DNA from: Rhodovulum sp.
GTDB taxonomy: Bacteria > Pseudomonadota > Alphaproteobacteria > Rhodobacterales > Rhodobacteraceae
Length of the DNA stretch: 44,936 nt
Assembly (NCBI GenBank): GCA_049975105.1
Contig: JBNGDM010000001.1
Span: forward strand, 1 to 44,936
Reading direction: 5' to 3'
Shown here piece by piece: positions 1-44,936 of the stretch (its first letter is position 1; the number at the start of each line of letters is the position of its first letter). The notes under the pieces are model-generated. The model did no database searches, was not told the origin of the DNA, and was given only the letters and a program-made list of their open reading frames with translations. The position numbers were made by a program, and so were the translations under genes.

Positions 1-113
1 CTCCTTGGTGGGAAGCGGCGGCAGGTATGCGTCTGTGCGTCAGGTTAGGAAGAGTCAGGTTTACCAGGCCCCCTTGGGGTGGGGCAGAGGCACAGACGGC
101 GGGCAGTGAGACC

Positions 114-236
114 TTAAAGCAGCGCGGGCAAATGTAGTCCGGCAAACAGTGCAACCATCAGTGCAGCAGCCCCTAGAGCGTCCTGCCAAAGCGTGGCTCG
201 GGTACGAGACAGAACATTGGTCAGTTCGGACATCAT
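114..236 (-). CDS. Small hydrophobic protein, 40 aa (MMSELTNVLSRTRATLWQDALGAAALMVALFAGLHLPALL), predicted LexA-regulated
   Basis: Hand-translated and below the ORF-track cutoff. ATG at 236 (second ATG at 233), TAA at 116-114, AGGAGG SD at 250-245 (8 nt upstream). C-terminal half is hydrophobic (one predicted TM helix). Two LexA boxes lie upstream. Confidence 0.8.
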   Translation of the reverse strand: MMSELTNVLSRTRATLWQDALGAAALMVALFAGLHLPALL

Positions 237-261
237 TGGGGCAACCTCCTGCTGTATCTAT

Positions 262-276
262 GTTTCCTTTTTGTTC
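262..276. promoter_or_regulatory. LexA (SOS) box, proximal, one mismatch
   Basis: GTTT-ccttttt-GTTC versus the alphaproteobacterial consensus GTTC-N7-GTTC; overlaps the predicted -10 region of the small ORF promoter. Confidence 0.65.
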
Positions 277-296
277 TCCTTTTGAGCGCGTGTAAA

Positions 297-311
297 GAAC
301 TTTTTAAGAAC
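297..311. promoter_or_regulatory. LexA (SOS) box, perfect
   Basis: GAAC-tttttaa-GAAC, an exact alphaproteobacterial LexA direct repeat with an AT-rich 7-nt spacer; abuts a -35-like TTTACA (296-291, minus strand). Confidence 0.85.
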
Positions 312-338
312 ATTTTTGAAAGCCCTCGAACATAGCGG

Positions 339-5360
<5,022 letters not shown>

Positions 5361-5414
5361 TGCCAAGGTCTCCGCTTTGTCGTCGTTGAACTGTCACGAG
5401 TTCTGACGAACAAT

Positions 5415-5437
5415 GGTTAATTTCACCTTACCTTAAC
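5415..5437. promoter_or_regulatory. Putative CtrA site in the ctrA promoter (autoregulation)
   Basis: TTAA-tttcacc-TTAC at 5417-5431 (consensus TTAA-N7-TTAA, one mismatch; TTAACC half-site on the minus strand) plus an extra TTAAC at 5433-5437 in an AT-rich intergenic region. Confidence 0.55.
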
Positions 5438-5483
5438 AATAATCCTAGCATTTACAATTTTAAGTTGTCCAGTTAATTTCTCG

Positions 5484-5762
5484 TCAAGGTTGTCTGAACT
5501 CTTTGAGTGCGGTGACCTTCAGCCCGCGTACGCCATGATCGCGCACCGCGCGTTTCCAGCTATCCAACTCTTCCTCGGACAAGGCGTACCGCTCCAGCGC
5601 TTCGGCCTCGGAGATCAACCCTGCGGCAACCGCCTTGACCACGGCGGCCTTCCGGCTTGCAACCCAGCGACGCGTGTCGACCGGCGGTAAATCCGCCCGC
5701 GTCATGGTGGTTCCGTCCGGCAGCGTGACGGTCCGCGGCCCGTCGATACGTTTCAGAAACAT
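5484..5762 (-). CDS. sciP: CtrA inhibitor SciP (DUF1153)
   Basis: 92 aa with ADLPPVDTRRWVASRKAAVV...YALSEEEL..W signature; directly upstream of ctrA. Confidence 0.93.
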   Translation of the reverse strand: MFLKRIDGPRTVTLPDGTTMTRADLPPVDTRRWVASRKAAVVKAVAAGLISEAEALERYALSEEELDSWKRAVRDHGVRGLKVTALKEFRQP

Positions 5763-5808
5763 CGGCTCTCGTCCCTCTTGCGGATGTCCCGAAACTGGCC
5801 GGGCTTGC

Positions 5809-5823
5809 TTAAGAGCCGGTGAA
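5809..5823. promoter_or_regulatory. Putative CtrA site upstream of sciP
   Basis: TTAA-gagccgg-TGAA (one mismatch), 47-61 nt upstream of the sciP start; sciP is a known CtrA target. Confidence 0.5.
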
Positions 5824-5830
5824 GCGAAGG

Positions 5831-5858
5831 CTTGAGAGTATTTCGCATTTTCCTATAT
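5831..5858 (+). promoter_or_regulatory. Putative RpoH (sigma32)-type promoter for mnmA
   Basis: CTTG at 5831 and CCTATAT at 5852-5858 (TTG-N18-CTATAT), matching the alphaproteobacterial RpoH consensus. Confidence 0.5.
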
Positions 5859-5888
5859 TCCCTGCGAACCCTCCCAAGGAGACCTACC

Positions 5889-7037
5889 ATGGCACTCGAC
5901 GGTGCGACCCGCCCGCTCAATTCGCTCGGCTTTGCGAAGCCAGAGGGCGACACCCGTGTACTGGTGGCGATGTCCGGTGGCGTAGACAGTTCAGTCGTGG
6001 CCGCGCAACTGTCCGACGAGGGCTATGACGTGGTGGGAATAACGCTGCAACTCTATGACCACGGCGCGGCGTTGGCCAAGAAAGGTGCCTGCTGCGCAGG
6101 CCGCGATATCCATGACGCCCGCAGAGTGGCCGAACGCGTTGGCTTTCCGCATTACGTGTTGGACTACGAGAACACGTTCCGCGAAGCGGTGATCGAAGAA
6201 TTCGCCGACAGCTATTTGGCCGGGGCGACACCCGTACCCTGTATCCGTTGCAACGAGCGAGTGAAGTTCCGGGACTTGTTGGAGACTGCGAAGGACCTAG
6301 ACGCCGACTGCATGGCAACGGGCCATTACATTCAGCGCCGGACAGGCCCGGCGGGGCCGGAACTGCATTGTGCCGCAGATCCCGCGCGCGACCAGTCTTA
6401 TTTCCTGTTCTCCACCACGCGCGAGCAGCTCGACTACCTTCGCTTCCCGCTCGGCGGCCTGCCCGACAAAGCCGCGACGCGGGCGCTGGCGACGAAATAC
6501 GGGCTTCCGGTGGCGGACAAACCCGACAGCCAAGACATCTGCTTCGTGCCCTTGGGCAATTATGCCAGTGTGATCGAGAAACTTCGCCCGGGCGCGGCGG
6601 AACCGGGCGAGATTGTGCATGCGGACGGGCGCGTGCTTGGCACTCACGAGGGCGTGATTCACTACACGATCGGCCAGCGCCGGGGGCTGGGGATCGGCGG
6701 GCTTTCCGAGCCTCTTTATGTCGTTCGGCTGGACGTTGATGCGCGCCGAGTGATCGTGGGCCCGAAGCAGATGCTGGCCACCCGGATCGTGCCGGTGCGC
6801 GAGGTGAACTGGTTGGGCGACGCGCCGATGACGTCACGGCCGGAATGGGAAATTTCGGTGAAGGTGCGTTCGACCCGACCAGCGCGCCCGGCGATCCTGC
6901 GCCCGCTTTCGGAGACCGAGGCGGAGGTTGAATTGCTGACACCCGAGGAGGGCGTGAGCCCGGGCCAAGCCTGTGTGTTTTATGAGACCGGCGGGACACG
7001 GGTTCATGGCGGCGGCTGGATCTGGCGCGGCGCCTGA
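5889..7037 (+). CDS. mnmA: tRNA-specific 2-thiouridylase MnmA
   Basis: [40 protein letters not shown] and PGQACVFY motifs. SD AAGGAG before ATG 5889. Confidence 0.97.
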
Positions 7038-7092
7038 TCCGCCTTCGGCGCGGCATGGTGGACACTGTATCGGCCGGTCGTTTTGTTGAAAG

Positions 7093-8253
7093 TCAAGCCA
7101 GACCGTCAAGCACTGCTCGAGCAGCGCGCAGGCCGGGCGGTTCGCCCCCCTGTCCCAAGCGCGCCATGGTTAGGTGCGCAGCTTCGGCTTGGGCCGTGCG
7201 GGCACCAGGATCGTCCAGCAGCCGCTTCAGGGCTGCGGCGATCGAGGCCGGTCTGCAGTTCTGACCAAGGAATTCCGGTACGGCGCGGGTTTCGCTTACG
7301 ATGTTGACCAAGGTCACGGTATCGAGTCGCAGCATACGGCCGATGATGCGCCGGCTAAGCCAATTCATGTCATAGGCGATGACCATCGGCGTTCCTGCCG
7401 CCGCCAGTTCCAGCGAGACGGTGCCCGAGGCGGCAAGCGCGAGGTCCGCGGCTGCAAAGGCCGCACGTTTCTCGGCTGCCGCATCGGTGCTGGAGCGCGG
7501 ATCGAGGATTACCGGCGCGCCAGGCCAAGTTGAGGCGAGGCCGGTCACCGCGTCCGCGACGGCGGCGGCGGCGGGCAATACGACCCGGATCGCGGGGTTG
7601 CTGCTCAGGACACATCTTAGCGCCTCACCGAAGATCGGGGCAAGACGCGAGACCTCGCCCAGACGCGACCCAGGTAGGGCAAGCAATATGCGTGCATCGG
7701 CGTCAATGCCATGGGCGGCGCGGAAAGCGGCGGCATCTTCGGGAGTGGCGCGGGGCTCCGCCACGACAGGGTGGCCGACGAAGTCGCAGCGCATCCCTTC
7801 GGCCTGCATGTAAGGCGGCTCGAATGGGAACAGCGCAAGCACCTGGTCGATCACCTCGGCCATTCGCGCGGCGCGCTGCGGACGCCAGGCCCAGACCGTC
7901 GGGGCAACGTAGTGCACGGTATGGGTGTGTGAGCGCGCCTTGACCCGGCGCGCAACGCGCAGATTGAAATCGGGGCTGTCGATCGTGACGAGGGCTTCCG
8001 GTGACAGTCGTACCACCTCGTCTGCGCACTGGTTGATGCGGCGCATCAAGTCGCGATAGCGCGGCAGCACCTCAGCCAGCCCCATGACGCTGAGTTCGTT
8101 CATCGGAAACAGGCTCTCCAGACCCTCGGCCTGCATGAGCGGACCGCCAACGCCGTGGAAATCCAAACCTGCCGACAACTTTTTGAGCCCGGCCATCAGA
8201 GCAGCCCCGAGCACATCGCCCGAAGGCTCTCCGGCGATTAGGAAGAGCCGCAT
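7093..8253 (-). CDS. lpxB: Lipid-A-disaccharide synthase
   Basis: IAGEPSGD, IDSPDFN, YVAPTVWAWR, LPGSR and ASGTVSLE motifs. Start at ATG 8253. Confidence 0.96.
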   Translation of the reverse strand: MRLFLIAGEPSGDVLGAALMAGLKKLSAGLDFHGVGGPLMQAEGLESLFPMNELSVMGLAEVLPRYRDLMRRINQCADEVVRLSPEALVTIDSPDFNLRVARRVKARSHTHTVHYVAPTVWAWRPQRAARMAEVIDQVLALFPFEPPYMQAEGMRCDFVGHPVVAEPRATPEDAAAFRAAHGIDADARILLALPGSRLGEVSRLAPIFGEALRCVLSSNPAIRVVLPAAAAVADAVTGLASTWPGAPVILDPRSSTDAAAEKRAAFAAADLALAASGTVSLELAAAGTPMVIAYDMNWLSRRIIGRMLRLDTVTLVNIVSETRAVPEFLGQNCRPASIAAALKRLLDDPGARTAQAEAAHLTMARLGQGGEPPGLRAARAVLDGLA

Positions 8254-9083
8254 GGCGGGCGAATCCAGAGAAAAAGCCCCAGCGCGTCTGCCCGGGCGAT
8301 GGTCGCAACCGGGTCGAGAACCAGAACACCGCCAGCCTCGACAACGATCCCGGCAAGCCCGGCGCGTCCAGCGGCGTCCACCGTGGCCGGGCCAATCGTT
8401 GGCAGGTCGATACGCCGGTCCTGACCGGGTTTCGGCGCCTTGAAGAAAACGCCCAGAGCGCCGTCCGGGTCCGGACGGCAGGCGCTGCCGAACGCGGCGA
8501 CCCAGTCGAGCATGGCATCTGTGCCGGGCAAGGTCTCGACGGCAAGGCAAAGCCCCTGCGCCACCACCGCTCCCTGCCCAACATCGACCGCTCCCAACGC
8601 GGTGACGATCTGTCGGGCGCGGTCGGCATCTGCCTCGTCCGCGTCGCTGGGATGCGCGCGGCTAGGCACGCCGGGATCGGGCAAAAGGTCGGGCGCAATA
8701 GAGTCGGCGCCGACCACCTGAAACCCGCCCTCCTCGAACAGGTTTACCACCGCGCGTAAGGCCGCATCGTCCCCTTGTCCGAGTAGCGGAAGAATCCGTG
8801 GAAGAAGTTGCGCGGTTTTCGGGTCTATCCGCTCTGGATCGAGCTGGGGCCGTGTAACAGCGCCGGCGAAAACCACACGCTTGATGCCCCGATCATGCAG
8901 ATGGTCCAACAACAGCGCCAGCCGTTCCAACGCGAAGGTTTCTACCGGCAGCCCGTCGGGATTCTCCATCTCGAATCCCTCGACTTGAGCGATCACGCAG
9001 GGGCCGTCAGCGGCGGCAAGCGCGCGGGCAAGTCGGGCCGGCAATGCACCGCGGCCGGCGATGAGGGCGATAGGGCTTGCCAT
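8238..9083 (-). CDS. lpxI: UDP-2,3-diacylglucosamine pyrophosphatase LpxI (DUF1009)
   Basis: IAGRGALP, GDDAAL, DVGQGAVV, E..GTDAML and KPGQDRRIDLPTIG motifs; lies between lpxA and lpxB. Confidence 0.92.
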   Translation of the reverse strand: MASPIALIAGRGALPARLARALAAADGPCVIAQVEGFEMENPDGLPVETFALERLALLLDHLHDRGIKRVVFAGAVTRPQLDPERIDPKTAQLLPRILPLLGQGDDAALRAVVNLFEEGGFQVVGADSIAPDLLPDPGVPSRAHPSDADEADADRARQIVTALGAVDVGQGAVVAQGLCLAVETLPGTDAMLDWVAAFGSACRPDPDGALGVFFKAPKPGQDRRIDLPTIGPATVDAAGRAGLAGIVVEAGGVLVLDPVATIARADALGLFLWIRPPCGSS

Positions 9084-9880
9084 CAGCCCGGTGTGAGAAA
9101 GGACCGGTCGGATTCGGCCAGAACGAAGCCGACCATCTCGCGCACATAGGCGCTGCTGGCCTCGTCCGATAGCCGCCGCGCGCGTTCCTGGAACGACCCT
9201 TCACCCTGCGCCAACGCCTGAAATGCGGCCCTTAGCGCGGCGATATCCTCGCGCGCGACGCCGCCACGCTTGAGGCCGACAAGGTTCAACCCGTCCAGCG
9301 TACCGCGTGGCCCCTGTACGAGACCATATGGGATTACGTCGTTCGTCACCATCGTCACCGCTCCGATGATCGCCCCCTTGCCCACGCGCACCCATTGGTG
9401 GATTCCCGACAGGCCGCCAATGATCACCCCGTCCCCAATGACGCAATGCCCGGCAAGCGCAGCATGGTTGGCCATGATCACGCCATTGCCGACCTGCGCA
9501 TCGTGTCCGACATGGGCGCCGGTCATGAACAGGCAGTCGTCGCCCACCCGTGTCACACCGCCGCCGCCTGCGGTGCCGGTGTTCATCGTCACGCCCTCAC
9601 GGATACGGTTGCGCGCGCCCACAACCAGCCGCGTCTCCTCGCCACGGAACTTCAGGTCCTGCGGAATGTCACCGATATTGGCGAAAGGAAAGATCACCGT
9701 GCCCTCTCCGATATCCGTGAGCCCGGTGACTATGGCATGACTCCGCACCTCGACGCGTTCGCCAAGACGCACCTTCGGACCAATCACCGAAAACGGACCG
9801 ACCGATACACCTGGGCCAATCTCGGCCCCGGCCTCGACGACGGCCGATGGGTGTATCTGCGCGCTGGGATCAACGCCCAT
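9083..9880 (-). CDS. lpxA: UDP-N-acetylglucosamine O-acyltransferase
   Basis: Hexapeptide repeats, PQDLKF, HVGHD, IHQWVRVG and GLNLVGLKR motifs. Confidence 0.97.
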   Translation of the reverse strand: MGVDPSAQIHPSAVVEAGAEIGPGVSVGPFSVIGPKVRLGERVEVRSHAIVTGLTDIGEGTVIFPFANIGDIPQDLKFRGEETRLVVGARNRIREGVTMNTGTAGGGGVTRVGDDCLFMTGAHVGHDAQVGNGVIMANHAALAGHCVIGDGVIIGGLSGIHQWVRVGKGAIIGAVTMVTNDVIPYGLVQGPRGTLDGLNLVGLKRGGVAREDIAALRAAFQALAQGEGSFQERARRLSDEASSAYVREMVGFVLAESDRSFLTPG

Positions 9881-9884
9881 CACA

Positions 9885-10346
9885 TTACTCCTGCGGCAGA
9901 TCCATCATTGCGGTGAATTCCGCCTCGGCGGCCATATCTCCCTCTACCTTGGCGATACCTTCGAATTTCCACACCTTGGACCCGCCCCGCTTGACGGAAA
10001 TATGCAACTCAAGCACGTCGCCGGGAACGACCTTGCGGCGGAACTTGCATTTGTCGATTGCCATAAAATAGACCAACAGTTCCTTGTCGACCATGTCCAT
10101 GGATATCCCGGTCATCACCGCCGCGGTCTGCGCCATGGCCTCGACGATGGTCACGCCCGGCATGATCGGCGTCCCTGGAAAATGGCCTTGGAAATGCGGC
10201 TCGTTCATCGTCACATTCTTGATCCCGACGGCGCCTTTGTTCGGCACGATGTCGCGCACTTTGTCGATCAAAAGGAATGGGTAGCGATGTGGAATAATCC
10301 GCTGGATCAGCTGGATGTCGGCTTCGGTCACGGCAGCACTGGTCAT
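9885..10346 (-). CDS. fabZ: 3-hydroxyacyl-ACP dehydratase
   Basis: [11 protein letters not shown] and FQGHFP..PIMPGV..VEAMAQ motifs. Confidence 0.97.
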
Positions 10347-10400
10347 CTCAACGGGCTCCTTGCACTCCGGGGCCGGGCCCGGCGGCCCGTGTCCGGCAGA

Positions 10401-10430
10401 GGCCTAGCAACTCCCCACGTCCGGGGCAAG
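10401..10430 (-). promoter_or_regulatory. Possible internal promoter for fabZ-lpxA-lpxI-lpxB
   Basis: CTTGCCC-N17-TAGGCC on the minus strand in the skp-fabZ gap; resembles alphaproteobacterial sigma70 promoters but is a weak match. Confidence 0.3.
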
Positions 10431-10435
10431 CCGCG

Positions 10436-11047
10436 CTACTCGGCATTGACAGGGGGGGCATCCGGGGTGGCCGGCCCTTGGAGGCGCCTGTCAGGCGCCG
10501 AACCGGCATCGAGTTGCGAATCGATCGCCTCAATCGCATCGTCAGTGATGTCTACCTGTTCCGCCGAGAGGATCACCGCGCCCCGTTCCAGCACCACCAC
10601 CGCACCACGCTCGCGGACGATTTCGGCCACCAGCGGAAGCGCATGCCGGTAGAACGCCTGGCGGTCGGCCTCGCTGCGCTGGTTCAGCGCGCGCGACTTA
10701 GCGTCTTGGGCGCGACGAATTTCCACCACTTTCTCATCGAAGGCCTCGGCCAGCGCGCGGAACTCCTCGGGTGGCAAACTTGGGCGACGCTCGGTCAACT
10801 CCAGCTCTTCCTCGATCAGCTTGCCCTCGATCCGTCGGTTCTCGGCAGCAAGCGCTGCACTTTCGGCTTCGAGAGACGCGACCATGGCTTGGCCAAAGCG
10901 GCTATCGGTGAACAGACGGTCCTGATCGATCGTCAGAATCGGGCTACGCAATGGCAGCCCCCCGCTGATTTCCTGCGCGCCAACAGGGCCGCCCACCACG
11001 GTCCAACCGAGCAAAAAATGAAGTATCACGGCGCGCAAATTGCGCAT
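10436..11047 (-). CDS. skp: OmpH/Skp family periplasmic chaperone
   Basis: Signal peptide, long helical charged core, ...VDITDDAIEAID C-terminus; position between bamA and fabZ. Confidence 0.85.
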   Translation of the reverse strand: MRNLRAVILHFLLGWTVVGGPVGAQEISGGLPLRSPILTIDQDRLFTDSRFGQAMVASLEAESAALAAENRRIEGKLIEEELELTERRPSLPPEEFRALAEAFDEKVVEIRRAQDAKSRALNQRSEADRQAFYRHALPLVAEIVRERGAVVVLERGAVILSAEQVDITDDAIEAIDSQLDAGSAPDRRLQGPATPDAPPVNAE

Positions 11048-11051
11048 TCGT

Positions 11052-13373
11052 CTAGAACCGTGTGGAGATCGTCAGATCAAAATTCTGCTCGCGATCATAG
11101 TCTTCCTTCTTGATCGCGTTCGAGAAGTTGAAGCGCAGCGGACCAATCGGAGTGTCCCAGAAAATCGAGAAACCGACCGACGAACGAAGGTTGAAATCGT
11201 CATCCACCGCACCCGGGTTATCAAGGCCCCAGACCGAGCCAACATCCGCGAACAGACCTCCGCTAATGCCGTACTCTTCGGGCAGTCCCAATGGGAACTG
11301 CGCCTCGAAACGGGCCACCGCGAACATGTTGCCGCCCAGAGCCTCTTTCTCGGTCGTGGTCAGATCGCGCGGTCCAAGGCCGTTGCCCTCGAAGCCACGG
11401 ATCTTACCGTTCAGGAAATAACGATCCATAAGCCGGCTGTCTTGGCTTCCCAGCATCGACAACACGCCACCTTCGAGCTCGGCCCGAAGAGTGATTTCCT
11501 CGTTCCAAGCGGTGGTTTGCGCAGCTACAAGTGCCGTCGTCTCGATGTATTCGAGGTCGCCGCCCAGCCCCGCAAAATCCTGACTGAACTCCAAGCGCAG
11601 GCCGCGGTTCGGATCCAGTCCGGTCAGCCGGCTGTCGTAGCTCAACGTATAGCCGATCTTGGAATAGTTCAGGGCTCCGCGATCAGCATCCTCTTGAATT
11701 ATCGTCGACTCGCCGGTGTAGTTGCGAAGGGTCGCCTCGCCGAAAGTGTAGCGCAATTCAAGGCGAGCGGCTTCGGATAGTGGGAACTCAAGAGCTGGGG
11801 AAACCTCAACCAGTCTGGTGTCGTATAACGAGTCGTAAGCCTCATCAGTCTCGGAATAGACTGCCGAAAACCGGAAGCGAACGTCGCGACCTAGAAAAGC
11901 GGGCTCGGCAAAGACCAAACGCGAGGTGTTGTCGTCTTCGCTGGTATCCAGCCGAAAGCTCAGATACTGGCCCCTCCCGAGGAAGTTGGCCTCGGTGAAC
12001 GAAATGGCCGCACCGGGCCCATCTATTTCAGAATAGTTCAATCCGAAAGACAGCGATCCCGTGGGCTGTTCCTCGACATTGACATCGACAATCATCTGGT
12101 CGGCTGCGGTTCCCTCGCGCGCGCTCACGTCAGCCTCGGAAAAGAAGCCCAATGCGCGTATCCGATCTGCGGCTTCCCGGATTTCGCGCGGATTGAAAGG
12201 ATCACCCTCAACGGTCTTGAATTGCCGCCGGATTACCCGGTCAAGAGTGGTAGCGTTGCCCTCGATATCGATGCGCTCGACGAACATGCGAGGGCCGCGG
12301 GTCACCACGAACTCCACGTCCAGGGTCAGATCACGGTCGTTGCGAACGATGCGGGGTTCCACCCGGACGAAATTCAAACCCTGCCGTATCGCAAGCCGCT
12401 CCATGCGGGCTATGACATTCTCGACCGCCACGGGCGTGTAGACTTGACCTGCAGTGATATTGGAGGCGCGCTGGAATTCTTCTGGGTCTACCTCGGCCAA
12501 GTCAGACACGGTCGTGACGTCGCCAAAGCGGAATTGCTGACCCTCGCGGATATTGAAGGTCAAAAGATAGGCATCGCGGTTCCGCGTCAACTCGGGCGTC
12601 ACCGACAGGACCTGGAAGTCGATGTAGCCGCGCGACGAATAGAAATCCGTCAACACCTGTTTGTCGAACTCGATCCGGTCGGCAACGAATGTGTCTGACC
12701 GTACGAAGCGGCGGAGGATACCCGCCTGTTTTGTCGCAAGCGCACGGCGAAGGCGGCGTTCGGAGTAGGCCCGGTTGCCCACGAACGAAATCCGCTCAAT
12801 TTCGACCACGGAACCTTCGGTGACCTCGAAAACAAGGTCCACGCGGTTGTCCGACCTGCGGATGACCTTCGGCATCACGCTGGCGGCCAACCGGCCCTGT
12901 TGTTCATAAGCTGCCACGATCGCGGCCGCATCGGCCTCGGCCGTGCTGGGCGAATAGACGCGGCGCGAGCGCGACTGGACGATCTCGGCCAGATCCTCGT
13001 CCTTGATGCGCGCGTTGCCTTCGAAGTTGATCACGTTGATTGTCGGGAATTCGCTGACGTTGATGACCAGCGTTCCGCCCCGCGGCACGAGTTCAACATT
13101 CTCGAACAGACCGGTGTCGATGATCGCCTGATACGCATCGTTCAGCCGGGCCGCGGAAACCGCTTCGCCGCGGCCGATGCCCGCGTAGGAAAGAATTGTC
13201 GTGGCATCGACGCGCTGATTGCCGTTCACCTCGACACTGGAAAACCGATAGGTCTGCGCCAGCACAGCTTGTGGCGCCACTGCGGATGTCCCCGCCACGC
13301 CTAGGAACACCGAGGCTGCGATAAGGTGCGCTCGCCCCCGCCGGCCGATTTCCGCGCGTTCGATTCTCGACAT
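11052..13373 (-). CDS. bamA: Outer membrane protein assembly factor BamA
   Basis: POTRA repeats, IRGF loop motif, W.TPIGPLRFNF and C-terminal Phe. Confidence 0.97.
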   Translation of the reverse strand: MSRIERAEIGRRGRAHLIAASVFLGVAGTSAVAPQAVLAQTYRFSSVEVNGNQRVDATTILSYAGIGRGEAVSAARLNDAYQAIIDTGLFENVELVPRGGTLVINVSEFPTINVINFEGNARIKDEDLAEIVQSRSRRVYSPSTAEADAAAIVAAYEQQGRLAASVMPKVIRRSDNRVDLVFEVTEGSVVEIERISFVGNRAYSERRLRRALATKQAGILRRFVRSDTFVADRIEFDKQVLTDFYSSRGYIDFQVLSVTPELTRNRDAYLLTFNIREGQQFRFGDVTTVSDLAEVDPEEFQRASNITAGQVYTPVAVENVIARMERLAIRQGLNFVRVEPRIVRNDRDLTLDVEFVVTRGPRMFVERIDIEGNATTLDRVIRRQFKTVEGDPFNPREIREAADRIRALGFFSEADVSAREGTAADQMIVDVNVEEQPTGSLSFGLNYSEIDGPGAAISFTEANFLGRGQYLSFRLDTSEDDNTSRLVFAEPAFLGRDVRFRFSAVYSETDEAYDSLYDTRLVEVSPALEFPLSEAARLELRYTFGEATLRNYTGESTIIQEDADRGALNYSKIGYTLSYDSRLTGLDPNRGLRLEFSQDFAGLGGDLEYIETTALVAAQTTAWNEEITLRAELEGGVLSMLGSQDSRLMDRYFLNGKIRGFEGNGLGPRDLTTTEKEALGGNMFAVARFEAQFPLGLPEEYGISGGLFADVGSVWGLDNPGAVDDDFNLRSSVGFSIFWDTPIGPLRFNFSNAIKKEDYDREQNFDLTISTRF

Positions 13374-13409
13374 GTCGACGTTCCGCCCTGACGTTTTTTT
13401 CTTCAGCTT

Positions 13410-13438
13410 TTGCTACCGGGAACGTCTGCCGATGTCAA
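13410..13438 (-). promoter_or_regulatory. sigma70-type promoter for bamA
   Basis: TTGACA (13438-13433)-N17-TAGCAA (13415-13410) on the minus strand, 37 nt upstream of the bamA ATG. Confidence 0.55.
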
Positions 13439-13534
13439 AAGCCTAAGGACAGAGAAGACGTGACAGATGCTTTCGCTCCGCAAAAACAGAGCGCCATGCC
13501 AGTCCTGCGCCGCGGCCGATCTCCGACGGCGCCG

Positions 13535-13672
13535 TCAAAGTGTCATGATATAGCCGCAGAGGCTCAGCGATATACCGATTGCGGTTGGAAACAAGAGCCG
13601 GTCTAGGCTGATATCAACAAGTAGAATCAGCCCATAGTATCCGTCGCGGAGTGTCTGGATGGCCTGGGTCAT
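13535..13672 (-). CDS. Small membrane protein, 45 aa (MTQAIQTLRDGYYGLILLVDISLDRLLFPTAIGISLSLCGYIMTL)
   Basis: Hand-translated; occupies the 399-nt rseP-bamA gap, co-oriented with both, two hydrophobic segments. Alternative in-frame ATG at 13711 (58 aa). No clear SD. Confidence 0.5.
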   Translation of the reverse strand: MTQAIQTLRDGYYGLILLVDISLDRLLFPTAIGISLSLCGYIMTL

Positions 13673-13772
13673 GGCGAGTCTGTCGAAGGGCCCTGTCTTT
13701 GTTCCTGTCATCTACAGGCTAACCGCAGAATGTGGCAGCATTTCGACCGTCCAAGCGATCAGCATGCTGCAA

Positions 13773-15119
13773 TCAAGGACAGAAGATGTCGTTCGTCAGC
13801 GCGAAACTCATCAGCCCGATCAGCAGGGCCAGCCCGATGGCCATCAAGAACCGCATTGCCCGGTCACTGGGGGGGCGTCCTGTGATGCCCTCATAGAGAT
13901 AGAAGACCAAGTGCCCACCATCGAGCACGGGGATTGGGAACAGGTTCAACAGGCCGACCGCTGCCGACAGCATTGCTATGAACCAGACAAAACTCTCCAC
14001 ACCCTGACTCGCCGCCGCGCCCGAGCTTTCGGCGATGCCGATGGGCCCAGATAAATTGCACGAACTGATCGCCCCGGTGACCATGTGGTACAGGCCCGAT
14101 AGGCTGGATTGCAGAATGAAAAACAATTGATCGACGCCATAAGACAGGGCCTCGATCGGACCCGGCCTTCGGGTCGCGCTTTCAAAAGCCAGCCCACCGG
14201 TCATTCCGATCAGCCAACGCGTCTCGAATGTGCCATCGGGCATGGGCAGATCCATGGATTTCGGCGTGAGACTGAAATCCAGGAAGTCGCCATCACGCCA
14301 GACAGTAACGTCGACGGGCTCGCCATCAGTCTCGGCCACACGAGACTGTAATTCGCGGAAGGCGCGGATTGGGCTGCCGTCAATGGACATCACAACGTCG
14401 CCAGGCTGCATCCCGGCTTCGGACGCGGCCGACAGCGGCTGAACCGATGCGACGACCGGCGGAAACGGATAAGGTCCCGCCACGTCGCGTTCAACGCCAT
14501 CTTGGCGCACCGTGTAGGTCGGCGCGCGGTCGGTGGGAAGCGTATCCACAACCGAATAGAATGTCGCGTAATCCGGCGTCGGGGCCCCGTTCAGTGCAAG
14601 GATGGTATCCCCGGGGCGAAGTTCGTTCCGCTCCATGGTGGCGGGGGGCAGCGGGGCCAACTGGGCTATCGTTGGCGGTTCGATCGCGACCCCCCGGCCA
14701 AGGGCGAGGACCGCAAAGACGAGGATCGAGAGCGCGAAATTGAACAGCGGGCCTGCGGCAACGGTTGCGGTGCGCGCCCAAAGCGGGGCACCGTGCATAG
14801 TATGGCGCCTAGTTTCGGCGTCCATGTTCTCCACCTCGGCCGAGGCCTTGGCGCTAGCAACGTTTGCATCTCCAAGAAACCGCACATAGCCGCCTAGGGG
14901 CAGCGCAGCGATCTGCCATTGCGTGCCGTTCCGGTCGGTACGCTTGGCAAGCACAGGGCCGAAGCCCAAAGAGAACACCTCGGCCTTAATACCAGTCCAC
15001 CGGCCGACGATGTAATGGCCGTATTCGTGGACGGTGACGATGATCGACAGCGCAAGTATGAAGGCGCCGACGGTGAAGATGAGGTTCCCCGCGGAGGGAA
15101 TCAGAGAAACGAAATCCAA
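13773..15119 (-). CDS. rseP: RIP metalloprotease RseP
   Basis: HEYGH zinc motif, two PDZ-like regions, NLFPIPVLDGG. Probable TTG start at 15119. Confidence 0.95.
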   Translation of the reverse strand: MDFVSLIPSAGNLIFTVGAFILALSIIVTVHEYGHYIVGRWTGIKAEVFSLGFGPVLAKRTDRNGTQWQIAALPLGGYVRFLGDANVASAKASAEVENMDAETRRHTMHGAPLWARTATVAAGPLFNFALSILVFAVLALGRGVAIEPPTIAQLAPLPPATMERNELRPGDTILALNGAPTPDYATFYSVVDTLPTDRAPTYTVRQDGVERDVAGPYPFPPVVASVQPLSAASEAGMQPGDVVMSIDGSPIRAFRELQSRVAETDGEPVDVTVWRDGDFLDFSLTPKSMDLPMPDGTFETRWLIGMTGGLAFESATRRPGPIEALSYGVDQLFFILQSSLSGLYHMVTGAISSCNLSGPIGIAESSGAAASQGVESFVWFIAMLSAAVGLLNLFPIPVLDGGHLVFYLYEGITGRPPSDRAMRFLMAIGLALLIGLMSFALTNDIFCP

Positions 15120-15147
15120 ATTCTCAGGGCCCTGGCTTGTGACTGCT

Positions 15148-16332
15148 CTATGCTGCAAGGGCGCTGACCGACTCGGCCGCCGCCTCACGTGCCAAATGGT
15201 CCACTTCGAGCACTTTCTCAAGGCTGAGCGGGGAATTTGTCAGCGTGCTGTCCCGCGAAAGCCGCCCCAGAACGTCCTCGACCACCTCGGCCATCTGCGT
15301 AAACCCGATACGGCGTGAGAGAAATGCGTCGAGCGCGGCCTCCTTCGCCGCGTTGAAAGCCGCGCCGCTGAGGCCGCCCGTCTCCATTACCTCACGCGCG
15401 AGCCTGAGCGCCGGCCAGCGTTTTTCGCAGGCCGGGCGAAAGTTCAGCTGGCCGATTTGCGCCAGGTCCAGCCGCGCGACCGGGAGATCGCGCCGGTCGG
15501 GCCAGTTCAGCGCATACCCAATTGCGTGGCGCATGTCTGGCGGGCCGACATGTGCCATGATTGCTCCGTCGCGGAACCCGACCAGCGCGTGGATCAGGGA
15601 TTCGGGATGAACGACGGCCTCGATCCGGCCGGGATCGACCCCGAAATATTCCTTTGTTTCAATCAACTCCAAAGCCTTATTGAACATAGACGCGCTATCG
15701 ACCGTGATCCGCTGCCCCATGTCCCAATTCGGGTGGCTGGAAGCCTGTTCCGGTGTCGCATTGGCCAGCGCCTCCAGCGGCCAGTCGCGGAATGCCCCTC
15801 CCGACGCGGTAATGATGATGCGTTCCACAGAGTCGATGTCTTCGCCCACCAGCGCCTGGAAGATCGCCGAGTGTTCACTGTCCACGGGCAGGATACGAGC
15901 ACCACACGTCTTGGCCGTGGCCAACAAGAGCGGCCCGGCAGTCACCAGACTCTCCTTGTTGGCAAGCGCCAGCGTGGTGCCGTGTTTCAGCGCGCGCATC
16001 CCCGGCGGCAGGCCAGCGGCCCCGACGATGGCCGACATGATCCAGTCCGCCGGACGGTCGGCGGCCTCGGCCAGAGCCTCGCTGCCGGCAGCTGCCTCGA
16101 CGCCTGACCCGGCCAGGGCCGATTTGAGGTCGTAATAGCATTCGGGATAGGCGGTCACGGCCATGTCGGCCTGCAACGCGCGGGCCTGTTCGGCGAGGCG
16201 CCCCACGTTGCGCCCGCCGGTCAGCGCGACCACGTCGTATTCTTCTGGCCCGCCCTGCCGATCCAAAAGGTCGACCGTGTTCTCGCCAATCGATCCAGTT
16301 GCCCCGAAAATCGTTATCCGCCGTCTTGTCAT
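15148..16332 (-). CDS. dxr: 1-deoxy-D-xylulose-5-phosphate reductoisomerase
   Basis: GATGSIG, LANKESLV, PVDSEHSAIFQ and HPNWDMG motifs. Confidence 0.97.
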   Translation of the reverse strand: MTRRRITIFGATGSIGENTVDLLDRQGGPEEYDVVALTGGRNVGRLAEQARALQADMAVTAYPECYYDLKSALAGSGVEAAAGSEALAEAADRPADWIMSAIVGAAGLPPGMRALKHGTTLALANKESLVTAGPLLLATAKTCGARILPVDSEHSAIFQALVGEDIDSVERIIITASGGAFRDWPLEALANATPEQASSHPNWDMGQRITVDSASMFNKALELIETKEYFGVDPGRIEAVVHPESLIHALVGFRDGAIMAHVGPPDMRHAIGYALNWPDRRDLPVARLDLAQIGQLNFRPACEKRWPALRLAREVMETGGLSGAAFNAAKEAALDAFLSRRIGFTQMAEVVEDVLGRLSRDSTLTNSPLSLEKVLEVDHLAREAAAESVSALAA

Positions 16333-16339
16333 GCGCTTC

Positions 16340-17131
16340 TCAGAACCTCACTTCGGGAACATAGACGACTTGGGCCACCAGAAGCATAAGCAACGCCGCA
16401 CCCAGGAGACCGTCGAACCTGTCGAACAGACCACCATGGCCGGGCAAGAGCGAAGAGCTGTCCTTTACCCCGGTGCGGCGTTTGATCGCGCTTTCTGCAA
16501 TGTCGCCCAACTGGCTTGCAAGCGAGAGCGCCACCGATATCCAGGGCAGGTCCCGACCGGCATTGGTGAAGGTCAGGAACACCACCCCGATCAGTGCAGC
16601 CGAAACCCAGCCTGTTACAGTGCCCGACCAGGTCTTTTTCGGACTGATGCGGGGCCAGAACTTCGGCCCGCCGATAAAGCGCCCCGCGAAATACCCGGCG
16701 ACGTCAGTGACGATCACCACCAGCACCAACCAGACCAACCAGACCATGCCGTATTCCGCACGAAAACTGGCAAGGCCATAGCCCGCGATCAGGATAGCCG
16801 ACGCGTAGACGACGTAAAGCAGCCTGTCCTTCGTGATCCGCCCGGCACCTACCAGTGCTGGTGCGATCAAGAGCGGCAACGCATAGATTTCCGGCAGCGC
16901 CCAGGCCGCCAGAACCGCCCCCCCGGACAGCAGGCCAAGTGCCACCGGAAAATGGCCGGTTTCCGGAGCCATCATCCGCCCCAGTTCCCAGATCATTATG
17001 CCCGAGACGATTGCGGCAAGGGTTGTGAACCAGATGCCGCCCATCGCGATCAGGACGATGCCGACCACCGCCATCGCGGCCCCCGAGGCCAGCCTCGCCG
17101 ACAAATCCTCCCAAGTTCCCCGAACCGCCAT
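16340..17131 (-). CDS. cdsA: Phosphatidate cytidylyltransferase
   Basis: Polytopic membrane protein with SPKKTWSG and KDSSSLLPGHGGLFDRFD. Start at ATG 17131 overlapping the uppS stop. Confidence 0.95.
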   Translation of the reverse strand: MAVRGTWEDLSARLASGAAMAVVGIVLIAMGGIWFTTLAAIVSGIMIWELGRMMAPETGHFPVALGLLSGGAVLAAWALPEIYALPLLIAPALVGAGRITKDRLLYVVYASAILIAGYGLASFRAEYGMVWLVWLVLVVIVTDVAGYFAGRFIGGPKFWPRISPKKTWSGTVTGWVSAALIGVVFLTFTNAGRDLPWISVALSLASQLGDIAESAIKRRTGVKDSSSLLPGHGGLFDRFDGLLGAALLMLLVAQVVYVPEVRF

Positions 17132-17856
17132 CAGGCCTTGACCGCTCCGAACCGGCGTTCGCGAGTGCCGAAGTTCGACATGATCTCGGCGAAATGCGCG
17201 CGCGTGAAATCGGGCCAGAGCACCGGCGTGAACTCGTATTCGGCATAGGCCGATTGCCACAGCAGGAAGTTCGAGATGCGCGCCTCGCCCGAGGTACGGA
17301 TCACCAGATCCGGATCGGGCAAAAGGCAGGTATCTAGAAAATGCGCCAGTGTCTCGGCGTCCACGTCTTCAGGATCGAGCCGTCCCGCGGCCACCTCGCG
17401 CGCAAGCCGCTTGGTCGCACGCGCCACCTCGTCCCGGCCACCGTAGTTGATGGCAATGGTTAGATGGACAACATCGTTGCCCTCGGTGAGTTCCTCGAGC
17501 CCCCGCATCATTCGCACCAGCTTGGGATCGAGCCGGTCGCGATCACCGATGAAGCGCACCCGCACACCTTCGTTCAGAAGCGCCTGCGCCTCTTTTTGGA
17601 TGTAACGTCGAAACAGGGTCATCAGGCCTGTCACCTCGGCCTGGGTGCGTTTCCAGTTCTCGGTCGAGAAAGCGAAGATCGTCAGATATCGAATGCCGAG
17701 GTCGGGGCAAGCCTCGACGATCTCACGCACACGGCGCGCTCCGGCCTGGTGACCGAAGAGACGCGGCCGTCCGCGCATCTGCGCCCAGCGGCCGTTGCCG
17801 TCCATGATCACCGCCACATGGGCCGGGCCGGTCCCGTTGTTGTCCTTCGCGGCCAC
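17131..17856 (-). CDS. uppS: Undecaprenyl diphosphate synthase
   Basis: IMDGNGRWA, FSTENWKR and RTSGEARISNFLLWQ motifs. Start is GTG 17856 or GTG 17877. Confidence 0.95.
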   Translation of the reverse strand: MAAKDNNGTGPAHVAVIMDGNGRWAQMRGRPRLFGHQAGARRVREIVEACPDLGIRYLTIFAFSTENWKRTQAEVTGLMTLFRRYIQKEAQALLNEGVRVRFIGDRDRLDPKLVRMMRGLEELTEGNDVVHLTIAINYGGRDEVARATKRLAREVAAGRLDPEDVDAETLAHFLDTCLLPDPDLVIRTSGEARISNFLLWQSAYAEYEFTPVLWPDFTRAHFAEIMSNFGTRERRFGAVKA

Positions 17857-17882
17857 GCCGCCCCCTTTCCGACCCACAGGGA

Positions 17883-18449
17883 TCAGACCTGCATGATCTC
17901 GTGCTGCTTGTTCTCCAGCGCCTTATCGATCTCGGCGATGTGCTTGTCGGTAAGCTCCTGGATTTCGTCATGCCAGATTTTCTGATCGTCTTCGCCCATG
18001 CCCGCCCCTTTGGCTTTTTTCAACTGTTCCATCCCGTCTCGACGGACGTTGCGTACGGCCACACGGGCCTGTTCGGCATATTGCGCGGCAACCTTTGTCA
18101 ATTCCTTACGCCGTTCCTCGTTCAACTCGGGGATCGGCAGCATGATGATCGTACCGTTGGTCTGGGGGTTTATTCCGAGGCCGGATTCCATGATCGCCTT
18201 TTCGACCTTGTTGACCAGCGATTTGTCCCAGACATTGATCGTGACCATGCGAGGTTCGGGCACGTTGACTGTGCCGACCTGGTTTATCGGTGTAGATGCG
18301 CCATAGGCATCCACCATGACGGGGTCGAGCATGCTGGCCGATGCCCGCCCGGTCCTGAGCGAGGCAAACTCATGCCGCAGGGCAGTCATGGCGCCGTCCA
18401 TGCGGCGTTGCAGATCGTCGAGGTCGATTTCAAGATCGTCGTCGGCCAT
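17883..18449 (-). CDS. frr: Ribosome recycling factor
   Basis: [17 protein letters not shown] and VRNVRRD motifs. Confidence 0.97.
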
Positions 18450-18504
18450 GTGTCTGAACTCTTGCTGGTCGGGATGGTTGTCGCGTTTCGCGCATGCTAT
18501 AGCG

Positions 18505-19242
18505 CTATCCGTGTACTATTGTATAGGTGCCTTGCCCCGATAGAATTCCCCGCAAGCCGCCCGGTTCGTCGAGGCTGAACACGATAATCGGCAGATTATT
18601 GTCACGCGCCAACGCAATCGCCGAGGCATCCATGACCTTTAGATTCTTCACCAATACATCGTCATAGGTGATGTCGGAATACCGCTGGGCGTCGGTGGTC
18701 GTCATGGGGTCCTTGTCATAGACCCCGTCCACCTTGGTGCCCTTGAAGATCGCCTCGCAGGCCATCTCGTTCGCGCGCAAAGTCGCAGCGGTGTCCGTGG
18801 TGAAGTAGGGGTTGCCGGTTCCAGCGGCGAAAATGATCACGCGCTTTTTCTCGAGGTGCCGCACGGCGCGGCGGCGGATGTACGGCTCTGCCACCTCGTC
18901 CATCCGGATCGCGCTGATCACACGGGTGAATACTCCCATACCTTCCAGCGCGGATTGCATAGCCAGCGCGTTCATCACGGTGGCCAGCATCCCCATATAA
19001 TCGGCGGTTGTCCGCTCCATTCCCTGCGCGGAACCCGCCAGCCCGCGGAAAATGTTGCCGCCGCCGATCACCATGCAGATCTCGACGCCCAGTTCGCGGA
19101 CCGCTTTGACCTCGCGCGCAATGCGCTCGACCGTGGGCGGATGCAGGCCGTAGCCCTGATCCCCCATGAGCGCTTCACCCGAAATTTTGAGGAGAACACG
19201 CTTGTAGGTGGGCTTCGGTTGATTGGCGCCGCCGTCGTCCAT
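18505..19242 (-). CDS. pyrH: UMP kinase
   Basis: [23 protein letters not shown] and GNPYFTTD motifs. Start at ATG 19242. Confidence 0.97.
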
Positions 19243-19330
19243 ACGCTCTGCCCTTGCTTGGTTTTCTTGCATCGCTGGCAAAATGTCGGAAAAGCCCCAA
19301 AGGTTCAACGGCGAACGAGGCAATGCACGC

Positions 19331-20203
19331 ATGCAACCATCCGATCTCGACCCTGCCCGCCCGGTTCTGATCGCCGGTCCGACGGCCAGTGGCAAATCCG
19401 CGCTGGCGCTAGCCATCGCCGAGGCTCAGGGCGGAGTCGTCGTGAACGCGGATGCCCTTCAGGTGTTCGCGGGTTGGCGGGTATTGACCGCGCGGCCGGC
19501 GGCTCAGGACGAGGCGCGTGTGCCGCACACGCTTTATGGGCATGTTGCATGGGATGCGGCCTATTCCGTGGGTCATTGGCTGCGCGACTTGACCCCCATT
19601 CTGGAGGGGCCCGACCGGCCGATCATCGTAGGCGGGACGGGGCTTTACTTCACCGCACTGACCGAAGGTCTGGCAGATATCCCACCAACGCCCTCGGCAA
19701 TCCGGGCAGAGGCCGATGCGCGCATAGCATCCGGCGATGTCGCCGGCCTGCTGGCTGAACTGGACGCGCAAACCGCGGCGCGGATCGACATACGTAATCC
19801 TGCACGCGTCCAGCGTGCCTGGGAGGTTCTTCAAGCAACGGGTCGAGGCCTTGCCAGCTGGCAGGACGACACGCCCCCGCCCCTGTTGCCACTGTCCGCC
19901 GTTCAGCCCCTTGTCATCGACGCGAAGCGCGAGTGGTTGAACGCGCGCATCGACGCGCGCTTCACCCGAATGGTCGCGAACGGCGCGCTCGAGGAAGTAC
20001 GCCGCAACCTGCCCCGCTGGGACCCCAAGCTTCTTTCGGCACGCGCCATAGGCGCGCCGGAATTGGTGGCCCATCTCCGGGGGGAAATGTCGAGGGAAGA
20101 GGCGATCGCCGCGGCGCAACTCGCGTCAAAGCGATATGCGAAACGGCAGCGAAGCTGGTTTCGCAGCCGGTTCCGCGCGTGGCAGTGGATACCGGCAGAT
20201 TGA
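19331..20203 (+). CDS. miaA: tRNA dimethylallyltransferase
   Basis: [15 protein letters not shown] and YAKRQRSWF motifs. Start at ATG 19331 (alternative 19283). Confidence 0.95.
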
Positions 20204-20356
20204 CGGCCCGCATAGATCGCAAAAGCGACAGACCAGCACGATTTCAACCAAGTCGGGTTTACCGATGCTGCCGAATCATTGAATCCTTGCTCTGTTCGAA
20301 CCTCGACTATTTGCTGAACGCGCTCGCTGTGCGTTTCAAAATGGGATATCGCCGCC

Positions 20357-21145
20357 ATGACGCTGTTTCCCGAAATCCGTGTCGTCCCGTTCTCGCGACT
20401 GACGCAGGGCAGCCGCTGGCGCGCCGAGGCGATGCGCAGCTACTCTGCCCCCCAACTTCTATGGATTACCAAGGGTCAGGGGCGGATCACAGTCGCAGGC
20501 GTCACCCGAGGCTACGGCGCACATAACGCGATCTATATTCCACCCCACACGATGCATGGCTTCGAGATGACGGGTCAGGTCTATGGTTCAGCGGTGATGT
20601 TTTCGGGCATTCCCGATCTCGACCTGCCGGATACGCCGCACCACCTGCGAGTTCGCGATGGCCAGGTCCAGATCGAGATCGCGACCCTGCTCGACAGTCT
20701 TGAGCGCGAATTGTCCGGCCGCCGGACGGGCTCAAGCCGCGCAATACGGCATTACGCAGGGCTGATCTCGGTTTGGTTGGAGCGCCAGATCCTTATGGCC
20801 GAGGACATTGCGACAGCACCGGATTCGGCGCGCCGGCTGGCGGCCGGCTTCGCCGCTCTGGTCGAAAAGGAATTCCGCAGCCCGAAATCGGTCTCGGACT
20901 ATGCGAGCGAACTCGGTGTCACGTCGACCCATCTGACGCGCATCTGCAACCAGACCTGCGGACGGACCGCGTCCGACCTGCTGGCAGAACGCAAGATCAG
21001 CGAGGCCCGCCGTCTGCTAGCTGACACACGAGCCCCGATCAAAGAGATCGCGCAGGCGCTTGGCTATGCATCGCCGGCCTATTTCACACGCGCCTTCCAA
21101 TCCCGCACCGGCGCCACGCCCAAGGAATTTCGTAAGGCCGACTAG
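20357..21145 (+). CDS. AraC family transcriptional regulator
   Basis: N-terminal cupin-like domain and C-terminal double HTH (IKEIAQALGYASPAYFTRAF..TG.TP.EFR). Confidence 0.92.
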   Translation: MTLFPEIRVVPFSRLTQGSRWRAEAMRSYSAPQLLWITKGQGRITVAGVTRGYGAHNAIYIPPHTMHGFEMTGQVYGSAVMFSGIPDLDLPDTPHHLRVRDGQVQIEIATLLDSLERELSGRRTGSSRAIRHYAGLISVWLERQILMAEDIATAPDSARRLAAGFAALVEKEFRSPKSVSDYASELGVTSTHLTRICNQTCGRTASDLLAERKISEARRLLADTRAPIKEIAQALGYASPAYFTRAFQSRTGATPKEFRKAD

Positions 21146-21206
21146 GCGAGTGCGCCGCGCGACAAACGCGGCTTAACCCGGCAGCTTTCGGTTGCACGAC
21201 CAGCCA

Positions 21207-21245
21207 ATGTCGTTTTTTCTATAAAAGGATGTCGCTTTCCGACAT
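21207..21245. promoter_or_regulatory. Direct/inverted repeat, candidate operator for the ABC operon
   Basis: ATGTCGtTTT (21207) and ATGTCGcTTT (21229), 22 bp apart, plus inverted CGACAT at 21240-21245. Confidence 0.35.
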
Positions 21246-21312
21246 GGAAGCGGCGCGCGACGATCGGCACGAACGGACCATAGCGTGTCGAGCCTTCGAG
21301 CGGAGGTAAGGC

Positions 21313-21405
21313 ATGACCAATATGCGCAAGAACGCTACCGCCGAAGTAACGGCACAGGCCTTGCCTGCCGCCGGACCGAGACCAATCCAGGGAGACGCCA
21401 CATGA
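21313..21405 (+). CDS. Putative leader peptide/uORF, 30 aa ([30 protein letters not shown])
   Basis: SD GGAGGT at 21302-21307; its TGA overlaps the binding-protein ATG (ATGA). Confidence 0.4.
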
Positions 21406-23051
21406 CGAGACCTTACAGCACCTCTGAGCGGTCCCATCCAGCCGCAGAAATGTATGCGCGCGAGTGCCGTGAGGGCCTAATGAGCCGCCGCGAATTCCTG
21501 TCCCGTGCAACCGCGCTGGGCGTCGGCGCCACGGTCGCCTACGGCATGATCGGCCTGCCTGCGCCCGCCCGCGCACAGACGGCACCGCGAATTGGCGGCA
21601 CGCTGCGTGTCCAGATGAACTGCCGCGAACTGAAGGATCCGCGCACCTACGATTGGTCAGAGATCGCGAACGAGACCCGCGGCATTATCGAGTATCTCGT
21701 CGAGGTGCAGCGCGACGGCTCGCTGCGACCGATGCTGCTGGAAAGCTGGTCGGCGAACGACGACGCCACCGAATACACGCTGAATGTGCGCCAGGGCGTG
21801 AAGTGGAACAACGGAGACGATTTCACCGCCGAGGACGTGGCTGCCAACATCATTGGCTGGTGCGACGAATCCGTTGAGGGCAACTCGATGGCGTCGCGTA
21901 TGGCCTCGCTTATGAAGGACGGTAAGGCCGCCGAAGGAGCGGTCGAGGTGGTCGACAGCCATACCGTCAAGGTCAAGCCTCTGTCGCCCGACGGCACGCT
22001 GATGTTCGGCATGGCAGACTACCCGGCTGCGATCATGCACCGGGACAAGATCGGCACCTCGGTGCTGGACCATGGCATCGGCACCGGCGCGTACATGTTC
22101 GATGAGTTCAAGGTCGGCGAGAAAGTAGTGCTGGTGAAGAACCCCGATCATACCTATTGGGGCGAGTCCTTCCTCGACCGGGTCGAGTTTCTCGATTACG
22201 GCACCGACCCTTCGGCCTGGCTGGCCGGCGCGGATGCCGACGAGTTCGACATGACTTATGAAACAGTGTCGGATTTCATCGACATCTTTACCTCGCTGGG
22301 CTGGGTCGAAAGCGAGGTCGGCACCTCCTCGACCGTGGTGATCCGCCCCAACCAGGAGGCCGAGGTCAACGGCATGAAGCCCTATGCCGACGTCCGCGTG
22401 CGCCGGGCGCTGGCACTGGCCGTTGACAATTCCATTCCGCTTGAGCTCGGCATCTCGGGTCGAGGGCAAGTCTCGCGCAACAACTTCCATGTCGCGCCGG
22501 GCGTGCATCCCGACTACGCGGAGATCGCCGCGCACGAGAAAAACATCGAGGAGGCCCGCCGGCTGATGGAAGAGGCCGGGATGTTGGACTACGAGCACGA
22601 ACTCGTGTCAATCGACGACGATTACCGCAAGAACACCACAGACGCTGTCGCCGCACAACTGCGCGACGCGGGTTTCAAGATCAAGCGCACGGTGATGCCG
22701 GGCTCCACCTTCTGGAATGACTGGACCAAATATCCGTTCTCGTCCACCAACTGGAACCACCGCGAGACCGGCGTGCAGTTGCTGAACCTCGCCTATCGCT
22801 CGACCGCGGCCTGGAACGAGACAGGCTACCGTTCCGAGGCATTCGACACGCTCTTGAACGAAGCGACTGCCATTGCGGATAGCGACTCGCGCAAGGCGAC
22901 GATGGCCAAGCTGGAACAGATGATGGTCGATGACGGGGTGGCGATCATTCCCTATTTCCGCTCGCTCTACCGCCACTACAAAGAGGGCGTGGTGAACGCG
23001 GAAATGCACCCGAAATACGAGATCAACATACACCATCTGGGCTGGGCTTGA
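21402..23051 (+). CDS. ABC transporter substrate-binding protein, family 5 (Opp/Dpp-like), Tat signal
   Basis: SRREFL twin-arginine motif with ARA cleavage site; family-5 signature ([25 protein letters not shown]). SD GGGAG before ATG 21402. Confidence 0.92.
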
Positions 23052-23070
23052 CTGGCAAAGGGTGACGTCA

Positions 23071-23096
23071 CCGGGGGCGGTCCCGCCCGTCCCCGG
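23071..23096 (+). other. GC-rich intercistronic hairpin after the binding-protein gene
   Basis: CCGGGG-GCGG-tc-CCGC-ccgt-CCCCGG; such hairpins commonly stabilise the binding-protein cistron in ABC operons. No U-tract. Confidence 0.4.
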
Positions 23097-23179
23097 ACCT
23101 GCGGCCCGCTCGGCGGACACAGTTCACGACCTCCCGCCAGCGCCGAGGCCGGCGCCGCGGGAAGACGACAGGGGGGCAG

Positions 23180-24238
23180 ATGGCACTATTCATTCTCAGG
23201 CGCTTGGGCGTCATGGCACTGACAGCGCTGTGTATGACCCTGGTCGTATTCCTGCTGACGAACCTTCAGCCGAACCTTGAAAAGCTGGCCAAGACCCAAG
23301 CGGGCTCGCGCATCACCGATGCCGAGGTCCAGAGTTGGCTGGACCGCAACGGCTATGGTGAGCCGATCCTGTCTCGCTACGGGCAATGGCTGGGCGTCTT
23401 GCCAGGCTCTGTCGCGACCGGTGCCGAGGGCCGGCCGGCCGGCGGGCGCTGCCTGCGCGGGGCAAGTGGTGTGGAGAGCCTTGCCGAAGTGCCCCGTTTT
23501 TGCGGCGTGCTGCAGGGCGACTGGGGCTATTCCACCAAATACCGCGTGCCGGTGGCCGAGGTGATCGGCGAACGCCTGCTGCGTACCGGTCTCCTGATGT
23601 TCTGGGCCTTCGCCGTGATGGTGCCGATGGCCCTGATCATCGGGGTGCTGGCCGGCATGCGCGAGGGCTCAGCCACCGACCGGACGCTTTCCACTTTTTC
23701 CATCGCCTCCACCTCGACACCGGAATACGTTTCAGGCGTTATCTTCGTTGTGGTGTTCGCCTCTTCCATGGTCGGCCTCAAGTGGTTCAACGGCTCGGCC
23801 AAGTCTGCCGTTGATGGCGTTACCTTCGAGAATTTCACTTTGCCGGTGGCGACCATCGCGCTCTACGGCATGGGTTACATTGCGCGGATGACGCGGGCCT
23901 CGATGGCCGAAGTGATGACCGCGCAATACATCCGGACGGCACGGCTCAAGGGCGTCAAGTTCCGCGACATCGTGCTGAAACACGCGCTGCGCAACGCGCT
24001 GATCGCGCCGTTCACCGTGATCATGCTGCAATTCCCGTGGCTCTTGACCGGGGTCGTTATCGTCGAGGCGCTGTTCGTCTACCCGGGTTTCGGCAATGCG
24101 TTGGTGGAGGGGGCCCAGAACAACGATATCGACCTGCTTCTGGCGGTCTCGGTGGTGGCTGTGGTCGTCGTGCTGGTAACCCAGCTGATATCCGACATTG
24201 GCTATGCCGTTCTCAACCCGCGCATCCGCGTTTCATAG
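23180..24238 (+). CDS. ABC transporter permease (DppB/OppB-like)
   Basis: GDWGYS, EAA loop (YIRTARLKG), VIVEALF.YPG.G and C-terminal NPRIR. Confidence 0.92.
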   Translation: MALFILRRLGVMALTALCMTLVVFLLTNLQPNLEKLAKTQAGSRITDAEVQSWLDRNGYGEPILSRYGQWLGVLPGSVATGAEGRPAGGRCLRGASGVESLAEVPRFCGVLQGDWGYSTKYRVPVAEVIGERLLRTGLLMFWAFAVMVPMALIIGVLAGMREGSATDRTLSTFSIASTSTPEYVSGVIFVVVFASSMVGLKWFNGSAKSAVDGVTFENFTLPVATIALYGMGYIARMTRASMAEVMTAQYIRTARLKGVKFRDIVLKHALRNALIAPFTVIMLQFPWLLTGVVIVEALFVYPGFGNALVEGAQNNDIDLLLAVSVVAVVVVLVTQLISDIGYAVLNPRIRVS

Positions 24239-24247
24239 GGGGAGCCG

Positions 24248-25669
24248 ATGGAACCGCTGACATGGACGGGCGCGCTTGGCCCCTACCTGAACCCGGCAAT
24301 CCAGATCGCGGCGCTGTCGCTGATCGTTTCGGTGATCGGCAATATACTTGTGTCGCTTTTCACCGCCGAAGAACGTCTGCAATACGGGCCGGACGGGGCG
24401 GTGATGCGGGCAAGCAATGCCACCCGCTTCACCCGCGCCGCGATGCTCCTGTCGCTGGCGGCGGTCATCCTTGTCCTGCTGGGTTATGTCATCGGCGGCA
24501 TCGTGATGCCGGCCGAGCAGAAGGGTATCGTCGGGCGTATCTCGGCCCGATTGCTGCCGGTCTGGATCGCGCTGGCCGTGACATTCGCCGTCTCGGTCAT
24601 ATTCAAGCGGCGGCTTGGGCTTTACGGAAACCTGTTCGACAACATAGTGGGCATGATCGGCTTTGGGCTGGTGATGTTCTGGGTGTTCACCGCACTCTTC
24701 GCCAACCTTGTCGTGACCTTCGATCCCGTTCAGGACGTCATTTCAGGAATGAAGAACAAGGCACCGGGCACGCCCCTGCCCTCGCCCGAGGACGGGCAAT
24801 ACGGATATTACCTTCTTGGCGGCGATGCTCTGGCGCGGGACGTCTTTTCCCGCATGGTGATGGGCGCTCGGGTGGTGTTGACCATCGCGCCGGCGGCTAC
24901 GCTGTTTGCTTTCATGGTTGGGATCGTACTGGGGGTGCCGGCGGGCTACCTCGGCGGAAAATTCGACACGATCCTTTCCTTCATCGCGAACCTCGTCCTC
25001 GCTTTCCCGGTGATTCTGCTGTTTTTCCTGCTGGTCACGCCCGAAATCGTACTAATGGGTGTGCCAACCTACATGGCCGCGGTGTTGTTCCTGTTTCCAA
25101 TCATCTTTCTCGTGATCCTCTGGAACTCACGCTTTCACACGAAGCCGATGACCAGAAATCTCTATGTCGGACTGACGTTGCTGATCGGCGGCTGGTTGTA
25201 TCTCGGTCTAGCCTGGAACCAGGATCCGTTCGGTTTGATCTCAATCCCGGGTGGTGTCTTGATCGTTTTCGTCTCGGTGGTGTTCGTCAATTCTCCCACC
25301 GTGTTCCGCATAGTCCGCGGCCTTACGCTGGATATCCGCACCCGCGACTATGTAGCTGCCGCCCAGACACGCGGCGAAGGCCCCTGGTACATCATGCTCT
25401 GGGAGATTTTGCCGAACGCGCGGGGTCCGCTTCTCGTCGATTTCTGCCTGAGGATCGGCTATACCACAATCCTGCTTGGCACACTCGGTTTCTTCGGCCT
25501 AGGCCTGCCGCCCGAAAGCCCCGACTGGGGTACCTCGATCAATTCCGGGCGGGGCCTTTTGCAATTCTTCCCCTTCCCGCCGCTGGTCCCCGCCGTCGCG
25601 ATCATGAGCCTCGTGCTGGGTCTGAACCTGCTGGCCGATGGCCTGCGCGAAGAAAGCCTGAAGGACTGA
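24248..25669 (+). CDS. ABC transporter permease (DppC/OppC-like, N-terminally extended)
   Basis: LGGDALARDVFSR, DYVAAAQTRGE and LGFFGLGLPPESPDWG motifs. Confidence 0.92.
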   Translation: MEPLTWTGALGPYLNPAIQIAALSLIVSVIGNILVSLFTAEERLQYGPDGAVMRASNATRFTRAAMLLSLAAVILVLLGYVIGGIVMPAEQKGIVGRISARLLPVWIALAVTFAVSVIFKRRLGLYGNLFDNIVGMIGFGLVMFWVFTALFANLVVTFDPVQDVISGMKNKAPGTPLPSPEDGQYGYYLLGGDALARDVFSRMVMGARVVLTIAPAATLFAFMVGIVLGVPAGYLGGKFDTILSFIANLVLAFPVILLFFLLVTPEIVLMGVPTYMAAVLFLFPIIFLVILWNSRFHTKPMTRNLYVGLTLLIGGWLYLGLAWNQDPFGLISIPGGVLIVFVSVVFVNSPTVFRIVRGLTLDIRTRDYVAAAQTRGEGPWYIMLWEILPNARGPLLVDFCLRIGYTTILLGTLGFFGLGLPPESPDWGTSINSGRGLLQFFPFPPLVPAVAIMSLVLGLNLLADGLREESLKD

Positions 25670-25673
25670 CGCC

Positions 25674-27758
25674 ATGACAAAGTGGGAGTATGATGGCCCC
25701 ATTCTGGAAATCGACAAGCTGTCGATCAGTTTCTTCACTAGGCTGAGAGAAATTCCCGCAGTGATGGATTTTTCCGTCACGGTGAATCCCGGCGAGGCGG
25801 TTGGGCTGGTGGGCGAATCCGGCTGTGGCAAGTCCACCGTGGCGCTTGGTGTGATGCAGGATCTCGGCGTGAACGGCCGCATCGTCGGCGGGACCATCAA
25901 GTTCAAGGGACGTGACCTGGCCGATCTCTCAGAGGAGGAATTGCGCGATCTCCGTGGCAACGAGATCGCGATGATCTACCAGGAGCCGATGGCGAGCCTG
26001 AATCCGGCGATGAAGGTCGGCAAGCAGCTCGTCGAAGTGCCGATGATCCATGACGGCACGCCCGAGAAGGAAGCGCTCAAAATGGCGCGGCAGGTCGTAG
26101 AAGACGTGCGCCTGCCCGACCCCGACCGGATCCTCGACGCCTATCCGCACCAGCTTTCGGGCGGCCAGCAACAGCGCATCGTCATCGCCATGGCGCTGAT
26201 GTCAAAGCCATCCCTTCTGATCCTTGACGAGCCGACCACCGCGCTCGATGTCACGGTCGAGGCGGGCATCGTCGATCTGGTAAAAGACCTCGGCAAGAAA
26301 TACGGCACCTCGATGCTGTTCATTTCGCACAACCTTGGGCTTGTCTTGGAAACCTGCGATCGGCTTTGCGTGATGTATTCCGGCGAGGCGGTCGAACGCG
26401 GAAGCATCAAGGACGTATTCGACAGAATGCGTCACCCCTACACGCAAGCACTGTTTCGCTCGATCCCGTTGCCGGGCGCGGACAAGAATACCCGCCCGCT
26501 GGTCGCAATCCCCGGCAACTTCCCCTTGCCCCACGAACGCCCGTCCGGCTGCAATTTCGGCCCCCGCTGCGTCTATTTCGAGGCCGGGCGCTGCGACGCT
26601 GGCCATATCCATATGACCGACGTCCCCGGCGACGCCCGTCACGAGACCCGCTGCCTGCGTTTTCAGGAAATCGATTGGGATGCGCCGCCCGAATCCGGTG
26701 CCCGGACGGACAAGCCCGAGAGCGGCGACGTGATCCTGAAGATGGACGACCTTAAGAAGTACTACGAGGTTTCGGCCTATAGTCTTTTCGGATCGGGCGG
26801 CACGAAAGTCGTCAAGGCCAACGAAACGCTGAGCTTTGCCGCGCGAGAATCCGAGACGCTGGCCATCGTCGGGGAATCGGGCTGTGGCAAATCCACCTTT
26901 GCCAAGGTACTGATGGGGCTTGAAACGGCAACGAGCGGCAAGATCCTGCTCGACAACCGGGAAATCCAGGACATCCCGATCGAGAAGCGCGGCTCGAAGA
27001 CCGTGGCCGATGTGCAGATGGTGTTTCAGAACCCGTTCGACACGCTGAACCCTTCGATGACGGTCGGACGTCAGATCATGCGCGCGCTTGAGGTGTTCGG
27101 CGTGGGCGAAACCGAAGCGGATCGGCGCAACCGGATGCTGGACCTGCTGGACCTCGTAAAACTGCCGCGCGAATTCGCCGACCGAATGCCGCGCCAGCTT
27201 TCTGGCGGACAAAAACAGCGCGTCGGCATCGCGCGGGCCTTTGCAGGCGACGCGCGCATCGTAGTAGCCGACGAACCCGTTTCGGCGCTCGATGTCAGCG
27301 TACAGGCCGCGGTCACAGACCTGCTGATGGAGATCCAGCGCGAGCAGAAAACGACCCTTTTGTTCATCTCGCACGATCTCTCCATCGTTCGTTACCTATC
27401 CGACCGGGTTATGGTGATGTATCTGGGACATGTGGTCGAGATCGGCGCGACAGACCAAGTGTTTGCCCCGCCCTACCATCCCTATACCGAGGCTCTGCTG
27501 TCCGCCGTTCCGATCGCAGACACGCATGTCAAGAAGAAGCGGATCGTGCTGGAGGGTGACATCCCCTCGGCAATGAATCCTCCGCCCGGTTGCCCTTTCC
27601 AGACCCGCTGCCGCTGGAAAGACCGGGTTCCGGGCAACCGGTGTGAACGCGAGGTCCCGCCGCTGGTCACGCTGGCAGAGGGCCACCGTGTCAAGTGCCA
27701 CCTCTCGCAGGAGGTGCTGACCGAGATGGAACCGGTGATCGAGATCGCCGCCGAGTAA
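25674..27758 (+). CDS. ABC transporter ATP-binding protein, fused DppD/DppF
   Basis: Two GESGCGKS Walker A motifs, two LSGGQ signatures and two HPYT/Cys-rich C-terminal extensions. Confidence 0.95.
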
Positions 27759-27764
27759 GCCGCC

Positions 27765-29063
27765 TTATCCCGGACCCAGCGTGCGGAAGCGCTGTTCCTG
27801 CCGCGCCGTCCAATTAACGGTCAATACTGGGCCGTCTTGGCGCTGTTCCTCCGATTCGACCACGCCCTGAGCATAAAGCCAGGCGCGTTTCCTTCCCTCG
27901 TCATGGCCAAGTTGAACCTTACGTCGTGTACGCGCTTCATCCAGCGCCCGCGTCACGGCATCCAGTAGTTCGTCCACCCCTTCACCCGTCCAGGCCGATA
28001 GGCTCATTACTCCCTCGTGCCTTGCCGCAACGGACTGCAGCGCGGCGCTCGCAGAGGGCTCCAAAAGATCGGTCTTGTTCCAGACCTCAATCAAGGGCGT
28101 TGCCTCCACCACGCCGAGCTCCGCCAATATCGTGCGTACATCCTCCGCCTGGATTTCGGTCTCGGGGTGGGCAATATCGCGCACATGCAGGATCAGATCG
28201 GCCTCCAACACCTCTTCCAATGTGGCGCGGAATGCTGCGACCAATTGCGTCGGCAAATCCGAAATGAACCCCACTGTATCTGAAAGGATCACCTTTAACC
28301 CCGTGGGAAGCGTTACCGCCCGCATCGTCGGGTCCAGCGTGGCGAAAAGCATGTCCTTTGCCATCACCTCTGCGCCGGTAAGGCGGTTGAACAACGTGGA
28401 TTTGCCCGCGTTGGTATATCCCACCAGTGCGACCACCGGGAACGGCACCTTGCGCCGTGCGGCGCGATGCAGATCGCGTGTCTTTGCGACCTTCGACAGC
28501 TGACGGCGCAGCCTGGTGATCGCCTCGTCGATGGCCCGCCGGTCGGCCTCGATCTGGGTCTCGCCCGGGCCGCCAACAAATCCGAGGCCGCCGCGCTGCC
28601 TTTCCAAGTGGGTCCAGGCACGGACCAGCCGCGTGCGCTGGTAGGACAACGCGGCGAGTTCCACTTGAAGCACGCCCTCGCGCGTACGCGCTCGGTCGGC
28701 GAATATTTCTAGGATCAGGCCCGTGCGGTCGAGGATCTTGACCTTCCACTCGCGTTCCAAGTTGCGCTGCTGCACCGGCGTCACCGGCCCGTCGATCAAC
28801 ACGAGCTCCACGTCCGCTGCCTTAAGTCGCGCGCCTAGTTCCGCGATCTTGCCAGAGCCGAAGAGCAGCCCGGGCCGTGCCTTTGGCAGCGGAACGATCT
28901 CTGCCCCGACAACCTCGAGATCGGGAAGCGCAGCGGCCAGAGCGACGGCCTCCTCCAACGCCGGGCCAGGCTGCCGCCGATCGCGATCGGACGAAATGTC
29001 AGGATGCACCACCCAAGCGCGGGTGATGCGCGGAGCGCACTCCTCGGTCTTAGACGGACTCAA
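27765..29063 (-). CDS. hflX: GTPase HflX
   Basis: [33 protein letters not shown] and NKTD motifs. TTG start overlaps the hfq stop. Confidence 0.96.
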
Positions 29064-29293
29064 TCCTCACCGTCATAAAGATTAATCGGCTGCGACGGCA
29101 TGATGGTCGAAATCGCGTGCTTGTATACCAGCTGGGATTGCCCGTCGCGGCGCAGGAGCACGCAGAAATTGTCGAACCAAGTGATCACCCCCTGAAGCTT
29201 GACTCCGTTGATCAGGAAGATCGTGACCGGGACCTTGGTCTTGCGAACATGGTTAAGGAATGCATCCTGCAAATTCTGCTTGTCGGCAGCCAT
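29060..29293 (-). CDS. hfq: RNA chaperone Hfq
   Basis: [26 protein letters not shown]...FDNF...[11 protein letters not shown]. Confidence 0.98.
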
Positions 29294-29360
29294 TCGATTA
29301 TTGCCCTTGTTGTCTGGTTCTGCCCGTCGGCGGACAGCCGTCGTTCCGTCAGCAGAGTAT

Positions 29361-29423
29361 GTCGCGAGGAATTGATAGATTCCACCCCTCTTAACAGGTC
29401 TTTACAGCGAAATTTCTCGCGAC
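29361..29423. promoter_or_regulatory. hfq upstream region: 13-bp inverted repeat enclosing a GANTC and a CtrA-like box
   Basis: GTCGCGAGGAATT (29361-29373) pairs with AATTTCTCGCGAC (29411-29423); GATTC at 29378-29382; TTAA-caggtct-TTAC at 29391-29405. Confidence 0.4.
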
Positions 29424-29427
29424 GCCG

Positions 29428-30945
29428 TCAGTTGCGCCAGAATTCCGGGTTCAGAAGCGCTATGATGGCCAAAGTCTCAAGTCGGCCGACCACCATGGCC
29501 CCAGCCAGTACCATCCGCGCGGGTTCTCCGAGCAAGGCATAAGAGATCCCGGGTTCGATCGCCGCGACGGCCAGCGGCCCTGTCGTCGTCAGCGCAGCCA
29601 CGGTCAGCACCATGGACGTGTCGAAATTCAGCCCCGCCGCTCCCAGCGCGGTCATCGTGACGGCAACCGACAGTGCGAACAGCATGAAGAAGACAAAAGC
29701 AATTTGTGCGCCATGGCGCCTTATCCGCCTTGCGAAAGCACCCGCCCCACCCACCGAATGTGGGTGAACGAGTTTTTCCATTTCACGCACCCCGTGCTTG
29801 TAGAGCGCATAAATCCGCAAGAGCTTTACGCCGCCCGCCGTGGTCGCCACACCGCCCCCGAACACGGAGAGACCTACGAGGATCAAACCCGGCGTGGCAA
29901 GGCCGGACCAGCTTTGCGCATCCGCCCAATCACTCGAGACGAAGCCAGTTGTCGTGAGAAAGGAGGTCACGGTGAACACCGCGCCCCACAATGCGCGCAG
30001 CGCCGCGACAAGATCCTCTTCCGCCTGGATTTCATAAGCACCCAACCAGTGTCGAGCGAAGAGAAAGAGCGTTACCGCCCAGGCGATCGCGACGCCCATA
30101 CGAAGCTCCATGTCAACCTTTAGCGCGCGCCAGCTTTCGGCGCGGAAATCGAACATGAAGGTCTGACGGGTAAAGGCAAAGATGAAGAATCCCCACAGAA
30201 ACACTTCGCCCGCTATGCCGCTTTGGCCACCGGGCACGCCGCCCACAGGGGATATGCCCGAGGTCGCCAGTACCGACATCGCGTGGCATGCCGCGACCAG
30301 TGGCCCCTCTCCGGCGACGAGCATCAGCACCCACAGACTTGCCGTCAGCCCGAGATACACCGGCGCAAGCTGCCCGGAGAACCGCACCAGACGGCCGCGC
30401 GGGTCTGCGGCTTGGTTTGCCACCGCGCCTTCGCCCCGCACGCCGCCGGCGCCGCCCTCCCCGGTTGTGACCTCGAACCCACCTAAATTCATCGGCGCGA
30501 AAATCGAAATCGCGGTCACCCAAATGAAAAAACCACCGAGCCAGCCCACCAGCGCGCGCCAAAGATGCACGCCCGAAGATAACCAGTCCGGGTCGTAAAG
30601 AGTGGCACCCGTGGTCGTCAGGCTTGAAACCATCTCGAAGTAGCCATCAAAGAAGGCCGCACCGGGCACCGCTTCGACGAAGGGAACGGCGAGCATCAGC
30701 GGCAAAACCGTATAGAATCCCAGCATCGCCAACAGGTGGCTCCGGGCCTGGTTCTCGACCGCATTGTTTATCGTAGCCAGCCCTATCAACGCCGCCAGCA
30801 CGGTGAAGATAAGACCCGAGTAAAAGAAGCTGCGCGCGGTCAGCCAGTCGCGCTCGGCAAGCGCCACACCAACCGGCAAAAACATCGCCAGAGCCCCCAC
30901 CCCCATGAGGATCACCAGGAACGGAAGGTCCGCGAGCCGGCGCAT
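29428..30945 (-). CDS. trkH: Trk potassium uptake membrane protein
   Basis: FEMVSSLTTTGAT, GWLGG, TTTGF, GGGVK and GRLE pore-loop motifs. Confidence 0.92.
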   Translation of the reverse strand: MRRLADLPFLVILMGVGALAMFLPVGVALAERDWLTARSFFYSGLIFTVLAALIGLATINNAVENQARSHLLAMLGFYTVLPLMLAVPFVEAVPGAAFFDGYFEMVSSLTTTGATLYDPDWLSSGVHLWRALVGWLGGFFIWVTAISIFAPMNLGGFEVTTGEGGAGGVRGEGAVANQAADPRGRLVRFSGQLAPVYLGLTASLWVLMLVAGEGPLVAACHAMSVLATSGISPVGGVPGGQSGIAGEVFLWGFFIFAFTRQTFMFDFRAESWRALKVDMELRMGVAIAWAVTLFLFARHWLGAYEIQAEEDLVAALRALWGAVFTVTSFLTTTGFVSSDWADAQSWSGLATPGLILVGLSVFGGGVATTAGGVKLLRIYALYKHGVREMEKLVHPHSVGGAGAFARRIRRHGAQIAFVFFMLFALSVAVTMTALGAAGLNFDTSMVLTVAALTTTGPLAVAAIEPGISYALLGEPARMVLAGAMVVGRLETLAIIALLNPEFWRN

Positions 30946-30949
30946 AGAA

Positions 30950-32326
30950 TCAGAAAAAATCTATGGAGACCTGCAACAGGCGCTCCACTTCCGGCACGTC
31001 GGCGGCAAGCGCAAAGATCGCAACCACGTCGCCTTCCTCGATCCGAGTATCGCCCCTAGGCCGGATCACCTTGCCTCCCTTCATCACGCCACCGATCAGT
31101 GCACCCTCGGGGAAGTCGATATCCTGCACTTTTTTGCCAGCCATCGGCGAGGTCGACAGCACTTGCGCCTCGAGCACCTCGGCCTCGGCATCGCCGATGG
31201 AATAGACACCACGCACCCGGCCGTGACGAATGTGGCGCAGGATGGAACTGACCGTGGTGGCGCGCGGGTTGATGTAGGCGTCGATATCCAAGGGCCCCAT
31301 AAGCGGAACCATAGACGGGTCATTGACCAGCACGATCGCCATGGGACAACCTGCCAGCTTGGACCGGACCGCGGCCAGGAGGTTCGTCTTGTCGTCATCG
31401 GTCACCGCCAGCACCGCGTCGGCCCGGTCGATATTCGCTTCTTCCAGAAGGGTGACGTTCAGACCGTCCCCGTTCAAGACAATCGTGCGTTCCAGAGCAT
31501 CTGCCGCAGTCTCGGCACGGGCGCGGTCCATCTCGATCACCTTGGCCCGGATGCGATCCTCGCGCCGCTCCAGCGCCTGCGCGACGGCCAAACCGACATT
31601 GCCTCCGCCTATAATGACGACGCGCTCTTGCTTGCGCGTGGACTTGCCGAAGATCTCGAGCGTTCGGTTCACATCCTCGACATGGGAAAAGACATAGACC
31701 TGATCCTCGGGGAAAAGCTGGTCATTAGGTTCGGGCGCGAACAGTGTGCCCTCGCGCCGAACGCCCACCACGATGGCCCGCAGCGTCGAGAAAAGATCAG
31801 TCAACTGCCGTAGCGGTGTGTTCACCACCGGGCAGTCCTCTTCGAGCGTGATGCCCAGCAATTGCGCCTGCCCGCTGAGAAAACTCTCGGTGTCGAACGC
31901 CGCAGGTGCCGAAATGCGCTGGAGTGCCGCTTCAGCGACTTCCCGCTCGGGGCTGATGACCACATCAATCGGCATATGATCGCGGCGGTAGAGATCGGAA
32001 TAGATCGCCGTCAGATAGGATTGCGACCGTAACCGCGCGATCTTGCGCGGGATTGCAAAGACCGAATGCGCCACCTGGCAGGTGACCATATTAACCTCGT
32101 CGGACTGGGTGGCGGCGATGATCATGTCCGCATCACGTGCACCGGCCCGTTCCAGGATATCCGGGTAGGACGCATGACCGGTGATGCCCTGAACGTCCAT
32201 GGCATCCGTCGCTCTGCGGATCAGATCGGCATTCATATCGACGATGGTGACGTCGTTTTTTTCGCCTGAAAGGTGGCGGGCGATTTGCCAACCGACCTGG
32301 CCTGCACCGCAGATGATGACCTTCAT
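30950..32326 (-). CDS. trkA: Trk potassium uptake NAD-binding subunit
   Basis: Two RCK domains with GAGQVG and GGGNVG. Confidence 0.96.
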   Translation of the reverse strand: MKVIICGAGQVGWQIARHLSGEKNDVTIVDMNADLIRRATDAMDVQGITGHASYPDILERAGARDADMIIAATQSDEVNMVTCQVAHSVFAIPRKIARLRSQSYLTAIYSDLYRRDHMPIDVVISPEREVAEAALQRISAPAAFDTESFLSGQAQLLGITLEEDCPVVNTPLRQLTDLFSTLRAIVVGVRREGTLFAPEPNDQLFPEDQVYVFSHVEDVNRTLEIFGKSTRKQERVVIIGGGNVGLAVAQALERREDRIRAKVIEMDRARAETAADALERTIVLNGDGLNVTLLEEANIDRADAVLAVTDDDKTNLLAAVRSKLAGCPMAIVLVNDPSMVPLMGPLDIDAYINPRATTVSSILRHIRHGRVRGVYSIGDAEAEVLEAQVLSTSPMAGKKVQDIDFPEGALIGGVMKGGKVIRPRGDTRIEEGDVVAIFALAADVPEVERLLQVSIDFF

Positions 32327-32383
32327 TCACGCCTTCCGATTGGAAATCACGCGCCCAATGCATTGCAGATGGCCACGCGACGG

Positions 32384-33805
32384 TCAATCTGCCCCTGTGC
32401 CCATTGCATCTTCCTCCTCGACATGAGCAACGCGTGCGCCCGCCTTGGCAGAAGTAACCACACCCAGCGATTTCAGCTTGCGATGAAGCGCCGAGCGTTC
32501 CATGCCCACGAAATTCGCTGTCCGAGAAATATTGCCCCCGAAGCGGTTGATTTGCGTCAGCAGGTACTCTCGTTCGAACAGTTCGCGCGCCTCGCGGAGC
32601 GGCAGCGTGGCAAGGCCGCCAGACAAGACCACCCGGCCTTCCTCGGAGGGACTGTCCGTGGGCACCGGCAGTTCATCCGCACCAATCGGCTCGGTGCCTT
32701 CACCCAGGATCAGAACTCGTTCGATCACGTTCTTGAGTTGACGCACGTTTCCAGGCCAAGCCATCGTCTGCAGAAGCGCCTCGGCCTCGGTCGACAAAGA
32801 TCTCAGCGGCAAGCCCTGCGTTCGATTGAAGGCGCTGATAAAATATCGCGCGAGCTCGGGTATGTCTTCGCGGCGCTCATCCAGCGCGGGAACCTCGATC
32901 GGCACCACGTTCAGCCGGTGATAGAGTTCCTCGCGAAAGCTACCCTCGGCGATGGCGGCGGGCAGATCCCGGGTAGTCGAGGAAATCACACGGATATCGA
33001 CGCGCACCTTGTCCGAACCGCCGGCGCGCTGGAACTGTTGGTCCACCAGCACGCGCAAGATCTTCGACTGGGTCCCCAGCGGCATGTCCGCTACCTCGTC
33101 GAAATAGAGAATACCGCCATGGGCCTGCTCCAGAAGACCAGGTTCAATGCCGCGTGCAGCGCTTTCCCGACCGAACAGCACCTCTTCCATACGTTCGGGT
33201 TCGATAGAGGCTGAATTGACCACAACGAAAGGGCCATTCGCCCGGTTCGACTGCGTGTGAACATAGCGCGCGGCGACCTCCTTTCCAGATCCCGCCGGAC
33301 CTGAAAGCATCACCCGGCCATTCGACTTCGTCACCTTATCGAGATGCGACTTCAGAGACTTGAAGGCCGTACTTGATCCGATCATTTCAGCTTGGGAAAC
33401 GTCCTTGCGTCGCAAGTCCTGATTTTCTCGCCGCAGCCGCGAAGCTTCCATGGCGCGGCGGATAACCACGAGGAGTTGGTCGATGTTGAACGGCTTTTCG
33501 ATGAAGTCGTAGGCGCCCTGCTTGATCGCGGCGACCGCGATCTCGATATTTCCATGGCCCGAGATGATGACGATCGGGATGTCGGGATTGTCACGCTTGA
33601 CCCGCGACAGTATGTCTATCCCGTCCATTTTGCTGTCCTTCAGCCAAATGTCGAGGACCATCAGCGCGGGCGGTTCGGAATTGATCTCGGCCATGCAGGC
33701 ATCGGAATTCGCGGCCAGACGCGTCGTATAGCCTTCGTCCTGCAGAATGTCCGCGATAAGTTCGCGGATGTCGCGCTCGTCGTCGACGATCAGGATATCT
33801 CCCAT
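32384..33805 (-). CDS. ntrX: Response regulator NtrX
   Basis: Receiver (LDIWL, ISGHGNIE), AAA+ domain and Fis HTH (GMERSALHRKLKSLG); follows ntrY. Confidence 0.94.
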   Translation of the reverse strand: MGDILIVDDERDIRELIADILQDEGYTTRLAANSDACMAEINSEPPALMVLDIWLKDSKMDGIDILSRVKRDNPDIPIVIISGHGNIEIAVAAIKQGAYDFIEKPFNIDQLLVVIRRAMEASRLRRENQDLRRKDVSQAEMIGSSTAFKSLKSHLDKVTKSNGRVMLSGPAGSGKEVAARYVHTQSNRANGPFVVVNSASIEPERMEEVLFGRESAARGIEPGLLEQAHGGILYFDEVADMPLGTQSKILRVLVDQQFQRAGGSDKVRVDIRVISSTTRDLPAAIAEGSFREELYHRLNVVPIEVPALDERREDIPELARYFISAFNRTQGLPLRSLSTEAEALLQTMAWPGNVRQLKNVIERVLILGEGTEPIGADELPVPTDSPSEEGRVVLSGGLATLPLREARELFEREYLLTQINRFGGNISRTANFVGMERSALHRKLKSLGVVTSAKAGARVAHVEEEDAMGTGAD

Positions 33806-33808
33806 GTC

Positions 33809-36130
33809 CTACTCCCCAGATACCGCTCGTTTCGTGTCATGGTCTTCGCCTCGACCAGCCGTTTCGCCATCTTCTGGCACGGCTGGTACAGCCATGCCGG
33901 GTTGTGCGCCCTCGACCACCGGCAATCGGACCACTGCCATTGCGCCGCGATGGGCGCCGCGCCCGAATGGCTCGGCGTCGGTCAATTCCAGCGTGCCGCC
34001 ATGTTCCTCGATGATCTTCTTGACGATCGGCAGACCAAGCCCCGTACCGCTCTCACGCGTGGTCACATAGGGTTCGAAAAGTCGCGCCCGGTCCTCGGGA
34101 AGACCGATGCCGTTATCCGCAATCTCAATCACCCCGACTCCGTGCTCTTTGACAAGACGGATCCGTATCTCGGGGACAAAGTCCTTGGGCACACCCTTTT
34201 CGCGCAGCGATTCAATTGCTTCGCCTGCATTCTTTACAAGATTGGTCAAAGCCTGGCTGATCATCGTGGCGTCTAATTCGGCCGGCATCTCCTCCTCAGG
34301 GAGTGACGATACGAAGCGCACGTCGGGCTGACCGCTTTCCTGCAGCAACAGCGCGTCCTTAACCAAAGCGGCAAGATCCACCGGCTTACGTTCCGGTTCG
34401 GGCATGCGAGCAAATCTCGAGAACTCGTCAACGATCCGGCGCAGATCGCCGGTCTGACGGACGATCACGTCCGTATACTGGTCTAGGGTCTCGGCATCCT
34501 CGCCAAGTCTGCCACGAAACTTCCGCTTGATCCGTTCGGCTGACAATTGGATCGGCGTAAGCGGGTTCTTGATCTCGTGGGCGATACGGCGTGCCACATC
34601 GCCCCAGGCCGCCATACGTTGCGCCGTCACCAAGTCGGTGACGTCATCAAAGACGACCACATATCCCTCTCGCCGACCGTCCGCCCCAGGCCGCGTGGCC
34701 ATACGCACCAACAGGTTCTCCATCTTGCCCGACCGGATCAGACGGATTTCCTCTTGCGCGGTGGCGCGGTGCTCATGCCGCAGACGATTGAACAGCGCCG
34801 CAAATTCGGGAACCACGACTCTTAGTTCCTGCCTGTTGTCGCGCGCCTCGTCCATTTGCAGCAGGGACAGTGCCGAACGGTTCATGAATTCCACTCGCCC
34901 CTCTGCATCCACGCCCATCACGCCTGCAGTGACCGAGGAAAGAACAGAATCGAACAGCCGCCGCCGCCGTTCGGTTTGTCGATTATTCTCCAGAAGAGCG
35001 TCCCGCTGCCTCTTCAACTGCCGGGTCATTTGATTGAACATACGCCCCAGCATTGCAATTTCGTCGTCACCGGAGTCCTCTCGCACCTGTACGTCGAGAT
35101 CGCCCGCACCAACGCGCTGTGCCGCACCAGCCAGCCGGCCGACCGGACGCGATAATCTCTCTGCGAACCACATGCCCAGCCAGACTGCCGCTAATATAAG
35201 GATCACCGCGAAACCGAGATACAACAGTCCGAATTCGAACAGCATACGGCCACGCTCGTTCTCAAGTTGCTGATAGAGCCGCGAGGTCGCCTGCGTATCG
35301 TCCAGCAGACTCAGCAACTCGCCATCCACCTGGCGCGAGATATACAGATAGCGGTCCACATAGGCCTCGAGCGCAATTAGCGCCCGGAACTCGTTATTGT
35401 CCCAGTCCTCGATGATGACCGTGTCGCCGTCGCCAGCGCGGCTCAGGTCTACCTTACTGGGCTGTTCATAGTCGAACAGGTAGGATCGTTCGCCCCTTGC
35501 CTTAATCGCGCCGCTGCCATCGATGACGTAGGCCTCTTTCAGACCGCGCTGCACCTTGGCTTGAGCCTGGGTCAGCAATTGCCGCAACTCGCCATCAGAA
35601 AGAAAAAAGGTCGCCTGGCGCGCGATGTTGAGATACCCCGCCAGCGTCGCTGCATCGGCAGCCAGGTCGCGACGATGTTCATCTTCGTAGGCCTCGGCGG
35701 CGGAAAGCGATGCGCCGACCACGTTCCGGACGCGTTCCGAAAACCAGCCCTCCAGACCGATGTTGATCGTCAGCCCGGCAAAGACCGCAACCAGGACCGT
35801 GGGCACAAGCGCTATGGTCGCGAACACCCCGGTCAGGCGCAGATGCAGCCGAGATCCTGCCGAATGACTGCGACGGGCGGCGACCATACGCGCGATCTGG
35901 CGAAACACAAGTGCTGCCACCACGAGCGCATAGACCAAATCGGCCAGTAGAATCGCCCTTAAGCCGTGGGATGTCGCACCTTGGTCGAGCGGCCCAAGCA
36001 AAAGAAAAGTGCCTATTGCGAGTACCGGCCCCAACATTACCAATCCCAGCGTCGCCGCATTACGCGTGCGCCGTGATGGACGTTTACGAAACAACCAGTC
36101 GATGGCCATTCGGCCGGCGGCGCTGGCCAC
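33809..36130 (-). CDS. ntrY: Sensor histidine kinase NtrY
   Basis: TM segments, [33 protein letters not shown] and HATPase. Probable GTG start at 36130. Confidence 0.94.
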   Translation of the reverse strand: MASAAGRMAIDWLFRKRPSRRTRNAATLGLVMLGPVLAIGTFLLLGPLDQGATSHGLRAILLADLVYALVVAALVFRQIARMVAARRSHSAGSRLHLRLTGVFATIALVPTVLVAVFAGLTINIGLEGWFSERVRNVVGASLSAAEAYEDEHRRDLAADAATLAGYLNIARQATFFLSDGELRQLLTQAQAKVQRGLKEAYVIDGSGAIKARGERSYLFDYEQPSKVDLSRAGDGDTVIIEDWDNNEFRALIALEAYVDRYLYISRQVDGELLSLLDDTQATSRLYQQLENERGRMLFEFGLLYLGFAVILILAAVWLGMWFAERLSRPVGRLAGAAQRVGAGDLDVQVREDSGDDEIAMLGRMFNQMTRQLKRQRDALLENNRQTERRRRLFDSVLSSVTAGVMGVDAEGRVEFMNRSALSLLQMDEARDNRQELRVVVPEFAALFNRLRHEHRATAQEEIRLIRSGKMENLLVRMATRPGADGRREGYVVVFDDVTDLVTAQRMAAWGDVARRIAHEIKNPLTPIQLSAERIKRKFRGRLGEDAETLDQYTDVIVRQTGDLRRIVDEFSRFARMPEPERKPVDLAALVKDALLLQESGQPDVRFVSSLPEEEMPAELDATMISQALTNLVKNAGEAIESLREKGVPKDFVPEIRIRLVKEHGVGVIEIADNGIGLPEDRARLFEPYVTTRESGTGLGLPIVKKIIEEHGGTLELTDAEPFGRGAHRGAMAVVRLPVVEGAQPGMAVPAVPEDGETAGRGEDHDTKRAVSGE

Positions 36131-36224
36131 TGCGTGCCTCGTATCTTTATGCCGCGTTTGCAACGGCTTGATGTAATCCGGGCGCTGCATGCCTGAGGAT
36201 TGGACGCAACGCGCTGTTGCGAAA

Positions 36225-37595
36225 TTACATCAATTTGCGGCGACGAGTCACGCGAATATCAAGATCGGTTATCTTTTTTCTCAAAGTATTGCGGTTAATG
36301 CCCAATAGATCGGCACATTTGGCCTGGTTACCCCCTGTCGCGTCCAACGCAATCTCGATCAGCGGCAACTCCACTTCCCGCAGAATCCGTGCATAAAGAC
36401 CCGGAGGTGGAAGCACACCCCCGTGAAGGTCGAAATACCGGCGCAAGTGCTTGGCCACGGATGCGGACAACTTCTCGCCCTCCCCGCCACCGACCAACGG
36501 TTCGATCTCCGGCTGGTTTCCGAGGACCGCTTCGACCTCGGCCCGTGTGATCACCTCTTCGGGGCTGGTGACGACCAACCGGCGCACCGTGTGCTCCAGT
36601 TGCCGCACGTTCCCCGGCCAACTGTACGCACGGATCAAATCCATCGCTTCGGGCGCAATCGTTCTGCGCGCGGCTCCATCTCGTTCGGACCGGCCGAGGA
36701 AATGTTCCGCCAGAAGCGGGATGTCGTCCACGCGCTCGCGCAAGGACGGAACCGAGACAGTCACCCCTCCCAACCGATAGAACAGGTCCTGGCGGAACTG
36801 CCCTGCCTCCATCCGACCCATCAGGTCCGATTGGCTGGTTGCCATGACGCGCGGCGCTGAGTCGCCAAAACTGTCCAGCATGCGAACAATGCGCGCCTGC
36901 GCCTCTTCGTCGAGATCCGCCACCTCGTCGAACAGGATCGAGCCACCCTTCGCACGCGCCATCAGCGCAGAGGGGCCATCCACCCCTTCAAGGTCGCTTG
37001 CCGTGGCGATCACGAAAGGCAATGAGCGACGGTCGGAAAAGTCGTGGATCGCCCGAGCGATTAGCGATTTGCCGGTGCCGGATTCGCCCGTGATCAGCAC
37101 CGGCAGTTCGGCGTTCATCACCCGCGCCACGAGGCGGTACAGCGCTTGCATCTGCGGCGTCCGTCCGACGAGCGGCAGGTCGTCCTGTTCCCCGGGTAAA
37201 TCCACCGTTTCGTGCGTCGGGCGCACCCGCCGCTTGGTTTCCAACGCCCGCGCCGCACGCTTCATCAGGTCGGGCAGGTCGAATGGTTTCGGCAGGTAAT
37301 CGTAGGCCTCGGCCTCGGCCGCCTGGATCGCCGTCATTATGGTATTCTGAGCCGAGATAACGATCACCGGCAAACCTGGCCGTTCCTGTCCGATCTTTGG
37401 CAGCATCTCCAGCCCGTTGCCGTCGGGCATGATCACGTCCGAGATCACTAGGTCGCCCTTGCCCTCACCCACCCAGCGCATCAACGTGGTCAGCGATGAC
37501 GTCGCGTGTACTTTGCAACCAGCCCGCGTCAACGCCTGGGTCAGCACGGTGCGGATCGTGCGGTCGTCATCGGCGACAAGAACGGTTCCGTCCAT
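36225..37595 (-). CDS. ntrC: Nitrogen regulation response regulator NtrC (Rhodobacter-type, no GAFTGA loop)
   Basis: Receiver ([16 protein letters not shown]), [15 protein letters not shown] and HTH ([20 protein letters not shown]). Confidence 0.95.
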
Positions 37596-38674
37596 CAGGT
37601 CTCATCCTCTCGGGGTTTGGGGGCGACCGGCAGCGAGATACGAAACACGGTGCGCCCGGGCACCGAGTCGACCGCGATCCAGCCGCCGTGGTCGGAAATG
37701 ATCTTGGACACCAGCGCCAAGCCCAGTCCGGTGCCGTTTTCGCGCCCCGACACGAAGGGCTCGAACACATCGGCGGCGATATCGGGCCTAAGGCCAGGTC
37801 CGTCATCCACGATCTCGACCTGAAGTGGCACTGGCACGCCGGAACCGTCCGGGTGACGCAAACGTAACGACAGGTCGTAGAAGGTGCGCAGCCGGATCGT
37901 GCCCCCCGAAGGACCAGCGGCTTGGGCCGCATTACGGATTAGATTGCTGAAGACCTGCATCAACTGATCGGGATCAGCCCAGGTTGGCGGAAGCGAAGGA
38001 TCGTACTCTTCCTGAATCGCCATATTTGCGGCATAGCTGACCAGCGCGGATTTGCGCGCGCGGTCCAGGATGTCGTGAATATTTACCGCCCTGCAGTTTG
38101 GGGGGCTGAGATTGCCGAACTGCTCCACTTGGTCCAGCAGCTTCACGATCCGGCGGCTCTCCGCGACGATCAGGTCGGTCAATTCCAAGTCGCCGTTGTG
38201 CAGGTTCATCGAAAGAAGCTGCGCGGCTCCGGTGATGCCGGCCAGTGGGTTCTTGATTTCATGGGCCAGCATCTCGGCCATGCCGATCGCGGATTTCGCG
38301 GCCGTCTTTACCGAATGCGCCCGTCCCAACCGCCCGGCGATCTCGCGGGGGCTGACCAGTAGCAGCACATGGCCCGCCTGATCGTTCATCGGCGCGATTT
38401 GAATATTGCATTCCAGAGGCGCGCGCATCCCCGCACTCACGGCCACATCGTTGATGAACAGAGCGGCGTGGTTGCTGCGAACGCGGGAAAACGCGTCATC
38501 CAGGGCGGCATCGACGGCTAGTCTGTCAAAGACCGGCACCTCCCGCAGCGTCTTGATCGTGGCATTCATGAACAGTTCCGCCGCAGGGTTTATCGCGGCG
38601 ATCCTGTCTTCGGCGTCCAACAGGAACGCCGGGATCGGAAGCGCGGTCCAAATCGGGTCGCTGTCCAGAGTCAT
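37595..38674 (-). CDS. ntrB: Nitrogen regulation sensor kinase NtrB
   Basis: PAS domain, [20 protein letters not shown] and GTGLGL. Start at ATG 38674 overlapping the dusB stop. Confidence 0.95.
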
Positions 38675-39657
38675 GCCGCAACCCTTTCTGCAGGCCGATC
38701 CAATGCGTCCGACAAAAGCGCCAACACACGGGCTGGTTCGTGTTCCGTCAGCAGGGCGTGGCGAAGCACTTGCGGCGTTCCAGCCAAGTCCATGTACCAG
38801 CCCAAATGCTTGCGAATCACGCGTGCGCCGAGTTCGCACCCATAGAAGGAGAGCGCTGCCTCGTAATGGGTGGCCACCAAATTAACAAAGGCTTTTCCCT
38901 TGGGCACCTTAGGCGAGGCATGACCCGCCAACTTCGACGCGATCTCGGCCAGAAGCCAGGGCCGACCCTGAGCGCCCCGGCCGACCATCACGCCGTCGGC
39001 CTTCGAGTCCGCAAGGGCTGCCCGGGCGGACTCAGCATCCACGATATCGCCATTGGCGATCACGGGAACCGACACGGCATCCTTCACGGAACGGATCGCA
39101 TGCCAATCGGCAAGCCCCCTGTAAAACTGGCAACGCGTTCGTCCATGAATCGTGATCATCCGAACACCCGCCGCCTCGGCCCGCGCGGCGAGTTCGGGCG
39201 CATTGCGCATATCGTCATCCCAACCCAGCCGGGTCTTCAAAGTCACCGGCACCTTGACCGCGCGGACCACTGCCTCGATCAGCCGCAGCGCCCGATCCGG
39301 ATCCCGCATCAACGCCGCCCCCGAAAACCCGCCCGTCACTTTCTTGGCTGGGCAGCCCATGTTAATGTCGATAATCCGCGCACCCTGATCCTCGACCATT
39401 CGGGCCGCGCGTGCCATCCATTCGGGCTCGCACCCGGCAAGCTGCACCGCTGTCTGGCTATCGCGAAAACCCAGCGCCGCACGTTCGCGAACGCCCGGCT
39501 TGGCCTGCAACATCTCTTGGCTGGCAACCATTTCCGAAACCACCAATCCCGCTCCGAACGAGGACACGAGCCTGCGGAATGGCAAATCGGTAATGCCGGC
39601 CATTGGGGCCAGCAGGACGGGAGGATCTAGCGGGATATCTGCCACCTGAATGGACAA
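38671..39657 (-). CDS. dusB: tRNA-dihydrouridine synthase B (NifR3)
   Basis: LAPMAGITD, DINMGCP, IHGRTR, ANGDI and GVMVGRG motifs. Probable TTG start at 39657. Confidence 0.95.
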   Translation of the reverse strand: MSIQVADIPLDPPVLLAPMAGITDLPFRRLVSSFGAGLVVSEMVASQEMLQAKPGVRERAALGFRDSQTAVQLAGCEPEWMARAARMVEDQGARIIDINMGCPAKKVTGGFSGAALMRDPDRALRLIEAVVRAVKVPVTLKTRLGWDDDMRNAPELAARAEAAGVRMITIHGRTRCQFYRGLADWHAIRSVKDAVSVPVIANGDIVDAESARAALADSKADGVMVGRGAQGRPWLLAEIASKLAGHASPKVPKGKAFVNLVATHYEAALSFYGCELGARVIRKHLGWYMDLAGTPQVLRHALLTEHEPARVLALLSDALDRPAERVAA

Positions 39658-39658
39658 G

Positions 39659-39766
39659 TGATTAAACCTTGTGCAGCTGCGAGTGATGTATCTTCTCATT
39701 TACAGAATTACAATCTGAGGGCGGCGCCCGCGACGCTCGAAACAGCGTTTGCCCATTATTTGAGCG
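39659..39766. promoter_or_regulatory. Two putative NtrC sites in the dusB-ntrBC promoter
   Basis: TGATT-N7-GTGCA (39659-39675) and TGCCC-attattt-GAGCG (39750-39766) resemble the TGCAC-N7-GTGCA dyad. Confidence 0.45.
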
Positions 39767-39844
39767 CCCAATGCCGTCTTATTGCCCCATTGCCCCGCAG
39801 CGCGCCCCCGCCTAAAGAAACCGGGCACGAAGCGAGGGCGCATC

Positions 39845-40990
39845 ATGACCGTTACGGCGATCATCGTGGCCGCGGGACGCGGCACACGGGTGGGGGGCGA
39901 CCGACCCAAACAATATCAGCAGCTTGGCGGCCGTGCGGTGCTGGGCCACACACTTGCGGCCTTCTCCTGCCATCCCAAGGTCTTTGGGCTGGTAGTCGTA
40001 CTCCACCCTGAAGACGAGGATCTTTTCGCCGAGGCCATCGACGGCTTGGGGATTTCGGTGGTGACCGTCGCCGGCGGCGCCACGCGCGACACCTCGGTCC
40101 AGGCGGGGCTTGGCGCGGTTCCACCCGGCACCACCCGGGTGCTGATCCATGACGGCGCGCGGCCGTTAGTCTCTGCTGCGCTGGTCGACCGGGTGATCGA
40201 TGCACTGGAAACCAGTCCCGGTGCCGCCCCCGCCCTGCCCGTCACTGATGCGCTTTGGAAAGGCGCCGCCGGATTCGTTCTCGCGCCACACCCGCGCGAT
40301 GGCCTGTTCCGCGCCCAGACCCCGCAAGGTTTCCACCTCGATGCGATCCGCGCAGCACATGCAACCCATCCCGGAGGGGCGGCGGACGATGTCGAAGTGG
40401 CATTGGCCACAGGTCTTGACGTGGCCATCGTCGAGGGCGACGAGGACAATCTCAAGATCACGCACAGACAGGATTTCACCCGCGCCGAGCGGGTCTTGCG
40501 GGAGAGGGACATGGACATTCGCACTGGCAACGGATTCGACGTGCACGCATTCTGCGAGGGAGACGGAGTGATCCTTTGTGGCGTGAAGGTGCCCCATGAC
40601 AAGGCATTGAAGGGCCACTCCGATGCCGACGTCGGGATGCACGCGATCACCGACGCGATCTATGGGGCTTTGGCCGAGGGCGATATCGGCCAGCACTTTC
40701 CGCCATCGGACCCGCAGTGGAAGGGCGCTGCCTCGGACATCTTCCTGAAACATGCCGTCAGGCGCGTCGCCGCGCGCGGCTACCTGATCGCAAACGTAGA
40801 CCTCACGCTGATCTGCGAGCGGCCAAAGATCGGCCCGGTCGCGGGCGCCATGAGAGAACAGATGACCTGCCTGATGGGTATCGACTTGGACCGGATGAGC
40901 GTCAAGGCCACGACCTCGGAACAACTGGGCTTCACCGGTCGCGAAGAGGGCATCGCGGCGCTTGCCTCCGTGACACTGGTGCGTCCGTGA
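39845..40990 (+). CDS. ispDF: Bifunctional IspD/IspF
   Basis: AAGRGTR, HDGARP, QTPQGF and KIT (IspD); [20 protein letters not shown] and [11 protein letters not shown] (IspF). Confidence 0.96.
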
Positions 40991-41481
40991 CCCCGGCGCG
41001 CCTTGTCGCGACCTGGTTCGGCGTCGGCTACCTACGGCCCGCCTCGGGGACTTGGGGCTCGCTGGCGGCGCTCCCGATCTTCTGGGCGCTGCACGTCCTG
41101 GGTGGGCCGGTACTAACCGCGCTGGCCTTCGTTGCGGTTACGCTGGTGGGCTGGTGGGCGATCGCTCAGGACTCTTATGGCCAGAGTGACCCCGACCAAA
41201 GCGAGTATGTGATCGACGAGGTTTCGGGCATGTGGTTGGCCCTGATGCCTGTGTCGTACGGAGCGTCCTTTGCAGGGGTTGACGTATTAGCGCTCTATCC
41301 CGGTTGGATCGTGGCATTTTTCGGGTTTCGGCTGTTCGATATCTGGAAACCAGGCCCGATTGGTTGGGCCGACCGCAAGAAAACGCCGCTAGGGGTAATG
41401 CTGGACGACGTGTTGGCAGGGATCGCCACAGGAATCATGGTGATTGCGTTGGCCGCGTTCTGGCATATCTTTCTCATGTGA
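40987..41481 (+). CDS. pgpA: Phosphatidylglycerophosphatase A
   Basis: [24 protein letters not shown] and [10 protein letters not shown] motifs. GTG start overlaps the ispDF stop. Confidence 0.94.
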
Positions 41482-41960
41482 CCACTCAAGCCGAAATCCT
41501 CGTCACGCTGGCCCGCGCGCACGGCGCCCGGATTGCCACTGCGGAAAGCTGTACCGGTGGCCTTGTGGCGGCCGCGATAACGGACGTGCCTGGCTCTTCC
41601 AGGATCTTCGATAGGGGTTTTGTAACCTATTCGAACGCCTCCAAGCAGGCGCTTCTGGGCGTCCGGGCCGACACCCTTTCAGCTCATGGAGCGGTTTCCG
41701 AACCCGTTGCGGCCGAAATGGCGACCGGGGCCCTAGCCCGGTCCGAGGCCGAACTCGCCATTGCTGTCACGGGCATCGCCGGCCCAGGCGGGTCAGAACA
41801 CAAACCCGAGGGACGGGTTTGTTTCGCCTTGGCTCAAAGTGGTGCGCAAGTGCACACCGAGACGGTCGAATTCGGTGCACTGGGCCGCGACAAGGTCCGC
41901 GCAGCAAGCCGTGATCACGCGCTTGCGCTTTTGATTTCGGCGGTCGACCGAGATTCCTGA
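41478..41960 (+). CDS. cinA: CinA C-terminal domain protein (NMN amidohydrolase, PncC-like)
   Basis: [20 protein letters not shown] and TGIAGPGG motifs. GTG start overlaps the pgpA stop. Confidence 0.92.
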
Positions 41961-41981
41961 AGCGCTCCAATTTCCCTCAAC

Positions 41982-42004
41982 CAGCGGGAATACCGCTGAA
42001 TTTC
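41982..42004 (+). terminator. Possible terminator hairpin after cinA
   Basis: CAGCGG-gaata-CCGCTG followed by AATTTC; weak U-tract. Confidence 0.3.
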
Positions 42005-42020
42005 AAATCGCCGGAATAAC

Positions 42021-42037
42021 CGCCCAATCCGCGGGCA
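42021..42037. promoter_or_regulatory. Putative NtrC site upstream of the amt pseudogene
   Basis: CGCCC-aatccgc-GGGCA dyad about 85-100 nt upstream of the amt ATG. Confidence 0.45.
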
Positions 42038-42119
42038 CTGATTCGACGCTTTGCCGCCTTCTTTGCGCCCGCTGCCCTCTTCAACCGCCGCCAAACGGAG
42101 AAATAAAACGATCTAGGGG

Positions 42120-43371
42120 ATGAACGGGGCAGACACCGCCTGGATGTTGGTCGCAACGGCACTTGTTTGGTTCATGATGCTGACCAGTCTTGCACTCTTT
42201 TATGGCGGCGTGGTGCGCGCACGTAACGTGCTGAGCGTTTTCATGCACTGCTATTCAAGTGCCTGTCCGGTAAGCGTCCTTTGGCTGGTTTCAGGCTATA
42301 ACATCGACTTCGGCAGTGAAGGCCCGTTCTTGGGCGGCCTGACCAAAGCAATGCTGGCAAATGTGGGCGATGACAGTATTTAAGGCAGCATCCCGGAATG
42401 CCTGTTTGCCGCCTTCCAAATGACCTTTGCGATCAGCATGCCGGCTCTGATCGTAGGGGATTATTTGGAAAGGATCAGCTTTGGCTTCGTACTGCTCTTC
42501 TCGGATCTCTGTATGCTACTCTGCTATGCGCCAGTGACCCATTGGGTCCGGGGCGGCGGTTTCCTGGCAGATGGCGGGATCCTCGGCGAGACGGGCGTAC
42601 GCGATTTCGCGGGCGGAATTGTGGTTCACGAAACAGCGGGCTTGTCAGCACTGGTCCGGGCGGTGATGCTGGGCGCGAGACGCGACCACACGACGCCGCC
42701 ACACGCACCTGGCTACGTATTCATGAGGGCAGCGATGCTGTGGGTCGGCTGGTTTGGCTTCAATGGCGGCTCGCAACTTGCCGCGGATTCGGGCGCCGCC
42801 AAAGATCTGCTGGTGACGCATATCTCGGCGGCTACAGCGTCGCTGACCTGGGCGCTTTGGGAAGAGATCAAGTATGGCATGCCCTCGCTGGTCGGCATCG
42901 CGTGACAGGCACCATCGCAGGGTTAGCCTCGATCGCCCCCGCCAGCGGTGTCAATCGGCATTGAATCGTGACCCCTTATCGGCGCCCAAAATTGACCCCC
43001 TTGGATTTGAGCTGGCCCGGCGCTGCGTAGTCCCCATGTAATGCAGCAGCGGCGGGCCAGATGGGGTGCATTACCAGGAAGCGGTGAACCTAATCCGCAA
43101 CAAACTCAAAATCGATGACATGCTGGACGTCTTCGCCGGCCATGGCGTCGGGGGCGTTTTTAGCACGATCATGATCACAGTCTTCGGCGCTGGGTCTTGG
43201 CTCGCACAAGCCGGGAGCCTAGTGGTCGTTGGTGCGCTCACATTGGTTGTCGCACTCGGTCTGGCCAAGCTCGTGGCGCTGGTTACACCCATGGGCGTCG
43301 ACGTCGAGTCCGAGACCAATGGGCTCGCGCTGTCGGTGCACGGCGAACGTGCCTACGACATGGCGTCCTGA
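42120..43371 (+). pseudogene. amtB: Ammonium transporter (Amt family) pseudogene
   Basis: Amt motifs in successive fragments (LALFYGG.VR, FQMTFA, DFAGGIVVH, LWVGWFGFNGGS, IDD.LDVF..HGVGG, HGERAY). In-frame TAA at 42381-42383, frameshift near 42900, foreign insert from 42949 to about 43070. Confidence 0.92.
42949..43070. mobile_element. IS21-family terminal remnant (single end, no transposase)
   Basis: Starts TGTCAA, followed by two 23-nt imperfect repeats (ATCGGCATTGAATCGTGACCCCT and ATCGGCGCCCAAAATTGACCCCC, 24-bp period) typical of IS21 ends; then a 15-bp hairpin (43012-43026 with 43046-43060). Interrupts the amt reading frame. Confidence 0.75.
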
Positions 43372-44654
43372 ACAGACAGAAGTTTGCCGAGTGCCGCAGG
43401 ATTGGGCCCATCCGGAGCCTCAATCACGGCCCGGAGCCTCACGGCTAGCGCCTCACCCAAAAGGCTCCGGGCCTTGAAATTCAGTTTCTCGGCCCGCAGT
43501 TCCAGCGGCATGGGCTTGTCCAGGTCGTGGACCGCCTCCCGTGGACCTTGTGCGGTTTCAACGACCACGCGGGTGGCGGTTTCGGGCACGGTTTCGTCGC
43601 TCTCGACCGTCACGTTGTCGCGTAGCGCAATAAGGGCAGGCTCGTTGCATGCGTCGTCGTTGAAGGTGGTCAGTGACGCTGTATCATACCCGGCCAGCAC
43701 CATGGCAGCGATCACCCGGTAGCTGAACTTGGCGCCGAGGCCCGTGGTGGGGGCAGGTTGGTGGCAGACCTTCAGCCAGCGGGGATGTGTAATGACGGTA
43801 ATGCCCGTTACTGCGTCCGGGTCCAGCGGCATCAGCGAGCGTAACGCTTCGATCATCGCATGCGTGCCGTGACAACAGGCGTGGAACTTATGGCTGACGG
43901 TCTCGAATAGCCAGCGCTCGCCAAGACCCTTCAGCGCGCAGTCATCTGCCGCGCCCGCATGGGTCTCGCCGAAGCCTTGCGGCGCCTCCAGTCCCTCCGG
44001 GTTGGAGACGAAGCCCCGGGCCGCAAGCAGCGCCGCCTCGACCCCATTGGCCGCAGCGATCCCGGCATTGAAGGGCTTGCCCATGGTGCCGAATTGCGAC
44101 TTCAACCCCGAGGCCCGGGTGGAAACCAACCCTAGTGCCTGTTCCCCGTCCGCATCCAACAAACGCGCGCCGGCGAGCGCCGCCCCGAAAGCGCCCGCCG
44201 TTCCGGTCTGGTGGAAACCGGTCTGGTAATGGCCGCGGCCCAGCCAAACGCCCACGCGGATCGACGCCTCGACCCCAATGAGTGCTGCGTCGAGGAAGGC
44301 CGCACCATCTGCCCCGGTTTTCTCTGCCAATGCAAGCGCTGCGGGAATCACCGCCACCGAGGGGTGGCCTATATGGGCGAAATGGGTGTCGTCGTAGTCG
44401 AGCGCATGTGACGCAACGCCGTTCGCCAAAGCCGCCGCGCGTGCAGGCACCCGCGTCGCACTGCCCGCGAGGGCCGCCTGCGGCGCGCCGCGCTCTTCGA
44501 GCACCAGGTCTCGGGCAAGCCGCGCCACCGGCTCGTCGCGACCCGCCAAGGCGCAGGCCATCCAGTCGAGGACCGAAAGCCGCATCATCGCGCGCGCAGC
44601 GTCGCCCGGCACAGTTGCCGCCGCGAATACAGCCAGCCGCTCGGAAATCCTCAT
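43353..44654 (-). CDS. MmgE/PrpD family protein
   Basis: NGVASHALDYDDTH..HIGHPS, GFHQTGT, K.HACCHGTH and AKFS motifs. SD GGAGG before ATG 44654. Confidence 0.92.
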   Translation of the reverse strand: MRISERLAVFAAATVPGDAARAMMRLSVLDWMACALAGRDEPVARLARDLVLEERGAPQAALAGSATRVPARAAALANGVASHALDYDDTHFAHIGHPSVAVIPAALALAEKTGADGAAFLDAALIGVEASIRVGVWLGRGHYQTGFHQTGTAGAFGAALAGARLLDADGEQALGLVSTRASGLKSQFGTMGKPFNAGIAAANGVEAALLAARGFVSNPEGLEAPQGFGETHAGAADDCALKGLGERWLFETVSHKFHACCHGTHAMIEALRSLMPLDPDAVTGITVITHPRWLKVCHQPAPTTGLGAKFSYRVIAAMVLAGYDTASLTTFNDDACNEPALIALRDNVTVESDETVPETATRVVVETAQGPREAVHDLDKPMPLELRAEKLNFKARSLLGEALAVRLRAVIEAPDGPNPAALGKLLSVQDAMS

Positions 44655-44713
44655 CTGCCCCTCCATCCTGACGCGGGCGCACCCTGCCCCGCGCGCGCGA
44701 CAGCAGCAAGCCG

Positions 44714-44936
44714 TTAGACGTTGGGAGCACCGTAAAGCTCTTCGGCCCGAGCCTCAAAGGCCCGCACGATTCTCTGCATTGCCTCGTTGAACACCGCTCC
44801 AATGACGCCTTGCAGAACGCGGTTCTTGAACTCGAAATCCACGAAGAAATCCACCTTGCAGCGGCCCTCGCCCATATCCTGGAAATGCCAGTAGGATTTG
44901 AGATAGCGGAACGGACCGTCCAGGTATTCCGTATCG
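44714..44936 (-). CDS. ratA: RatA/PasT (COQ10 START-domain) protein, 3' part; 5' end lies outside the window
   Basis: Hand translation: DTEYLDGPFRYLKSYWHF...KVDFFVDFEFKNRVLQGVIGAVFNEAMQRIVRAFEARAEELYGAPNV*. Confidence 0.88.
   Translation of the reverse strand, partial: DTEYLDGPFRYLKSYWHFQDMGEGRCKVDFFVDFEFKNRVLQGVIGAVFNEAMQRIVRAFEARAEELYGAPNV

What the first reader, a model, noticed from the sequence alone, without database searches (positions are those of the whole stretch)
114..311. Unannotated 40-aa membrane peptide under predicted LexA control: candidate SOS division inhibitor or type I toxin
Seen in sequence: a 40-codon minus-strand ORF absent from the ORF track, with a perfect AGGAGG SD, an amphipathic N-terminal half and a hydrophobic C-terminal half (ALGAAALMVALFAGLHLPALL). 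It is preceded by a perfect GAAC-N7-GAAC box and a second near-perfect box. Established: GAAC-N7-GAAC is the alphaproteobacterial LexA operator, and LexA-repressed single-helix peptides are known as division inhibitors (Caulobacter SidA) and membrane toxins (E. coli TisB, DinQ). Inference: this is a DNA-damage-induced checkpoint or persistence peptide. I know of no characterised equivalent in Rhodobacterales, and I see no sequence similarity to SidA or TisB, only the same architecture.
Basis: partly seen in the sequence, partly recalled or inferred. Interest (0 to 1): 0.85.

Follow-up and report, generated by a model that had tools for sequence, protein, structure and literature searches.

The report
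SOS peptide with ftsZ/ftsW-pairing RNA tail
Just behind the DNA-repair gene recG, most Rhodobacteraceae carry a small gene with DNA-damage (LexA-type) repressor sites, a 40-residue predicted membrane peptide and a folded RNA tail whose repeated motif is complementary to a sequence kept at the ribosome-binding sites of ftsZ, ftsW and three other cell-cycle genes, so it is likely this family's still unidentified damage-induced brake on cell division.

Summary
Observation confirmed. The 40-codon ORF is a real gene. It was found in 350 of 400 family genomes and lies behind recG in 57 of 58 loci. It is under purifying selection (pooled dN/dS 0.27-0.29), and a perfect LexA box abuts the -35 in 58 of 58 loci. 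The scan noted this unit at least seven times before on other genomes.

New here: the 3' tail holds about four mostly unpaired UGYCY motifs (208 against 49 expected). Their complement, [CG]AGGC[AG]G, is kept at the ribosome-binding sites of ftsZ (26/28), ftsW (12/16), ccrM (11/20), clpP (10/19) and ddl (9/18). It occurs at only 8 of 810 starts of 54 control gene families, and at 0 of 25 ftsZ genes of other alphaproteobacterial families.

Best reading: an SOS-induced two-part division brake, made of a DinR-like 3'-UTR RNA and a SidA-like membrane peptide. Pairing, induction and peptide function are predicted, not shown. Covariation is only suggestive, and this genome's own seed is a weaker variant. 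A type I toxin is unlikely. No family model and no paper on the unit were found.

The parts
114..236 (-). 40-aa peptide gene: amphipathic N-half, conserved R11-x3-T15-L-x-Q-D19-A-x-G22 and G-L34-H-L-P37, uncharged hydrophobic helix 20-40
245..250 (-). Shine-Dalgarno AGGAGG (perfect in 14 of 58 orthologs; a GGAG/GAGG/AGGA core in 55 of 58)
262..276 (-). second LexA-type box GAAC-N7-AAAC over the presumed -10/+1; same TGAGAACAA-type element and opposite-box layout as this genome's recA promoter
291..296 (-). presumed -35 hexamer TTTACA abutting box 1 (inferred; transcription start not mapped)
297..311 (-). perfect LexA-type box GTTC-N7-GTTC
1..113 (-). conserved structured 3' tail (predicted sRNA), cut off by the contig end inside its terminator hairpin
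100..106 (-). 5' single-stranded seed motif CUGCCCG (family form mostly CUGCCUG)
52..58 (-). loop motif, here CUGACUC, a one-base variant of the genus form CUGCCUC
31..97 (-). basal stem (arms 92-97 and 31-36) with compensatory changes, enclosing two hairpins
1..22 (-). 5' arm and loop of the conserved CCGCCGC...GCGGCGG-U-tract terminator (3' arm missing from the assembly)
339..2453 (-). recG, the upstream neighbour in 57 of 58 loci (context; the unit has its own promoter)

Best explanation
This is a real LexA-boxed gene unit of Rhodobacteraceae that likely acts as a two-part DNA-damage brake on division: its RNA tail is predicted to pair with the ribosome-binding sites of ftsZ, ftsW, ddl, ccrM and clpP and lower their translation, while its 40-residue peptide would sit in the inner membrane and likely hinder a late divisome protein. 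Steps: (1) LexA sits on two boxes that clamp the -35 and -10 (boxes shown; binding inferred from lexA and recA carrying the same box). (2) RecA-triggered LexA cleavage releases a transcript of about 270-350 nt (inferred). (3) The tail, perhaps cut out by RNase E/Hfq like other Rhodobacter 3'-UTR sRNAs, displays 3-4 CUGYCY seeds in single-stranded parts (structure and motif excess shown computationally; processing untested). (4) The seeds occlude the non-canonical CAGGCGG/GAGGCAG ribosome-binding sites (complementarity and conservation shown; pairing untested). (5) The peptide binds a conserved partner through R11/D19/G22/H35/P37 (purifying selection shown; partner unknown; FtsW is only an analogy to SidA and YneA). 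Rough odds by step: gene real 0.97, LexA-repressed 0.9, RNA represses these targets 0.5, peptide itself blocks division 0.4.
For: Gene: 350 of 400 family genomes. Pooled dN/dS 0.27 (genus) and 0.29 (51 CDS) against 0.46-2.1 in the five other frames; the right frame has a stop in 0 of 51 and the +1 frame in 48 of 51. Operator: box 1 perfect in 58 of 58 top loci and 16 of 18 divergent loci; box spacing 23 nt in 54 of 58; own lexA and recA carry the box. The probable R. sphaeroides ortholog RSP_2624 (between recG and nifU, as in our loci) is transcribed and rises in polysomes under singlet oxygen (+1.08 log2, p=0.005), as lexA does (+0.86) (PMC3688512 supplement). RNA: z=-4.18 for the closest complete tail; 6 of 19 pairs with two-sided changes, 0 of 500 shuffles reach the covariation score; UGYCY 208 against 49+-7 in shuffles, unpaired 0.61-0.68 against 0.33. 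Targets: motif at ftsZ 26/28, ftsW 12/16, ccrM 11/20, clpP 10/19, ddl 9/18 against 8/810 starts in 54 other families. ftsZ 16/16 in the genus and 0/25 in other families; ftsW 1/7 in other families; 2.5% background in the own genome. Among 59 gene families, species-matched pairing energy ranks mraZ, ftsZ, ftsW and clpP first and ccrM sixth, each about 1.6-2.2 kcal/mol better than shuffled tails. Matched pairs beat mismatched pairs for ftsZ (Watson-Crick length p=0.0027) and ccrM (p=0.002 and 0.008). Divergent G023 has a private 12-nt tail-ftsZ complement. Precedents: DinR (PMC10907235 abstract), SidA (PMC4211646 passages), YneA (PMC13396833).
Against: No experiment shows induction by DNA damage, LexA binding, processing of the tail, pairing, or a division phenotype. 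The singlet-oxygen rise is small, recA barely moved in the same data (+0.20), and RSP_2624 is mapped by synteny only. The motif was defined after seeing ftsZ and ftsW. Both it and the seeds are SD/anti-SD-like, so only 3-4 bases carry the specificity. Kin are not independent: the family-wide pattern may be one ancient event. None of 36 matched/mismatched tests passes Bonferroni; ftsW, clpP and ddl are not significant; controls rpmD (p=0.048) and nuoH (p=0.040) also ring. nuoK ranks fifth. G354, G357 and apparently G352 have the peptide without a recognisable tail yet keep the ftsZ motif, and G019 has peptide and tail but its ftsZ and ftsW lack the motif. The window's own 5' seed ranks the closest relative's ftsW in the top 4.2% but ftsZ only in the top 29%, own ccrM top 7.6% and clpP top 53%; its loop seed is mutated. 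ftsZ was not found in this 86%-complete assembly. mraZ carried the motif here but in 0 of 13 locus rows elsewhere. The R. sphaeroides list of 79 sRNAs has no entry where I estimate the locus lies.
Confidence: 0.55

Rival explanations
1. Peptide-only checkpoint. The peptide blocks a late divisome protein, the tail only stabilises or terminates the mRNA, and the motif at ftsZ/ftsW/ccrM/clpP serves another regulator or is a tuned weak Shine-Dalgarno.
For: The peptide is conserved where the tail is lost (G354, G357), and the ftsZ motif stays in those genomes. SOS membrane inhibitors of FtsW are widespread (PMC13396833).
Against: The tail has a fourfold excess of one mostly unpaired motif that is the complement of the motif on those genes. 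A scan of 189 terminators in the own genome flagged only 4 other loci, which by eye are coding sequence or gene ends rather than a rival multi-seed RNA. StsR and UpsM act elsewhere: UpsM binds mid-gene in ftsW and mraY (PMC8266604).
Confidence: 0.17
2. The unit is SOS-induced but not a division brake through the peptide. The peptide modulates another membrane protein (protease, kinase, transporter), and the RNA tunes targets or is titrated by sponges, for example in recovery after damage.
For: Conserved polar and small residues suggest a specific partner but do not name it. The motif also occurs upstream of many non-division genes in the own genome (75 of 2962). UdsC contains the target-type motif GAGGCAGUC, read from its probe in the PMC8625941 supplement.
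Against: Five of five gene families with the conserved motif are division or cell-cycle genes, against none of 54 others; two of the five were chosen for carrying it in the own genome.
Confidence: 0.15
3. Type I toxin of the TisB/DinQ kind: an SOS-induced membrane-depolarising peptide that makes persisters and is held down by an antisense RNA.
For: LexA boxes, single helix, structured mRNA tail; a convergent nifU-like gene could give antisense read-through.
Against: No charged residue in positions 20-40 in 51 of 51 sequences and almost no hydrophobic moment there (0.01-0.04), unlike the charged amphipathic TisB helix (recalled). No match to any Pfam toxin model among 26 members at E<=10. Fixed, nearly always single-copy locus. 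The 5' UTR is usually only about 30 nt, and tail-to-SD pairing of 3 bp or more is seen in only 11 of 49.
Confidence: 0.1

Closest known systems
dinI-DinR of Klebsiella pneumoniae (PMC10907235, abstract read)
   Same: LexA-controlled small gene whose 3' end yields an sRNA that occludes the ftsZ ribosome-binding site and stops division
   Different: The host gene here encodes a membrane peptide, not DinI. The tail carries 3-4 repeated seeds and is predicted to reach several genes. No Rfam match at gathering score. Pairing here is only predicted.
SidA of Caulobacter crescentus (PMC4211646, passages)
   Same: SOS-controlled, tiny, single-helix inner-membrane protein of an alphaproteobacterium
   Different: 40 aa against 29 aa; no credible profile match outside Rhodobacteraceae in 298 class genomes; FtsW binding not established here
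YneA of Bacillus subtilis (PMC13396833, passages and Discussion part 1)
   Same: SOS-induced transmembrane helix; that paper proposes FtsW as a common target of such inhibitors
   Different: YneA needs its LysM domain to inhibit; this peptide has no outer domain
EcpR1 of Sinorhizobium meliloti (PMC4414408, passages)
   Same: alphaproteobacterial sRNA with GC-rich loop seeds that represses cell-cycle mRNAs
   Different: EcpR1 lies near divK and the term LexA does not occur in that paper; it has a different seed and validated targets gcrA and dnaA, and ftsZ1 was tested there and not regulated
StsR/UpsM and UdsC of Rhodobacter sphaeroides (PMC8266604, PMC8625941, PMC9779115)
   Same: same family; RNA control of dcw genes (StsR/UpsM); 3'-UTR-derived sRNA behind a small hypothetical gene (UdsC)
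   Different: Different loci and promoters (RpoH-dependent; the UdsC promoter and ORF start do not match); UpsM binds mid-gene, not the ribosome-binding site
TisB/IstR-1 and DinQ/AgrB type I toxins (recalled)
   Same: LexA-repressed single-helix peptides with structured mRNA
   Different: uncharged helix, short 5' UTR, no antitoxin found, no Pfam match

Membership tests
LexA (SOS) regulon of Rhodobacterales | GTTC-N7-GTTC / GAAC-N7-GAAC operator at the promoter, as at lexA and recA | tested here: met
   perfect box at the -35 in 58/58; own lexA and recA carry the box
LexA (SOS) regulon of Rhodobacterales | LexA binding and induction by DNA damage | not testable with these tools
   only an indirect singlet-oxygen dataset
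SidA family | sequence similarity to SidA | tested here: inconclusive
   no SidA sequence was in hand; no NCBIfam/Pfam family matches consistently; profile finds nothing credible outside the family in 298 unnamed class genomes
SidA/YneA-type SOS division inhibitors (works-like) | small single-pass membrane protein under LexA | tested here: met
   (prediction)
SidA/YneA-type SOS division inhibitors (works-like) | blocks division through FtsW/late divisome | not testable with these tools
   needs an expression phenotype, suppressors and a binding assay
DinR-type SOS 3'-UTR sRNA (works-like) | structured, terminator-ended 3' tail of a LexA-boxed gene | tested here: met
   terminator pattern in 53 of 58 loci
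DinR-type SOS 3'-UTR sRNA (works-like) | accessible conserved seed complementary to the ftsZ ribosome-binding site | tested here: met
   weaker for the window's own copy
DinR-type SOS 3'-UTR sRNA (works-like) | seed-target covariation across species | tested here: inconclusive
   ftsZ and ccrM nominally significant, none after correction for 36 tests
DinR-type SOS 3'-UTR sRNA (works-like) | processed RNA accumulates, binds Hfq, represses translation | not testable with these tools
   needs stranded RNA data and reporters
Known Rfam RNA family | match at gathering score | tested here: not met
   12 loci, only sub-threshold Ysr141 hits (best 34.9 bits against 196)
Type I toxin (TisB/DinQ kind) | amphipathic helix with charged residues in the membrane segment (recalled) | tested here: not met
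   0 charged residues in positions 20-40 in 51 sequences
Type I toxin (TisB/DinQ kind) | antisense antitoxin RNA | tested here: inconclusive
   no promoter found on either strand of one locus, but the scan also misses the gene's own promoter

The most novel reading that the evidence does not exclude
Rhodobacteraceae have a family-wide post-transcriptional division regulon. ftsZ, ftsW, ddl, ccrM and clpP gave up the usual Shine-Dalgarno for a shared AGGC[AG]G site, which one SOS-induced multi-seed RNA silences at once, and the same transcript encodes a membrane peptide that blocks the divisome. That would be a dual-function RNA-plus-peptide DNA-damage checkpoint in place of SulA or SidA.
Probability: 0.3. 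Interest if true: 0.9.

Novelty: new variant of a known kind. Interest (0 to 1): 0.76.

Why it matters
I found no described SOS division inhibitor for Rhodobacterales (roseobacters, Rhodobacter, Paracoccus) in the searches made. This unit is a near-core candidate with a named probable ortholog in a genetically tractable model (R. sphaeroides RSP_2624). The tail-to-RBS complementarity turns 'conserved RNA of unknown role' into a base-level prediction that a reporter with compensatory mutations can settle in weeks. The conserved motif at ftsZ, ftsW, ddl, ccrM and clpP points to an unrecognised layer of cell-cycle control in this family whichever factor reads it.

Tried and rejected
Complex prediction of G007 FtsW with the G007 peptide: no verdict (scores 0.24, 0.44, 0.00; mark 0.32); not used for or against.
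RNA runs for L007: no RNA holder listed; not used.
UdsC/RSP_7527 as the same locus: rejected, because its promoter and ORF start differ.
Pfam, NCBIfam, PADLOC, PDB, Rfam and the ESM Atlas gave no named family.
The search for related loci would not take alignment A1, so I have no organism names for the loci. The R. capsulatus lexA paper is not held.
An NCBIfam accession recalled as SidA was another family.
Tail fold-back on its own SD as a conserved lock: rejected (11 of 49).
mraZ, ftsL, ftsI, rsmH, clpX, ftsA, ftsQ, mur genes, lpxC, and nuo and ribosomal-protein genes as carriers of the motif: not conserved.
Supplements of PMC6238624 held nothing on RSP_2623-2625; file 13 of PMC3688512 was not searched; bioRxiv supplements are closed.
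Rows left out: duplicates L037 and L056 and weak class hits L033 and L034. L191 and L192 are not orthologs. The locus of the unpublished genome G076 was left out of the ftsZ count, and 4 more class ftsZ loci were not parsed. Antisense pseudo-families were dropped. G019, G346, G036, G032 and G356 were left out of the fractions. The G036 ftsZ start was undetermined.

Full report
Observation. The minus strand of 114-236 encodes the 40-residue peptide described. AGGAGG lies 8 nt before the ATG, a perfect GTTC-N7-GTTC is at 297-311 directly beside TTTACA, and a one-mismatch box of opposite orientation is at 262-276. The window is the start of contig C1 of a 3.5-Mb, 86%-complete assembly; the closest named homologs are from Rhodovulum. 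The upstream neighbours are recG, a ligA-like ORF (by eye), ctrA and sciP. One perfect box is not above chance in 45 kb. Among 123 perfect boxes in the genome, however, this one has the most AT-rich spacer and is the only AT-rich one with a near-perfect partner, and the genome's lexA and recA promoters carry the same box. recA has the same two opposed boxes. That this motif is the Rhodobacterales LexA operator is recalled knowledge, echoed in a passage of PMC6473078.

It is a real, near-core gene. A profile of 26 orthologs hit 350 of 400 family genomes at E<=0.001, nearly always once. In 298 genomes of other alphaproteobacterial families it gave only two weak hits, one with an in-frame stop. 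Some misses are divergent copies: G033 and G019 have the gene behind recG, while G346 and G036 do not. In the 58 best-scoring loci, box 1 is perfect in 58, box 2 is present in 58, recG is upstream in 57 and the peptide is 39-42 aa. In 18 more divergent loci box 1 is present in 16 and box 2 in 17. Box spacing is 23 nt in 54 of 58 but 20 nt in this genome. Nei-Gojobori dN/dS is 0.07-0.25 for the window against genus members where dS is not saturated, and 0.27-0.29 pooled, against 0.46-2.1 in other frames. In 51 ungapped sequences D19, G22, L30, L34 and P37 are invariant and positions 20-40 hold no charged residue; in the wider 146-sequence alignment only D19 is invariant. AlphaFold gives one helix, pLDDT 85.5. 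No Pfam, NCBIfam, PADLOC or PDB family fits, and the Atlas shows only unnamed 40-42 aa clusters. The D. shibae table has no CDS in the 400 nt after recG. R. sphaeroides has RSP_2624 between recG and nifU, and our loci have a convergent NifU/SufU-like gene there, so RSP_2624 is probably the ortholog (synteny only). Under singlet oxygen it rises +0.58 log2 in total RNA at 45 min and +1.08 in polysomes; lexA rises +0.86 and recA +0.20 in polysomes (PMC3688512 supplement rows).

The RNA tail. After the stop codon lies a tail of about 90-210 nt ending in a conserved bulged terminator; a relaxed pattern finds it in 53 of 58 loci, and the window's own is cut by the contig end. The closest complete tail folds with z=-4.18. 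On 12 genus sequences 6 of 19 pairs show two-sided changes and no shuffle reaches the covariation score, though the structure was derived from this alignment. The commonest hexamer is CUGCCU (49 of 58). UGYCY occurs 208 times in 53 tails against 49+-7 in shuffles and is mostly unpaired (0.61-0.68 against 0.33). There is no Rfam family. It is not UdsC. The list of 79 R. sphaeroides sRNAs has no entry between 976 kb and 1,290 kb of chromosome 1, where I estimate the locus lies from gene numbering.

What the motif matches. DinR, a LexA-controlled 3'-UTR sRNA that blocks the ftsZ ribosome-binding site in Klebsiella (PMC10907235 abstract), prompted a look at ftsZ. CAGGC[AG]G lies within 25 nt of the ftsZ start in 26 of 30 family loci and 16 of 16 genus loci, and in 0 of 25 parsed loci of other families, which use ordinary GGAG. 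It is in 7 of 9 further determinable family loci; the two misses have no peptide hit but also no recG hit. CUGCCUG[CU] pairs with this site with one G-U. ftsW, fetched for the SidA idea, carries GAGGCAG, the complement of the tail's CUGCCUC, in 17 of 21 mostly genus loci and 12 of 16 across genera, against 1 of 7 in other families.

Controls on the motif. I fixed the pattern [CG]AGGC[AG]G and screened the dcw, nuo and ribosomal-protein clusters of 20 genera; only ftsW and ddl stood out. ccrM and clpP carried it in the own genome (background 75 of 2962 rough starts) and held up in other genera, while mraZ did not. Final fractions: ftsZ 26/28, ftsW 12/16, ccrM 11/20, clpP 10/19, ddl 9/18, against 8 of 810 starts in 54 other families, maximum 9%. 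An accessibility-weighted helix model over 18 genomes ranks mraZ (n=7), ftsZ, ftsW, clpP, nuoK and ccrM at the top of 59 families, with ddl eleventh. In the genus, the 5' seed puts ftsZ in the top 5% of 2962 background windows in 10 of 16 genomes.

Results against. Matched-versus-mismatched tests are nominally significant for ftsZ (p=0.0027 by Watson-Crick length, 0.05 by hybrid energy, 0.10 with accessibility) and ccrM (0.002-0.037). They are not significant for ftsW, clpP or ddl, two controls also fall under 0.05, and none of 36 tests survives correction. The motif and seeds are SD and anti-SD variants, so the specific information is a few bases, and the family pattern may be a single ancient event. 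Three genomes without a recognisable tail keep the ftsZ motif, and G019 has the tail but not the motif. The window's own copy is a weak example: its loop seed reads CUGACUC, its 5' seed ranks the nearest relative's ftsW in the top 4.2% but ftsZ in the top 29%, and no ftsZ or ftsW start was found in the assembly. Nothing here tests the peptide's function.

Mechanism and comparison. I commit, at 0.55, to an SOS-induced two-part brake: a DinR-like multi-seed RNA acting on ftsZ, ftsW, ddl, ccrM and clpP, plus a membrane peptide that likely works like SidA or YneA (PMC4211646 passages; PMC13396833 passages and Discussion part 1). It is not shown to be a member of the SidA family, and it fails the tested feature of TisB-type toxins (recalled definition). 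Known RNA control of division in this family (StsR/UpsM) acts at the dcw leader and mid-gene (PMC8266604 passages), and EcpR1 is a rhizobial analog with other targets (PMC4414408 passages). Nine of my ten literature searches sought the unit or its context and none returned a paper on it; subscription papers and supplements are not covered. Seven earlier notes of this scan describe the same peptide-plus-tail unit (read after my); a search for the ftsZ-pairing idea returned none. Other papers seen: PMC9779115 (parts 1-2 of 6 and a supplement search), PMC8625941 (passages, supplement parts 1-2), PMC6238624 (passages and a supplement search), PMC3441632 (one passage).

Verdict. A real, undescribed, family-wide LexA-boxed unit with a newly specific and easily tested RNA mechanism; new variant of a known kind; interest 0.76.

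Noticed in passing
L097-L142, L212-L231, L292-L340 (ftsZ, ftsW, ddl, ccrM, clpP starts): Family-wide non-canonical ribosome-binding motif [CG]AGGC[AG]G shared by five cell-cycle genes; ftsW often has two tandem copies. It is of interest even if another factor reads it.
   Followed up: yes
own genome, contigs C13, C53, C60, C64, C306, C322, C423: Further carriers of the motif, named by eye only: D-Ala-D-Ala carboxypeptidase, dnaB, PBP1A, lepB, rnc, a DUF721-like gene, a zinc-ribbon gene; conservation not tested.
   Followed up: no
PMC8625941 supplement: Northern probes imply that R. sphaeroides UdsC and UdsG contain the target-type motif GAGGCAG (possible sponges) and that UdsD contains the seed-type CUGCCUC (possible second regulator).
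   Followed up: no
L192:1501-1626: G360 has a second, weakly similar 41-aa hydrophobic peptide (E=0.0036) without LexA boxes or tail, among short ORFs that look phage-like by eye.
   Followed up: partly
window 262-311: Box 1 to box 2 spacing is 20 nt here against 23 nt in 54 of 58 loci, and the TG before box 2 is GG, so this promoter may be weaker or shifted.
   Followed up: partly
L175, L190, L035: Peptide and LexA boxes kept but RNA tail missing or displaced (G354, G357, G352): natural tail-less variants.
   Followed up: partly
window 35723-35737: The second perfect GAAC-N7-GAAC lies inside an ntrY-like CDS with a GC-rich spacer; probably chance.
   Followed up: yes
window 339-5762: The unit ends the conserved sciP-ctrA-ligA-recG gene block, linking it physically to the CtrA cell-cycle locus.
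   Followed up: no
L033, L034: Two weak profile hits outside the family (E 0.003 and 0.007, one with an in-frame stop) were not examined.
   Followed up: no
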